A DNA stretch of 64,000 nucleotides, taken from NCBI GenBank assembly GCA_050253415.1, contig JBFWJC010000001.1, positions 576,001 to 640,000 on the forward strand, in the 5' to 3' direction. A program made the translations under genes and the position numbers. Shown piece by piece: positions 1-64,000 of the stretch; position 1 is the stretch's first letter, and each line of letters opens with the position of its first letter. The stretch is from Pedobacter sp. (GTDB taxonomy: Bacteria; Desulfobacterota; Desulfuromonadia; Desulfuromonadales; Syntrophotaleaceae). Below the pieces are notes generated by a model. It saw only the letters and a program-made list of their open reading frames with translations. It was not told where the DNA came from and searched no databases.

Positions 1-476
1 TACAGATTGATAGCCCGGTCGACGCCGCCCAGGTCCTTCCAATTGGTGATCTTGCCGGCATAGATGGCCTGCACCTGAGCCGAAGTCAGGGTATGGACCG
101 GATTTTCAGGATTGACCACCGCGCCGACACCATCGATGGCCCACTTGAAAAGCACCAGGCCGTATTGCTCGATTTCCTGATCGGTGGCTTTGCGACCGGC
201 GTTGCCGATCTGCACCATCTTTTCACCGACCTGCTTGATGCCGACCCCGGAACCGCCTCCGGCAATGGTAATCTGGATATCGGGATGAGCCGACATCACC
301 TGCTTGGCGGCCTCCTTCATCACCGGGATATGAGCCGTGCCGCCGGAGATCTTGATCACGCCTTGCTGACCGATGAACAGATCGAGATCGTTGGCGAAAG
401 CGGGCAGTGCGGCCAGGCTGAAACAAAGCAGGCAGGCAAGAAATAGGAGGATGCTTTTTTTGAGGGTGGTAAACAT
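1..476 (-). CDS. PstS-like phosphate/oxyanion ABC transporter substrate-binding protein (partial, runs off window start)
   Basis: Not in ORF track because it is truncated. Manual translation from ATG 476 (RBS AAGGAG): MFTTLKKSILLFLACLLCFSLAALPAFA signal peptide, then ISGGTAH, IAGGGSGVGIK, AIDGVGAVVNPENP, IYAGKITNWKDLGG (PBP2/PstS motifs). Confidence 0.8.
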   Translation of the reverse strand, partial: MFTTLKKSILLFLACLLCFSLAALPAFANDLDLFIGQQGVIKISGGTAHIPVMKEAAKQVMSAHPDIQITIAGGGSGVGIKQVGEKMVQIGNAGRKATDQEIEQYGLVLFKWAIDGVGAVVNPENPVHTLTSAQVQAIYAGKITNWKDLGGVDRAINL

Positions 477-836
477 GTGAATCTCCTTGATTGCAATAGG
501 AAATGCAGGGGGCGCAGTGGTGTGAAAGTGCCCCGGACAAGATGGCTTTTCCGAATCGGTCCGAGGTGATGTGGCAGGCATGTGAGTTGGCCGGTGCCGC
601 AACGCCTGTGTTGGCTGCACTTTACTTGAATTGCCATGGAGGATTCAAGTCCTGGTTGGGAGTTTCTTTTGTTTTCGCGGTTTTTGGACGCTATTTAGTC
701 TTGGATAATGGCTTGATTTTTAGGTTGGGTTCGTTGCAAGGTTGCTTCGTTGTCATTCCGTGCACGTTTTGAGTCTATCTCTTGGTTTTAATGGATGCAC
801 TTTTGCGCGGATCAAATAAATAACCCAGGACTTTTT

Positions 837-3077
837 ATGGTTCCGCACATTCGCGACATCTGGTCCAAATTGTTTCAGCGCTCCCCGGTTTCGGCATCCG
901 ATGCACCCGGCAAGCTGGGCACTTTTGTTGGCGTTTTTACCCCGACCGTTCTGACCATCCTCGGGGTCATCATGTACCTGCGCTTCGGGTGGGTGATCGG
1001 GCATGTCGGTTTATGGCAGGCGCTGTTAATCGTGGTGCTGGCCAATACCATTACCTTTGTCACCGCCCTGAGCTTTTCCGCCGTGGCGACCAACAGCCGC
1101 GTCGGCGTGGGCGGTGCCTATTTTATTATTTCCCGCAGTCTGGGACTGGAAATCGGCGCTGCCATCGGTATCCCGCTGTTTTTTTCCCAGACCCTTTCGG
1201 TAACCCTGTATGCCTACGGTCTGGCGGAATCGCTGCGTTTCGTCTGGCCGGGGATACCTGTGCAGGCTGCGGCCTTTGTCATTATTCTGCTGGTGGGCGT
1301 TTTGGCTTTCCGTGGCGCCAGCGGGGCTTTGCGCCTGCAGGTACCCATTCTGCTGTTGATCGCAGTATCGCTGCTGGCACTGGCTGCGGGCAGCTTGCTG
1401 CATGGTAGCCCCGCTCGCCTGCTGACGTCGGCATCGTCCGGCGAGTTCAGTTTCTGGACGGTGTTTGCGGTGTTTTTTCCGGCGGTCACCGGCATCATGG
1501 CCGGTCTGAGTCTGTCCGGCGATTTGGCCAATTCGCGACGTTCCATCCCCCAGGGCACGGTTCTGGCTACACTCACCGGTTTTGCGGTCTATCTGCTGGT
1601 GCCGGTACTGTTGTGCCTGGGAGCCGCGCCGGCGGATTTGCGCAGCGATTCGCTGGTCTGGACCCGCATTGCTCTTTTCGGACCCTGGCTGATATTGCCG
1701 GGTCTCTGGGGTGCGATTTTCTCATCGGCGGTTGGTTCGATATTGGGGGCGCCCCGCACGCTTCAGGCACTGGCCATGGATCGCATGGCGCCGCGGCGAT
1801 TGGCCTCGCCGCGAGGGGAAGAACCGGTGGCCGGTCTTGTGGTTTCGCTGGTCATCGCTTTGGTGGCGGTATTCCTCGGCGACCTGAATACCGTGGCCGA
1901 GGTGGTGAGTATGTTTTTTCTCAGCGTCTATGGCACGGTCAATCTGGTGGCTACGCTGGAGAAGCTCTCCGGTAATCCGTCCTGGCGTCCTCAGGTGCAG
2001 ATTCCATGGTGGTTGAGTCTGGTCGGGGCTTTCGGCTGTATCGGCGTGATGGTGCTGATCAATGTGAAGGCCAGTCTGGTGGCCATGGCGGTGGTGCTTA
2101 TTCTCTGGCTGCTGCTGCGGCGCCATGAACGCCGTGAAGACTGGGGGGATGTGCGGCGTGATTTGTACGAAGCGGTTATTCGTTGGGCGCTGATCGGGCT
2201 TTCCCGCAGGCCCATGACGGCGCGCAACTGGCGACCGCATATCCTGGTTTTTGTCAGCAACATCGATCGGCGTCTGCCGCTGGTGCGCTATGCAGCCTGG
2301 TTCAGCCAGAATCGTGGCGTGGTGACGGCGTGCGAACTGGTGGTGGGAGATCTGCTGAACCTTGATCTGGATGTGCATGATCGCGAGCGGCAGATCGATG
2401 CGGTGCTTAGGCAGGAAGGGATCGTGGCTTTTGGCGAGGTCGACGTGGTGGCCAACATCGAACAAGGTATCCTGGCCGTAGCCCAGGCCAACGGCATCGC
2501 CGGTATTGAAAGCAATACCGTGATCCTCGGTTGGCCGAACGATCTGGAGCGTCTGTCTCATTTCCTGCGGGTCATTCGCCCTCTCAAGCATCTGAATCAG
2601 TCACTGCTTATCGGACGGGCCGAAGCCCTCGCCCCTTTACAGGAAGGTCAACGTCGCACTATCCATGTCTGGTGGGGTGGCCTGCAGCGCAACGGCGATT
2701 TAATGCTGCTGCTGGCCTATCTGTTGTCGCGCAATGCCGAGTGGCGCAACGCCCGGATCCGGGTGTTGAGTATCGCCTCCAACAAGTTGGCCGAAGAGCA
2801 GACCCGGCGGTTTCTCGCCAAACTGATACCGGAAATCCGTATCGACGCGGAAATCGAGGTCCTGATCAAGTCCGAAGAGAGCAGTGTGCGGGAGATGATC
2901 CATGCGGAAAGCTCCGGCGTTGACTTGGTCATTCTCGGCCTGGCGCTTCCTGAAGAGGGCAAGGAGGACGCTTACGCCGCACGCATCGCGGAATTGGCAG
3001 AAGGCCTCCCCTCATGCTTTTTTGTCCACAACGGCAGCCTGTTTATCGGCGAGTTGGTCTCACCCGGAATCGACTGA
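837..3077 (+). CDS. Cation-chloride cotransporter (SLC12/CCC)-like amino acid permease
   Basis: LGTFVGVFTPTVLTILGVIMYLR, GGAYFIISRSLG, FAVFFPAVTGIMAG, and a C-terminal cytoplasmic domain with NWRPHILV and IHVWWGG. Start may be 795 or 837. Confidence 0.85.
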   Translation: MVPHIRDIWSKLFQRSPVSASDAPGKLGTFVGVFTPTVLTILGVIMYLRFGWVIGHVGLWQALLIVVLANTITFVTALSFSAVATNSRVGVGGAYFIISRSLGLEIGAAIGIPLFFSQTLSVTLYAYGLAESLRFVWPGIPVQAAAFVIILLVGVLAFRGASGALRLQVPILLLIAVSLLALAAGSLLHGSPARLLTSASSGEFSFWTVFAVFFPAVTGIMAGLSLSGDLANSRRSIPQGTVLATLTGFAVYLLVPVLLCLGAAPADLRSDSLVWTRIALFGPWLILPGLWGAIFSSAVGSILGAPRTLQALAMDRMAPRRLASPRGEEPVAGLVVSLVIALVAVFLGDLNTVAEVVSMFFLSVYGTVNLVATLEKLSGNPSWRPQVQIPWWLSLVGAFGCIGVMVLINVKASLVAMAVVLILWLLLRRHERREDWGDVRRDLYEAVIRWALIGLSRRPMTARNWRPHILVFVSNIDRRLPLVRYAAWFSQNRGVVTACELVVGDLLNLDLDVHDRERQIDAVLRQEGIVAFGEVDVVANIEQGILAVAQANGIAGIESNTVILGWPNDLERLSHFLRVIRPLKHLNQSLLIGRAEALAPLQEGQRRTIHVWWGGLQRNGDLMLLLAYLLSRNAEWRNARIRVLSIASNKLAEEQTRRFLAKLIPEIRIDAEIEVLIKSEESSVREMIHAESSGVDLVILGLALPEEGKEDAYAARIAELAEGLPSCFFVHNGSLFIGELVSPGID

Positions 3078-3106
3078 GTTTCCCGTATATTGGGCGCTTT
3101 TTGATC

Positions 3107-3159
3107 CGATATAAGAAAAGCTCTACCGTTTTGACAGATGGTGGGGCTTTTTTATATCG
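3107..3159. terminator. Intrinsic terminator-like hairpin
   Basis: CGATATAAGAAAAGCTCTACC...GGTGGGGCTTTTTTATATCG inverted repeat with U tract after the CCC gene. Confidence 0.6.
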
Positions 3160-3306
3160 TTGAATACCGTGGTTGCGCATACAAGCACGATCATGGGGTT
3201 TGTGGTCCTTGTCTTTTCCTTTGTTGTCGTACAAAGTCTTGGATACGACATGTAAGTGGCCTAAGATGCGCCTCGAATGGAAAGCACCTTCGGGGCGTGG
3301 AGAGTT

Positions 3307-4203
3307 ATGACCAATTTTATTTTAATCGGTATTTTCGTTGGGCTCGGCCTTTTATTCCGCAGGCTGGAGGCCTTCCCCAAAGATTCGGCACAGGTGCTGA
3401 ACATGTTTGCACTGTATGTTTCGTTGCCGGCATTGATCTTATTGAAAATGCCGCAGTTGCATCTGGGCAGAGAAGCGCTTCTGGTGGCGGCGGTGCCTTG
3501 GGCCATGCTGGTGCTGTCGGTGGGATTGATTCTGCTGGCTGCGCGCAAATTCGGCTGGAGTCGCGCGAAAACCGGTGTGTTGCTGCTGGTCGTGCCGGTC
3601 GGTAATACCTCCTTCATGGGGGTGCCGATGGTGAACGCTTTTTTCGGTCCGAAGGGTATTCCATACCTGATTGTTTACGATCAGGTCGGCACCATGCTGA
3701 TTTTTGCCCTTTACGGGTCCTTGATCCTTGCGCTGTACGGTCGGGAGGGTAAGCTGCAGATCGCATCCATTGCCCGGCGCGCCTTGCTGTTCCCGCCGAG
3801 CATCGCGGTGGTGGTCGGGCTTGCCTTGCGTCCCTGGCCTTATCCCGAAATGGTGTCCTCGACGCTGCATGGTATTTCCCAGAGCCTGACGCCTCTGGTG
3901 ATGACCGCGATCGGTATGCAATTAAACTGGAGGTTGCAGCGAAGCGTATTCGGGCCATTAAGCTGCGGCCTGGTCATTAAGTTGCTGATTGCGCCGCTCT
4001 TGACACTGGCCGCCTGCAGACTGGCAGGCATGGACGGCCTGCATGTTGATATTGCGGTCTTCGAAGCCGGCATGCCGCCGATGGTTACCGCCGGTGCTTT
4101 GGCGGTGGTCGCCGGAATGGAGAGCGAACTGGCCATAGCTCTGGTAGGTTTGGGGATTGTCGTTTCTTTTGCAACGCTCCCAGTCGTATTTTATCTGCTG
4201 TAA
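3307..4203 (+). CDS. AEC family (auxin efflux carrier/malate permease-like) transporter
   Basis: About 10 TM segments; YVSLPALI, GNTSFMGVP, EAGMPP motifs. Confidence 0.85.
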   Translation: MTNFILIGIFVGLGLLFRRLEAFPKDSAQVLNMFALYVSLPALILLKMPQLHLGREALLVAAVPWAMLVLSVGLILLAARKFGWSRAKTGVLLLVVPVGNTSFMGVPMVNAFFGPKGIPYLIVYDQVGTMLIFALYGSLILALYGREGKLQIASIARRALLFPPSIAVVVGLALRPWPYPEMVSSTLHGISQSLTPLVMTAIGMQLNWRLQRSVFGPLSCGLVIKLLIAPLLTLAACRLAGMDGLHVDIAVFEAGMPPMVTAGALAVVAGMESELAIALVGLGIVVSFATLPVVFYLL

Positions 4204-4429
4204 TCGAACCTGCTCCGGCGAAAAAGTTGTCACAAAGTCCAGATATCCGGTTCGCCGGTAAAATGGGATTTGACATTCGCGGTTGGCGTTTTAATCTTGA
4301 GTGTGCAGGGTTATTCCGCAAGGGTGCGGTTCGTTATCGATGTCGGAAGTGTGGCGGTCAATGGCGATCTCCTTCTTCATTGAAGACAGTGGTGTCTAGC
4401 CGGAGTCCACTTTATTCAGGAGGTATCCC

Positions 4430-4834
4430 ATGGAGATGCGTTTTGAACCGTTTACCGAAAGTGACTGCGAACAATTAAAACAAGAAGTGACCGAACTCAT
4501 CGCACCCTTGGCCGACAAGTACGGAATTTGCCTCGACTTTGTTAAAGATGTTTGTTCCAGTGGTGCCGACAGTGTCACGATTCAGGCACGTTTTTCGTTG
4601 CCACAGCGGCCGGAATCGGTGGCCACCCTAAAAGAGGAACTGGATTTTCGCTGTTATGCCGAAGGCTTTGGTATGCAGCCTGCCTGGCTTGGAGAAGAAT
4701 TCAAACGCGGAAGGTTCACCTATAAGGTCGCCGGGTTGATGGTCAACGTCCCCAAAAAGTGCGTGGTGTTGCAACGCTCCGATGGGGCACGCTGTCAGCA
4801 AGACGGCAAATTGGTGGCACGCTATCTGAGTTAA
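4430..4834 (+). CDS. Hypothetical protein
   Basis: 134 aa ORF with strong RBS (CAGGAGGT), upstream TTGACA..TAATCT and a downstream terminator. Confidence 0.7.
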   Translation: MEMRFEPFTESDCEQLKQEVTELIAPLADKYGICLDFVKDVCSSGADSVTIQARFSLPQRPESVATLKEELDFRCYAEGFGMQPAWLGEEFKRGRFTYKVAGLMVNVPKKCVVLQRSDGARCQQDGKLVARYLS

Positions 4835-4852
4835 GTTAATCGGGGGAGGAAA

Positions 4853-4890
4853 ACAAAAAGGGCACCGTCCAGTGACGGTGCCCTTTTTGT
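4853..4890. terminator. Bidirectional intrinsic terminator
   Basis: ACAAAAAGGGCACCGTC-CAGT-GACGGTGCCCTTTTTGT. Confidence 0.8.
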
Positions 4891-5049
4891 ATAAATCTCC
4901 GCCGGGTTATATCCGGAAACGGACCTTTCCCGACCTCGACGTCGATGTTCCCCAATTCGGGTGTGGTGTAGAAGTCATTGTTTCTCAATAATTTCTTAAC
5001 ATTCGCCTGATAATTCTTTTCCAAACCCCTCATGGAAAGGACTTATCCC

Positions 5050-6378
5050 TTGGCGCGTAAAATATTTGTTCTCGACACCAATGTCCTTTTACACGATTCC
5101 CAATCGCTTTTATCTTTCCAGGATAACGAAGTTGTTATCCCTCTGGCTGTCATCGAGGAAATGGACCGGTTCAAAAAAGATGGTGGCGAGACCGGACGCA
5201 ATGCCCGGCAGGTGGCCCGTATTTTGGATTCCCTGCGGTTGCAGGGGGTGCTGACCAACGGTGGGGTAGCGCTGGAAAACGGCGGTCACCTCCGTGTGGT
5301 GTTTTCTGGATCCTTCCATAGTGAAAGTCTGCCGCTGGAACTGCGCACCCTGACCGTAGACAATCAGATCCTGGCACTCGCTCTGCATGAAAAGCAGCGC
5401 GAGCGTTACCCTGTCGTAGTGGTCACCAAGGATATCAATCTGAGAATAAAAGCTCATGCGGTGGGATTGCGGGCGGAAGATTATGCAACTGACAAGGTGT
5501 CTTATGACCACCTCTATGCGGGTTCTCTGGAAATCGATGTGGACGGTGATCTCGTCGACCGTTTTTACCAGGACAAGTGCATCCCCCCTCCAGTAGCAGG
5601 GCTTTTCCCTCACCAATGCGTGACGCTTCGCAACCGCGACAGTCATCAACACTCGGCTATCGGTCGTCTGGATCCGGGGGGGAGTCAGATTGTCCCCCTC
5701 TGTGAAAATCCCCATGAGGGGGTCTGGGGGATAGTGCCCCGTAACCGCGAACAGAAGTTTGCTCTTGGGCTTTTGATCGACCCGGGCATTCACCTCATCA
5801 CGCTGGTCGGTAAAGCGGGTACCGGTAAAACCCTGCTCGCCATCGCAGCGGGACTGCATTGTGTGACGGAAATGGAGCAATATAGCCGCCTTCTCGTCTC
5901 GCGACCGGTTTTTCCCATGGGGCGGGACCTTGGATTTTTGCCCGGAGATGTGGAGGAAAAACTTGCGCCCTGGATGCAACCGATTTACGACAACGTCGAT
6001 CTGCTGCTTCGGCAAGACAGACATAGCGTGAGTAAGAAAAAGTGCGGTCACCAGGAACTAAAGGAAATGGGTATCCTCGAGGTCGAGCCGCTGACCTATA
6101 TCCGGGGACGTTCCATCCCGCGTCAGTTCATTATTGTGGATGAGGCTCAAAACCTGACACCCCATGAAGTTAAAACCATTATTACTCGCGCAGGGGAAGG
6201 GGCCAAAGTGGTCCTCACCGGAGATCCGGAGCAGATCGACAACCCTTATATCGATGCTTCAAGCAATGGTTTGACCTATGTGGTGGAGCGCTTCAAGGAG
6301 AGCCCGATCAGCGGTCATGTCACCCTGTGCAAAGGGGAACGCTCGCAACTGGCAGAGGCGGCCAGCCATCTTCTTTGA
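5050..6378 (+). CDS. PIN domain-PhoH family ATPase (PhoH2-type)
   Basis: N-terminal PIN (FVLDTNVLLHD, VIEEMD, DNQIL, VTKDINLR); PhoH with GKAGTGKT, LGFLPG, YIRGRS, DEAQN, GDPEQID. TTG start at 5050 with RBS, alternative ATG 5032. Confidence 0.9.
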   Translation: MARKIFVLDTNVLLHDSQSLLSFQDNEVVIPLAVIEEMDRFKKDGGETGRNARQVARILDSLRLQGVLTNGGVALENGGHLRVVFSGSFHSESLPLELRTLTVDNQILALALHEKQRERYPVVVVTKDINLRIKAHAVGLRAEDYATDKVSYDHLYAGSLEIDVDGDLVDRFYQDKCIPPPVAGLFPHQCVTLRNRDSHQHSAIGRLDPGGSQIVPLCENPHEGVWGIVPRNREQKFALGLLIDPGIHLITLVGKAGTGKTLLAIAAGLHCVTEMEQYSRLLVSRPVFPMGRDLGFLPGDVEEKLAPWMQPIYDNVDLLLRQDRHSVSKKKCGHQELKEMGILEVEPLTYIRGRSIPRQFIIVDEAQNLTPHEVKTIITRAGEGAKVVLTGDPEQIDNPYIDASSNGLTYVVERFKESPISGHVTLCKGERSQLAEAASHLL

Positions 6379-6435
6379 GCCGCATTTTCCTGTTATGCTT
6401 GAAGTAAAGGTTTTCTTATGCGTTAAGGTTCTGAA

Positions 6436-7071
6436 ATGGCGACCTCCAAAAAATGCCGACGCTGCCACCAAACGTTACCTTTGGAAAAATTCGTGGATAA
6501 CAATGGCGACTTGAATCCAAGGGGGCATTATTGTCAAACGTGCCACCTGAAAAGGGTTGAGCAGTGGCATCGTGCGGCGCTGAAAAAAGAAAAGTCCTAC
6601 ATAAAAAAATTCAAAATCGTCTATGGAGCTTACTGGCGACATTATGCTTCGCCGGAATATTTTCACACCATGTTAAAAGACGAGAGGGACTTTTGTCCCT
6701 ATTGCGGTATTAAATTCTGTGATGTTATCCCTAATCCGTTCAACGAATCACCGATGCATATGGACCATATGGACCCCCTGGACAAAGGGGGCGAGCATTC
6801 CATAAGGAATGTGGTTTTTTGCTGCGGCCCCTGCAACATCAAAAAGGGAAAGCGGTCGTTTCAACAGTGGTTGGAAATGCTGGAGCCGGAATACAGAGAA
6901 TTGGCCCGTGCCATCTACGGCGAAAAACATGGTCATCCACCTGAGGACTTTATCGAGGGATGCAGTACCGAGCGAGGCATGTACGATCTGGAGATTGCCC
7001 TCTTCCAGACCGAAGAAGAGCTTAAACGGAAATTCCCCAAACCAAAAGTAGACGGTCCCCCTTCCGGCTAA
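6436..7071 (+). CDS. HNH endonuclease domain protein with N-terminal Zn finger
   Basis: CRRC...CQTC, then CPYC, HMDHMDPLDKGGEHSIRNVVFCCGPCNIKK (HNH motif). Confidence 0.8.
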   Translation: MATSKKCRRCHQTLPLEKFVDNNGDLNPRGHYCQTCHLKRVEQWHRAALKKEKSYIKKFKIVYGAYWRHYASPEYFHTMLKDERDFCPYCGIKFCDVIPNPFNESPMHMDHMDPLDKGGEHSIRNVVFCCGPCNIKKGKRSFQQWLEMLEPEYRELARAIYGEKHGHPPEDFIEGCSTERGMYDLEIALFQTEEELKRKFPKPKVDGPPSG

Positions 7072-7326
7072 CCATGCTGCAAAAGGAGCGCTGTCTTTGG
7101 ACCTCTCCCGCGGAACCTGTGAGCAGGGGTCGGTGTTGCTTTATGCCACTTACGCAGGCTTTTTTGACGAAAGTCTGACCTTTGATTCCTGTCTGAAACG
7201 GGTTCGCCTTCAAGGCCTGAAATGACTAAAAGCACAGGGCATCGGGATTTCGATGCGGAAAGCGATGCGAGTCAGAGAAAAAGCGGTGGTTGGAGTCCGA
7301 TTTAACAAAGTTTGGATCGTAAGATA

Positions 7327-7360
7327 AAAAGCCCCCCGTTTGGAATAACGGGGGGCTTTT
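7327..7360. terminator. Bidirectional intrinsic terminator
   Basis: AAAAGCCCCCCGTT...AACGGGGGGCTTTT between convergent genes. Confidence 0.8.
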
Positions 7361-7396
7361 CGTATGAGAGCCTTAATTTTCGGATCTGCCCGGTTT

Positions 7397-8722
7397 TCAG
7401 TCGGCTTTGCGTGATGCTTTTGCCAGCAGAGGTGAAATCAGATAAGTGGCGGCGGCTGCAAAGGCGATGATCAGCGGTGCCAGATAGTGATCGCGGCGCA
7501 CGCCCAACGCGAGCATGAACAGAAACGCGCCGAGCACCAGGACCCTGACGATCTTGGGTATTTTGGGCAGAACGGCGCGGCCGAAGTGCGGGTAGGGAAC
7601 GCGGGAAACCATCAGCAGGGAAGTGGTGACGACGAGGAGTCCGCAAGCCAGCTGATTGGGAATCAATACGCAGGTGGTTCCTGCCATCAAGGCGCCAGCC
7701 GGTGACGGCAGGCCGGAAAAGGTCGACACGCCACCGAGCACCCCCTCCTTGCGTTTTTCAACAACGAAGCGGATCAACCGGTAGATGACGGCAGTAAGGT
7801 AGCCCCCCCCGATGAGGAGACCTAGCCAGAGGCTTGAAAAGGTGACCATGATAATCAGCCCCACGGTCAGGCCGAAACTGGTGCCGTCAGCCACATCGTC
7901 GAATATTTCACCTTGCGGGGTGGACCCCCAGCGTTCCGCCGCCCGACCATCGAACAGGTCGAGAAACTGGCCAAGGAACACCAGACCCAGGGCATAGACC
8001 GGTGGTCCGCCGCTGAGCACCACCCAGCAACCGGCAAGGCCGCATACCAGGTTGAGGATGCTGAGAATGTTGGCGTACCAGTAGTTGGGGATGACCTTGA
8101 AAAAGGTCGAGCAAAACGCCAGCCCGGTGCAGATGGCGAGCAACGGATAAATGGAGCGTCCCAACAGCGGCAGCGGACCGTAGATCCACTCCAGCCCGAC
8201 CACGATCAGCAGTACCACCACCATAAAGGTCTTGGCTTTGCCGAACAGGTTGGCGGATTTTACGGTAATGAAGCGCCGCGACACCTGTCCGGTAATGTCA
8301 AAGGCCAGAAACAACCCGACCAGCAGGGGGCTGAGAACGCCGTACCATGCCAGATAAATCAGCATGGGGGCATACATGAGTTTGTCGGAGAGGGGATCGA
8401 TCGTTGCGCCCTCTTCGGTATGCAGGTCGCACTTGCGTGCGATATCGCCATCGGTGATGTCGGTGATCATCCAGAAGGTGAAAAACAGAAAGCATAGCTG
8501 GGCATAACCCATGTGCAACAGGGCAACCGAAACAAAACCCATGGGGTAGCGTGCCCGGCTGATGGCGTTGGGATGTAACCATTTGTGCCGGCGCACCCAT
8601 TCGGTTTGTGCAGGGGTGCGAAGGAAATAGTAGACGGCGAAGCGTTCCAGTCCCAGCATGAGAAAAACGGGGATGGCAATTTCAAACAGAATAGAGCTGT
8701 AAGGTATCATGGCGCCTTGCAT
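7397..8722 (-). CDS. Tandem two-domain CDP-alcohol phosphatidyltransferase (PgsA-like + PssA-like)
   Basis: Two CDP-AP motifs (DITDGDIAR..G...DPLSD and DLFDGRAAE..G...DDVAD) plus the PssA-type FSGLPSPAGA. Start 8722 or 8710. Confidence 0.8.
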   Translation of the reverse strand: MQGAMIPYSSILFEIAIPVFLMLGLERFAVYYFLRTPAQTEWVRRHKWLHPNAISRARYPMGFVSVALLHMGYAQLCFLFFTFWMITDITDGDIARKCDLHTEEGATIDPLSDKLMYAPMLIYLAWYGVLSPLLVGLFLAFDITGQVSRRFITVKSANLFGKAKTFMVVVLLIVVGLEWIYGPLPLLGRSIYPLLAICTGLAFCSTFFKVIPNYWYANILSILNLVCGLAGCWVVLSGGPPVYALGLVFLGQFLDLFDGRAAERWGSTPQGEIFDDVADGTSFGLTVGLIIMVTFSSLWLGLLIGGGYLTAVIYRLIRFVVEKRKEGVLGGVSTFSGLPSPAGALMAGTTCVLIPNQLACGLLVVTTSLLMVSRVPYPHFGRAVLPKIPKIVRVLVLGAFLFMLALGVRRDHYLAPLIIAFAAAATYLISPLLAKASRKAD

Positions 8723-9021
8723 CGCTAGAGGAATAAAAAATCGGGGTCAACGTTTTCCGGTGCAGTTATATATAACATTCTTGAGCCCGATAGCGGAGCT
8801 GAAAATTTTTTCGCCGGAAAACGGATCTTCGGCAACGGTGGTTTGTGCGGCCGGAATGGACGGTTGGTGACCACTGCCATTATCAAATATCAGAAGCGGA
8901 TATGCCATGGGTGGGGTGCCGGGCGAATGAGAAACAGGCCCGCGTGCAGTTGCGGCACGCGGGCCTGATAGTGGAAAGCCGGGGCTGGAATCGTGTTGCA
9001 TCGAGCCTGCCCCCAATCTGG

Positions 9022-9957
9022 CTATTCGCCTAGCAGGAGTCTGCGGGCGCCCAAAAATTTCCTGCGCAGGGAACCCTCTTCCATACTCGAAATCCGTATT
9101 TTATCTTTGGCGCGCGGCGCATGAATGATCTTGCCGTCGCCGAGGTAGATGCCGACATGGTTAACGCGTTTGTTGGTCCCGAAAAAGACCATGTCGCCAA
9201 CGGCAAGTTCATCGCTTTTGACCGGTTGGCCATGGCGATACTGTTCGGCCGAGGTGCGCGGCAGGTTGATGCCGCACAGGGCATAGACGGTTTTGACAAA
9301 GCCGCTGCAGTCCATGCCTTTTTCGACGGACATGCCGCCCCAGCGATATTTCACGCCGATAAAGTCGAGGGCTATCTGGGCGGCCCGGAAACCCGGCGGG
9401 TGCGGTGCCATAGGCTGGTTTGCCATGGCCTCAAACGCGGCCAACATTTGGGCTTTCGTTGAGGTTTTTACCGTTACTTCTTCCCGTTTGTCCTTTGCAG
9501 GGGGAGCCGGAATTTCAGTGGTTTCCACGACTAATGCGGAGTCGGTAGATGCCGTTTCCATGGCGGCCGGCAGCTCTTCCTGCACCTGCGGTGTTTCAGC
9601 GGTAACGCTTTCTTCCGGGGGTGCGGTGGTGTCGGCCGGTTCGGGAGCGTTGGTTGCCACAACCAGAAAGCTGCCGATGATATGCTCAGCCTTCAGCCGG
9701 GCACCTTCTTTCTTGGCTTCCAGGCGGGAACCGTGGTTGCCTGCCCTTACCACAAACAGGCCCTTCTGGTTGGTGGTGACGTAGGCGTCGAGGCCCTTGT
9801 CCTTAAGCAGCGAGGCGGCTTGTTCAGCACCGGATTGGCGAGCGTAGGCGGAAAGCTGGAGTGCGTATGCCTTGGGGGCGGCCGCAGGGTCCGGGGCGGC
9901 GAGGGAAGCCGTCGCCGACAGGCAGAAAAGGGCCACCCAGAAAAGCATTTTCTTCAT
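9022..9957 (-). CDS. SPOR domain + NlpC/P60 peptidoglycan endopeptidase
   Basis: Signal peptide, SPOR-like YALQLSAY.., acidic/Pro linker, YRWGG..GMDCSG, LPRTS, HVGIYLG, IHA. Confidence 0.88.
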   Translation of the reverse strand: MKKMLFWVALFCLSATASLAAPDPAAAPKAYALQLSAYARQSGAEQAASLLKDKGLDAYVTTNQKGLFVVRAGNHGSRLEAKKEGARLKAEHIIGSFLVVATNAPEPADTTAPPEESVTAETPQVQEELPAAMETASTDSALVVETTEIPAPPAKDKREEVTVKTSTKAQMLAAFEAMANQPMAPHPPGFRAAQIALDFIGVKYRWGGMSVEKGMDCSGFVKTVYALCGINLPRTSAEQYRHGQPVKSDELAVGDMVFFGTNKRVNHVGIYLGDGKIIHAPRAKDKIRISSMEEGSLRRKFLGARRLLLGE

Positions 9958-10304
9958 ATATGGAATCCTGATCAGATTATGTCGGGCGCTTCGCCAGTTT
10001 TTTCGCAGGATTGTCCCGGATATTTAATGGCTAAGTTTTTCGGAATTCTCCTCTTTTTATAGAAAACTTTCCAAAAAGTCATCTTAAAAATACAGGGTCT
10101 GATTCCGGTGCGGTATTCTGGAGAAGATCCCTATCGCCTCGTGCAACTTCCGGAGGTTGTGGCTCGATAAAATCCATTTCGTTCAGCATTAAGATCCTTA
10201 TCGTAGCGCTTGTTTTTTTGCCCGCAAGGCGCTTGGCGTGGCAGGCGGTCTGGCGTTACAATGATGGAGTGAGGTGGATGTGACTTGGGCGAAAGGGCAT
10301 CACT

Positions 10305-11000
10305 ATGAAACGGCAGACTGTATGGCTGGCGGCAGTGTGGTCTCTGGGTTTTCCGATAATCATGGCCTCAGAGGTACGGGGCGCGATGCCTGCTGCCGCG
10401 ATATCCCCGGCGGAAGCCGTATTGACGGTAAAAAACGATACTCTGTTTGCCCTGATTGCAGAACCGGAATATCATCTGAATCTGGCGCGTACTTATCTGC
10501 AGGCAGGGCAGGGTGTTGATGCGTCTCGCGCGCTTGAAGCGGTGCAGGCTTTCGTCTGGCTTGAAAGAGCAAGGGCGGCCCAGCCTGCAATGGATATGTT
10601 GATCGATGCCACGATCGATTTGGATAAACTGGCGCGCGACAGTGCTCGGGGAGCGGTAACCGTTCCGCAATTGGCCGATGTCGCCCGCCTGACGCATCTG
10701 GCGCTGGCGGCTCATTATCAGCAGATGGCGCAAGATGCCTGGGCGCAGAAGGCCTGGCAGGTTACGGGGCAGCATTTGCACGCCGCAGAATTGCATATAC
10801 GGCAGGGGATGGCGTGGGGTGGACCGACTTTAACGGATCAGCAGCAGGTAATTCTTAAGGAAAATGCGGTGTTGGCTGATGCCTTAATGGACGGGCCCGG
10901 TTGTGGGAACAGCTGGGCAGAAGATGCCGCGGGACCCCAGATAACTGCTATGGGGCATTTAATGGATACTTTGAAGCCGTCGACTGCTGTGATGCCGTAA
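10305..11000 (+). CDS. Secreted alpha-helical hypothetical protein
   Basis: 231 aa ORF with a signal-peptide-like N-terminus and Ala/Leu-rich helical composition. Confidence 0.65.
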   Translation: MKRQTVWLAAVWSLGFPIIMASEVRGAMPAAAISPAEAVLTVKNDTLFALIAEPEYHLNLARTYLQAGQGVDASRALEAVQAFVWLERARAAQPAMDMLIDATIDLDKLARDSARGAVTVPQLADVARLTHLALAAHYQQMAQDAWAQKAWQVTGQHLHAAELHIRQGMAWGGPTLTDQQQVILKENAVLADALMDGPGCGNSWAEDAAGPQITAMGHLMDTLKPSTAVMP

Positions 11001-11048
11001 AAATTATTTATGTTTTTTACATAGACCATTTTATGACAGGGGGGGTGC

Positions 11049-11396
11049 TTGACGCTTTCGGAATTTGAGATCAGAAGGATTGAAAAACTGTTTAAAAGCT
11101 TTTGCGACAGGCGTGTTCCGGAGCGATTACGCGAGCAGATTCGTGTTGAGTTCCGGGTTCGTGATGATGCTGTGGAGTTGTTTGAAAGCCGTCCGCTTTA
11201 CAACGATCCTTCCACGTGGGTTTCTACCCGGATAGCCCGGTTCAAGAAGACTTCCCGAAATGGCAGCTGGATAGTGTACTGGGCCGATCGCAACGCCCAG
11301 TGGAAACGCTATGAACCCTGTGTGCCCCACCGGGATATCGAAGCTTTGCTGCAGGTGGTGGAAGAAGATGCGATAGGGACTTTCTGGGGGGGCTAA
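11049..11396 (+). CDS. DUF3024-like protein
   Basis: RVPERLREQIR..E.RP..W..IARF..W..YW.DRN..W..Y..F.G pattern typical of DUF3024. Confidence 0.75.
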   Translation: MTLSEFEIRRIEKLFKSFCDRRVPERLREQIRVEFRVRDDAVELFESRPLYNDPSTWVSTRIARFKKTSRNGSWIVYWADRNAQWKRYEPCVPHRDIEALLQVVEEDAIGTFWGG

Positions 11397-11433
11397 ACCT
11401 GTCCATGAGTGGCACATCGCTGATGCAAAAAAA

Positions 11434-11467
11434 ACAAGAAAAGCCCGCATATGCGGGCTTTTCTTGT
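11434..11467. terminator. Bidirectional terminator (perfect 34-bp palindrome)
   Basis: ACAAGAAAAGCCCGCAT|ATGCGGGCTTTTCTTGT between convergent genes. Confidence 0.8.
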
Positions 11468-11491
11468 ATGGGATGTCCGATGATGGGTTTG

Positions 11492-11806
11492 TTAATTCTT
11501 ATCGAGCAGTTTGACCACCAGCAGTCGTACCGGTGCGGTGCCGGTATTTTTCCACCCGCGCTGGGTGCCGGTGGGGATGGCGATAAGGCGGTCGGCGGCA
11601 ACCTGCTGGACCTGGTCTTCGATGGTCAGTTCGCCCTGACCTTCAAGCACATAGAACAGCACGTCGAAGGGATTGTCGTGAGGAGGCACGCCTTCGCCGG
11701 GTTGCAGCAAAATATGTATGACTTCGATGGGGCCTTCGCTGTGCATGATGCGGGCGTCGAAGGGGACCGGTACCTTCGGGGCCGATTCCAGCTTTATGAT
11801 ATTCAT
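11492..11806 (-). CDS. Cupin domain protein
   Basis: LQPGEGVPPH..FYVLEGQGEL...IAIP..GWKN cupin motifs. Confidence 0.85.
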   Translation of the reverse strand: MNIIKLESAPKVPVPFDARIMHSEGPIEVIHILLQPGEGVPPHDNPFDVLFYVLEGQGELTIEDQVQQVAADRLIAIPTGTQRGWKNTGTAPVRLLVVKLLDKN

Positions 11807-11843
11807 GGCTGTGTCCTTTGTGAAAAATCAGCTGACAAGCCGG

Positions 11844-11879
11844 AAAAAAAGGGCGGGGCGCGGAGGGTATGCCCCACCC
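11844..11879 (-). terminator. Intrinsic terminator after hcp
   Basis: Minus strand GGGTGGGGC...GCCCCGCCC followed by T7. Confidence 0.7.
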
Positions 11880-11903
11880 AGAGGAGGCTTGTCGATTATG
11901 TTT

Positions 11904-13535
11904 TTATCCGAGTATCGCCTTGAGGTCTTCGTCGGGGGTCGTGATCGGGGCGATGTTGAAGTTTTCGACCAGGTAATTCAGCACGTTCGGCGTGACGAAG
12001 GCCGGCAGGCTGGGTCCGAGCTTGATGTTCTGGATCCCAAGGAACAGCAAGGTCAGCAGGATAACGACGGCCTTCTGCTCGTACCAGGACAGGATCATCG
12101 ACAACGGCAGATCGTTAACCCCGCACTCGAAGGCCTCGGCCAGCGCTACCGCGATCTGAATGGCGCTGTAGGCATCGTTGCATTGGCCGATGTCGAGCAG
12201 GCGCGGGATGCCGCCGATATCACCGAACTCCAGCTTGTTGAAGCGGTACTTGCCGCAGGCCAGGGTCAGGATGACGCAGTCCTCGGGGACCTTTTCGGCG
12301 AATTCGGTGTAGTAATTGCGGCCCGGCTTGGCGCCGTCGCAGCCGCCGATCAGGAAGAAATGCTTCACCGCTCCGTCCTTGACCGCTTCGATAACCTTGT
12401 CGGCCACACCCAGCACCGCATTGTGGCCGAAGCCGACCAGGATGTTCTGACCCGGGGCCTCGGGCAGTTCTGGCAGGGTCAGGGCCTTGTCGATGACCGC
12501 AGAGAAATCCCATCCATCCACATGTTTGACCCCGGGCCAGGCCACGCAACCCCAGGTGAAGGTGCGGTCCTTGTAGGATTCGGCCGGTTTTTGGATGCAG
12601 TTGGTATTGAAAATGATGGCCCCGGGGAACTCGGGAAATTCCTTGTGCTGGTTCTGCCAGGCGCTGCCGAAGTTGCCGGCCAGGTGCGCATATTTTTTCA
12701 ATCCGGGATAGGCGTGAGCCGGCAGCATTTCGCCGTGGGTGTAAATATTAATGCCCTTACCCTCGGTTTGTTTGAGCAATTCTTCAAGCATTTTCATGTC
12801 GTGGCCGGAAACCAGGATCCCCTTGCCGGCACGGGTGCCGAGGTTGACCTGGGTGGGGACCGGGTGGCCGTAATGTTCCACATGCCCTTCATTGAGCAGC
12901 GCCATCACGGTCAAGTTGTGTTTGCCGCATTCCATGGCCAGTTCGACAAAGTCGCCCAGTCCAAGGGTCTTGTCGGTGGTGGCGTGCAGGGCGCGGTGGA
13001 AAAATTCAAACACCTCGTCGTTGGTCTTGCCGAGAATCTCGGCATGTTCGGCATAGGCGGCCATGCCTTTGAGGCCATAGATAAGAATCTCTACCACCGA
13101 GCGCACGTCGGGATCGGTATGCAATTGCTCGATGCCGTATTGAACCCCTTGCGCCACCGGGTCTGTGGACAGGGTCCATGCGGGCTGGTCGGTTTCAAAG
13201 GAGCGTGCCTTGATGCTGTTAAGGTCGCTAAAGGCCTTTTCGTAAAGTAAGCGAGCTTGTTCCTTGAGCGTGTAGCAGCGTTGCAGAATCTCTTTGAGTC
13301 GGTCTGCATCGAAGTCAACGTTGGTTACCGTGGCAAACAGACCCTCCAACACGAAATGGTCGAGGGCTTTGTCGGTGGCCCCGAGCTGGCGTGCCTTGTG
13401 GGCGTAGAAGGACAGGCTTTGCAATCCGTATAGTAAGTGATCCTGCAGGCTGGCGACCTCCGGTTGCTTGCCGCATACGCCGGCTGCGCTGCAACCGGTG
13501 CCTTTTGCCGTTTGTTCACATTGATGACAGAACAT
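11904..13535 (-). CDS. hcp: Hybrid cluster protein (hydroxylamine/NO reductase)
   Basis: MFCHQCEQT..GC...GVCGK, SGHD, YTHGEMLPAH, GGCDG, LACGK, GQCND, SWYEQKA. ATG 13535 with RBS GAGGAGG. Confidence 0.96.
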   Translation of the reverse strand: MFCHQCEQTAKGTGCSAAGVCGKQPEVASLQDHLLYGLQSLSFYAHKARQLGATDKALDHFVLEGLFATVTNVDFDADRLKEILQRCYTLKEQARLLYEKAFSDLNSIKARSFETDQPAWTLSTDPVAQGVQYGIEQLHTDPDVRSVVEILIYGLKGMAAYAEHAEILGKTNDEVFEFFHRALHATTDKTLGLGDFVELAMECGKHNLTVMALLNEGHVEHYGHPVPTQVNLGTRAGKGILVSGHDMKMLEELLKQTEGKGINIYTHGEMLPAHAYPGLKKYAHLAGNFGSAWQNQHKEFPEFPGAIIFNTNCIQKPAESYKDRTFTWGCVAWPGVKHVDGWDFSAVIDKALTLPELPEAPGQNILVGFGHNAVLGVADKVIEAVKDGAVKHFFLIGGCDGAKPGRNYYTEFAEKVPEDCVILTLACGKYRFNKLEFGDIGGIPRLLDIGQCNDAYSAIQIAVALAEAFECGVNDLPLSMILSWYEQKAVVILLTLLFLGIQNIKLGPSLPAFVTPNVLNYLVENFNIAPITTPDEDLKAILG

Positions 13536-13658
13536 GGGTTCCTCCTCGGTAAGTTTGTTTTTACCCAGCACCGCAGGGCCAAAACAGCTTGTAAATGGTA
13601 AAAGTTTTCGTGTTTCCTCTTCGTGAATATCACCTTACTGTAAAGAGGGAAGGGAAGG

Positions 13659-13674
13659 CTTGACGAGGATCAAG
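13659..13674. promoter_or_regulatory. HcpR/FNR-type binding site upstream of hcp
   Basis: CTTGAC-GAGG-ATCAAG matches the TTGAC-N4-RTCAA CRP/FNR-family motif, about 125 bp upstream of the hcp start. Confidence 0.7.
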
Positions 13675-13768
13675 TTTTTGATTGTTTTTACTTTTATGGC
13701 AAAAAACATTGAAAAATCAGTAGTGTAGAAATTTGTGACAAAAAAGACCAAAGAAGTAATAATTTTAG

Positions 13769-13797
13769 TTGACACAAAATACCAAATGCAATAAATT
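13769..13797 (+). promoter_or_regulatory. Sigma70 promoter for the perR-rbr operon
   Basis: TTGACA-N17-TAAATT in an AT-rich context, with an AGTAATAATT PerR-like half site just upstream. Confidence 0.6.
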
Positions 13798-13821
13798 ACC
13801 ATCCAACCAGATGAGGTGGCG

Positions 13822-14271
13822 ATGTCAGACCAGAAGAAACAACAGCAGCTCAAAGAAGTGTGCAGATCCCGGGGTGTCAGTCTGACGCCTCAGCGTCAGG
13901 CGATTATGCGGGCATTGGCTGTCCGTGGAGATCACCCCACAGCTGACCAACTGTACGATGACCTCAGTTGCCAAATGCCGGGTATGTCCCGCACTACTGT
14001 GTACCGGGTTCTTGAAACCTTCGTAAAGCTCGGTCTGGTACGCAAGGTAGACAGTCGTGCATCCAAGGCTCATTTCGATGCCGATGTCACTTTGCATCCC
14101 CATCTGGTCTGCCTGGGCTGCGGCATGGTTTGTGATTTTGAGGACAGGGGGTTCGGTGTTCTGCATCCGCCCGCTATGACCGACGACGGTTTTGAAATTG
14201 TCGATTACGCGGTCACTCTGGTCGGGTACTGCAGACAGTGCCGTCATCACCAAAAAATCCCATCCGATTGA
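13822..14271 (+). CDS. perR: Fur family regulator, PerR-like
   Basis: LTPQR, HPTAD, TVYRVL, FDA..HPHLVCLGC..D, GYCRQC. Adjacent to rubrerythrin. Confidence 0.8.
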   Translation: MSDQKKQQQLKEVCRSRGVSLTPQRQAIMRALAVRGDHPTADQLYDDLSCQMPGMSRTTVYRVLETFVKLGLVRKVDSRASKAHFDADVTLHPHLVCLGCGMVCDFEDRGFGVLHPPAMTDDGFEIVDYAVTLVGYCRQCRHHQKIPSD

Positions 14272-14354
14272 CCCTGTAAATAAAAATGGTGGTCCGCAGA
14301 TTTTAAATGTCTGCATGAAAATAATCTTTTAATGTTAGAAGAGAGGGAGTTATA

Positions 14355-14891
14355 ATGTCCGAATTGAAAGGCACCAAGACCGAGAAGAACCTGTTGGAAG
14401 CTTTTGCCGGCGAGTCCATGGCCCGCAACAAGTACAGCTACTTTGCTTCGGTGGCCAAAAAAGAGGGTTTCGAGCAGATTGCCGCGATTTTTCAGGAAAC
14501 TGCAGACAACGAAAAAGAGCATGCTAAACTGCACTTTAAGGCTCTTCAGGGTATCGGCAGCACCATGGACAACCTGAAAGCTGCTGCTGCCGGTGAACAC
14601 GAAGAATGGACCGATATGTATCCCCGCATGGCTCAGGAAGCCCGCGAAGAGGGCTTCGACGATCTGGCCCGCATGTTTGAAAATATAGCTCGCATCGAAA
14701 AAGCCCACCAGGAACGCTATGAGCGGATTCTCAAGGCTGTTGAAGCCGGGACTATTTTTAACCGTACGGACGAACGCCTGTGGAAATGTCGCAACTGTGG
14801 ACATCTGCTCAATGCCAAAGCAGCCCCGGCCATCTGTCCGGTTTGCGATCATCCCAAGGCTTATTTTGAGATCGAGGTCGATACTTTTTGA
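14355..14891 (+). CDS. rbr: Rubrerythrin
   Basis: AFAGES.A, ENEKEHA-type diiron motifs, EKAH; C-terminal WKCRNCG...CPVC. Confidence 0.95.
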   Translation: MSELKGTKTEKNLLEAFAGESMARNKYSYFASVAKKEGFEQIAAIFQETADNEKEHAKLHFKALQGIGSTMDNLKAAAAGEHEEWTDMYPRMAQEAREEGFDDLARMFENIARIEKAHQERYERILKAVEAGTIFNRTDERLWKCRNCGHLLNAKAAPAICPVCDHPKAYFEIEVDTF

Positions 14892-14981
14892 TGGTGATTA
14901 AAGGTCTCCCCGGATAAATCGGGGAGACCGCCAGCAACAGAATTTTTGCCCGGTCCCTTTCAACCTCAGGAGGAAGCAACC

Positions 14982-15143
14982 ATGGAAAAGTATGTATGTG
15001 AAATTTGCGGTTATGTGTATGACCCCGCAGTGGGTGACCCTGACAATGGCGTAGCCGCAGGTACCGCTTTTGCGGATGTGTCCGAAGATTGGGTCTGCCC
15101 CATATGCGGTGCGGCCAAAGATATGTTTGCTTTAGAAGCCTAG
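14982..15143 (+). CDS. Rubredoxin
   Basis: [35 protein letters not shown]. Confidence 0.95.
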
Positions 15144-15332
15144 TCGTATGTAGGGCGGTTCCGGTCTGCGCCCGCCGGCCGGAACCCATTTATAACCAAC
15201 ACCGAATGGGCCACCGGGTCCGCTCAGGATAAAAAAATCACATCCGGCACAGACAGGTCGCCTGTCTGAGGTCGTTTTTTTATATGCTCCGCCGAAGGTC
15301 GTGATGTGTCATTTGAAAGGAATAAATTGCAT

Positions 15333-16520
15333 ATGATACCGAAAAGATTAGCTGAAGGTGTTTACGAAGTCGGTGCCATAGATTGGAATGTGCGGGATTT
15401 TCATGGCTATTCGACGGATTTGGGATCGACCTATAATGCCTATTTGATTATCGATGAGAAGATCACTCTGATCGACACGGTCAAAAAAGAATTCACCGAC
15501 CAGTTGCTGGAAAAGATTGCCCAGATTGTCGATCCCTCCAAGATCGATATCGTTATCAGCAATCATACCGAAATGGACCACTCGGGCGGTTTGCCGACGG
15601 TCATGGAAATTATCGGCAAAGATAAGCCTATTTACTGCTCCAAGATGGGTTTTAAAAACCTCAGCCAACATTTCCCGACCGGATTAAACTTGCGTGAAGT
15701 GAAGGACGGAGAAGAACTGAGCCTGGGGCGGCGGACTCTGCAGTTTCTTGAAACCCGCATGGTCCATTGGCCGGACAGTATGTTCACCTATCTCAAGGAA
15801 GATCAGATCCTGTTTTCCAGCGACGGGTTTGGGCAACATTATGCCGGGCCGGAACGTTTCGATGACGAGATCGACGATGCCATCATGTGGCACGCCAAGA
15901 AATATTTTGCCAATATCCTCTGGCCGTTTGCCCCCCTGATCCAGAAGCTTATGGACAAAATCATCAAGATGGAGTTGCCCATCAAGATGATCTGCCCCGA
16001 CCACGGCATTATCTGGCGCAAGGATCCGGCTAAAATCATCAACACCTACGTCGAATGGTGCAAGCAGCAGCCTCAGGATACCGCATTGGTGATTTACGAT
16101 ACCATGTGGCACAGCACCGAAGCTATGGCCGAGCAGATCGTTGCCGGTTTGTGGGAAGTGGGAGTGAAGGCGCAACCGATGCATGCACGCACTGTGCATC
16201 GCAGCGATATCGTTACCGCAGCCTTCGACACCAAGGCCTTGATCGTTGGTTCTCCGACCCTCAATAACGGGATTTTCCCGACTCTTGCGGATGTGTTGAC
16301 TTATCTGAAGGGTCTCAAACCCAAGAACAAACTGGGCGCGACCTTCGGTTCCTACGGGTGGAGTGGCGAAGCTCCCAAGATGGTGCATGAGTTACTCACC
16401 GAGATGGATGTGCAGATGGTCGAGGAGCCTCTGCGGGTTCAGTTTATCCCGGAGAAGGATTCTCTTGAGGCCTGTCGTGAGTTTGGACGTCGCATCGGGC
16501 GGATCATAAAACAAGATTGA
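15333..16520 (+). CDS. fprA: Flavodiiron protein (FprA / rubredoxin:oxygen oxidoreductase)
   Basis: HTEMDHSG, HWPDSM, FSSDGFGQH, CPDHG; flavodoxin domain YDTMWHST, FGSYGWSG. Confidence 0.93.
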   Translation: MIPKRLAEGVYEVGAIDWNVRDFHGYSTDLGSTYNAYLIIDEKITLIDTVKKEFTDQLLEKIAQIVDPSKIDIVISNHTEMDHSGGLPTVMEIIGKDKPIYCSKMGFKNLSQHFPTGLNLREVKDGEELSLGRRTLQFLETRMVHWPDSMFTYLKEDQILFSSDGFGQHYAGPERFDDEIDDAIMWHAKKYFANILWPFAPLIQKLMDKIIKMELPIKMICPDHGIIWRKDPAKIINTYVEWCKQQPQDTALVIYDTMWHSTEAMAEQIVAGLWEVGVKAQPMHARTVHRSDIVTAAFDTKALIVGSPTLNNGIFPTLADVLTYLKGLKPKNKLGATFGSYGWSGEAPKMVHELLTEMDVQMVEEPLRVQFIPEKDSLEACREFGRRIGRIIKQD

Positions 16521-16546
16521 GAATGATGTTATTTTAGAGGCTATTG

Positions 16547-16580
16547 AAGGGCCGCTCCCCGGGAGCGGCCCTTTGTTTTT
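16547..16580 (+). terminator. Intrinsic terminator
   Basis: AAGGGCCGCTCCC...GGGAGCGGCCCTT followed by a T-rich tail. Confidence 0.75.
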
Positions 16581-16750
16581 GGGATAATCCGAACTTAGGA
16601 TGTTTTTTTTAGGCAAGAAGGTTGATTTAGCCGTTTCAAAATTCTACTATAGTCCGTTAATCATGCTGAATGGTCTTAACAGGCCTGCTTTTTTCCGGTG
16701 CTCATATCCTCTTTCAGTTAAAAACTATCTACAGACGACGAGTCGTATCA

Positions 16751-18556
16751 ATGTCATACATCATGCTTAATTCCGAAGCTATTGCCTGGGTCAGATCCCG
16801 TTTTCCGTCAGTTTTAAATCGTTTAGGGGTCAGCGAACAGACCTTTATGGCGCTTCTTGCGCTAGGGGTCGGCGTGATGGCAGGGTTGGGTAATTTCGTT
16901 TTTCGAAAGACCATCGATCTGATCCACTGGCTTGTGATCGAGCAGGGTGTGCAATTTTTCAATATATCTTTTGAGCACTGGAGTGCCGCACGCTTATGGT
17001 CGGTGCTATTTCCGGTCAGTGCCGGCCTCTTGATGCTGCCGTTTGGTATTTTCTTTGCCAAGGATCTGCGTTTCGGGTTTGCACATTTTCTTGAGCGGGT
17101 CAACCTGCGTGGGGCCAAGATCCCCGGACGTACCATCGTGACCCGCGGATTGGCCAGTGCCATTACCTTGGGGGCGGGCGGCTCCGCCGGACAGGAGGGA
17201 CCGATCGCACAGATCGGCGGTGCTATCGGCAGTCAGGTCGGTCAGGTTTTCAAGGTCAGTGGCAATCGTCTGAAACTGCTGGTGGCCTGCGGGGTTGCCG
17301 GAGGGATTGCCGCAACCTTTAATGCTCCTATCGCCGGTGTGTTTTTTGCTCACGAAATCGTATTGCTGTCGTCGTTCGAGATCACCAGTTTTACCTCGAT
17401 CGTCATCTCCAGCGGTATTGCCACTGTCGTTTCCCGTGCTCTGCTGGGTAATCTTCCGGCCTTGCGGGCGCCGGTCTACATGCTCGCCAACCCCTGGGAG
17501 CTGGCCTGTTACCTGGTTCTCGGAATGCTGGTGGGAGTGCTGGCGGTATTTTTCATTACCATGCATTACCGTATTGTCGATCGGTTTGCCGCCCTGAAAA
17601 TGCCTCGTCTGGTCAAGCCCATATTGGGCGGTGCGCTGGTTGGCATTATCGGTATCGTCTTTCCGCAAGTGTTTGGCAACGGTTACGAGTTTATCGAGAA
17701 TGTGCTGTTGGGGAATGGCGTGTTGTGGTTGTTGGCCGGCTTGGTAGTAATCAAAGCGGTGGCAACGTCCCTTACCCTGGGATCCGGCCTGCCCGGCGGC
17801 CTGTTTGCGCCCTCCCTGTTTATTGGTGCGGTTACCGGAGGCGCCTACGGCAAGGCGTTGCAGGTGCTTTTCCCCGGGACGGTTCCGGCTACCGGACCCT
17901 ACGCGCTGGTCGGTATGGGGGCGTTTCTGGCTGCAGCCACCCATGCGCCGATGACCGCGATTTTCCTGTTGTTCGAGATGACCGGCTCCTACGACCTGAT
18001 CATCCCCATCATGCTGTGTTGCGTGGTCGGCACTGCCATCAGTCGTCACCTCAAGAAAGACAGCATCGATACCGTTGAGTTGTCGCGGGCCGGCATCAAT
18101 CTGGAAGCCGGCAAAGAACGCAATATCATGATGTCTCTGCGGGTCGGTGACGTCATGACCCGCGATCCCGAATCGATCCCGGAGAATATGACTCTGCGGC
18201 AGTTCAACCACTTTATCGCCAGTACCAAGCATACCAACTTCCCACTGATTAATCGCAAGGGCGAACTGACCGGGATTATCTCCGTACAGGATTTCATGGG
18301 GGTGGTGTTTGAGGGGGACCTGCTCGACCTGGTGGTGGTCAAGGAACTGGCGACGGTGGATGTCATCACTGTCAGTACCGAGGATAATCTTGATCGCGCC
18401 ATGCGCAAAATCGGCTATCGCAATATCGAACAACTGCCGGTAGTGGATGAGCAAAACGGCCGCAAGCTGATCGGCATCGTCAGTCGGCGCGACATGGTGT
18501 CGGCCTATAATCGAGCCCTGATGGCGCGCTCCATGGGGGATGAAGACGATGAGTGA
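16751..18556 (+). CDS. ClC family channel/transporter with CBS pair (atypical filter)
   Basis: GGSAGQEGP, FNAPIAGVFF, GGLFAP, THAPMTA, two CBS domains. GSGIP and Tyr-cen motifs are altered. Confidence 0.9.
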   Translation: MSYIMLNSEAIAWVRSRFPSVLNRLGVSEQTFMALLALGVGVMAGLGNFVFRKTIDLIHWLVIEQGVQFFNISFEHWSAARLWSVLFPVSAGLLMLPFGIFFAKDLRFGFAHFLERVNLRGAKIPGRTIVTRGLASAITLGAGGSAGQEGPIAQIGGAIGSQVGQVFKVSGNRLKLLVACGVAGGIAATFNAPIAGVFFAHEIVLLSSFEITSFTSIVISSGIATVVSRALLGNLPALRAPVYMLANPWELACYLVLGMLVGVLAVFFITMHYRIVDRFAALKMPRLVKPILGGALVGIIGIVFPQVFGNGYEFIENVLLGNGVLWLLAGLVVIKAVATSLTLGSGLPGGLFAPSLFIGAVTGGAYGKALQVLFPGTVPATGPYALVGMGAFLAAATHAPMTAIFLLFEMTGSYDLIIPIMLCCVVGTAISRHLKKDSIDTVELSRAGINLEAGKERNIMMSLRVGDVMTRDPESIPENMTLRQFNHFIASTKHTNFPLINRKGELTGIISVQDFMGVVFEGDLLDLVVVKELATVDVITVSTEDNLDRAMRKIGYRNIEQLPVVDEQNGRKLIGIVSRRDMVSAYNRALMARSMGDEDDE

Positions 18557-20762
18557 TTTGCTGACATCTCTCAATGCCTGCCAGCGCCAGGCGGTCCTGC
18601 ATGAAGACGGGCCGCTGTTGATACTGGCCGGCGCCGGTTCGGGCAAGACCCGTACCTTGACCCACCGTATCGCCTATCTTATTCAGCAACAGCGGGTCGA
18701 GCCCTGGCAGGTTCTGGCCGTGACCTTTACCAACAAGGCCGCGGCCGAAATGCGCGAGCGTCTGCAGCGCCTGGTCGGCAATATCGACGGTTTGTGGATC
18801 AGTACTTTTCATGCGGCCTGCGCACGGATCCTGCGCCGGGACGGTGAGGTGCTCGGCTATGGCCGCGATTTTACCATCTACGATGATCAGGATCAGCAAC
18901 GCCTTTTGAGGGATTGTCTGGCCCAGCTGAACATCGCTGAGAAAGATCTTAAGCCGCGTGCCGTGGCTACCGCCATCGATCAGGCCAAAAACCGCGGGTT
19001 GCTGCCCGATCAGTTTATCCCCGGGGATCAACGCGGCGATCAGGTGGCCAGGGTCTACGAGCGCTATCAGAAGCGCCTGCAGCAGGCCAACGCTATGGAC
19101 TTCGGTGATCTGTTGCTGCAGACGGTGCGCCTGTTCCGGGAACATCCCCAGGTTCGCGACGCTTACTGCCACCGTTTTGCGCATCTGCTGGTTGACGAAT
19201 TCCAGGACACCAACCAGGTACAGTACGACATGGTCAAGGCGCTGGCTGGCGATGGCCGGCATCTGTGCGTGGTGGGTGACGACGATCAGTCGATCTATGC
19301 CTGGCGCGGCGCCGAAATCGGGAATATCCTGAACTTTGAGCGCGATTTTCCCGGCGCCAGCGTCATTCGGCTGGAACAGCATTACCGTTCTTCCTCCACT
19401 ATCCTCGAAGCGGCCGGACAGGTTGTGGCCTGCAATGTCGGACGCAAGGGGAAAACCCTGTGGACCGATAACCCCACCGGCGAGCCCCTCACTCTGGAAG
19501 ATTTGCCCGACGACCTGGAAGAAGCCCGTTTTGTTGCCGGCGAAATTTCCCGTTTGCGTCAGGCGGGTCGTCATCTGCGCGATGTGGCGGTATTTTATCG
19601 CACCAACGCCCAGTCCCGGGTGCTGGAAGAGACCCTGGTGCGCGGGGGCCTGCCATATGTGATGGTCGGCGGGGTGAAGTTCTATGCCCGTATGGAAGTC
19701 AAGGATGTGCTGGCCTATCTGCGGGCTCTGGCCAATCCGGCCGATTCCCTGTCGGCCAAACGCATTATCAATGTACCGACCCGCGGTATCGGTGCCGTAA
19801 CGACCGGACGCATTGCCGAGTATGAAGAGGAGGCCGGCGGCTTTTTAGCAGCCTGCCGCATGTGTCTGCAGCGTGGCGCCCTCAAGGGGGCTGCAGCCCG
19901 CAAGGTCGCGGACTTCAGTCAGTTCATGGAACGCTTTGCGAAACGCATGGAAGAAGTGCCGTTTTCGCAGCTTACGGCCGAATTGCTGGAGGAAAGCGGG
20001 TATGCACCGGGCTTGCGCGAGGAAGCCCAGTCGGCCATGACCGAGGGCGAAAGACAAGAAGCCAAAGGGCGGCTGGAAAACCTTGAACAGCTGCTGGCCA
20101 GTATGGAAGAGCATCAGGCGACGGAGAGTTCCCTGCAGGAGTATCTCGAGCAGGTGGCGCTGGTAACCGATCTCGATTCCTACGACACCAGTCTCGACCG
20201 GGTCACCCTGATGACCTTGCACGCCGCCAAAGGGCTCGAATTCCCGGTGGTGTTCATGACCGGTATGGAGGAAGGCATCTTCCCTCATGGACGCTCCGCC
20301 GGCGAACGCGATGATGTCGAGGAAGAACGCCGTCTCTGCTATGTCGGCATGACGCGGGCCATGCAGAAACTCTATCTCACCCATGCCCGCCGCCGCCGCA
20401 TTTATGGCGATTACCAGTACAATCCACCCAGCCGTTTTCTGGCCGAAATTCCCGCGCATCTGCTGGGCCGAGAGGTGAAGCCAGTCCTGCAGAAGCCTGC
20501 AGTGCACAATCTTGCTTCAATTTTTGAACAGCTTGAACCGGCCCCCCTGGATGATGGGGAGGATTTTTTCGAGGATGTGCAGGTGGTCCCCGAGGCCGAA
20601 GAAGGGCTGAGGGTTGGACTGCATGTGCGTCATGTCAAGTTCGGCGTCGGCATTGTGCGCCGCCTTGAAGGTAGCGGAGACCAGCAGAAGGTCGTGGTGC
20701 AATTTCCCTCCGTCGGTCTGAAGAAGTTGCTGGTTAAGTTCGCCGGGCTTGAGCCCGCCTGA
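18549..20762 (+). CDS. pcrA: ATP-dependent DNA helicase UvrD/PcrA
   Basis: AGAGSGKT, TFTNKAA, VDEFQDTN, VGDDDQSIY, TLHAAKGLEF, EERRLCYVGMTRA, C-terminal Tudor-like domain. Confidence 0.93.
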   Translation: MSDLLTSLNACQRQAVLHEDGPLLILAGAGSGKTRTLTHRIAYLIQQQRVEPWQVLAVTFTNKAAAEMRERLQRLVGNIDGLWISTFHAACARILRRDGEVLGYGRDFTIYDDQDQQRLLRDCLAQLNIAEKDLKPRAVATAIDQAKNRGLLPDQFIPGDQRGDQVARVYERYQKRLQQANAMDFGDLLLQTVRLFREHPQVRDAYCHRFAHLLVDEFQDTNQVQYDMVKALAGDGRHLCVVGDDDQSIYAWRGAEIGNILNFERDFPGASVIRLEQHYRSSSTILEAAGQVVACNVGRKGKTLWTDNPTGEPLTLEDLPDDLEEARFVAGEISRLRQAGRHLRDVAVFYRTNAQSRVLEETLVRGGLPYVMVGGVKFYARMEVKDVLAYLRALANPADSLSAKRIINVPTRGIGAVTTGRIAEYEEEAGGFLAACRMCLQRGALKGAAARKVADFSQFMERFAKRMEEVPFSQLTAELLEESGYAPGLREEAQSAMTEGERQEAKGRLENLEQLLASMEEHQATESSLQEYLEQVALVTDLDSYDTSLDRVTLMTLHAAKGLEFPVVFMTGMEEGIFPHGRSAGERDDVEEERRLCYVGMTRAMQKLYLTHARRRRIYGDYQYNPPSRFLAEIPAHLLGREVKPVLQKPAVHNLASIFEQLEPAPLDDGEDFFEDVQVVPEAEEGLRVGLHVRHVKFGVGIVRRLEGSGDQQKVVVQFPSVGLKKLLVKFAGLEPA

Positions 20763-20996
20763 TCCCGAGATCGCCAATTCTTATCTTCTCCTCCCCGGAG
20801 TTCCGATTTTTCAGTCCTTTAGGCTTGCCTTAATTCCTTACCAAATTGGTTTATTTTTGTAATGAAAACTTTTAAGTTATTTGATACTATGCGAAACTTG
20901 GTTACTCATTTGAAAGAATTTAATATTTAGCTGTTTATTGTTTGCCATAAATTTTTTCGGGTACTTACCCGATATTGTCATAAAGGGGGTGTCGCT

Positions 20997-23474
20997 GTGT
21001 GGCAATTATGTGGCTGGATTGGAGACGTTGTCCAAAGACTTCGGGGTACATGGAGGGGGCGGTTTTTAATAAATACCGCGGCATGGCAACTCTTTTTGTT
21101 TTCCCTGGGTTTGATTGTCTCTACTTCGGCATGGTCACAAGTCCCGGTCGGTTCTCATAAACAGGCCGTCGAGCTGGCACGTCAGGGGGATTATGCCGAA
21201 TCCCTGGCGTTGTTCGACGAGCTTTTCCAAAGGGAGCCGGAAAACCTTCCCATCCTTTATGATTACCTGGTTACCCAATCATGGGCCGGCAACGATGCCC
21301 AGGTGGCTGCTTTGTTCAAGCGTGTGGCGCCGGAGCAGGCCCCGCGCTATGTACTGGAAGCCGCCGCCAAATCCCTGCGCAATCTGAAATCTTTTGATCA
21401 GGCCGAAGCCGTTTACCGCATCGGGATCCAACGCTTTAACGCCTATCCTTCACTGCGCCTGGGCCTGCTCTATACCCTTGTGGATGCAGGCCAGCATCAA
21501 GCGGCTGCGATCTTTTCCGAAGAACTCGAAGCACTCTATCCCGGAAATATCGAGGTGCAGTTTGCTATTGCCTATGCGGCGGAAGGGCGCCGGGATTATG
21601 TGGCGGCTCTGCAACATTATCAGCGCATTTTACAGTGGCAGCCCGAGCTGAAGCGGGCCCGGCATATGGAGATTCTAACCCTGGCGGCTATCGGGGAGCC
21701 CTTTCTGGCGGAGGAACGTGCAGTCCGATACCCCGGTTTGCTGACTGCCGACGAATTGCATCGCCTGAAAGCTGCACAGGCCGCGCTGGTGGTGCGTTGG
21801 GGCAGCCACGGCAGTGATACGCCGGAGCTGCGCTTTGCCGAAACCGACCGTGCGTTGGGTATGCTGGAGAACAATCTGCAAGCGGCACTGGCCGATCAAC
21901 CGCCCGCTGAAAAGTATGCGCTGCAGGCCCGCATCGACCGCCTGGTGGCGCTGCGCGACCGGGTATGGATGGCGCAGGCGGTGGACGAGTATGAGGCTTT
22001 GCGGTCCGAACAGGTTTCCCTGCCAGGGTATGCCCTGCAGGCTGTCGCCGACGCCTTTCTTTATCTGGAGCAGCCACGCCAGGCCGGTGAACTTTATCAG
22101 CAAGTGCTGCAGCGCGACCCGCAAAACTACGAAGCATCCCAGGGGCTGTTTTTCGCCTATGTGGAGCAGGAAGATTTTGAGCGTGCACTTGCTCTGGCGG
22201 AAACTCTGTGCGCGGGCCAGGCGAAGGCTCCGCATGGCGGCGACGATCCATCCCGGCTTGATACGGAATTGCTGGCGACTATGGGCCAGTGGTTTGCCGG
22301 GGACCTGGACGGGGCGCAATCGCGTCTGACGCCGATGTATAATCGGGCGCCGGCCAACATCGATATTATTGGTGAATTGGGAGGCCTGTACGGCGCGCGC
22401 GGTTGGCCGCGCCGGGCCGAAGAGACCCTCGGGTTGGGGCTGGCCCTCGATCCTGCATACCTTTCATTGCGCACCGGTTGGGCGGAAAATCGGCTTGATC
22501 TGGCTGAGTTCAGTCAGGCGGAACAACTCATCGGCACACTCGGGGAAGAATATCCGGAACATAAGAGCGTACAGCGCCTGCAGCGTTTATGGCAAGCCCA
22601 CAACATGAGGGAATTGCAAGTCTCGGTGGCCAGCGGCTGGAGCAGCGGTTCGACCTTCGGCAGCCACGATCTGTCGCTGGCCGCTACCCTGTTTTCCACC
22701 CCTGTGGGTTACCGCTATCGCGGGTTTGTCAGTACCTATCTGGATCAGGCAACCTTCCCGGAGGGGGATAAAACCCTGCAGCGTTACGGTGCCGGTATCG
22801 AATACCGTCATCGCAACCTCTATGGTACGGCCGAGTTGACCTGGAACGCATCCGGCGGCGAAAAAATCGGTACTCGTTTGGCCGCCACCTGGTTTCCGGA
22901 CGATGTGTGGTCACTGCCCTTCGAGCTTGAAGTGTTCAGTCGTGACACCCCGCTGCGGGCCTTGAAGCATGGCATCCACGCAGATGCTGCGGGTGTGGGG
23001 GTGGCGTATCGCCGGGATGAACTGCAGCGCTGGTATACGAATGTGCAGTTCATGGATTTCAGTGACGACAATTTTCGTTACAGTGTGTTGGCCGGAGTGG
23101 AGCAGGGCTTGATCGTGTGGCCTCACTACCGTCTGAACGGGCGTCTCGATTTGTACACTTCGGGCAACAGCATCACCGGCACCCCCTATTTCAATCCGCG
23201 CCAGGATGCCGACCTCACCCTAACCCTGGAAAACGACTGGCTGCTCTATCGCCACTACCGTTTTTCCTTCCGCAATCGACTGGCGGTAAGTGTCGGTGGT
23301 TACTGGCAGCAGGATTTCGGTACGGATCCGACGGCGGCTGTGCGCTACGAGCACGTCTGGGAGTATTCACCGCGTTTCTTTTTATTGTACGGCGTCAGTT
23401 TTGCGCGGCGCACCTATGACGGTGACGGCGAAAACCAGCTGGGCTGTCACCTTGAACTGAACTGGAGGTTTTAG
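20997..23474 (+). CDS. pgaA: PNAG export porin with TPR domain
   Basis: TPR-rich N-terminus, RIDRLVAL, RGWPRRAE, PYFNP, C-terminal LNWRF beta-barrel end; first gene of the pga operon. Start uncertain. Confidence 0.9.
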   Translation: MWQLCGWIGDVVQRLRGTWRGRFLINTAAWQLFLFSLGLIVSTSAWSQVPVGSHKQAVELARQGDYAESLALFDELFQREPENLPILYDYLVTQSWAGNDAQVAALFKRVAPEQAPRYVLEAAAKSLRNLKSFDQAEAVYRIGIQRFNAYPSLRLGLLYTLVDAGQHQAAAIFSEELEALYPGNIEVQFAIAYAAEGRRDYVAALQHYQRILQWQPELKRARHMEILTLAAIGEPFLAEERAVRYPGLLTADELHRLKAAQAALVVRWGSHGSDTPELRFAETDRALGMLENNLQAALADQPPAEKYALQARIDRLVALRDRVWMAQAVDEYEALRSEQVSLPGYALQAVADAFLYLEQPRQAGELYQQVLQRDPQNYEASQGLFFAYVEQEDFERALALAETLCAGQAKAPHGGDDPSRLDTELLATMGQWFAGDLDGAQSRLTPMYNRAPANIDIIGELGGLYGARGWPRRAEETLGLGLALDPAYLSLRTGWAENRLDLAEFSQAEQLIGTLGEEYPEHKSVQRLQRLWQAHNMRELQVSVASGWSSGSTFGSHDLSLAATLFSTPVGYRYRGFVSTYLDQATFPEGDKTLQRYGAGIEYRHRNLYGTAELTWNASGGEKIGTRLAATWFPDDVWSLPFELEVFSRDTPLRALKHGIHADAAGVGVAYRRDELQRWYTNVQFMDFSDDNFRYSVLAGVEQGLIVWPHYRLNGRLDLYTSGNSITGTPYFNPRQDADLTLTLENDWLLYRHYRFSFRNRLAVSVGGYWQQDFGTDPTAAVRYEHVWEYSPRFFLLYGVSFARRTYDGDGENQLGCHLELNWRF

Positions 23475-23476
23475 CC

Positions 23477-25405
23477 ATGCGGATCTTGGGGTTATTGCTG
23501 CTGGTTATGGTATGCATGCCTTCCATGGTGCGGGCCGATGCCTTTGTCAGCTTGTGTTTTCACGATGTGCGAACGGATGTGGGTCGCGGTGATGATCTGT
23601 CCATGGCGACAGATCGTTTTGTCGCTTTGTTGAGCTGGCTGCGCCAGCATGATTATAAGCCGGTGAGTATCGATGATCTGCTCCAGGCCCGTGAGGGGAA
23701 AAAGTCGTTGCCGGACAAGGCGGTGCTTTTAACCTTCGATGATGGCTATCGTGGTTTTTACACCCAGGTTTATCCGTTGCTCAAGGCCCATGGCTATCCG
23801 GCCGTCCTGGCGGTGGTCGGCAGCTGGCTGGATGCGGCGCCTGGCGAATCCGTCGATTACGGGGGAAAGTCTGTTCCCAGGGAAAAGTTTTTATCCTGGC
23901 AACAGTTGCGGGAAATGGCCGATTCCGGTCTGGTGGAGATCGCTTCGCACAGTTACAACGGCCATCGTGGCGTATTGGCCAATCCGCAGGGCAATACCCA
24001 GCCGGCTCTTACTGCCAGGGTCTACGCACCCGATGCGCAGAGTTACGAGGATGATGCCGCATACGTGCAGCGGGTGCGTGAGGATCTGGAAACAAATGCC
24101 CGACTGCTGGAAAAAAGATTGGGACGTCGCCCCCGTGTCATGGTCTGGCCGTTTGGCAAGTTTTCCCTGCCGGGAATCGATGCAGCCGGCCAGACAGGCA
24201 TGGTGGTGGACATGGGGCTCGGGGATGGGCCCGGCGATACCGGGCGCCTGGCCGGTGTAAACCGCCTGCTGGTGGAGGGGAGCCTGAAACTGACGGCCCT
24301 GACCTGGCGGATTCAGCACCTGCTGGCTCGAGACCCGCAGCGCGTGGTGCAGGTCGATCTCGATTACGTTTACGACCCCGACCCGCAGCAGACCGATCGC
24401 AACCTGGGCAAACTGATCGAGCGCATCAAGGCCATGCAGATCAGCACGGTTTATTTGCAGGCGTTTGCCGATCCGGACGGAGATGGTATCGCCGATGCTC
24501 TTTATTTCCCTAACAGGACGTTGCCTGTCCGGGCCGACCTGTTCAACCGCGCCGCCTGGCAGCTTAAGACCCGCGCAGGCGTAAGAGTCTATGCCTGGTT
24601 GCCGGTGCTCGGTTATGCCACGGCGAAACAGGATTTGCTGGTACAGAGCTGGCACCCTGAAAACAACACCGTGGCTGTTGATGCCAAGGCCTATAAGCGG
24701 CTCAGTCCGTTTGTGCCGGAAGTCCGGGAAATGGCCAAGGGGATTTACGCTGATCTGGCCCGCCATGCCGATTTTGACGGATTGCTGTTTCATGATGATG
24801 CTTTGTTGTCGGAGTTCGAGGATGCCAACCCGGCTGCCATGGCCTGGCGAAAGGCTCACGGGCTCTCCTCTGACCCTGCAGATCTTTGGAACGACGATGA
24901 TGAGGTGCGGCGTTGGACGCACCTGAAGACCGAATATCTGGTCGATTTTACCCGGGACCTGGCCGATGCGGTGCGGGTATACCGCCCCGAAATCAAAACC
25001 GCCCGCAACCTGTATGCGCGAGCGGTGCTTGATCTGGAGGGCGAAATGCGGTTCAGCCAGAATCTCGAATCGTTTTTGAAGAATTACGATTACACGGCGT
25101 TGATGGCCATGCCGTACCTCGAAGAAGCAGCGGATGCCGAAGCCTGGTTGGAGGGGTTGGTGACTGCAGTCAAGGGGGTGCCGGGCGGCTTGAAAAAAAC
25201 CGTTTTTGAATTACAAAGCGTTGACTGGCGTGGAGATAAAAATCTTGTGTCCACGAAGGCTCTTTCCCATCAGATGCGTCTTTTGCAGGGAAGGGGGGCG
25301 GTTAATTTCGGCTATTACCCGGATGATTTTTTAAACGACCATCCCGCAGAAAAGCCATTACATCCTGCCATGTCTCTCAACTCCGAGCCGTTTGGGGAGC
25401 AATAA
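23477..25405 (+). CDS. pgaB: PNAG N-deacetylase/glycoside hydrolase (CE4 + GH153)
   Basis: LTFDDG, HSYNGH, VWPFG; VDLDYVYDPD, YLQAF, LLFHDDALL, FELQSVDW, FGYYPDDF. Confidence 0.95.
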   Translation: MRILGLLLLVMVCMPSMVRADAFVSLCFHDVRTDVGRGDDLSMATDRFVALLSWLRQHDYKPVSIDDLLQAREGKKSLPDKAVLLTFDDGYRGFYTQVYPLLKAHGYPAVLAVVGSWLDAAPGESVDYGGKSVPREKFLSWQQLREMADSGLVEIASHSYNGHRGVLANPQGNTQPALTARVYAPDAQSYEDDAAYVQRVREDLETNARLLEKRLGRRPRVMVWPFGKFSLPGIDAAGQTGMVVDMGLGDGPGDTGRLAGVNRLLVEGSLKLTALTWRIQHLLARDPQRVVQVDLDYVYDPDPQQTDRNLGKLIERIKAMQISTVYLQAFADPDGDGIADALYFPNRTLPVRADLFNRAAWQLKTRAGVRVYAWLPVLGYATAKQDLLVQSWHPENNTVAVDAKAYKRLSPFVPEVREMAKGIYADLARHADFDGLLFHDDALLSEFEDANPAAMAWRKAHGLSSDPADLWNDDDEVRRWTHLKTEYLVDFTRDLADAVRVYRPEIKTARNLYARAVLDLEGEMRFSQNLESFLKNYDYTALMAMPYLEEAADAEAWLEGLVTAVKGVPGGLKKTVFELQSVDWRGDKNLVSTKALSHQMRLLQGRGAVNFGYYPDDFLNDHPAEKPLHPAMSLNSEPFGEQ

Positions 25406-25407
25406 AT

Positions 25408-26664
25408 ATGGAAATGATAGCCCTCGGCCTGCGTGTGCTGCTCGATTTTGTGTTTTATTATCCCCTGTTCATGGCTTATCTCTGGATGGTCGGCGGCCTT
25501 GACTATTATTTGCGCCGGGAGTACCGCAAACCGCTGCCTGATGTCCCGCCGCCGCTGCCGTCCTACCCGAAAGTATCGATCATCGTTCCCTGTCACAACG
25601 AAGCGGCACACCTGCACGATACTATCGGCTACCTGTTTCAGCAGAAGTATCCGGATTTTGAAATTATTGCCGTCAATGACGGCAGCAGTGACGCAACCGG
25701 CGAGATGCTCAATGCCATGGCGCAGCAGAATCCCCTGCTTAGAGTGGTGCATTTTGCCTCCAACCAGGGGAAAGCTATGGGGTTGCGCATGGCTGCATTG
25801 GTGGCTCGGGGAGAGTTTTTGGTCTGTATTGATGGCGATGCCCTGCTCGATCCCTATGCCACTCACTGGATGGTACGTCATTTTCTTACAGGGCCGCGCG
25901 TTGGTGCGGTAACCGGCAATCCGCGCATTCGCACCCGCTCAACCTTGCTTGGCAAAATCCAGGTTGGAGAATTTTCCGCCATACTGGGGCTCATCAAGCG
26001 GGCACAGCGTGTCTATGGTCGGGTTTTTACCATGTCCGGCGTGGTTTCCGCGTTCCGCAAATCAGCCTTGCATCATGTCGGTTATTGGAGTGTCGATATG
26101 ATCACCGAGGATATCGATATCAGTTGGCGACTGCAGTTGAGCCACTGGGATATCCGCTTTGAACCCAATGCCCTGTGTTGGATATTGATGCCGGAAACCC
26201 TCAAAGGGCTATGGAATCAGCGTCTGCGCTGGGCTCAGGGAGGCAGCGAGGTATTGCTGCGCTATCTGCGTCACATGTTTAGCTGGCGCGCGCGCCGCAT
26301 GTGGGGTGTTTATTTCGAATATTTCACCAGCATCGTCTGGTCGTACACCATGCTGCTGGTTTTTCTTGCGTGGATATGGGGATTGTTTTTACCGTTGCCG
26401 ATGAACTTGCAACTCCCCACGCTGATTCCCGCCTGGGCCGGGGTGGTGCTGAGTTTGACCTGCCTGTTGCAGTTTGCCGTGGCGATGCTGCTCGATTCGC
26501 GCTACGAGCGGGGGCTGGGCCGTTGCTACTATGTGATGATCTGGTACCCGCTGGCATTTTGGATGATCAATCTGCTGACCATCGTCGTGGGCTTTCCCAG
26601 GGCACTGCTTAAAAAACGCGGCGAGCGTGCGGTCTGGGTATCTACCGATCGCGGTATTTATTAG
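25408..26664 (+). CDS. pgaC: PNAG synthase (GT2)
   Basis: PCHNE, NDGSSD, CIDGD, TEDIDISW, QRLRWAQGG. Confidence 0.95.
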   Translation: MEMIALGLRVLLDFVFYYPLFMAYLWMVGGLDYYLRREYRKPLPDVPPPLPSYPKVSIIVPCHNEAAHLHDTIGYLFQQKYPDFEIIAVNDGSSDATGEMLNAMAQQNPLLRVVHFASNQGKAMGLRMAALVARGEFLVCIDGDALLDPYATHWMVRHFLTGPRVGAVTGNPRIRTRSTLLGKIQVGEFSAILGLIKRAQRVYGRVFTMSGVVSAFRKSALHHVGYWSVDMITEDIDISWRLQLSHWDIRFEPNALCWILMPETLKGLWNQRLRWAQGGSEVLLRYLRHMFSWRARRMWGVYFEYFTSIVWSYTMLLVFLAWIWGLFLPLPMNLQLPTLIPAWAGVVLSLTCLLQFAVAMLLDSRYERGLGRCYYVMIWYPLAFWMINLLTIVVGFPRALLKKRGERAVWVSTDRGIY

Positions 26665-26672
26665 GAGGCACG

Positions 26673-27236
26673 ATGAAGGACGATCTCATCATAAACAAAC
26701 CGGAAGCTCAACAACGCAGTCAGCGTATCGCGCAAGGTCTATTGACGGTTGGTTTCTGGTTTTTGTTTTTAAGTTTGCTGCGTCCCCTTCTGGCACTGGT
26801 TGGCTGGTTGATAGGGATACACCTGTTTACCCACGAGATGATCGAAAATGGCGGAGGGCGGATTCTTATAGAGACGCTATATGATTATGGACTGGTTGTG
26901 CTGGTGCTGGGGATAGTGCTGCGTAGCTGGGCCTGGTACAATCACCGGCGTTTTGCAGGTCGGGATCAGCGCCGCAAAACCATGCCGCCGATCCCGATAG
27001 AGCTAATTGCCCGATATCATCAGGTCGACCCCAGCGCTTTATCGCTATGGCAAAAGGATCGCTGCTTGTACGTGCGTCACAATGCTCAGGGGAAGGTGCT
27101 GGAGGTTCAATCATCCGAACCGCCTCCATGGGGTGTTGAAGCCAGCAGCGTGACCGTGACGCAGCATCCTCTCTTTTGTACGTATGGGGACTCTGCGGCA
27201 GAATCGACGGTTGTGCCACCGCCCCCCGCTCTATAG
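26673..27236 (+). CDS. pgaD: PNAG biosynthesis protein PgaD
   Basis: Two TM helices, WAWYNHRRF.G.D.R motif, directly after pgaC. Confidence 0.88.
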   Translation: MKDDLIINKPEAQQRSQRIAQGLLTVGFWFLFLSLLRPLLALVGWLIGIHLFTHEMIENGGGRILIETLYDYGLVVLVLGIVLRSWAWYNHRRFAGRDQRRKTMPPIPIELIARYHQVDPSALSLWQKDRCLYVRHNAQGKVLEVQSSEPPPWGVEASSVTVTQHPLFCTYGDSAAESTVVPPPPAL

Positions 27237-27421
27237 GCGTTAGAAACGTTATATCTTTTTTATTGTCTGAATGGAGCCTGAGGCCGGGAGATGGCGAGAT
27301 GACTATTCCGGGGGTGTGAGGTATTTATCTGACTCTCTGGTAAAATAGCTTCTGTCCCCTGGCTTTTGTTTTTCGGTAACAGCGAAAAGCCAATCCAACG
27401 GCGCTTGCAAAGGAGATAACG

Positions 27422-28876
27422 ATGAAGAAACGAATGCGATTTTCGGCGCTGATGGCCATCCTTGCCGCCGGGTTTTTGGGCAGCGCAGCTTGTGTCTGCG
27501 CGCAAACGACCGAACTGCGCAGTTCCCTTGACGATCAGCAGCAGGTCGCGGTGACCATCTATAACAGCAACCTGGCGCTGGTCAAGGATCTGCGCCGGGT
27601 AAATTTGCCGGCTGGTGAAAGTTTGCTGGCGTTACGCGAAGTTGCTGCCGGCATGCAACCGGAAACAGCCCTGCTGCGTAGCCTCAAAAATGCGGCGGAA
27701 TTCCGGGTCGTGGAGCAAAGTTTCGATTTCGATCTGCTCACCCCTGGTAAGTTGCTGGAAAAATACGTCGGGCGTACGGTACAGGTGGTACGGGTGCACC
27801 CCCAGACCGGCGCTGAAAGTTTTGAATCTGCCCAGGTTCTGGCCGCTAACGGCGGCGTAGTACTGCGCATGGGGGATCATATCGAAACCGGCATCCCGGG
27901 ACGCCTGGTTTATCCCGACGTGCCGGGAAACCTGCGCGATCGTCCAACCCTGGTGGTGCAGGTGGAAACCGATAAGGCCGGAGTCCGCGATCTGGAATTA
28001 AGCTATCTTACCAGTGGCCTGTCCTGGCAGGCTGATTATGTGGCTGAACTCGATAAGCAGGATGCGCACCTTGATCTTTCCGGTTGGGTGACCTTGAACA
28101 ACCAGAGCGGTGCCAGCTACGAGCAGGCGCGCCTGCAGTTGGTGGCCGGCGATGTGCATCGCGTTGGGCGGCAGGATCTGGACATGCGGGGTTTCGAGGA
28201 GCGTGCCATGAAGGTTATGGCCGCCGCACCCGCCATGGCCGAGGAGAGCCTGCTCGATTATCACCTCTATACCCTCGACCGGCCCACGACCATTCGTGAA
28301 AATCAGGTCAAGCAGGTTGCGCTGCTGAGTGGGGCGGGGGTCCCCGTGAATAAAGAGTATCTGCTGCGCGGTAGCGACTATTACTATAGGGGCCGCCATA
28401 ATGATCTCGGCAAAAAGCTCAAGGTGGCGGTATATCTCGAATTTGCCAACAGTACCAAATCCGGACTGGGCATGCCGCTGCCCAAGGGTATTCTGCGGGT
28501 TTATAAAAAGGACAGCGGCGGCAATGCCCAGTTTGTCGGTGAAGATCGCATCGATCACACTCCCAAGAACGAAAATGTTCGCCTGCGACTCGGCGATGCC
28601 TTTGATGTGACAGCGGATCGCATACAAACCGATTATAAAAAAATCGCCGGCGGGCCGCAGGAAACCGTGATCGAAACCGCCTATCGGCTGGAACTGAAAA
28701 ACGCCGGGAGCGAGCCGGTCACGGTCAAGGTCGAGGAGCCGATGCCGGGCGACTGGCAGATCCTCCAGACAAGCCATCCCCACACTAAAAAAGATGCCCA
28801 TACGGCCGCCTGGCAGATTGCCATCCCGGCCGAAGGCAAGACGATGCTGACTTACCGGGTGCGGGTACGTTATTGA
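27422..28876 (+). CDS. DUF4139/DUF4140 family secreted protein
   Basis: Signal peptide, VTIYNSNLALV, LSYLTSGLSWQADY, YHLYTL, G.PLP.G, DHTP. Confidence 0.85.
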   Translation: MKKRMRFSALMAILAAGFLGSAACVCAQTTELRSSLDDQQQVAVTIYNSNLALVKDLRRVNLPAGESLLALREVAAGMQPETALLRSLKNAAEFRVVEQSFDFDLLTPGKLLEKYVGRTVQVVRVHPQTGAESFESAQVLAANGGVVLRMGDHIETGIPGRLVYPDVPGNLRDRPTLVVQVETDKAGVRDLELSYLTSGLSWQADYVAELDKQDAHLDLSGWVTLNNQSGASYEQARLQLVAGDVHRVGRQDLDMRGFEERAMKVMAAAPAMAEESLLDYHLYTLDRPTTIRENQVKQVALLSGAGVPVNKEYLLRGSDYYYRGRHNDLGKKLKVAVYLEFANSTKSGLGMPLPKGILRVYKKDSGGNAQFVGEDRIDHTPKNENVRLRLGDAFDVTADRIQTDYKKIAGGPQETVIETAYRLELKNAGSEPVTVKVEEPMPGDWQILQTSHPHTKKDAHTAAWQIAIPAEGKTMLTYRVRVRY

Positions 28877-28898
28877 TCTGACGTTGGTTCGTGTTTTT

Positions 28899-28969
28899 AC
28901 CACGAAGTTCACGAAGAGCACGAAGGGGGGAAGGGCAAAAGGCCACTAGCTTCGTGCTCTTCGTGGTGA
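28899..28969. repeat. Palindromic element of 9-nt-period CACGAAG units
   Basis: CACGAAG at 28901, 28910 and 28919; complementary CTTCGTG at 28950 and 28959, then GTGA. Confidence 0.75.
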
Positions 28970-29071
28970 TTTTTTATTCGGATTCAACGGTTGGATTTTG
29001 AGCTGTGTCGTTGCGGTGTTGCATCAACCATACTTCTATCTGTCTTCCTTCCTGAACAACAATATCCGCAG

Positions 29072-29701
29072 TCAATCTTCTTTTTCCTGTGCGCTCAGAG
29101 ACAGGGCGATCAAGTGTCGCAGCTGTTTTGCATCGGCCCGCTGCATGGCCTTGCCGGTGATACTGCTGCGGGGAACGTTTTGTCTTTCTCTGGGTGGGTA
29201 GATGGATAGCTCAAGTTCGATGCCGTTTTCTTCCAGGTATAGGTGGGGATAGTCGTGAAACCGGCCGCCTTTGTGGATAGTGACGATTTCAGAGGTAAAG
29301 TCCAGATGCCGGTCGGCCAGGAAATACTCCACTTCTTCCGGATCATCGGCGAACAGGTGCAGGTCGATGTCGCTGCGTTGGGTGACGCAGCCCGAAAGCA
29401 CCGAGCCGATCAGATAGGGACGAAACGGGGCCAATAATTCCATGTACTTGAGCGCCAGAACCCGCATTTGCAGCAGCCGCTCCGGTAGTACCTCGGGTTC
29501 GTGCAGGTTGATCAGGCGTTGCAGTTCGGCGTGGATTTCGCTGTTGGAGGGTAGATGGTGCCCGAGACACAGGCGCTTTTCCAGACCGAAGGCACGCGCC
29601 GCCTTGCGCTTGGCGGTCATGTATTCCTTGATCTGCTCCTCGTACATGAGGCGGGCGGCTTCCCGGGCAATGAGATAACGCAAACGGTCTCGGCGGGTCA
29701 T
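29072..29701 (-). CDS. Nucleotidyltransferase (Pol-beta superfamily) domain protein
   Basis: IAREAARLM N-terminus; GSVLSG...SDIDLHLF. Start reassigned to ATG 29701. Confidence 0.75.
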   Translation of the reverse strand: MTRRDRLRYLIAREAARLMYEEQIKEYMTAKRKAARAFGLEKRLCLGHHLPSNSEIHAELQRLINLHEPEVLPERLLQMRVLALKYMELLAPFRPYLIGSVLSGCVTQRSDIDLHLFADDPEEVEYFLADRHLDFTSEIVTIHKGGRFHDYPHLYLEENGIELELSIYPPRERQNVPRSSITGKAMQRADAKQLRHLIALSLSAQEKED

Positions 29702-29744
29702 ATTTCGAGTATAGCAGGTCGTTGCCGTTACCGGTTCTCGCAAG

Positions 29745-30599
29745 CTATGCCGTTGGGGAGCCTTCGCGCACCTCCAATTGACCTTTAGCAAGCAGCCAGA
29801 CAATGATCTCACGGGGGACGGGATCGAGCTCCAGTGCTTCTTCGACGGACATCTCCCCGCGTTGCAGTTTTTCAAGCAGATGATTCTGGTACCGGCTATG
29901 GGTACGTCGCTGGTAGTAGTCGCGGTAGACCAGAGAAGCTCCGAGCACCGCGATGATGCCCATCATCATCCAGAACACGCCATGACTGATCTCAACGTGG
30001 AAACCGTCCAGAAACAGCTTGGTGCCGATAAAAAAGATCAGCTGGTAGGCCAGATCTTCCAGGCGTGGCAAACGTTCCAACAGTTGGACGAAAAAACTGG
30101 CGGCGAAGCGCAGGAAGATGATCCCCAAAATGCCTCCCACCCAGACCACCAGCAATTTGTCGGTCATGGCGACGGCGGTGGTAATGCTGTCGATGGAAAA
30201 GGCGATGTCGGTTAATTCCACCATCAGCACCGTTGTCCAGAATCCGGCGGCCTGCTTGTCACGCAGTTGGTGAGCGTCTTCCTTGTAAAAGAAGAACATG
30301 TGTTTCATGGCCAGATAGACCAGATAGCCGCCACCGATGAGTTTGAACAATCCGAAGCGCATCAGATGCGCGGCAAATACCAGGGCGATAAAACGGAACA
30401 CAAAGGCACCGACGATACCGTAGGTCAGAGCCTTTTTTTGCTGTTTACGGGGTAGCTTACGCACCAGGATGGCCAGTACCAGGGCGTTGTCCACCGACAG
30501 AATCCCCTCCAGGATGGCGAGGGTGCCGATGGTCAACAGGTCAAAGGCATGGAAATTGACGATTTCCTGGACAAGTTGGGAAAACAATGTGGTGTCCAT
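29745..30599 (-). CDS. TerC/Alx family membrane protein
   Basis: LEGILSVDNALV, VELTDIAFSIDSI, GG.LGI..LRF. Confidence 0.9.
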   Translation of the reverse strand: MDTTLFSQLVQEIVNFHAFDLLTIGTLAILEGILSVDNALVLAILVRKLPRKQQKKALTYGIVGAFVFRFIALVFAAHLMRFGLFKLIGGGYLVYLAMKHMFFFYKEDAHQLRDKQAAGFWTTVLMVELTDIAFSIDSITTAVAMTDKLLVVWVGGILGIIFLRFAASFFVQLLERLPRLEDLAYQLIFFIGTKLFLDGFHVEISHGVFWMMMGIIAVLGASLVYRDYYQRRTHSRYQNHLLEKLQRGEMSVEEALELDPVPREIIVWLLAKGQLEVREGSPTA

Positions 30600-30807
30600 G
30601 ATTTTTCCGTTGCTCGATGGGATAGATTCAAAAGAGGAGAAATGCCGACACCGCGTTCAACCCTACCTTGGATGCCTGTCAGGTAAGTATGGTTGATCGA
30701 CAGGTTGATAACCAATGCCCGGCACTTTGCCAGCAATGCACGCTGGACTCTGTGCCGGGCTTATCTGGATTGCAAGGAATGTCCTGTTCGATAATGATGA
30801 TGGGGCA

Positions 30808-31074
30808 TCAGCGATGTCTGGTCTGCCGTGAGGTTGCATTTATCCTGTCGATATCAGCCTGGACCTGTTTGATGCCGCTCTCGTATACGATTTCCCGCCC
30901 CATCACCGACCCTGCGTAGGCCTTTCCGTTTCGAGTCGGGGTCAGTTCGCATATGACGCTGTGATCCCCTTCCCCGAGTACCACCCGGATCCGTTCGGCG
31001 CGCTTATTGAGAACCTCAACATCCAGGGTTTTACCACTTTCGGTGACACGTACCTCGATCTTCTCTGTGGACAT
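30808..31074 (-). CDS. Hypothetical protein
   Basis: MSTEKIEVRVTESGK..., GGAG RBS upstream of ATG 31074. Confidence 0.65.
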   Translation of the reverse strand: MSTEKIEVRVTESGKTLDVEVLNKRAERIRVVLGEGDHSVICELTPTRNGKAYAGSVMGREIVYESGIKQVQADIDRINATSRQTRHR

Positions 31075-31326
31075 AAAATGATTAACTCCGCATGATTGGG
31101 ATCTGAAAGTGCACCAACCGCGATGCAATGGAATGCAAATTACTTAGGAGGCCGTAGTCTCGAAATGTTGACGGTCGCACCCTAGTAGACCATGAATGAT
31201 CCAGACTTGCAACGGGATGAATTAAAAGCAGCAGTGTGTCAACGATGGCAACCGTTTGGCGACAATGGTGCATCTTCGGATTTTCAGGTTTCAAAAGAGG
31301 CTAGTACCCTCGCGCACCTTGTACGT

Positions 31327-31569
31327 CTACCTGAACAGGGAATCCCTTTTAATTTGATCCATGCGGATATCATATTCAGGTTTGGCAATTTTGCCATCCT
31401 TGTAATCTTGCTCGACTTTGTCCTCTTGCCGCTTCAAATGATACTCATAGCCTCCAGCGCCGGCGGCGGCACCTCCCATAGCACCCAAGCCTGCGCTGCC
31501 GACATTGCTGCTGCATCCGGTCAGTAAAAACGTCGCCAGAAAAATCATCAGAATTCCGGTTCTTTTCAT
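31327..31569 (-). CDS. Small lipoprotein with Gly-zipper
   Basis: Lipobox LTGC, GAMGGAAAGAGG, RBS GGAGG. Confidence 0.75.
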   Translation of the reverse strand: MKRTGILMIFLATFLLTGCSSNVGSAGLGAMGGAAAGAGGYEYHLKRQEDKVEQDYKDGKIAKPEYDIRMDQIKRDSLFR

Positions 31570-31961
31570 AACGCACCTCCGAATCTTGGGTTTTTGTGTC
31601 TTGCATGCAGGGCCCCTTAAATTAAGCCAGGATCACGGGTGTCGAAATACGACCTGATAAGGAGTTTGCATGGCGTATAAAAAAAGCATATTGGATCACC
31701 GGAGAATATCAAGATAAACAACGCAAGCCAGCCAACATCTTCCTTGTCCTGCTCGGGATTCGACTGACGTATATTGCAAGGTATCGGGGAGCTTTATCGG
31801 AGGGCATGCGAAGGAGAGAAAGGCGGCTGACTCATTGCGCATGGGGACGTGTCATGGCCCCATGCACTCAACAAGAGACCGAGATGGTTCGGGCGTGATA
31901 CTTCACCCTTTTTTGCAATGGAGGGTCAAGGTTTCTTGAATTGCCGCAATAGTACGATTTC

Positions 31962-32639
31962 TTACGGACCACGCTCGGCGAGCCAGATAGTATGGAGGTC
32001 GCCCTTGTTGTTGTGCTCTCGTACACGGTTTTGCCTTACTTTGAAGCCAACCTTTTTAAGCCGCTCCGTAAAGTTGCGGTCAGGGCCGGCCGACCACACG
32101 GCGAGCAAGCCTTCGGGGCGTAGCGCTGAGTAGGATGCCGTCAAGCCTTCTATCGAATATAACCAATTGTTTTTTTTGCGGGTCAATCCCTCGGGACCGT
32201 TGTCGACATCCAGCAGAATCGCATCGTAGGCTCGCCGTTCGGACTTCAACACCTTGGCGACATCACCTTCGCGAACCGTGGCGCGCGCATCGCGCAAAGG
32301 ATGTCCCGCATGTTCGCCGAGCGCGCCCTGGTTCCATTTCACTACGGCCGGTACCAGCTCAGCCACCACCACTTCGGCATTGGCGCCGAGGTGCCGTAGG
32401 GCGGCAGCCAGCGTAAAACCCATGCCTAATCCGCCAATCAGTACGCGTGGGTCGGGACGACCAGCGACTTTCTTACACGTAACTTCCGCCAGTGCATCCT
32501 CGGACCCATGAGCGCGTGTGCTCATCAATACCCCCCCACCGACTATGCTGATGGAGAATTCAGAGTCGCGTTGGTGAAGTTGCAGTTCGCCATCGGTGCC
32601 GGGAATCGGAGCGGTGTCGAGCAGTTTCCAGGGAATCAT
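31962..32639 (-). CDS. Spermidine synthase-like SAM-dependent methyltransferase-fold protein
   Basis: GSEDALA, VLIGGLGMGFTL, AEL, LLDVDNGP, AVWS. Confidence 0.8.
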   Translation of the reverse strand: MIPWKLLDTAPIPGTDGELQLHQRDSEFSISIVGGGVLMSTRAHGSEDALAEVTCKKVAGRPDPRVLIGGLGMGFTLAAALRHLGANAEVVVAELVPAVVKWNQGALGEHAGHPLRDARATVREGDVAKVLKSERRAYDAILLDVDNGPEGLTRKKNNWLYSIEGLTASYSALRPEGLLAVWSAGPDRNFTERLKKVGFKVRQNRVREHNNKGDLHTIWLAERGP

Positions 32640-32803
32640 TTAGGGGTCTCGCATCGTAAGGGAAAAGTCAAAGGTGAGATAACAGGAATAGCTACACTGA
32701 ATAACACAAATGGGTATTGTGGGCCAGCCGCAAAAATCGTTCATGCGGAACAACCTGGGAATGGAGCAGAGGTGGCTTGGGCTTTGATCACGATGCAAGA
32801 CGC

Positions 32804-32840
32804 AAAAAGGGCGGCTTTCCCTGGGTGGGTGCCGCCCTTT
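32804..32840 (-). terminator. Intrinsic terminator after the TM2-pilin gene
   Basis: AAAGGGCGGC...GCCGCCCTTT stem with T5 on the minus strand. Confidence 0.65.
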
Positions 32841-32858
32841 GTCAAACATGGATACTGT

Positions 32859-33602
32859 CTATTCGATGAAATGAAACAGGCCGTATCCGCCTTCCATGCC
32901 GAGCTGGTCGGCGATCTCATTTTCGATCTCGGTGCGGGAAGTGGTGACTATCTCTGTGTCGTCACTGCTCGTCAGGTAGGCGTCGTCGCCATTTTTATGA
33001 AAGGTGATGATCTGAAAGTCATCCGGTCCAAGAGACCGATAGTAAACCGCTACACCATCGGCTGCGCCACAGGTCATCTGACCGCTTTGGGTTGGATATG
33101 TCAGGTAATCCGCATAATAAGATTGGGTTTGCGTCATGCAGTTTTTTAAATCGGACATGGCAGCTGCGTTGAAGGCTTTTTGTCGGTAGGCTGCAAATTG
33201 CGGAATGGCGATCGCAGCCAGGATACCGATAAAGGCAATGCCTACCATCGGTACGACAACCGCGAGAACCAGACCGACTCCGCTGGTGTCAGGATAGCGC
33301 TGTTGAAGTTCCGCCTCGCTTTTGAAGCAATAGAGTATAAATTCCACAAAGGCGATCAATCCGGGGATGCCGGTCCAGAAGAAAAGCAGATAAAGGAAGC
33401 CGAGTACATATTTCTTCACATAGAATTTATGGGCACCGAGGCCACCCAGAAAAAAAGTGATCAAAAGAAGAGCAACTTTACTGACGCCCGAGTTTGGTGC
33501 TGCCATGGCCCTGACCCCGCAGTGGGGGCAGATTTCGGCCTGGATATGCAGTTGTTTTCCACAGGTGGAACAAAATTTCCCCTGATCGATGTTTTCCGAC
33601 AT
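32859..33602 (-). CDS. Zn-ribbon + TM2 (NINE) membrane protein fused to a type IV pilin-like helix
   Basis: CSTC...CPHC; LGGLGAHKFY..LYLLFFWTGIP (TM2); IGILAAIAIPQFAAYRQKAFNAAAMSDLKN..YYADYLTYP (pilin alpha1). RBS GGAGG. Confidence 0.85.
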   Translation of the reverse strand: MSENIDQGKFCSTCGKQLHIQAEICPHCGVRAMAAPNSGVSKVALLLITFFLGGLGAHKFYVKKYVLGFLYLLFFWTGIPGLIAFVEFILYCFKSEAELQQRYPDTSGVGLVLAVVVPMVGIAFIGILAAIAIPQFAAYRQKAFNAAAMSDLKNCMTQTQSYYADYLTYPTQSGQMTCGAADGVAVYYRSLGPDDFQIITFHKNGDDAYLTSSDDTEIVTTSRTEIENEIADQLGMEGGYGLFHFIE

Positions 33603-33673
33603 TTTCCCTCCTTGATACATCCCCTGCAGGACATACATACAATAAATGATCCAATTAAAAGTAAACCTGACTT

Positions 33674-33702
33674 AATCTATTGAAAGCCTTGCTATATGTC
33701 AA
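33674..33702 (-). promoter_or_regulatory. Sigma70 promoter for the TM2-pilin gene
   Basis: Minus strand TTGACA-N17-TAGATT. Confidence 0.65.
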
Positions 33703-33761
33703 TAGGCATGACTACCGAAGGTGTTTTGCCTGAATTTACGTGGGTTTCCGTCTGGCGGCTT

Positions 33762-35525
33762 TTAGCCCGGACCAAAAGCTCCCACCGACAGGCCAGTGAA
33801 AAAATGCAGCGCGTAATCTCCAAGCTGGCCCGTGTCATAGCCGCCTTCCTGTACCACCAGGGTCGGTAGTTGAAGAGCCCCGAGAAGGCGCCCGTTCATT
33901 TCGAAGTCGGGAGGACGTAGGGGCCAGGTGCCGGTCGGGTCTCCCATGCCGGTATCAAACCCCAAAGCGATGACCAGAAAATCGGGACGGAACCGCTGGA
34001 TCCGTTTTATGGCGCGTCGCAGTGCCTCATGGTAGCGCTCGACCGTCACATGTTCCGCAAGGGGCAGGTTGAAATTGAATCCCTGCCCCGAGTCCGCACC
34101 GCGCTCTTCGGAAAAGCCGCTGAAGTAGGGGTAAGCGAAGCGGGGATGACCATGGATAGAAACCGTAAGCACGTCCGGCCGGTGGTAGAAAATATCCTGG
34201 GTACCGTTGCCGTGATGGTAGTCGATGTCGAGTACCGCGACCTTGCCGGTGCCACTTAGATAATGGGCGGCAATAGCGGTGTTGTTGAGATAGCAGAACC
34301 CGCCGAACAGGGCGCGTTCCGCATGGTGGCCGGGCGGTCGTATCAGCGCATAGGCCAGACGATGGCCGCTCAATAACTGGCGGGCGGCAGTCAGGGCGCA
34401 ATCGACGCCGCTACTGGCGGCGGGGAAGGCATTGTGCGTCAGCGGCGTAAAGGTGTCGATGCAGTAGTAGCCGGCTCGTGTCGCACGGTCTTTGGGGGGG
34501 CGGCTGGCGTTACGCACCGGGAAAACATAAGGGTAGACCGCCTCATCTGCCGGCAAGGTCGCGCAGACGGTTTTGAGATAGCGCACGAAAGCCCGGTCAT
34601 GCACGGCGGTAATGTGCCTGTCGGAAAAATGTTTAATCGGTAATGGTTCAAACATGCCTGAATCACGCAATTTTTCAAGGATGGCTTGGATGCGCGCCGG
34701 CGCTTCGACATAGCCGCGCTCCCGCACATGATGGATGTCGTGGTGGTGGTTGACGGTCAGCGCAATGCGTTCGTCGGCAGGAACTTCGGTGGTGACGGGC
34801 GGACGGTTAAGCGAGGGGGACCGGTATCGCCAGGGGCGCAAGCGTACCGGATCATCGGTGAAGGAATCGACAACCATGGCCACGTACTCGGGTGGGCAGA
34901 TGTGGCGATATTTGCGTTCCAGTATGGTCTTCACGATGGCCCTGGCTTGCAGTTTGCTCAAGGGATGATCCTGTCCCAGGTCGTCCCACATCAGGTAAGG
35001 GGGATTGTCGCCGTTCTGCTTGATCGGCGTTTCGTAGGCTGTGCCGGCAATGGGGCGGGCGCCATAACGTTCATAAAAACGCAACCGGGCACGGTTCTTT
35101 TTAAGGATTTCTGGATCGCGGCACAGCCGTGGATCATCCGGCAGGCATTCAAAAAACAACCCGGTTGCGCCCAGAGCCCGGGTTTCCTCGCGTACCCGTT
35201 GGTAAAGGGCGCCGCCGATGCCGCGACCGGTAAGCTGGCGGGCGGCGGAAATATATTCCAGATATCCGAATTTCAGTTCCGGTTCGTGCAACAGCAAGGC
35301 AAACCCTTCAACCTGGCGGCGTTGGTTTTCGGCTATATAGAGAATGGCGCGAAAGCCATGTTTGAGCGGGTTGCTCAGTTGCTGGGGAAGTTTGTCGATA
35401 TCGCGGGCCGGCAGGTCGGCAAACTGGGTCCTCAGAATCTGCTGCACATGGTCGATGGCAGTGCGGTTGACAGGCAGCACATCATCATAGATACGTCGGA
35501 TACGAAACATGGCGGTTTCCATCAT
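33762..35525 (-). CDS. GNAT acetyltransferase-histone deacetylase/acetylpolyamine amidohydrolase fusion
   Basis: N-terminus LEYISA..LTGRGIGGALY..FYERYG (GNAT); C-terminus RPPGHH, GGFCYLNN, DIDYHHGNGTQ, GFD..GDP, QEGGY (HDAC). Start 35525, 35522 or 35510. Confidence 0.88.
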   Translation of the reverse strand: MMETAMFRIRRIYDDVLPVNRTAIDHVQQILRTQFADLPARDIDKLPQQLSNPLKHGFRAILYIAENQRRQVEGFALLLHEPELKFGYLEYISAARQLTGRGIGGALYQRVREETRALGATGLFFECLPDDPRLCRDPEILKKNRARLRFYERYGARPIAGTAYETPIKQNGDNPPYLMWDDLGQDHPLSKLQARAIVKTILERKYRHICPPEYVAMVVDSFTDDPVRLRPWRYRSPSLNRPPVTTEVPADERIALTVNHHHDIHHVRERGYVEAPARIQAILEKLRDSGMFEPLPIKHFSDRHITAVHDRAFVRYLKTVCATLPADEAVYPYVFPVRNASRPPKDRATRAGYYCIDTFTPLTHNAFPAASSGVDCALTAARQLLSGHRLAYALIRPPGHHAERALFGGFCYLNNTAIAAHYLSGTGKVAVLDIDYHHGNGTQDIFYHRPDVLTVSIHGHPRFAYPYFSGFSEERGADSGQGFNFNLPLAEHVTVERYHEALRRAIKRIQRFRPDFLVIALGFDTGMGDPTGTWPLRPPDFEMNGRLLGALQLPTLVVQEGGYDTGQLGDYALHFFTGLSVGAFGPG

Positions 35526-35742
35526 GAGAGGGACGGATCCGTTCCTGAATGATGATGGAATTATAGCCGGTTTTCAGGTGCTAGCAGGGGGAAAATCGCA
35601 TCGTCCCTGTCCTGTGCAGCGCTACGGTTGCAACCGTCAATCCTCTAGCTGCCAGTCGGGATCCGGGCTGTCCGCTTGTTCTGGGGTGCATCGGAGCTCC
35701 GGTTATGGATATTCATCAACACGGCGAGTGTGGAATTTTTCT

Positions 35743-35771
35743 TTGACATGATCGTAGCTGCATGGCACTAT
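35743..35771 (+). promoter_or_regulatory. Possible sigma70 promoter for modABC
   Basis: TTGACA-N17-CACTAT with extended TG; overlaps a TGGCA-N6-TGCCA palindrome. Confidence 0.4.
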
Positions 35772-35867
35772 CATGCCACTAGTCGGACTTTCAGGTAAAG
35801 CGCAGGTAACGTTTCGCCTTGATCGTCTCTCGCCACCGGATTTATTTGCCTCGGAAAGGATTCCACC

Positions 35868-36605
35868 ATGCGTTCGCTGCTGATAACCCTGTTGCTGTCT
35901 CTGATGTTTGTTTTGCCTGGTTTTGCCGCCGAGGTTCATCTTTCGGTAGCGGCCAGCATGACCGATGCGGTCAAAGAACTTGTTGCTACTTATGAGACGC
36001 AGGGCAAAGACGTTACTTTGTTGCCCAACTTCGCTTCTTCTGGCGCTCTCGCCAAACAGATTGCTCAGGGCGCACCGGCTGACATTTATATCGCTGCCAA
36101 TCCCAAGTGGATGGACTACCTGGTGACAGAAAAACGCATCCCGGCTGAGCAGGTGCGGACGTTCGCTTTCAATTCCCTGGTGTATGTCGGGCAGAAAGAC
36201 CCTGCTGTTACCCGGCTGGAGGATATCGTTCATCTCCAGCGTATTGCCATTGGCAGTCCCAAAAGCGTACCGGCTGGCCAGTATGCGGAGCAGGCTCTGA
36301 GGGCTGCGGGGCTTTTTGACCAGGTCCAGGGCAAGCTGATCATGGCCAAGGATGTGCGCCAGGCTCTTATGTATGCGGATCGAGGTGAAACCAACGGCGC
36401 GTTTGTCTATAAGACCGATGCATTGCTGGCTAAAGATGCGGTTATTTTATTTGAGGTTCCTCAATCCCTGTACAATGAGGTTACCTATCCGATCGGTCTT
36501 ACCGTTGAGGGGATTAATAATCCTGCTGCGATCGCTTTTTTCGATTTTCTTAAAACCGATCAGGCAACTGGAATCCTGAAAAAATACGGCTTCGTTGTTC
36601 GCTGA
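35868..36605 (+). CDS. modA: Molybdate ABC transporter substrate-binding protein
   Basis: AASMTD, FASSGALAKQI.QGAPAD, SVPAGQYA, DVRQAL, VYKTDA. Confidence 0.93.
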   Translation: MRSLLITLLLSLMFVLPGFAAEVHLSVAASMTDAVKELVATYETQGKDVTLLPNFASSGALAKQIAQGAPADIYIAANPKWMDYLVTEKRIPAEQVRTFAFNSLVYVGQKDPAVTRLEDIVHLQRIAIGSPKSVPAGQYAEQALRAAGLFDQVQGKLIMAKDVRQALMYADRGETNGAFVYKTDALLAKDAVILFEVPQSLYNEVTYPIGLTVEGINNPAAIAFFDFLKTDQATGILKKYGFVVR

Positions 36606-36609
36606 CCGA

Positions 36610-37299
36610 ATGTTCGAATTTTCCCCTACTGATTTGCAGGCAATGCAACTCTCCGCCAGGGTGGCGTTTACCGCTACCCTGGTATCGCTTCCCTTTGGCT
36701 TTTTGATGGCCTACATGCTGGTCTTTACAAAAATTCCAATCAAACCTCTGATCAATGGTCTGGTCAATCTGCCTCTGGTGCTGCCGCCGGTGGTAGTCGG
36801 TTATCTGCTTCTTTTGTCCTTGGGCAATCGAAGTTGGTTGGGGGAACTTTTAGCCGGAGTTGGCATCCATATCATATTTACCTGGAAAGCAGCGGTTCTC
36901 GCCTCGATGGTAGTGGGGTTTCCGTTGCTGGTGCGTTCGATCTGCATCGGCATGGAAGATATCGATGAGCGGCTGCTTCAGGCTGCGCGAACTCTTGGAG
37001 CTTGCCGGTACGATACTCTGTTGACGATCATTTTACCCCTGTCGACGCGCGCCATTATTGCAGGCGCTACGTTGATGTTCGCCCGCAGCCTTGGTGAATT
37101 TGGGGCGACGATTATTCTTGCCGGGAATATTCCGGGCGTGACTCAGACCATTCCCCTGGCGATTTACGACTATACCAGCACGCCTGGGGGGGATCGCATG
37201 GCTCTGGGGCTTTGTCTTGTATCCATCATGCTGGCGCTGGTGGTGTTACTTTTCGATGAAGGGGTAGGTAAAGGTTTCAGGCGCAGGAGACAGCAATGA
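36610..37299 (+). CDS. modB: Molybdate ABC transporter permease
   Basis: LPLVLPPVVVG, AARTLGA, FARSLGEFGATI..AGNIPG.TQT. Confidence 0.93.
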   Translation: MFEFSPTDLQAMQLSARVAFTATLVSLPFGFLMAYMLVFTKIPIKPLINGLVNLPLVLPPVVVGYLLLLSLGNRSWLGELLAGVGIHIIFTWKAAVLASMVVGFPLLVRSICIGMEDIDERLLQAARTLGACRYDTLLTIILPLSTRAIIAGATLMFARSLGEFGATIILAGNIPGVTQTIPLAIYDYTSTPGGDRMALGLCLVSIMLALVVLLFDEGVGKGFRRRRQQ

Positions 37300-38351
37300 A
37301 GCTTGAAGTCTCCCTTGAAAAGCAGTTGGGTCGGTTTAACTTTGCCACGGAATTTTCGGTGGCGCATCGCCGCATGGGGGTGTTTGGCCCTTCCGGCAGC
37401 GGCAAGTCCACCCTGATGCACATGCTTGCCGGATTGCTCAAGCCAGACCGCGGTTTTATCCGACTCGATGAGGAAATCTTGTACGACAGTGCCTTGAAAA
37501 TCCATAGAACATCGGAAAAACGCCGAATTGGCGTGGTTTTCCAGCACGCCAACCTGTTTCCTCATATGGGTGTGCGGCGTAACTTGTTCTACGGCTACAA
37601 GCGTATTCCGAAGGCCGAAAGAAAAATCGACCCCGAGGTTCTGCTTAAGGTGCTTAATTTGAGCCCCTTGCTCGATCGCGGGGTGGGCAGGCTATCCGGG
37701 GGGGAGCGTCAGCGGGTGGCGCTGGGACGTGCGGTCCTTTCGTGTCCGCGGCTAATCCTGTTGGATGAGCCCCTCAATGGTCTTGATGAAGAGCTCAAAT
37801 ATCAAATCATTCCCTATCTGGAAAAGGTGCTTGCGGAGTTTGATATCCCTTTGATGTTTATCAGCCATTCCCTTAACGAGATGCAGTTGATGACCGACCA
37901 GGTGCTTGAGTTGGCGGAGGGTAAACTGTGTGCCCTGACTTCGACGAATGATCTGGCTTTACGCCGACTGGGGACCAGCCAGTCAGGGTATATGAATTTG
38001 CTGAAACTGCATGATCCGTATCCCCAGGCAGGATTATTTGTCTATCGATGGGGAGATCATAAGCTCATGTTGAAAACCGAGGGGGAGCAAGAATCAGGTA
38101 TGTTCCAACTTTCTTCCAGGGAAATTACCCTGTTCAAACGGCATCCTGAGGCGACAAGCGCCCGCAACCTGCTTCATTGCCGGGTCAAGAACCTGTTTGA
38201 TGTGGGTAATCGGGTCGGCGTGGAGCTTGATTGCAATGGCCACATGCTGGTCTCGCAGGTGGTTGGTGAAGCTGTCCGTGATCTTGACTTGCACCCCGGC
38301 TGCGAAATTTTCGCTGTCATCAAGGCTTCGGCATTTCGAAGGCTTTATTGA
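37296..38351 (+). CDS. modC: Molybdate ABC transporter ATPase
   Basis: GPSGSGKST, LSGGERQRVA, LLDEP, SARN and C-terminal TOBE domain. Confidence 0.93.
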   Translation: MKLEVSLEKQLGRFNFATEFSVAHRRMGVFGPSGSGKSTLMHMLAGLLKPDRGFIRLDEEILYDSALKIHRTSEKRRIGVVFQHANLFPHMGVRRNLFYGYKRIPKAERKIDPEVLLKVLNLSPLLDRGVGRLSGGERQRVALGRAVLSCPRLILLDEPLNGLDEELKYQIIPYLEKVLAEFDIPLMFISHSLNEMQLMTDQVLELAEGKLCALTSTNDLALRRLGTSQSGYMNLLKLHDPYPQAGLFVYRWGDHKLMLKTEGEQESGMFQLSSREITLFKRHPEATSARNLLHCRVKNLFDVGNRVGVELDCNGHMLVSQVVGEAVRDLDLHPGCEIFAVIKASAFRRLY

Positions 38352-38631
38352 CCTGACTTGAATCGCCTGCAATCGGAAAATTCGGATGAACACCACGCAC
38401 TGTTTTCCATCGGTCGTTTCTGCTGAGGCGGGAGTGGCCGCGTCTTCTGTTCGGTGGTACGGCAATTGATATGGGGGCTGGCCAAGGCCGGGGCATGGCA
38501 AAGAGGCCATATCTCCAACGCAGGAGAACAGTCCCCTGTTTTTTTACACCGACATCTGGCCGGGTACCGATTCGATTCTAAGGCGTGAGATGGGGCTATC
38601 TGGAGGTTGGGTTGGTCTGGTGTAGCCGGAT

Positions 38632-38657
38632 AAAAAAGTGGCCCCCCGAAGGGGGCC
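38632..38657 (-). terminator. Intrinsic terminator after the aminotransferase
   Basis: GGCCCCC-TTCG-GGGGGCC then ACTTTTTT on the minus strand. Confidence 0.65.
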
Positions 38658-38728
38658 TGAGGAGAAAATATCAAAGTCGAGACTCGGTTGGAGTCTCAGG
38701 GGTTTCATCCGGGGGGTACGGATGAAAG

Positions 38729-39805
38729 TTATTTGCGTACCTGGGGCAGAAGTTCTTCCAGCAACGCGAAGTATTCTTCCATGTCCGCCATAGTCATGTC
38801 GCCCATGTGCGGGATCCGGAATGTGTCGTTTTTGATTTTACCGTAGCCGCCGTCCATGGCATAGCCGCGTTCGCCGAGCAGCTCCTTGAGGCGAGCCACA
38901 TCGGTGCTGCCGTCATTGGTAACCGCAGTCAAAGTCTGGGAGCGGGCGCCTTCTGCGGCATACAGGCCGAAGCCCTGCTTGAGGGCCCAGGCGCGGGTGG
39001 CATCCGCCATTTGGGCATGACGGGCATAGCGGTTTTCCAGTCCTTCGGCGAACATTTTTTGCAGCTGATGGCGCAGAGCAAAAATCTGGCTGATGCAGGG
39101 GGTGCTGGGGGTATTGTTCTTCTCGTCGTTCTTTTCGAATTCCTCGAAGTCGAAGTAGTAGCCTCGGTTGGGAGTGGTGCGGGCCTTATCCAGGGCTTTG
39201 CGGCTGACGGAGAAAACCGCCAGTCCCGGGGGAATGGCAAAGGCTTTTTGTACGCCTGCCAAACAGACGTCGATGCCCAGGGCGGTGACGTCGAGGGGCA
39301 CGGCGGTCATGGAGGAAACGGTATCGACGATAAACGACACCTCGGGGTATTTTTTCATGACCGCGGCGATGTCCTCCAGGGGGGACATGACCCCGGTGGA
39401 GGTTTCGTTGTGTACGATGGTCATGGCGTCGTATTTACCGGAAGACAGAGCTTCATCGACCATTGCCGCTGTGATCGGCTGCCCCCATTCTGCGCTGAAC
39501 AGGTCGGCTTCGAGGCCGCAACGCAGGGTGACTTCATACCACTTTTTGCTGAAAGCACCGTTGGCGAAGCAGGCACAGCGCTTCTGTACCAGATTGCGGA
39601 CCGCACCTTCCATGACGCCGAAAGCACTGGACGTGGCAAGGAACACCGGGCCGGGCGCGTTCAGAAGTTTTTTAAGGCCGTCGGTGACTTCTTTGTGAAG
39701 CACGGCGTATTCCTTCATACGGTGGCCGATCATGGGGGTGGCCATGGCTTCCAGTACGTCGGCACTAACTTCTACGGGTCCGGGGATATAGAGTTTTTTG
39801 CTCAT
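38729..39805 (-). CDS. PLP-dependent class V aminotransferase (serine-glyoxylate/phosphoserine aminotransferase-like)
   Basis: IPGP, GHR, HNETSTGV, VDTVSS, GVQKAFAIPPG, TPSTP, FRIPHMG. Confidence 0.88.
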   Translation of the reverse strand: MSKKLYIPGPVEVSADVLEAMATPMIGHRMKEYAVLHKEVTDGLKKLLNAPGPVFLATSSAFGVMEGAVRNLVQKRCACFANGAFSKKWYEVTLRCGLEADLFSAEWGQPITAAMVDEALSSGKYDAMTIVHNETSTGVMSPLEDIAAVMKKYPEVSFIVDTVSSMTAVPLDVTALGIDVCLAGVQKAFAIPPGLAVFSVSRKALDKARTTPNRGYYFDFEEFEKNDEKNNTPSTPCISQIFALRHQLQKMFAEGLENRYARHAQMADATRAWALKQGFGLYAAEGARSQTLTAVTNDGSTDVARLKELLGERGYAMDGGYGKIKNDTFRIPHMGDMTMADMEEYFALLEELLPQVRK

Positions 39806-39828
39806 GGCTTGTTTACTCCTTCAGAAAA

Positions 39829-39870
39829 TAAAAAACGCCTGGCCCTTTTTGTATAAAAGGGGCCCAGGCG
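39829..39870 (-). terminator. Riboswitch expression-platform terminator
   Basis: CGCCTGGGCCCCTTTT...AAAAAGGGCCAGGCG then T6; the 5' arm overlaps the aptamer P3. Confidence 0.85.
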
Positions 39871-39943
39871 TACGGCTGTTAGGTCTATGTTATCCCGCTC
39901 CCCGGTGGTAATCCACCTCGAGACGCCAGTTACGGGAGACCTT
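39862..39943 (-). ncRNA. ZMP/ZTP riboswitch (pfl motif)
   Basis: Minus strand GGTCTCCCGTAACTGGCG..AGGTGGATTACCACCGGGGAGCGGGA..GACC..GCCGTACGCCTGGGC contains the hallmark ACUGGCG, GUGG..CCAC-GGGGAG and GCCG.CGCCUGGGC elements. Confidence 0.92.
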
Positions 39944-40089
39944 CAAATTGTCGGAACTCGCATCGAGTTTCAAATCAAGTAACATAGCTGATTCGCCAAA
40001 GTCAAGCCGGATTCTGCGACCTTGGGTATACGTTATGACTCCGGGGCAAGAGTTGCAATAAGCTCCTTATGGAATTTTAGCGAAATCCC

Positions 40090-40117
40090 TTGACATTCAA
40101 GATCAGCTGATTATATT
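40090..40117 (+). promoter_or_regulatory. Sigma70 promoter for groESL
   Basis: TTGACA-N16-TATATT immediately upstream of CIRCE. Confidence 0.6.
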
Positions 40118-40129
40118 TAGCCTTGTTTG

Positions 40130-40156
40130 TTAGCACTCTACTAAACCGAGTGCTAA
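40130..40156. promoter_or_regulatory. CIRCE element (HrcA operator)
   Basis: Perfect TTAGCACTC-N9-GAGTGCTAA. Confidence 0.97.
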
Positions 40157-40289
40157 CATGGCAACCGGATAGGGGCTTTGGTCCGAGCAGCGAACGGACT
40201 TGAGCTTTTTTTGTTTGCAAATTGAGACGGATGTTTTCGGGGTTTTTCCCGCAATCAATTTTTATGGTAGAACGAAAGGAGAATGCACA

Positions 40290-40577
40290 ATGAACATCAG
40301 ACCTTTGCGTGATCGTATCATCGTTGAACGGATTGAGGAAGAAAACACCACCGCTGGCGGTCTTATCATTCCCGACTCCGCTAAAGAGAAGCCCCAGCAG
40401 GGTATTGTCAAAGCTGCTGGCAAGGGCAAGGTGCTTGAAGACGGCACGGTGCTCCCCATGGATATCAAAGTGGGTGACCGCGTACTGTTCGGCAAATATG
40501 CCGGCAGCGAGGTGAAAATTGACGGCAAGGAATACCAGATCATGCGTGAAGACGACATCCTGGGTGTTCTTGAGTAA
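40290..40577 (+). CDS. groES: Co-chaperonin GroES
   Basis: [40 protein letters not shown]. Confidence 0.98.
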
Positions 40578-40616
40578 GTCGTTATTGTTTCAGTCAAACT
40601 ATCCAAAGGAGGATAA

Positions 40617-42275
<1,659 letters not shown>

Positions 42276-42302
42276 TAGCCCCACCCCTGTCAGCGTAATA
42301 TG

Positions 42303-42336
42303 AAAAAGCCCTCCGGATTATCCGGAGGGCTTTTTT
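42303..42336. terminator. Bidirectional intrinsic terminator
   Basis: AAAAAGCCCTCCGGA-TTA-TCCGGAGGGCTTTTTT. Confidence 0.85.
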
Positions 42337-42384
42337 ACGTTTGGAGGGATGATAACTTTTACTTGGTAAATTGTGCTTAAAACT

Positions 42385-43362
42385 TCAGACTACCTGCAGG
42401 AGCAGGCTGCGGTCCTGGCTGAGCGGCGCAACATCAAGAAAGGACTCCTTGTCTCCCTTTTGCAGGCGTACCTGGACCGAAGCTTCGTCGCGTCCTTTGC
42501 CATTGCCGGCGACAATCGCGGCGGCCAGAGCGAGGTCGGCCTGGCTGGGTTGGCCGCTTACCAGGCCAGTGGGGCCGCGAAAAATGGTAGCGTGCAGCAA
42601 AGTATATTCTGGTCGCATGGCTGCCTGCAGGGCCTCGTTGCCCTCCTGATTGCGGCCCAGGGTCAGTTTGGCCGCAGACGACAGTCGGTATTGGCGACCA
42701 AGGTTGAGGAGTTCAACGTCATGCACGGTGCAGTCAGGTTGATGTTCGAGCAGGTCGCGCAATTTACCGGTAAAGGATTTTTCAGTCAGCAGGCAGCCAC
42801 CCCCGGAGCCGGGGTATTCCTTCAGACCCCATTGGCGGGCATACTCCTCCTGGGGTTTGCGTGAACGGCCCTGGATGTCAAGCAACTGCTCACGATCGAC
42901 CAGCCCCTGTTCTTCCATGGGTGTTGCAGGCAGCAGTTTGGCACACAGTGGGCGCAGGATGATGTCAGCGCAACCGGCATGATTTGCCACGGTCTGAAGG
43001 GCATTGAAATTTTGACTCATGGGCCGTTGGCCCAGTACCTCGCCAGAAAAAAGAAAATCGAATTCTCCATTTTCGACGTGTTTGGCGGCCAGTCGAAACA
43101 TGAGGGCGTGGCAGTCGATGCAGGGATTGAGGTTTTTTCCATATCCATAGCGGGGGTTTTTCAAGACGTCGAGGTGGATTTCTCCAATTTCCTCAACAAT
43201 TAGCGGAATCCCGATCTGTTGAGCAGCCTGCCGTGCGCGTGCAGCACCGAAAAAGGGCGTCACAAATACGATGCCCGTAACATCCACACCCTGACGTTTA
43301 AGGGCAAGGGCAGCGAGGGTACTGTCGAGGCCTCCGGAAAGAAGGCCGAGTGCTTTGCTCAT
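42385..43362 (-). CDS. PP-loop tRNA sulfurtransferase-like protein (ThiI catalytic domain / MnmA-like, no THUMP)
   Basis: LLSGGLDS, NPCIDCH, GEVLGQRPMSQ, GGGCLLT, GRN. Confidence 0.8.
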   Translation of the reverse strand: MSKALGLLSGGLDSTLAALALKRQGVDVTGIVFVTPFFGAARARQAAQQIGIPLIVEEIGEIHLDVLKNPRYGYGKNLNPCIDCHALMFRLAAKHVENGEFDFLFSGEVLGQRPMSQNFNALQTVANHAGCADIILRPLCAKLLPATPMEEQGLVDREQLLDIQGRSRKPQEEYARQWGLKEYPGSGGGCLLTEKSFTGKLRDLLEHQPDCTVHDVELLNLGRQYRLSSAAKLTLGRNQEGNEALQAAMRPEYTLLHATIFRGPTGLVSGQPSQADLALAAAIVAGNGKGRDEASVQVRLQKGDKESFLDVAPLSQDRSLLLQVV

Positions 43363-43580
43363 AACGCGATAAACCTCCGAACTTTTTGCTTGCAGGAAGA
43401 AAGGGTGCATGGGTTGTTTGTCGCCAGGGAGAAAAACAAAGCCGTGTCCGCTTGGCATGCTCCGATGGTTCTGTCATACCCCTTGCTCTGCCGAGCTTTT
43501 TGGTGATATTGTTAGTCGATAGAGATAAAACGTGGTTTCATTTTGTATACATTATCTGTTTTGCCAGGGATACTGCTACT

Positions 43581-44582
43581 GTGAAAAAACGAAAAAGTAA
43601 ATTACAGGATAACTATGGGCGCACCATAGAATATCTGCGTCTGTCGGTAACCGACCGATGCAATTTGCGCTGCCGTTACTGTATGCCGGCCGAAGGGGTT
43701 GAAACTGTCGACCATGGCGATGTCCTCTCTTATGAGGAGATGCTACGAGTGGTTGCGGTGGCTGTCCGCTGCGGGGTAAAAAAAATCCGCATTACAGGCG
43801 GTGAGCCACTGGTGCGCAAGGGCATTGTCGGTTTTATACACGACATGTCTTCCCTTTCCAAAAAAGTTGAAATTACCCTTACCACCAACGGAATTCTTCT
43901 GGCGGACATGGCGGCCGATCTGCGTAAGGCCGGTTTGAGCCGTGTCAACGTCAGCCTGGATACCCTGCGTGAAGACCGCTTCCTGGAGATTACCCGCCGC
44001 TCCGGATTGCAAAAGGTTCTCGAAGGGTTGCACGCTGCCGAGGCGGTCGGCCTCACTCCCCTGAAAATCAACATGGTGCCGATCCGCGGTGTCAATGATG
44101 ATGAAATTGCCGATTTTGCCCGCCTGACCCTTGATGAGCCCTGGGCAATCCGTTTCATCGAATTCATGCCTGTCAGCGGTGGACTTGAGTATACGCCAGA
44201 AAATATGTTCCCGGCGGCTGACATTATTAAAGAGCTGGAAAAAGTCGGCAAACTGCTTCCTGAACTGCGACAGGGGCCGGTAGGGCCGGCGCGCATGTTC
44301 CATTATGCAGACAGTCCCGGCCATATCGGGGTTATCCCTGCCGTTTCCGAACATTTCTGCGGCGAGTGCAATCGCATGCGTATCACCGCCGATGGTCGTA
44401 TCCGTCCTTGCCTGTTTTCCACCGAGGAGATTGACCTGCGTACCGCCCTGCGTCGTCATGCTGACGATGCGGAACTTGAAGAGATCATGCGCAACGCAGC
44501 CTGCGCCAAACCGGAACGCCATCATATCGGCGAAAAAGACTTCCGCCAGGGCAAGCGCCGCATGCATGGCATAGGCGGCTGA
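43581..44582 (+). CDS. moaA: GTP 3',8-cyclase
   Basis: YLRLSVTDRCNLRCRYCMP, TGGEP, FCGECNR..PCL, C-terminal IGG. GTG start inferred. Confidence 0.95.
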   Translation: MKKRKSKLQDNYGRTIEYLRLSVTDRCNLRCRYCMPAEGVETVDHGDVLSYEEMLRVVAVAVRCGVKKIRITGGEPLVRKGIVGFIHDMSSLSKKVEITLTTNGILLADMAADLRKAGLSRVNVSLDTLREDRFLEITRRSGLQKVLEGLHAAEAVGLTPLKINMVPIRGVNDDEIADFARLTLDEPWAIRFIEFMPVSGGLEYTPENMFPAADIIKELEKVGKLLPELRQGPVGPARMFHYADSPGHIGVIPAVSEHFCGECNRMRITADGRIRPCLFSTEEIDLRTALRRHADDAELEEIMRNAACAKPERHHIGEKDFRQGKRRMHGIGG

Positions 44583-44606
44583 AGTCGTTCAATATCTTCG
44601 CGGTGA

Positions 44607-44939
44607 TCACTTTCTGCGGTTTCCGTCCGGGTGATGGCATCGCAAGCAATTGCCGGTGCTTCTGAAGGCGGTTTGCCCGTTGTGACACGCTCCACATTGA
44701 GAGCCGGCTTCAATTTTTTTCATGGTGATGGTTTCGGCGCCTTGCCGCATGACCGGGAAGATTCCGGGCTTGTGGCATTCGCTGCAACCTTGCCGGTGCG
44801 TCTTCCCTCGAAAGGTGACAGGTCCGTTTTGTCCGTCGGGCCAAGTCAGCGATCGATGGGCCGGCACGGCCAGTACCGAACCTGCCCATGCCACGCTCAT
44901 GAGTAACAGCCCCCAGCCAAACAACTTCCTCAAAGCCAA
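44607..44939 (-). CDS. Periplasmic triheme c7-type cytochrome c
   Basis: Signal peptide; three CxxCH (CSECH, CGACH, CLRCH); ITM..I..G..CGACHNG..AF pattern. TTG start with GGAGG RBS. Confidence 0.85.
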   Translation of the reverse strand: MALRKLFGWGLLLMSVAWAGSVLAVPAHRSLTWPDGQNGPVTFRGKTHRQGCSECHKPGIFPVMRQGAETITMKKIEAGSQCGACHNGQTAFRSTGNCLRCHHPDGNRRK

Positions 44940-44987
44940 AGTCCCCTCCAGTAACGGTCTTGAGCGCCGGAATTAACCACCAACTTC

Positions 44988-46259
44988 TCAGCTGTTTTGC
45001 ACCTTCTGCAGGTCGGCAGCTATCAGCTCCAAGACATGACATACCTGGTGAGGCAATCCGGCATGATTAATGGTGTCCTGCAGCTGCATGATGCAGCCGG
45101 GGCAGGCGGTGGCTACAACCTCGGCACCGCTGTCGCGAATACCTTCCGCTTTTATGTTCCCCAGTTGTTTGCTGATGTCGTAATGGTAGACGGAAAAAGT
45201 GCCACCGAGTCCGCAGCAGGCTCCTGCATGTTTCATATCAACCAGGCGCACTGACGGCAAAGCCGATAACAGTTTGCGAGGGGCTTCCTTTAGCCCGTCT
45301 TTGCGCAGATGGCAAGGGATATGATAGGTCACTGGCCGCGGGTTATCCTGGCGGGGCAGTTCCCTCAGCTTTTCCTCGAGACCCTGCTGGTACAGAAACT
45401 CGTGGATATCCAGAACTTTTCCAGCCAATTGGGCATGGTCCGGTCCGAGCTCACGGAAGTGCTTGGTCAGCCCGCTGTGACAAGAGGCGCACGCGGTGAC
45501 GATAAAATCAGCCTTGTGAGCTGTGAGTGCCTCAAGATTGCGATCCGCCAGGCGGGCTGCACCTGGACCGTCGCCGGCGCATAAAGCCGGCAGCCCGCAA
45601 CAGCCCTGATCTTTGGGTATGAGGATGTTCATGCCCAGTCCTTTAAGGGAAGTCAGGACGCTTTCGCCGATCTCGGGCATCATGTAATTAATCATGCAGC
45701 CGGTAAAGAAGGTGACCAGTGGCTTGTCGGCCTCCCCCGCGATGAATTCGGGGTGCCGCTGCCGGAAAGCCTGAGGTGCGATAGGCGGAATGGTGCGGTC
45801 GCGGCTGATATAGGGTGAAGGGAAACGCAAGCGTAACCCGCTGCCCTTTGGGACCTTGCGGAACACCAGCCAGGAGAACGCACGGCCGAGTCGGGTCAGC
45901 AGGGACATCAGTCGCGGGTGTTGCAGCACCGTGGATACTCCGCGGCCGAACAGGGTGAGTCCCTTTTCCTTCGCAATGCGTCGCCGCAGGGCCAGGATGA
46001 TTTCGTCCGTGGGGACCTGGTTGGGACAATTCTTGACACAGCGGCCGCAAGCCAGGCATTGGGAAATGTCGCTGATGATGCGCTGGTCGAGGTCGATTTT
46101 GTTGTCCAGTAAGGCCTCGGCAAGGGAAATTTTGCCGCGTGCAACAACTGATTCCGATTGTACCTGTTTGAAAACCGGGCAGTGTGCCCGGCACGTTCCA
46201 CATTTAACGCATTCCCGGAGCTGCTGACGGTAGTCTTCTATTTCCTGATGTTTACTCAT
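44988..46259 (-). CDS. glcF: Fe-S subunit of glycolate/D-lactate dehydrogenase (GlcF-like, CCG domains)
   Basis: CVKCGTCRAHCP, CLACGRCVKNCP, two CCG motifs, TACPGC. Confidence 0.85.
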   Translation of the reverse strand: MSKHQEIEDYRQQLRECVKCGTCRAHCPVFKQVQSESVVARGKISLAEALLDNKIDLDQRIISDISQCLACGRCVKNCPNQVPTDEIILALRRRIAKEKGLTLFGRGVSTVLQHPRLMSLLTRLGRAFSWLVFRKVPKGSGLRLRFPSPYISRDRTIPPIAPQAFRQRHPEFIAGEADKPLVTFFTGCMINYMMPEIGESVLTSLKGLGMNILIPKDQGCCGLPALCAGDGPGAARLADRNLEALTAHKADFIVTACASCHSGLTKHFRELGPDHAQLAGKVLDIHEFLYQQGLEEKLRELPRQDNPRPVTYHIPCHLRKDGLKEAPRKLLSALPSVRLVDMKHAGACCGLGGTFSVYHYDISKQLGNIKAEGIRDSGAEVVATACPGCIMQLQDTINHAGLPHQVCHVLELIAADLQKVQNS

Positions 46260-46416
46260 TTGCTATCCACTGATGCGGCAAGGCCGCTTGATGTTGATGA
46301 CAATTCTTTTGCCGGATGTATTCCGGCGGGTTTCATCCTGCTGCAGGTTATCACAGGAGGCTGGCGGACTATCCATGAGCCGGCTGCAAATTCGCCCCGT
46401 ATAGTCCGGCAGACTC

Positions 46417-47799
46417 CTAGTCTTCCAGGAAGATCTTACCCGGATTGAGGATGTTGTTCGGATCGAGGGCGCGTTTGATGGTTTTCATATAAGCCACCGT
46501 GGCGACATCGAGTTCCATAGGGATGTAGGGCGCCTTGCTGGTGCCGACGCCGTGTTCGCCGCTCATGGTTCCGCCCAGTTCCAGGGTTTTGGCGAAAATA
46601 TCGCGGATCGCCGTTTCGGCTTTTTCCTCGTGTCCTTCGATGGAGCGGTTGACCATGATGTTGACGTGGATGTTGCCGTCTCCAGCGTGGCCAAAATTGA
46701 CGATGGGGATTTCAAGGCGATTTGAAATGGCCTCGATGGCCCGGATCATTTCCGGAAGCTTGCTACGTGGTACGCAGATATCCTCGTTGTATTTGTCGGG
46801 GTTGACCTTGCGCAGACTCGGTGAAACGCTGCGGCGTACCTTCCAGATTTTTTCGCTTTCCTCGTCAGTGGTGGCAATCTGGGTATGCACAATGCCCAGC
46901 GGCGAAGCGATCTCGAGGATGCGTGCGGCTTGTCGTTCCAGCAGCTCGCGTTCTCCGTCGACTTCGATAATAAGCACGGCGCGGGCATTTTCAGGGATAT
47001 CGAGCCCCGCATTTTCGCGCACGCAGGACAGAGCCGTGGCGTCCATGAATTCAAGGGTGGTGGGGATGATTTTGCCACGAATAATGCTGGAAACGGCCTG
47101 AGCGGCACCATCAATAGACTCGAACATTACCAGCATGGTTTTTTTTGCTTCCGGCTTGGGCAGCAGCTTGAGAATAATTCTGGTAATGACGCCCAGAGTC
47201 CCTTCACAGCCGACCATCAGCTTGGTCAGGTCGTAGCCGACCACCCCTTTCATGGTTTCGCCGCCGGTACGGATGATGTCGCCCAGAGGGGTAACGACCT
47301 CCATGCCGAGGACGTAATCCTTGGTAACGCCATATTTGACGCAGCGTGGTCCGCCGGCACATTCGGCGACATTGCCACCCAGGGTGCTGAACTTGAGGGA
47401 AGCCGGGTCGGGCGGGTAGAATAAGCCCACTTCTTCAACGGCTTTTTGCAGGGTAGCAGTGACGACGCCGGGCTCCACCTCGGCAATCAGGTTGTCCTGG
47501 TCGATGCGCAGGATGCGGTTCAGGCGGGTAAGTACCAGTGCGATACCTCCCTTTACCGGTACACTGCCGCCGGTAAAGCCGCTGCCTGCGCCTCGCGGGT
47601 ACACGGGTATTTTTTCGGAATTGGCCATTTTGAGGATCAGGCTGATTTGCATCGCATCGGCCGGTCTGACGATCACATCGGGATAAAACTGCTGCTGGGT
47701 GGCATCGTAAGAATAGCAGATGCGGTCGGCCTGTTCGGTCGAGACGTATTCTTTGCCGACAATATCCTGCAAAATGTTGATAAGGCGTTTTTCCAACAT
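46417..47799 (-). CDS. glcD: FAD-linked oxidase, glycolate/D-lactate dehydrogenase subunit
   Basis: PRGAGSG..GG, YPPDPAS, GGNVAE.AGG, GHAGDGNIH, SGEHGVG, LNPGK. Confidence 0.88.
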   Translation of the reverse strand: MLEKRLINILQDIVGKEYVSTEQADRICYSYDATQQQFYPDVIVRPADAMQISLILKMANSEKIPVYPRGAGSGFTGGSVPVKGGIALVLTRLNRILRIDQDNLIAEVEPGVVTATLQKAVEEVGLFYPPDPASLKFSTLGGNVAECAGGPRCVKYGVTKDYVLGMEVVTPLGDIIRTGGETMKGVVGYDLTKLMVGCEGTLGVITRIILKLLPKPEAKKTMLVMFESIDGAAQAVSSIIRGKIIPTTLEFMDATALSCVRENAGLDIPENARAVLIIEVDGERELLERQAARILEIASPLGIVHTQIATTDEESEKIWKVRRSVSPSLRKVNPDKYNEDICVPRSKLPEMIRAIEAISNRLEIPIVNFGHAGDGNIHVNIMVNRSIEGHEEKAETAIRDIFAKTLELGGTMSGEHGVGTSKAPYIPMELDVATVAYMKTIKRALDPNNILNPGKIFLED

Positions 47800-48017
47800 G
47801 GGTCGCAACGGGTCCTTCGCTGGTAAGTTTCTATCTGGAAAGGATGTTTATCCAGCTTGAAACTGAGTTAGAGATAAAAAGGCTCGGTGTTGTTGAGGGC
47901 CTCCTGCGTGCTTAAAAGGAGCAATATAGCAGATAATCGGGAATTCAGTCCAGCCGCGGGTTTTTTGTTGTTACTAATCGTAGACGGCAATGAGGTTGAA
48001 AGAGGTTCAGGGTGTCA

Positions 48018-48046
48018 TTGACACCCGATGGTAAAGGCCATAGAAT
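48018..48046 (+). promoter_or_regulatory. Sigma70 promoter for the radA operon
   Basis: TTGACA-N17-TAGAAT. Confidence 0.7.
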
Positions 48047-48072
48047 GGCGCCCTTATCGAGGAGAACAACGT

Positions 48073-49428
48073 TTGAAGATAAAGACTTGTTACATCTGCC
48101 AACAGTGCGGCTACCAGAGTCCCAAATGGCTTGGACGTTGCCCGGATTGCGGCGAGTGGGATGTCATGGTTGAGGAACGCCGCGAGCCGACTTCTGCGTC
48201 GCGTCGCGGGGGCGGTTGTGCGGCCACCGTGGTGCAGCGTCTCTCCGAAGTGGCAACCACTGCCGAACAGCGTTGTCCCAGTGGGCTGTCGGAGTTGGAT
48301 CGGGTGCTTGGAGGCGGTGTGGTGCCGGGCTCACTGATTCTAATCGGTGGCGCTCCCGGTATCGGTAAATCCACTTTGTTGTTGCAGGCTGTCGACCGTC
48401 TGGCAAACTCCGGTCCGGTGCTGTACGTCACCGCCGAGGAATCGATGCGTCAGGTTAAAATGCGCGGCGAGCGGCTCAGCGTGAGCGCCAACGATCTTTT
48501 TCTCCTCCCCGAAACGTCCCTCGAGGTCATTCTGGAACGGGTGCGTGAGTTCAGACCTCGATTTCTGGTGGTTGATTCGATTCAGACCATTTTTACCGCC
48601 GACCTGGAATCGGCCCCCGGCAGTGTCAGCCAGGTTCGCGAGTGTGCCGGTCGTTTGATGCACTTGGCCAAAGGAGAGGGTGTGTCGACCTTTATTACCG
48701 GCCATGTCACCAAGGATGGCGCCATTGCAGGACCGCGCATGCTTGAGCATATGGTTGACACGGTGCTTTATTTTGAAGGCGATGCCGGGCATCCGTACCG
48801 GATTCTGCGGGCGGTGAAGAATCGTTTCGGTTCGACCAACGAAATCGGTGTGTTCGAGATGAAAGAGGGCGGTTTGGCCGAAGTGCTCAATCCTTCCGAG
48901 TTGTTTCTTGCCGAGCGTCCCGAGGGAGCGGCTGGCAGTGTGGTGGTGCCGACCCTGGAGGGGACGCGTCCGATTCTGGTTGAATTGCAGGCCCTGGTTT
49001 CGGTCAGCAATTTTGGCCAGCCACGCCGCACCGCCATAGGTATCGACCCCAATCGGGTGGCGCTGTTGGTCGCGGTATTGGAGAAAAAGGTGGGCATGTC
49101 GCTGCTCAGCCAGGATATTTTTTTCAATGTAGCTGGCGGCGTGCGGCTTTCCGAACCGGGAGCCGACCTTGGGGTTATCGCGGCGCTTGCCTCCAGCCAT
49201 CTGAATCGCCCGGTACCGCCAAAGCTTATGCTGTTCGGTGAGGTCGGTCTGGCTGGAGAAGTGCGCGCGGTATCGCGTCCGGAATTGCGGGTGCGCGAAG
49301 CGGCCCGGCTCGGTTTTGATCGCTGCTATCTGCCGGCCAGTTGCCTCAAGACTGTTGAAGCCCCGCCGGGTATGGAATTGCGCGGGGTACGTAATGTCGA
49401 AGAAGCGCTGAACGAGGTGTTCACATGA
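48073..49428 (+). CDS. radA: DNA repair protein RadA/Sms
   Basis: CQQCG..W.GRCPDC, GAPGIGKST, VDSIQT, KNRFG, Lon-like C-terminus. TTG start with GAGGAG RBS. Confidence 0.95.
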   Translation: MKIKTCYICQQCGYQSPKWLGRCPDCGEWDVMVEERREPTSASRRGGGCAATVVQRLSEVATTAEQRCPSGLSELDRVLGGGVVPGSLILIGGAPGIGKSTLLLQAVDRLANSGPVLYVTAEESMRQVKMRGERLSVSANDLFLLPETSLEVILERVREFRPRFLVVDSIQTIFTADLESAPGSVSQVRECAGRLMHLAKGEGVSTFITGHVTKDGAIAGPRMLEHMVDTVLYFEGDAGHPYRILRAVKNRFGSTNEIGVFEMKEGGLAEVLNPSELFLAERPEGAAGSVVVPTLEGTRPILVELQALVSVSNFGQPRRTAIGIDPNRVALLVAVLEKKVGMSLLSQDIFFNVAGGVRLSEPGADLGVIAALASSHLNRPVPPKLMLFGEVGLAGEVRAVSRPELRVREAARLGFDRCYLPASCLKTVEAPPGMELRGVRNVEEALNEVFT

Positions 49429-50615
49429 TACACCCGTGGCGCGGCATGTGTCTGATTTTATTGGTCGGAGCACTTGTTTTGGCAGCGGTGTTGCCGGTAA
49501 CGGCCGCACCGCGAATCCGTGCCGCCCAGGTAAGCTACTTACCCAGCCGCAACTATCCGGAAGTCGCCGCCGAGTTTGCGCGCATGCGCCGCTTGGGGCT
49601 GGATACCGTGATTTTCCGGGTATTTCAGCGCCCCGGTGATCGTTATTTCCCGTTTGTGCAGCCGCAGGGAAAAGCCGGAGTTTATTTTGCCACCGACGCC
49701 GCGCCGGTAGTAGCCGATGTTCTTGGTTCGATCACGACGTTGGCCCATGCCGCCGGGCTCAAGGTGTTCGCCTGGATGACCACCCTCAGTACGCCGTTGA
49801 TCGAAAGGGATGCCTGGTGTGGCCGGCGCTACGATCCGGCCAGTGAGCGGATCGTACCCTGCGAAGCACTGGATCCCTTTCGTCCGGAGGTACGGCAACG
49901 CCTTGCCACCCTGTTCAGGGACCTGGCGCGTTACGATATCGATGGGGTGTTGCTGCAGGACGATCTGGTGTTGCGACAGACCGAGGGGTTTTCCAGCGCC
50001 GCTCTGGGCGTTTGCTTGCGCGATACCGGTCGAATACTGTCACCTGCGCAGCTTTTTCCCGAGACGCAAAAAGATGCGGATGGCAAAGTGCGCGTAAGCC
50101 GTCTCGGAGCCCCGTTTTACGATTGGGCACGCTGGAAAAACCATAGTCTTTTGCAGTTGGCTGCCGAGATGCGGACCGCCGCCCGGCAGGTGCGACCCGG
50201 CCTGCCTTTTGCTCTGAATCTACCTTACGAGGTATTGACCGCACCGCATCATGGCCTGGCTTGGTTTTCGCAGGACTTTTCCCTGGCCCTGGGTGCGGAC
50301 TTTGATTATCTGGCGATTATGGCTTATCACCGGCAGATGGCTGCGGAACTGTCCGTGCCTGTCGAAGAAGCTATCGCCCAAATAGGAAACCTGGCCGTTT
50401 CCGGGGTGCGTGGCACACGCGACCCGGCCGGGTTGTTACTTAAACTGCAGACGCGTGATTTTGTCAGTTCCCGGGATGTGACTGCCGATGAACTGAGACA
50501 CCTTATGTACAGTGCTGAACGTGCCGGGCCAGTAAGTCTGGCTTTTTTTCCCTACCGCGATTCTCTGGAAGTCATGACTGAGAAGGTGGTGCCAAATAGG
50601 ATTGAGGAGGAGTGA
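49425..50615 (+). CDS. Secreted PgaB C-terminal-like (GH153/GHL13) glycoside hydrolase
   Basis: Signal peptide; motifs parallel the PgaB C-domain ([33 protein letters not shown]); no CE4 domain. Confidence 0.7.
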
Positions 50616-51097
50616 TGAGTGATCGTTTGACCCATCTTGATGAAAACGGCAAAGCGGTGATGGTGGAAGTCGGAGAAAAAACCGCCACCAGTCGTACCGC
50701 GATCGCCCGTGGTGAAGTCCGTATGAAAGAATCGACCCTGCAACTTATTATGAGCGGTGAAGTGGCCAAGGGCGATGTATGGGCGGTCGCGCGGGTTGCA
50801 GGCATTATGGCCGCAAAAAAAACCCCCGAATTGATCCCCTTGTGCCATCCTCTATTGCTTACCTCTGTGACGGTTGATTTCACCACCTTTCCCGGTGAAG
50901 GTAGAGTCGAAATCGAGGCCAAGGTGCGTGTCACGGGCCAGACCGGTGTGGAGATGGAGGCTTTGACAGCCGTTGCCGCTGCAGGGTTGGCGATTTACGA
51001 TATGTGTAAGGCGGTCGACAAGGAAATGGTGGTCTCCGAAATACGCCTGATGGAAAAACATGGCGGTAAGAGCGGTACCTTTCTCCGTCAGGAATGA
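50615..51097 (+). CDS. moaC: Cyclic pyranopterin monophosphate synthase
   Basis: LTHLD..G...[38 protein letters not shown]. Confidence 0.96.
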
Positions 51098-51312
51098 TCG
51101 GAAGATAGCGGGTGACTGTTGCATGCTGCGAAATTCCTGATACTGTTCCGTGCGGATAGTCTTAGCAAGTAATTTTGATCCGTTCATGGATCCCTGATGA
51201 GAGAAGTCAGGCAACGTTGCTTTGGGCTGGAAAGAGAAGACAGGATTGACCGCATGGCTGGCTTGGCAGGCGTGCGGGCTTTTTGCAGGAGGGCTGATGG
51301 AAGGCAGGTACC

Positions 51313-51843
51313 ATGGAACCTGAGATGCCAATGGTGTTCGCGATTCGTCGGGCGTTTGTATGGTCGCTTGGAGTGTTGCTTGGAGTGCTGGTCGCTCTGG
51401 CGATCCTCTGCATTGTTCAGGGACAGCCCGGTATTAAAATCGGTTTGCTTGGCCTTATCATTTTGCTGTTGAGTGTCTTGCTGGGTGCCAGCTTGTCCCG
51501 GCGACTCGTGGTTGATGAGGACTGTGTTGTTTTGCATCGTCTCGGGCAAACCAAAACCCTGAGATTTTTTGATATGACGGCGGTGGAATCCCTGATGCTG
51601 CGCAAAAGGGTATTTTTGACCCTTTGTGCAGGGGAGGAGTTCATCATTTTATCCAATGCCTATGGTGATTTCCCCGCGCTTGTCAAACTGCTGCTTGCCA
51701 AGGTTCCGGCGCAAAGCATCAGCGATGACACGCGCAGCATGGCTGTTGCGCCACCGGTGCGCCATGGGGATATCGTATCTTGCTGGCTTGCGATCGCGTT
51801 GGTGCTGGTGATCCTTTGGCATCAGTTGTCCACCGGCAGCTGA
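51313..51843 (+). CDS. Hypothetical membrane protein (bPH-like)
   Basis: Two N-terminal TM helices, a beta-rich soluble region and one C-terminal TM. Confidence 0.7.
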   Translation: MEPEMPMVFAIRRAFVWSLGVLLGVLVALAILCIVQGQPGIKIGLLGLIILLLSVLLGASLSRRLVVDEDCVVLHRLGQTKTLRFFDMTAVESLMLRKRVFLTLCAGEEFIILSNAYGDFPALVKLLLAKVPAQSISDDTRSMAVAPPVRHGDIVSCWLAIALVLVILWHQLSTGS

Positions 51844-51856
51844 TGGCCCATTTTTG

Positions 51857-51885
51857 TTGACTTGACAATCGATTTCATTTACATT
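51857..51885 (+). promoter_or_regulatory. Sigma70 promoter for dksA
   Basis: TTGACT-N17-TACATT. Confidence 0.55.
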
Positions 51886-51915
51886 TTCAAGCTCAAATAG
51901 CACAAGGAGAATTGC

Positions 51916-52272
51916 ATGGATCAGGAAACATTGAAAGAGTTCAAGGGGCTCCTTGAGTCTCAGTTGGAGACGCTGTTGCGGGATGCCGGCAAGACCGTAT
52001 CGGAAATGACCGACGACCAAACCAACTTTCCCGACCCTACCGACAGGGCTTCTCTGGAATCGGATCGTAATTTCGAGCTGCGCATTCGTGATCGCGAACG
52101 CAAGTTGATCATGAAAATTCGCCAGGCTATAGAGCGTATCGATCAGGGAACTTTCGGGGAGTGTGAATGCTGTGAAGAGCCGATCGGCGTTGATCGCTTG
52201 CGTGCTCGTCCGGTAACGACGCTTTGCATCGACTGCAAAACCGAGCAGGAGCGCAAGGAAAAGATCGGCTAA
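51916..52272 (+). CDS. dksA: RNA polymerase-binding protein DksA
   Basis: FPDPTDRASLE, RDRERKL, CECC..I...RL.ARP...LCIDCK. Confidence 0.95.
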   Translation: MDQETLKEFKGLLESQLETLLRDAGKTVSEMTDDQTNFPDPTDRASLESDRNFELRIRDRERKLIMKIRQAIERIDQGTFGECECCEEPIGVDRLRARPVTTLCIDCKTEQERKEKIG

Positions 52273-52288
52273 ATTTTCTGCCAAAGGG

Positions 52289-54619
52289 ATGACTGGTCCG
52301 GGGAGTGCGATGGTCTGCAATGGTTACTCGATCCTCCATGAAGTATTGCGCCATGCCAGTAGTGCGCAAATTCCCCCTTTGGAAAAATGCAAAGATATAT
52401 TAGCTTTACTGCAACGCTCCTTGCCATTGGCGGGAGCGTTTTTTTGGTATCCGGAAAAATTTTCCAGTCACGGAAAAAGGTTTCTGTCCGCGAGTGGTTC
52501 CGACGCATTTCCCCCCTGTGAATATCCGCTATCTTACACCACGGATCATATATCGGACCTTTGTCTCGCAGCTCCGGAAGCCGGCGCTCTTCATTACCCC
52601 GCCGTCGAATCCGGTCGTGATCTCGGTGTGCTCACCCTGGTTTTTTGTGGCCCTCTCCCCACGGATACATCTTCCGAACTTTTAGGACCGTCCATCAGTC
52701 TGATCCTTGCCGGTTTGGTGCGCCAGCACCTTGAGGACTGCCAACATCACCAGCAGTTGCAGGGGATGATGCTGTTGTCCGAGCTCGCTCGAGCGCTTGG
52801 CGGTACTACCGACTTGCCATCGGTGCTGGAGGCACTATGGCTTGTTATGGAGAAAGGCGGTGGCGTGGCATGTGCTATTTTGCGTTCCATGCACGGTGCG
52901 ACGGTTTTGGGTCAGCCTCAGGTACGAATAGTGACGCACCGTCAGGCCGATCTGCCGATTTTCGAAAAAATGGAGTCACAGCTTGCTTCCTGCATCCTTA
53001 AGGATGGAAAGGTGACATTTGTCTGCGGGGAAGGCGCGCAGAATGCTGTCATTGGTATGCCTCTGCTGTTTCAGGGGCGCATAATGGGGACCCTGTTTTT
53101 GGCGGAGGATGGACGTAGCGGAGCCTTGGGGTTGTCGCCATCCGAAGGCAACAAAGCTTTTTTCGATAGCTTGGGGGTGCAAATAGCGCAAACTCTTGAG
53201 CGTATCGAAGCCTTTCAGGATCGGGCTCACCTGCTTGAAGAAAATACCCATAAGCTGCATGAATTTTCCTTGTTGTATCGCATTTCACGGGCCATGCACG
53301 GAACTTTGCGGCTTGACGAACTGATGCACCTTATCCTGTCGGCTGTCACCATCCCATGGGGCGGTGGTTTTGAGCGTGCCATGCTGTTTCTGGCCAATGA
53401 GCGTAGTGGCGTTTTACAGGGCATGGTCGGGGTGACTCGCATATCGGCCCGTCATTTATTTCCCCGGGAAGAAGCCGAAGTCGAGTGGGAACTGCCGCTG
53501 ATAACCGAGGATATTCGGGAACGCCAGCGGCAGGATGCTTTTTGTCAGCTGGTGGTTAAGCAGCGGCTACCATTGTCGGTTGAAGACAACCCCCTGGCCC
53601 GCGCTCTGGCCCAGGATAAGCTCATTTTTCTTACCGATACGCATGTCTTTCAGGGTGCATTCGGACGATTGGCGGAGACTCTTGCCCTCAATGCGTGCGC
53701 TTTAGTGCCGTTAAGAGGCCGCAGCCGTGCCTTGGGGGTGTTGGTCGTTGACAGTAGCTGTATGCCCCAGTCGGCGCTTGTTGAGCGGCGCAGGTTTCTC
53801 GAGCTGTTCGCTAATCAGGCTGCACAGGCCATGGAGAACTCCATGTTGCTGAATCGTCTTGAAACCTCCCACAGGGATTTGCGTGAGACGCAGGAGCGAC
53901 TCATACAAGGTGAAAAAATGGCCGCCTTGGGTGAAACTGCGGCTTCTGTCACCCACGAATTGCGCAATCCTCTGGTTTCCATCGGTGGTTTCGCGCGTCG
54001 TCTGGCTCGGTCGCTGCCGGAAGGTTCTTCGCTGCGGGAGTATAGCGAGATTATCGTGCGGGAAGTCCGGCGTATGGAAGATATGCTGACCAACATCCTG
54101 GGTTTTTCAAAAAAACAGATGTTGTGTATTGCTGATTGCGATCTGATCAAGGTCATTGAAGAAGTGCTGATGCTTGAGGAGGACGCTCTTCGCGAAGCGA
54201 ATGTGCAACTGGTAAGAGAATTCAGCGAGGATATCGCTGCCATCCAGGGAGATGAGCAGAAACTTCGTCAGGTTATGGTCAATTTGATCGATAATGCGCG
54301 GCAGGCCATGCGTGATGGAGGGGTGCTTATCGTTCGCGTTTACCGGGCTTCGTTACGGGGGGACCGGGCTGTGGCCGTAGAGATTGAAGATACCGGTGGT
54401 GGTATTCCGGCCAATATTCTGCGCAATATTTTTAACCCGTTTTTTACCACACGCAAGCAAGGTACCGGGTTGGGTTTGCCCATTGTGCATCGCATTATCG
54501 AACATCATCAGGGGGAAATCGAAGTTCAGAATACTGAACGGGGAGCGCGTTTTGTTTTGCGATTGCCGGAAGCTCCGCCCGTCTGTCAGACAATGGAGAA
54601 GCACAGGCCATTCCGTTGA
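52289..54619 (+). CDS. GAF-domain sensor histidine kinase
   Basis: GAF-like regions; EKMAALGE..THELRNPL, NLIDNA, DTGGGI, FNPFFTT, GTGLGL. Confidence 0.88.
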   Translation: MTGPGSAMVCNGYSILHEVLRHASSAQIPPLEKCKDILALLQRSLPLAGAFFWYPEKFSSHGKRFLSASGSDAFPPCEYPLSYTTDHISDLCLAAPEAGALHYPAVESGRDLGVLTLVFCGPLPTDTSSELLGPSISLILAGLVRQHLEDCQHHQQLQGMMLLSELARALGGTTDLPSVLEALWLVMEKGGGVACAILRSMHGATVLGQPQVRIVTHRQADLPIFEKMESQLASCILKDGKVTFVCGEGAQNAVIGMPLLFQGRIMGTLFLAEDGRSGALGLSPSEGNKAFFDSLGVQIAQTLERIEAFQDRAHLLEENTHKLHEFSLLYRISRAMHGTLRLDELMHLILSAVTIPWGGGFERAMLFLANERSGVLQGMVGVTRISARHLFPREEAEVEWELPLITEDIRERQRQDAFCQLVVKQRLPLSVEDNPLARALAQDKLIFLTDTHVFQGAFGRLAETLALNACALVPLRGRSRALGVLVVDSSCMPQSALVERRRFLELFANQAAQAMENSMLLNRLETSHRDLRETQERLIQGEKMAALGETAASVTHELRNPLVSIGGFARRLARSLPEGSSLREYSEIIVREVRRMEDMLTNILGFSKKQMLCIADCDLIKVIEEVLMLEEDALREANVQLVREFSEDIAAIQGDEQKLRQVMVNLIDNARQAMRDGGVLIVRVYRASLRGDRAVAVEIEDTGGGIPANILRNIFNPFFTTRKQGTGLGLPIVHRIIEHHQGEIEVQNTERGARFVLRLPEAPPVCQTMEKHRPFR

Positions 54620-55608
54620 GCTAAGCTTTATTGGGGGTGGTAGCAGAGGTTGAGAAAAAATGTCTTCGCAACGTTTGGATCAGAAAGGCGTAAATTCATT
54701 CTGATTCAAATAAACGGTAGAAAGGTCCGTGCTGAAAGTGCGGGCCTTTTTTTGTGCCGAATCCAGGAGGACTATGTGGGGGATGATCACTTGTCACCAT
54801 TAAGATATTGAGTATTGATGCAAGGCAGGATCGTCTACATTTTACCGAAAAATGTGAAACGATTTTTTGATTATCGCTAAAGAATTGAAATATCAAGCCG
54901 CATTGCATGTCAAAAATATAGCATTACTCAGCTCTAATCGACAAAAAGCACAATAATTGATATCAAAAAAAACCACGGTTTTGAAAGTTTTTCAGAAGGT
55001 CGGAAAATGGGTGTTCCCCCTTGGGGAATGATAGGAAAAAATTGTGCCTGACTTGCAAAATGGCAAGGGGCTGATATGCTGAAGAACATATGGGACTCAC
55101 TGGCAACCACCATAGTCCAATCCTTGGCGCGCATGGTTTTTTCCCTCCTGACCGGCGCGCATTTTTTTTGCCTTCTTACAGGTTTTTTGAAGGTGTAAAC
55201 TAAACAGCGTATGGGAGAAAAACATCGATTCGGATATGAATAAACAGGGGTAAGAGGTACTTCCGTTTTGGGTAAAAAACAGGCAGTCAGGTAGGGAATA
55301 ATTTGCTTGCAAGGTATAAGGTGCTCTGTTATAAGTACCAAAGTTGCAAAAAATGCCATGTCTGTAATACAATGTTCTATGCAAATCACAATGATGACAG
55401 ATAACGAATTGGCCAGGTTTTGCAATATGTGATGTCGATATTGCTCATGTTCCGTATGCGCAGGAAGGTTGGCCTGTGCATACAGCTAAAACGTAAATAA
55501 TCTCGGGTTATTCATCCGCACGCATCTGCTGTGCGGAGTCGCACTTGTGCGTTCTCTAGATGTTTGGGTAAGGTGAACAATCAACAGCAAAGACTAGGAG
55601 GATTAGGT

Positions 55609-56958
55609 ATGGCACAGGCAATGATCGATCAATTGGTAGCCAATGCTAAAAAGGCTGCCGCCGAATTTAAGACCTACACCCAAGAGCAGGTCGATAAGAT
55701 TACCGCGGCCATGGATGCGGCCAGCGTAGCTAACGAAGTCAAGCTTGCCGAGATGGCCGTTGAAGAAACCGGTATCGGTCGCGCTGACCACAAAGCCATC
55801 AAGAATCACCTCGGCGCTCATATCGTTTATGAGTATTTCAAGGACAAAAAATCCGTTGGTGTTATCAAAGAAGAAGAAGGCGTGAAGTACGTTGCCGAGC
55901 CTTTCGGCGTGCTGGCGGCTGCTACGCCGACCACCAACCCGACTTCTACCGTCATGTTCAAGTCTTTGATCTCCATGAAGACCCGCAACGTGATCATCTT
56001 TGCTTTCCACCCTCGCGCACAGAAGTGCAGCGCCGAAGCAGCCAAGATCATGTTGGACGCCGCTATTGCTGCCGGCGCCCCCAAGAATTGCATCCAGTGG
56101 ATCGAAACTCCTTCCATTGAAGCGACCGGTATGCTCTTCAACCATCCGGGCGTGAACCTGATTCTCGCCACCGGCGGTAACGCCATGGTTAAGTCCGCTT
56201 ACAAATCGGGTCACCCCGCTATCGGTGTAGGTGCTGGTAACACCCCCGTATTCGTTTCCAAGTCCGCCAACCTCAGTGTTGCGGTCAACAACGTTATCGC
56301 TTCCAAGACCTTCGACAACGGCACTATCTGCTCCTCTGACCAGTCGATGATCTTCGATGATAAGGAAACCTGCGACAAGGCCGTGAAGCTGCTGATCGAG
56401 CGCGGTGCTTACCTCGTCAAGCCGGAAGAGAAAGCCAAGCTCGAAGCGGTCATGTTCGACAAGGAAAGAGGCGTTCCGGCCATGCAGATCGTAGGCAAGT
56501 CGCCCCAGGCCATTGCCAAACTCGCTGGCATCACGGTGCCCGATGACGCTAAATTGCTCCTCGTGCCTTTGACCTGCATCGGTCATGAGGACTGGTTCAG
56601 CCATGAAAAACTTTCCCCTGTTCTCGGCTACATCGCCTTCAACAGCACTGACGAGGCGATCGACGCAGCCAAAAACCAGCTTCTTTGGGGCGGCGCCGGT
56701 CACACTGCCGTTGTTCATGCCCAGGATGAGAAAGTTCTGGAAAAGTTCGCCATGGAAATTCCCGCAAACCGCCTGCTGTTGAATCAGCCTGCGGTACACG
56801 GCAGCGTTGGTCTCATCTACAACAAGCTGCCGCCTTCATTGACCCTTGGTTGTGGTACCGATGGTGGTAACTATCTGGGCAACAACATCAACTACAAAGA
56901 CCTTTTGAGCATTAAGACCGTCGCATCCCGTATCGTTGATTACGAGCGTGATGAATAA
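55609..56958 (+). CDS. CoA-acylating (acet)aldehyde dehydrogenase (stand-alone AdhE N-domain type)
   Basis: PTTNPTST, HPRA, LATGG, GVGAGN, SKTFDNGTICSS, HEKLSP, SLTLGCG; RBS AGGAGG. Confidence 0.9.
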   Translation: MAQAMIDQLVANAKKAAAEFKTYTQEQVDKITAAMDAASVANEVKLAEMAVEETGIGRADHKAIKNHLGAHIVYEYFKDKKSVGVIKEEEGVKYVAEPFGVLAAATPTTNPTSTVMFKSLISMKTRNVIIFAFHPRAQKCSAEAAKIMLDAAIAAGAPKNCIQWIETPSIEATGMLFNHPGVNLILATGGNAMVKSAYKSGHPAIGVGAGNTPVFVSKSANLSVAVNNVIASKTFDNGTICSSDQSMIFDDKETCDKAVKLLIERGAYLVKPEEKAKLEAVMFDKERGVPAMQIVGKSPQAIAKLAGITVPDDAKLLLVPLTCIGHEDWFSHEKLSPVLGYIAFNSTDEAIDAAKNQLLWGGAGHTAVVHAQDEKVLEKFAMEIPANRLLLNQPAVHGSVGLIYNKLPPSLTLGCGTDGGNYLGNNINYKDLLSIKTVASRIVDYERDE

Positions 56959-57021
56959 TCTCAAAAGTAATTGCTTGGATGGCTATCCTTAAAGGATGTT
57001 GTCCGGCCTTGTTTGAAGAGT

Positions 57022-57061
57022 AAAAAGAGGGCCTCTCCCAATGGGAGAGGCCCTCTTTTTT
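57022..57061. terminator. Intrinsic terminator
   Basis: AAAAAGAGGGCCTCTCCCA-A-TGGGAGAGGCCCTCTTTTT. Confidence 0.85.
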
Positions 57062-57325
57062 CATAGTAACGTTGATCTCCAGCTAAAAACGGCTTAAGTG
57101 CGCATGTCTTTTCATGTAAGGTCTTTTGCAGGTTTGGTCAGCACAGCTGGCTAGAAATCCTGATGCTACGGAACTGGAGGATCCACTGTGGGTTTAAGGG
57201 TGTGCTAGCCCCTTCCAACGGAGACAATGTTATCCGAGGTTGCTTTAGCGATAGCATTTGGTGTAAGACTGGTCGGCAAGCCAAGATGGGTTTGGATCAG
57301 ATCGAATTCAATGGGGAGGTGAGGT

Positions 57326-57727
57326 ATGGCGGACAGCGGACAGCAAGATGATGCTAAGAAAAAGCGGGCCGGTTGGGCGCGCTGGGTTGATATTGTTCTA
57401 CGAAGCCTGCATATTGGTGTAGCAGGAGTTTTGCTGGGAGGGGTTATCTTCAAGCAACCGGTTCCTGTCCTGCATTACTGGGCCTGGTGGACCGCCGGCA
57501 CCGGTCTGGGATTGGTGGCTTCTGAAATTTACCATAGCTGGCGCTGGCCTTATCAGGGACGCGGGGTTATGGCCATGCTGCATATCGGTTGCGTCGCGGT
57601 TGTGCATGTGTGGATTCAACACGCGGAACCGCTGATGTGGGCGGCTTTGCTTATTGGTGGCGTTGGCAGTCACATGCCTCGTAAGTTACGTCACTGGTCC
57701 TTTCGGGATGGACAGGTCATGGATTGA
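57326..57727 (+). CDS. Hypothetical His-rich 4-TM membrane protein
   Basis: LRSLHI, MLH, SHMP..RHW; GGAGG RBS. Confidence 0.7.
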   Translation: MADSGQQDDAKKKRAGWARWVDIVLRSLHIGVAGVLLGGVIFKQPVPVLHYWAWWTAGTGLGLVASEIYHSWRWPYQGRGVMAMLHIGCVAVVHVWIQHAEPLMWAALLIGGVGSHMPRKLRHWSFRDGQVMD

Positions 57728-57752
57728 AACAAGATCCAAAGTTGCATTGAAA

Positions 57753-57793
57753 ATAGAACGAGGGCGGAGACAGTGTTTCCGCCCTCGTTTTAT
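57753..57793. terminator. Bidirectional terminator
   Basis: ATAGAACGAGGGCGGA...TCCGCCCTCGTTTTAT between convergent genes. Confidence 0.7.
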
Positions 57794-57803
57794 ATGCGTT
57801 GAA

Positions 57804-58070
57804 TCAAGGGTGATCAAAAACCATCTGTTGTACGGATACACCGTCTATCGCATCAAGCTTTTGCGCAAGTTCCTTAACTTTCCCCGGATCACCAATCATT
57901 TCAAGAAGGATCAAGCCAAATCCCGCACAGAATTGTCCCGTTACCTCATGCAGGCCAATGCGGGTCTTAATGTTGCAGCCGTAATCGGTCAAGAGCTGTT
58001 GAACATCCGAAGCTCGCTTGATGCGGTCATCTACATGAATCCCAACGATGTAGTGCGTATCCTGCGCCAT
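57804..58070 (-). CDS. Small ACT/NikR-C-like protein (TM1266/HydG-associated regulator-like)
   Basis: GI.V..R...A..VQ.LLT.YGC.IKTR.GLH pattern; AAGGAG RBS. Confidence 0.7.
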   Translation of the reverse strand: MAQDTHYIVGIHVDDRIKRASDVQQLLTDYGCNIKTRIGLHEVTGQFCAGFGLILLEMIGDPGKVKELAQKLDAIDGVSVQQMVFDHP

Positions 58071-58139
58071 GATGTACTCCTTTTGATAAAGAGGTGGATT
58101 GTGGAACGCAAGGCCTCTGACCGGCTGTGGCCAGAGAAT

Positions 58140-58736
58140 TTATTGGGCGAAAGGCTGACATGCCGCAACGGCAACCTCCGAGGGAGCTTTCCGATCATTG
58201 GGGGCTTCCGCGGCCAGCAGGTCTTCCGGCAGGTCTTCGGGACTATCGCGTCGGCCGATGGCAATGGCAGCTACTACGGTATATTTGTCCGGGTCGACGT
58301 GTAACTGTTGATAGGAACGTTCCAGGTCAAAGCCCGCCATGGCGTGCGCATAGAGCCCAAGACGCCTGGCTTGTAAGGCCAATGACAACCAGGCTGCTCC
58401 CGTGTCGAATAAGGCATGGCGATTTTCCTTTCCAGACTGGGCAAAATGCCGTCGTGCGAGCAAGAATAACAACAACGGGGCCTTGCAGGCCCATCGACGG
58501 TTTTTGGGGACAAGCAGGTCGAGGAACATTTCGCGATGCTGGGCGTTGGCAGGATATACGAACAGCCATGGTTGTTCATTAAAGCAGGATGGGGCCCAGC
58601 GAGCAGCTTCAAACAGAGTCTGAATCTGATGATCGGGCAGAGCGTCCTGTTTGAAGGCGCGTGGAGACCACCGATCGGTAAAAATACAGTCGACATCGCA
58701 GGCGGGAACTCGGGGCGAAACAGTACTTTTTGTCAT
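58140..58736 (-). CDS. Nitroreductase family protein
   Basis: RWSPRAF, AARWAPSCFNEQPW, FDTGAA, HAMAGF. Confidence 0.9.
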   Translation of the reverse strand: MTKSTVSPRVPACDVDCIFTDRWSPRAFKQDALPDHQIQTLFEAARWAPSCFNEQPWLFVYPANAQHREMFLDLLVPKNRRWACKAPLLLFLLARRHFAQSGKENRHALFDTGAAWLSLALQARRLGLYAHAMAGFDLERSYQQLHVDPDKYTVVAAIAIGRRDSPEDLPEDLLAAEAPNDRKAPSEVAVAACQPFAQ

Positions 58737-58932
58737 AGGGCCTCTCTGGTGTGCAAAAGGCACACGCTGCTATTTTATCAGTGCTAGCCATTTCAGCAAG
58801 TTCTGGCAAGCGGCGAGGAAGTCCCCGCACTTTTTGAATTAAATGCGACACCTCGTATAATTGAAATAAGTACCTTGGATTCTTTACCTTAGCGTAGGAC
58901 GTGGATGCCAGGCAATCTACCCGGGGGGCGTT

Positions 58933-59682
58933 GTGAAAAAAGGTATAGGCAAAGATTTTGTTGAAAAAACGAAACACAAATACCTTGAGCTAAGCGACCA
59001 ACAAAAGGGGCTTGCCCAGCCACCGCTTATCTGGCCGCGACAACAGGTAAATCCGGTAATTTCGTTACCTCATCCCGGCAATATGCCGATGAGTCCGGTG
59101 GATTTGCGAAATCTTATCGTTCAGCGGGCCAGCCTTCGAGAATATTCTGATAAGCCTTTGACCCTGGCTGAATTATCCTACCTGCTTTGGTGTACTCAGG
59201 GGGTAAAACTTATTTACGGGCATCAGTTAACTTTGCGGACGGTTCCTTCAGCTGGAGCCCGGCATGCATTGGAGACAGTGTTGCTTGTCAATCGTGTTGA
59301 AGAGCTGGAACCCGGGGTCTACAGGTATCTTCCGGTCGAGCACGCGTTGGAAGCCATTTCGACCCAGACCGATCTAGGGGGCCGTTTTGCAGCGGCCTGT
59401 TTTGGACAAACCATGTTGATGCATTGTGCCACGGCATTTGTTTGGGTGGCGGTACCTTACCGCATGACTTGGCGATATGGTGAGCGTGGCTATCGTTACC
59501 TGTATCTCGATGCGGGTCATGTGTGCCAAAATCTTTACCTGGCGTCTGAAGTTATTGATGCCGGCGCCTGCGCGGTGGGGGCCTTTGACGATGATAGCCT
59601 GAATGCCTTGCTGGGATTGGATGAGTCGGAATCCTTTGTCATATACCTGGCAACGGTCGGGAAGAAGCCGGTTGGCAGTTAA
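58933..59682 (+). CDS. SagB/ThcOx-like nitroreductase-fold dehydrogenase
   Basis: R.S.REY, LRTVPSAGARH, WRYGERGYRY.YLDAGH..QN, GAFDDD. Confidence 0.88.
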   Translation: MKKGIGKDFVEKTKHKYLELSDQQKGLAQPPLIWPRQQVNPVISLPHPGNMPMSPVDLRNLIVQRASLREYSDKPLTLAELSYLLWCTQGVKLIYGHQLTLRTVPSAGARHALETVLLVNRVEELEPGVYRYLPVEHALEAISTQTDLGGRFAAACFGQTMLMHCATAFVWVAVPYRMTWRYGERGYRYLYLDAGHVCQNLYLASEVIDAGACAVGAFDDDSLNALLGLDESESFVIYLATVGKKPVGS

Positions 59683-59872
59683 ATGGAAAACGACGGTCTT
59701 TTCTTTAGGTATAAACGTTTGTGAACTATGACAGCGATGCTCACAATATGGGCAGGTAAGGGTAGCGTCGTCATAGTTCTATGCCAGGCCCTGATGTGTT
59801 AAGGTGAAAGCATCTATAGGGTTTTTCACGCCGGTTATTGGTGGTTTTCGGGGACAACGGAAGCAGGTAAGC

Positions 59873-60346
59873 ATGTATTCGCAAAATAGGATCATTTTGG
59901 TTGCCATGACTGCCGACCGTATTATCGGTCATCAAGGAGAACTGCCTTGGGATATCCCTCAAGACCTGGCGTTGTTCCGGCGATTAACCATTGGTCATAC
60001 GCTGGTGATGGGGAGAAAAACTTTCGAGTCTATAGGTCGGCCTTTGCCCCAACGTATCAATATTGTAGTCAGCCGAAGTATGCCGCCGATGGATGGGGTG
60101 ATTGTATGTCCTGATTTTTCCAGTGCCGTAGAGCGAGCCAGTCGGGAGGGCGGCAAAGTTTTTTTTATTGGTGGCCGAGAGATCTATAGGCAGGCCTTGC
60201 CGCTGGCAGGGAAGCTGTCCGTTTCCTGGATCAAGAAAGACTACACGGGCGATTGCCGGTTTCCCGCTTTCCGACAAAGCGATTGGCTTATCGAACAAGA
60301 ATGGGATTATCCGGAGTTTCGTCACATCATATATCAACGCAAATAA
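59873..60346 (+). CDS. folA: Dihydrofolate reductase
   Basis: IIG..G.LPW.IP.DL..F, MGRKTFESIGRPLP.R.NIV, IGG..IY, GD..FP. Confidence 0.93.
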   Translation: MYSQNRIILVAMTADRIIGHQGELPWDIPQDLALFRRLTIGHTLVMGRKTFESIGRPLPQRINIVVSRSMPPMDGVIVCPDFSSAVERASREGGKVFFIGGREIYRQALPLAGKLSVSWIKKDYTGDCRFPAFRQSDWLIEQEWDYPEFRHIIYQRK

Positions 60347-60467
60347 GCCGGACGTGACGAGGTTGTTGTTTTCCTTGTCGTGCCCCTTTTTCAAGCAGGC
60401 AATTTGTGTCCCTTCCTCTATGCTTTTGAACTGATTTAAAAATCCGATCCTTTGGCCTGGTTACATT

Positions 60468-61112
60468 CTATTCTGTCAGCTCCGATACCGTTGCAGGTGT
60501 GATAACGATATTGCCGAGGTCTTTTTCGAGGTTTTCAAGAATCTCGGACAGAGAGGTATTCCAGGCATCGACAAGCGCGTCGGAAGAGGTACTGTTCAAA
60601 GGGGTCTCACTACGATAACTACGATTTAGCAGGATGCTGCTGGGCCCACGATGATCGAGGAGTAAAAACGCTATTTCAAGGACTGCGTAGGGTTGCTGCG
60701 AGCGAAAATCACCGTATAGATCAATGATCTGTCCCTGCAGCATATAATCGGGCGGGAGGGGGCCGGACGAAGAACTGACAGCTGAAAAGATGCCGCTTGC
60801 CGATAGCCAGCGGACCACCACCTCTTGGGCGAGGCTGGCAGGCGACACTAGAAATTCATGGTAAAAATCAGCTTGGTAGCGAGACGCCCCCTTGCGGTAG
60901 ACAAAACTGCGTCCGGCAAAGCGCGGAGAGATGCGTAAGGGGGTAACCTGCAAAATTCCGGGGATCTTGGCCGTGGACGAGGATGCGGGGTGTTCTGCCG
61001 AAAGTACGTAGCTGATTTTTTCCGGTGCACGCTGGCCAAGGCGTACACAGCCCGGCAACAGCCAGCCAGCCAAAATCAGGCATATTGATAAACGTGTCAG
61101 AGAAGGATTCAT
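60468..61112 (-). CDS. ABC transport auxiliary lipoprotein (PqiC-like)
   Basis: Lipobox LPGC; last gene of the Mce operon. Confidence 0.75.
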   Translation of the reverse strand: MNPSLTRLSICLILAGWLLPGCVRLGQRAPEKISYVLSAEHPASSSTAKIPGILQVTPLRISPRFAGRSFVYRKGASRYQADFYHEFLVSPASLAQEVVVRWLSASGIFSAVSSSSGPLPPDYMLQGQIIDLYGDFRSQQPYAVLEIAFLLLDHRGPSSILLNRSYRSETPLNSTSSDALVDAWNTSLSEILENLEKDLGNIVITPATVSELTE

Positions 61113-61114
61113 CG

Positions 61115-62095
61115 TCAAGGCTCCACAGAAGGGGGAGGTGTGCCGAAGATTACCTGCGCAGGATAGGTCCGGGCATTTTCCGACAGGTCCAGAAGATTTT
61201 CAGAGGTCTGGCGAAAATTGTTCAAGGTGGTCTCGATGGTCTGTTGCTCCGCAGTCAGAAGGGCGCTCATCTGTCGCAAACTGTTGCCTAGTGGCGCCAG
61301 GTCTTTTGGGAGTTCCGTGGCCAGCGTCTCGAGCTGCCGGGAGCTGCGTGTCAAGGATTGGGACAACTCCGGTAGAGTGGCAAAAAACTGTTGCAGGGGG
61401 GCGTCACCAGCTGCCAAAAGCTTATCGATACGGTTGTTGGTGGTACGCAGTTCTTTCAGCAATGCTACGGACTGATCGCTGATTTGAGCGACATGGGCGT
61501 CCCCCATTACGCGATTCAGAGCTGTGACGGCTTGCTCAATGCCTCCCGTGATCCGTGCGATATCGAGATTATCCAGATTTTTTAAGATCTTATCCACCGC
61601 TTCTGTGTAGCGCGTAATGGTGCTGGGTGCCGAGGGAATATAGGGATTCTCCGGCTTCCAGTCGATATCCAGGCAGGGGGCCTGTTCCGCCGGCAGGTAG
61701 TCGGCTTCGAGAAAAGCCAGGCCGGTCACGCCCTGAAAGGCCATGCGTATGCGCAACCCCTGATCTATTTCCTCCGACAGGCCCTTCTGAATGACATTTG
61801 CGGTGCGTCCCAATGAGTGTCTCAGCAGAGCGATTCGCACCAACACATAACGTTTTTGGGTATCGTACACCGAGTCGACCAAAGTGATGGCTTCGACCTT
61901 GCCGACCTGTACGCCGCGGATCTTTACCGCCGAACCGATGTCGAGTCCCTGGACCGATTCATCGAAGTAGGTTTCAACCAGAATCTGTTTTTGGAACAGG
62001 CTGCCGGCACCCAAGACAACGATGGCTGTCATAGCAATGATGGTGGCGCAGATTACGAACAGTCCGATTTTTAGATAGTTGGCTCGCTCACTCAT
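61115..62095 (-). CDS. MlaD/MCE family protein
   Basis: N-terminal TM, ESVQGLDIGSAVKIRGVQVGKV, helical C-terminus. Confidence 0.88.
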   Translation of the reverse strand: MSERANYLKIGLFVICATIIAMTAIVVLGAGSLFQKQILVETYFDESVQGLDIGSAVKIRGVQVGKVEAITLVDSVYDTQKRYVLVRIALLRHSLGRTANVIQKGLSEEIDQGLRIRMAFQGVTGLAFLEADYLPAEQAPCLDIDWKPENPYIPSAPSTITRYTEAVDKILKNLDNLDIARITGGIEQAVTALNRVMGDAHVAQISDQSVALLKELRTTNNRIDKLLAAGDAPLQQFFATLPELSQSLTRSSRQLETLATELPKDLAPLGNSLRQMSALLTAEQQTIETTLNNFRQTSENLLDLSENARTYPAQVIFGTPPPSVEP

Positions 62096-62885
62096 GGGGA
62101 GGTCTGTCCTCCTGTTGCATTACGACCGGGAGCGTTTCCCGGCGGAAAAAAGATCGCACCCAGGGATCGGTGCTGGTATCGCGCAATTGAGCCGGGCTGC
62201 CTGAGGCAACGATGCCTTTGGCCCGTTGATCCAGCATGATGACCCGATCGGCGACGGCAAAAATGCTGGGCAGTTCGTGAGTGACGATGACAAAAGTCAT
62301 ATCCAGGCTCTCTGCCAGCTGCAGGATAAGCTGGTCCATTTCAGCCGAGATGATGGGGTCGAGACCGGCCGTCGGCTCGTCCAGAAACAGGATTTGCGGA
62401 TCGAGGACCATGGCGCGGGCAATGGCGGCACGTTTACGCATGCCACCGCTGAGTTCCGATGGCAGGTATTGATCGAAGCCGTTCAGGCCGACCAATTGCA
62501 GTTTCATCGCGGCAACCAGATCCATGGCCGGACCAGGCAGGTCTGTGAACTCTTCCAGCGGCAGCCGTACATTTTCCATCAGAGTCAGCGAACCGAACAG
62601 GGCGCCACTTTGATACATGACGCCGATCGAACGCAGCAACGAGCGTCGCTGCGCCCCCTCGGCAGTCACCATGTCCAGCCCGTCATAGAGGATTTGTCCC
62701 GTTTGGGGGCGATGCAGGCCAATCATGTTTTTCACCAGGGTGCTTTTGCCGCATCCAGAGCCACCCAGCACGACAAATATCTCTCCTCGTCTGACGTCGA
62801 AGGAAACATCCTGAAGTACAGTGGTGTTGCCATAGCCGACGGTAAGGTTTTTCACCTCGATAATCGCCTCTTGCGGTGCGGGCAT
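62088..62885 (-). CDS. MlaF-type ABC ATPase
   Basis: GGSGCGKST, ELSGGMRKRA, FLDEPTAGLDP, VTHE. Confidence 0.9.
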   Translation of the reverse strand: MPAPQEAIIEVKNLTVGYGNTTVLQDVSFDVRRGEIFVVLGGSGCGKSTLVKNMIGLHRPQTGQILYDGLDMVTAEGAQRRSLLRSIGVMYQSGALFGSLTLMENVRLPLEEFTDLPGPAMDLVAAMKLQLVGLNGFDQYLPSELSGGMRKRAAIARAMVLDPQILFLDEPTAGLDPIISAEMDQLILQLAESLDMTFVIVTHELPSIFAVADRVIMLDQRAKGIVASGSPAQLRDTSTDPWVRSFFRRETLPVVMQQEDRPPHE

Positions 62886-62890
62886 AGCGA

Positions 62891-64000
62891 TCAAATCCCC
62901 AGAAAATAGTAAGCCACAGCGAACAGGCCATCGGCAATGACTATTAGAATGATGCCGGAGACCACCGCTCGGGTAGCGGAATCGCCAACGGCGCTGGCGC
63001 CACTGCGGGTTTTCAGTCCGTACAGGCAGCCGACGCCTGCCACGATCAAGGCAAAAACCACAGTCTTGGCCAGACCGCCGGTAAGGTCGAGTAGACCGAC
63101 GGCGGCTTTAACCTGGTTGATGTAGGAGACCAGCGGGTAGCCGAGGGATAGAAGGACAACCGCACCACCGACCAATCCCATTAGATTGGCAAACAGGCTC
63201 AGCAGCGGCATGATGATAATCGTGGCCAGTACCCGCGTTACGACTAAAAAAGGCACCGGGGCCAGCCCCATGGTGGTTAAAGCATCGATCTCCTCATTGA
63301 TTTTCATGGTTCCCAATTCGGCAGCAAAAGCCGAACCGGAGCGGCCGGCCAGCAATAGCGCTGTCATCAGGGGACCGAGTTCGCGCAACATGGACAGGGC
63401 GGTGAGGTTGGCCACGTAGATTTCCACACCGAACTGGCGCATGGGAATGGTTGCCTGGAAAGCCATAATCAAGCCGATCAGAAAACTGATCAGGCTTACA
63501 ATAGGCAGCGCATTGACGCCGGCTTTTTCCATAACCAGCCAGACTTCCGGCCAGCGCACCGAGCCGGGGTGGCGTGCAGCGTGCAATAGGGCCAATGTCA
63601 GTTCGCCGGTAAATCGGATCATATCAAGCATACCGCCCCAGGCCTGAACCACCAGTCGGCCTGCTTCTTCAGGCAGGCAGCATGGTTGCGGTCGGCTGCT
63701 GCGTATTTCGAGAAAATCTTCCGGTCGGTACTGGGCCCAGAGGAGGGCAAATTCCTCTTGCAAGCCGTTCAGACTGTATTGTCCCTGGCGTTTCAGTTGC
63801 CGACGCGCCAGTTCCATCAATAGTCCCATGCCGGCACCGTCACAATAGGTGATATCATCGGCTTTTACGCGTAACTGTTGCGGGGCGGTATTTTCCACAA
63901 GATTGACCAGGGGGTACCATAACTGGGCGGTGACGGATGCATCGAGTCGTCCGGTGAAGGACAGGGATAGTGTCTCTTCACCATGCTCCAGAATCCGGCA
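62891..64000 (-). CDS. STAS-fused MlaE-type ABC permease (start beyond window end)
   Basis: RELGPLMTA...AGRSGSAFAAELGTMK..EEIDAL; the frame is open to the window edge with STAS-like LSFTGRLD. Confidence 0.88.
   Translation of the reverse strand, partial: CRILEHGEETLSLSFTGRLDASVTAQLWYPLVNLVENTAPQQLRVKADDITYCDGAGMGLLMELARRQLKRQGQYSLNGLQEEFALLWAQYRPEDFLEIRSSRPQPCCLPEEAGRLVVQAWGGMLDMIRFTGELTLALLHAARHPGSVRWPEVWLVMEKAGVNALPIVSLISFLIGLIMAFQATIPMRQFGVEIYVANLTALSMLRELGPLMTALLLAGRSGSAFAAELGTMKINEEIDALTTMGLAPVPFLVVTRVLATIIIMPLLSLFANLMGLVGGAVVLLSLGYPLVSYINQVKAAVGLLDLTGGLAKTVVFALIVAGVGCLYGLKTRSGASAVGDSATRAVVSGIILIVIADGLFAVAYYFLGI

Follow-up and report, generated by a model that had tools for sequence, protein, structure and literature searches.

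A pilin is ordinarily recognised by its cleavable leader, which defines the type IV pilins, and finders that look for the leader, such as PilFind (used, in the available text, in PMC5174107), miss proteins in which a pilin stands behind other domains. The gene considered here encodes such a protein, a single chain in which a zinc ribbon and a TM2 domain are followed by a helix closely similar to that of a geopilin, and it raises the question of what a pilin that seems unable to enter a pilus could do in the membrane.

The gene and its protein

The earlier note on this DNA had described a 247-aa protein with its own promoter and terminator and with no pilus genes nearby, and these claims stand. 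The reading frame translates to 247 aa from the start given in Table 1, which is probably the right one, as judged from the GGAGG before its ATG and from the 247-aa length of the closest relatives; an in-frame ATG further upstream would give 259 aa. All seven orthologues compared have GGAG(G) ahead of the start codon. Taken by itself, the promoter scan is at chance level (2 found versus 1.7 expected), yet TTGACA-17 nt-TA(G/A)(A/G)TT lies upstream of the gene in five of five same-genus orthologues; it was not seen in the two further relatives compared. The hairpin 3′ of the stop codon, which a consensus terminator scan did not pick up, was matched in stability by none of 200 shuffles, and a comparable GC hairpin occupies this place in the same five orthologues.

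Table 1. Coordinates of the gene, its signals and the parts of its product
Feature	Position	Strand	Basis
Gene for the Zn-ribbon/TM2/pilin fusion, 247 aa	32859..33602	-	ORF calls, translation
Ribosome-binding site AAGGAGG, 4 nt ahead of ATG 33602	33607..33613	-	sequence
Sigma70-type promoter: TTGACA 33702-33697, 17 nt, TAGATT 33679-33674	33674..33702	-	10/12 consensus matches
Intrinsic terminator, 10-bp GC-rich stem and U-tract	32804..32840	-	z -3.6
Zn ribbon, C11-x2-C14 ... C25-x2-C28	33519..33572	-	sub-cut-off Pfam matches
TM2 domain, residues 39-89, then short helix 96-102	33336..33488	-	Pfam PF05154, model helices
Pilin positions 1-13, residues 113-125, hydrophobic but decayed	33228..33266	-	alignment, pN/pS (residues 107-125)
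Gly14-Pro22 segment GILAAIAIP, residues 126-134, most conserved stretch	33201..33227	-	conservation
Geopilin-type alpha1-C helix, pilin 23-58, with Cys155	33093..33200	-	alignments
PilA-C-like beta-sheet head, Cys178, acidic C-terminal helix	32862..33092	-	model, fold search, profiles
Overlapping ORFs	32508-33149 and 33180-33683	+	taken as shadow ORFs

The gene is monocistronic, and its neighbours vary among loci. The window, by which we mean the whole 64-kb stretch of DNA analysed, holds no homologue of pilB, pilT, pilC or pilR and one generic kinase match, and no linkage to pil genes appears in the host genome or in the 17 other loci inspected. The host's pilus cluster (short pilA-N, pilA-C, pilR, pilS, pilC, pilT, pilB), which encodes its true short pilin, is on another contig; its PilS has six TM segments, and pilS adjoins pilR and pilA. 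The host genome also has three Roadblock/LC7 genes. The upstream neighbour (33762-35525, minus strand, 587 aa) joins a GNAT acetyltransferase to a histone-deacetylase-family domain, two opposing activities in a single chain, and the window also carries, at 25408-27236 on the plus strand, a glycosyltransferase and a small membrane gene that we take to be pgaC/pgaD look-alikes for a biofilm polysaccharide.

In the N-terminal half, the TM2 domain passes its curated Pfam cut-off (E 3e-14; 53.3 bits against 27.9), and the zinc-ribbon models match residues 6-33 with scores under theirs, in keeping with the ribbon and TM2 hairpin noted earlier. Each of the four ribbon cysteines is at least 90% conserved over 130 alignment rows, and the ribbon is predicted to be cytoplasmic and to bind zinc. 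A fold search with this half alone gave no match of Z at least 5 among 48,161 chains, and a TM2 tree (66 columns, five starred branches, crude labels) is too weak for origins to be counted. A host paralogue (L022:970-1359, genome G000, contig C2) carries the same ribbon ahead of a CD225/dispanin domain (E 1e-24).

The pilin half begins after 112 residues, with pilin position 1 at residue 113. Against solved geopilins, residues 116-173 give E values from 2e-17 to 6e-15, and chains 2m7g_A (E 4e-15) and 9egp_A (E 2e-17) align ungapped with residues 125-170 (33230-33093), so the segment does align with type IVa pilins. The 31 identities in 46 that the earlier note had counted by hand over positions 13-58 of Geobacter PilA-N recur in the count from the 2m7g alignment, and the host's own PilA-N shares 30 of 46 residues at positions 13-58 and only 1 of 12 at positions 1-12. 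That alignment also bears out the aromatics reported at positions 24, 27, 32, 51 and 57, with extra tyrosines at 50 and 54; position 1 is not aromatic. Likewise, positions -1/+1/+5 read V/L/V as described, with Val in place of Gly-1 and with neither Phe1 nor Glu5, so the prepilin peptidase site of a type IV pilin is missing. No class III signal motif occurs anywhere in the protein, and the N_methyl profile, which matches the host PilA-N, does not match the fusion. Among 121 close relatives, none of the 119 that are readable has Gly-1 or Glu5; none of 74 readable distant relatives has Glu5, and one has Gly-1; and no prepilin-like cleavage motif lies within 30 residues upstream in any of these 119 + 74. 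The missing leader would rule out cutting of the fusion by prepilin peptidase.

What follows the helix amounts to more than a short tail. The AlphaFold2 model (mean pLDDT 86) has one long alpha1 helix, residues 108-166, containing Gly14 and Pro22, and then a four-stranded pilin beta-sheet, and its best structural match is Thermus PilA4 (6xxd; Z 9.7, rmsd 3.0, 117 residues, model range 111-230; Foldseek E 1e-4). Foldseek also finds the PilA-C chains of 9egp, 7tgg and 6vk9 with probability 0.85-0.94 and weak E values of 0.1-0.2, the family profile matches the PilA-C chain 9egp_B at E 0.024, and 9 of 16 PilA-C proteins outscore every one of 800 shuffles with the head profile. With that profile the PilA-C of the host reaches 4.9 bits, below the top shuffle, and a profile comparison of the family with this one protein alone was weak (probability 1%). 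On this model, the C-terminal half is predicted to fold as an entire type IVa pilin in one chain rather than as a short e-pilin, and the earlier label “e-pilin-like” gives way to a full-length fold of 135 aa with its own head. The “small acidic head” with a second Cys fares better in part: residues 171-247 hold 14 D/E versus 3 K/R and Cys178 is there, but the head is a four-stranded, PilA-C-like sheet. Cys155 is accompanied by a Cys near 178 in 93 of 130 rows, neither is present in 35 and the second stands alone in 2, so that each of the 93 rows having Cys155 also has its partner; this joint presence and absence suggests a likely periplasmic Cys155-Cys178 disulfide.

Selection and distribution

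Purifying selection is strongest on pilin residues 14-30. Among five orthologues, pN/pS is 0.066 for positions 14-30 and 0.53 for the membrane stretch just upstream (residues 107-125), with intermediate values for TM2 (0.13), ribbon (0.17) and head (0.25); over 130 rows, column conservation is 0.98 at positions 14-22 versus 0.47 at positions 1-13. Gene conversion from pilA was considered and rejected: codons are identical with the host's own pilA at 10 of 30 shared residues and with 11 foreign pilA genes at 9-17 of 27-34, and since synonymous sites are no closer to own than to foreign pilA, selection rather than conversion accounts for the likeness.

The fusion recurs widely. TM2 is present in all of the best 120 of 1767 matches, among which the named relatives point to Desulfuromonadales, and of the 301 class genomes surveyed for the architecture, 16 carry the full fusion, every one of them in the host's order, with one degenerate copy besides. 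Among the best 150 representatives (50%-identity clusters), 94 have TM2 and then the pilin helix and 56 lack this arrangement; the strict motif is kept in 74 of the 94 and missing from 20. Atlas clusters that combine TM2 with Pilin have 400 members and those that combine DUF2628 with Pilin 156, and automatic database names already include “TM2/pseudopilin PulG” and “TM2/PilE”. Recurrence in 16 of 301 class genomes and 94 of 150 representatives rules out a chimeric artefact, the reading that the earlier note had reserved for a fusion absent from all relatives.

Variants of the plan are found among the relatives. L131, L133 and L137-L139 consist of a ribbon, one membrane helix and a pilin. L144:5042-5710 is a TM2-pilin relative that has lost both ribbon and GILAAIAIP and kept the head, and L140:4619-4933 is a head-only second copy about 2 kb downstream of an intact gene, with an opposite-strand ORF of 716 aa between them. 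Small membrane genes form arrays at L132:3728-5377 and L136:4441-5547, where a Zn-ribbon/TM2 gene directly precedes a separate Zn-ribbon/pilin gene, with PLDc_N separate or fused; these arrays are a split form of the fusion.

The Glu5-less helix reaches beyond TM2 proteins. A DNA pattern (no Glu5, then GILAAIAIP, an aromatic at 24 and Tyr27) matches only the fusion gene in the host genome. Widened at one codon for the class count, it occurs a single time in each of 35 of the 301 class genomes, and the Glu5-less pattern is found in 18 of 331 gammaproteobacterial genomes, with a reversed-pattern control of 0 in each case; these counts are lower bounds, the pattern recovering 115 of 121 close relatives but 59 of 150 representatives, and such searches select for the very motif they count. 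Patchy, with one copy per genome and missing from most pilus-bearing genomes, the fusion is an accessory rather than a core part of the pilus system. The modules found ahead of the helix are the Zn ribbon alone, PLDc_N, an MJ0042-type ribbon, DnaJ, DUF805, GYF_2, M48 peptidase, a protein kinase, a DUF2628-like segment (a weak match, L039) and a large unnamed domain. Since DUF805 forms and several M48 forms are headless, ending soon after position 31 with the helix in place, the helix is the shared unit of these fusions. When each fusion is paired with its nearest canonical pilin, 31 of 32 own-class fusions fall to the geopilin type and 13 of 16 gammaproteobacterial ones to the gamma-PilA type, in a comparison that takes its gamma reference pilins from viral-contig loci and leaves out headless short forms, and the host lineage's pilin type is followed even where the N-module is identical (TM2 or M48). 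This agreement need not mean co-evolution, since the fusions could have arisen recently from the pilA of their respective hosts.

Some of these proteins deserve mention in their own right. M48 membrane peptidases ending in the Glu5-less helix occur in Gammaproteobacteria (L152, L157) and in the host's class (L273, L280, L282-L286, L289, L291); the M48 Pfam model passes its cut-off in seven of seven scanned, HExxH is visible, and the two lineages have similar glycine-rich linkers, with residues 23-31 following the host's pilin type. They are candidates for a pilin quality-control protease. A Ser/Thr kinase (L292:3-2000) and a DnaJ-domain protein (L143:1970-3334) each have a multi-TM segment and a Glu5-less geopilin-type helix at the end. 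In L156, L158, L159, L160 and L170, proteins of more than 600 aa end in a PF00114 pilin whose hydrophobic start is shortened; their large N-terminal region had no Pfam match in the two scanned.

A possible role in the membrane

We put at about even the chances that the fusion is a non-polymerising pilin-mimic adaptor or sensor that docks on the membrane pilin pool or on the pilus platform. Without a leader it would escape prepilin peptidase and stay in the inner membrane, and without Glu5 it would not be recruited for filament assembly. The relatives that combine a Zn ribbon, a single TM helix and a pilin, together with the paired cysteines of the head, argue for an N-in/C-out topology, with the ribbon inside and the head outside as in a normally oriented pilin, in which case TM2 would make no net crossing. 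The conserved helix from Gly14 to position 31 would mimic the host's major pilin and be read by a pilin-recognising inner-membrane partner, for which the platform or the pilin pool itself would be the simplest candidates; docking would bring the cytoplasmic ribbon to the pilus system as a sensor or adaptor, which could then tune pilus assembly or pilin turnover. According to the available text of PMC11046646, Pro22 marks major but not minor pilins in Myxococcus, residues 18-20 affect pilin accumulation there, and major pilins melt around Pro22 in filaments. Glu5 is required for recruitment of a pseudopilin by PulM, and PulG E5A loses PulM binding (bioRxiv 2022.09.21.508927, in the portion available), with which a form not extracted into filaments would fit.

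The earlier note's picture of a non-polymerising, membrane-tethered mimic thus gains support from the absence of Gly-1 and Glu5 in 119 relatives and of Glu5 in 74 more, from selection on residues 14-30 and from wide recurrence: with leader and Glu5 dropped yet Gly14-Pro22 nearly fixed, this half-helix would be recognised in the membrane for some purpose other than the building of filaments. Against a docking role, the fusion is unlinked to pil genes and most pilus-bearing genomes do without it; against a role centred on the helix, 20 of 94 TM2-pilin representatives lack the strict motif and L144 keeps the head without it. Relatives with a decayed motif and a retained head fit a head-centred role.

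The main rival, which we hold to be rather unlikely, is a pilus-independent receptor, in which a generic Zn-ribbon/multi-TM chassis has taken over the pilin fold as a head that binds ligands in the periplasm. This chassis can be likened to proteins that combine ZnR/GYF with RDD, CD225, DUF805 or DUF2628, and Attia et al. 2024 (PMC11135422, in the text available) proposed transmembrane signalling for ZnR/GYF placed before these modules or a TM peptidase; the N-modules seen here are those listed there as predicted multi-TM receptors with ZnR/GYF. The same ribbon in the host's CD225 paralogue, the 56 of the best 150 representatives that lack TM2 followed by the pilin helix, the separation from pil genes in every locus read and the purifying selection on the head, which L144 keeps without the motif, all suit a receptor of this kind. 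The headless forms nevertheless keep the helix, selection is strongest on residues 14-30, ahead of the head, and the motif occurs in none of 79 genomes lacking both PilS and pilM. We regard as unlikely a regulator that sways pilA transcription by contacting PilS within the membrane, whether as an agonist that is always on or in competition with PilA. The host does have a six-TM PilS encoded beside pilR and pilA, Pro22 is kept, and P22A is reported to break the PilA-PilS contact, but E5K is reported to disrupt it as well (bioRxiv 2022.05.13.491915, available portion), and Glu5 is absent throughout the relatives. A PilS-type domain is present in all 18 motif-positive gammaproteobacterial genomes, and the motif in none of 108 PilS-negative ones. 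With the seed genome and G511 left out and the non-carrier G347 included, PilS accompanies 17 of 17 carriers versus 204 of 312 non-carriers (p 0.0009) and pilM 16 of 17 carriers (p 0.04), p-values that overstate the link because kin are not independent, many assemblies are small or incomplete and genome size confounds. Within pilM-positive genomes, the PilS figures are 16 of 16 versus 198 of 227 (p 0.12, not significant), so that co-occurrence with PilS is indistinguishable from co-occurrence with the pilus machine; among five named-locus genomes, four passed the PilS cut-off and one matched weakly.

It is quite improbable, in our estimate, that the fusion stalls or anchors the pilus at its base, or that a membrane protease frees the pilin half as a minor pilin. 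The complete pilin fold would allow this, as would the retained alpha1-C aromatics and Gly14-Pro22, the segment that melts in filaments, and M48 fusions show that a protease can sit in cis; yet the filament-core positions 1-13 drift, the relatives offer no cleavage motif upstream, and headless forms exist. The suggestion of a phage-receptor decoy, or of a defence protein, found little support and strikes us as very remote. A patchy, solitary gene in variable regions, with TM2 and Zn-ribbon parts that match phage families of unknown function, might look like one, but phage tail fibres cannot reach inner-membrane proteins, none of four proteins had a PADLOC match (2023 library), and among 94 motif matches at 93 viral-contig loci just one lacks Glu5.

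If the fusion is instead a docking mimic, a broader reading follows that we offer tentatively, as possible though not favoured: the helix from Gly14 to 31 would be a portable membrane “address tag” that directs modules to the pool of type IVa pilins or to the platform. In Desulfobacterota, Gammaproteobacteria and further phyla, this helix would have been joined, in the form used by the host's own pilin but lacking Glu5, to Zn-ribbon/TM2 sensors, DUF805 proteins, GYF adaptors, M48 proteases and a kinase. Were this true, mimics that do not assemble would sense the pilin pool and control pilin quality, an unrecognised layer of pilus control, and Glu5-less fusions would be natural probes of the counting and turnover of the pilin pool, so far known only via PilS.

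Comparison with known systems

TM2-pilin fusions, or Glu5-less fusions as a class, are not described in the literature searched, which took in few subscription papers, although they are visible in automatic annotations. The available text of PMC9427106 (DUF805 + pilin) has nothing on them; PMC11135422 mentions neither pilin nor TM2 in its supplement text or in the main-text portions screened for “pilin”; the drawings in its figs. S3-S4 could show a pilin domain. The earlier remark that no characterised example is known therefore holds for this literature, but an analogous leaderless protein, XAC3805, was already in print.

By its alpha1 helix (31 of 46 at positions 13-58) and its PilA-C-like beta-sheet, the fusion resembles the geopilin PilA-N/PilA-C of Geobacter sulfurreducens (2m7g, 6vk9, 7tgg) and G. 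metallireducens (9egp). It differs in being one chain rather than two, in having no leader, Gly-1, Phe1 or Glu5, and in its added N-terminal Zn ribbon and TM2, its lack of linkage to pil genes and its sigma70-type promoter. In Desulfuromonadia, where PilA-N/PilA-C is linked with electron transfer, the fusion touches on that system, and it cautions that geopilin-like matches in surveys are not all nanowire subunits. Short e-pilins of the PilA-N type are truncated, below 100 aa, with PilA-C in a separate gene (PMC5174107, as far as its available text goes); the fusion keeps their aromatics at 24, 27, 32, 51 and 57, and its pilin part has 135 aa and a head of its own. Full-length type IVa major pilins provide the best structural match, Thermus PilA4 (6xxd), but they lack the extra membrane and cytoplasmic domains of the fusion, which in turn has no class III signal peptide. 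Glu5-less minor pilins of the PilX/GspK kind have a cleavable prepilin leader and belong to a minor-pilin operon; the fusion has no leader and is monocistronic among variable neighbours. With class III leader and Glu5 missing and alpha1 and a predicted beta-sheet head present, it stands, as far as its sequence tells, outside the assembling type IVa pilins.

On its N-terminal side, the fusion shares with GltJ-related predicted ZnR/GYF multi-TM receptors (PMC11135422, available text) an N-terminal Zn ribbon, a membrane module and a putative extracytoplasmic domain; unlike them, it has a single short ribbon and no GYF, and TM2 is not among the modules named there. The GltJ ribbon binds MglB and its own linker, not MglA. 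The TM2 domain, over its Pfam cut-off, makes the fusion like TM2 (NINE) proteins of PF05154, most stand-alone members of which end after the domain where the fusion continues into a pilin. Closest in plan are Xanthomonas XAC3805 (DUF4339/GYF_2 + pilin) and Lysobacter AZ78_3612, leaderless proteins encoded far from the pil cluster that were judged, in the available texts of PMC10333488 and PMC4960238, to be probably not bona fide pilins. Compared by these descriptions, the fusion is likewise a leaderless pilin-like protein away from pil genes, with Zn ribbon and TM2 where XAC3805 has GYF_2 and a gammaproteobacterial head; a GYF_2-pilin protein of the XAC3805 plan was itself found in our survey (L169).
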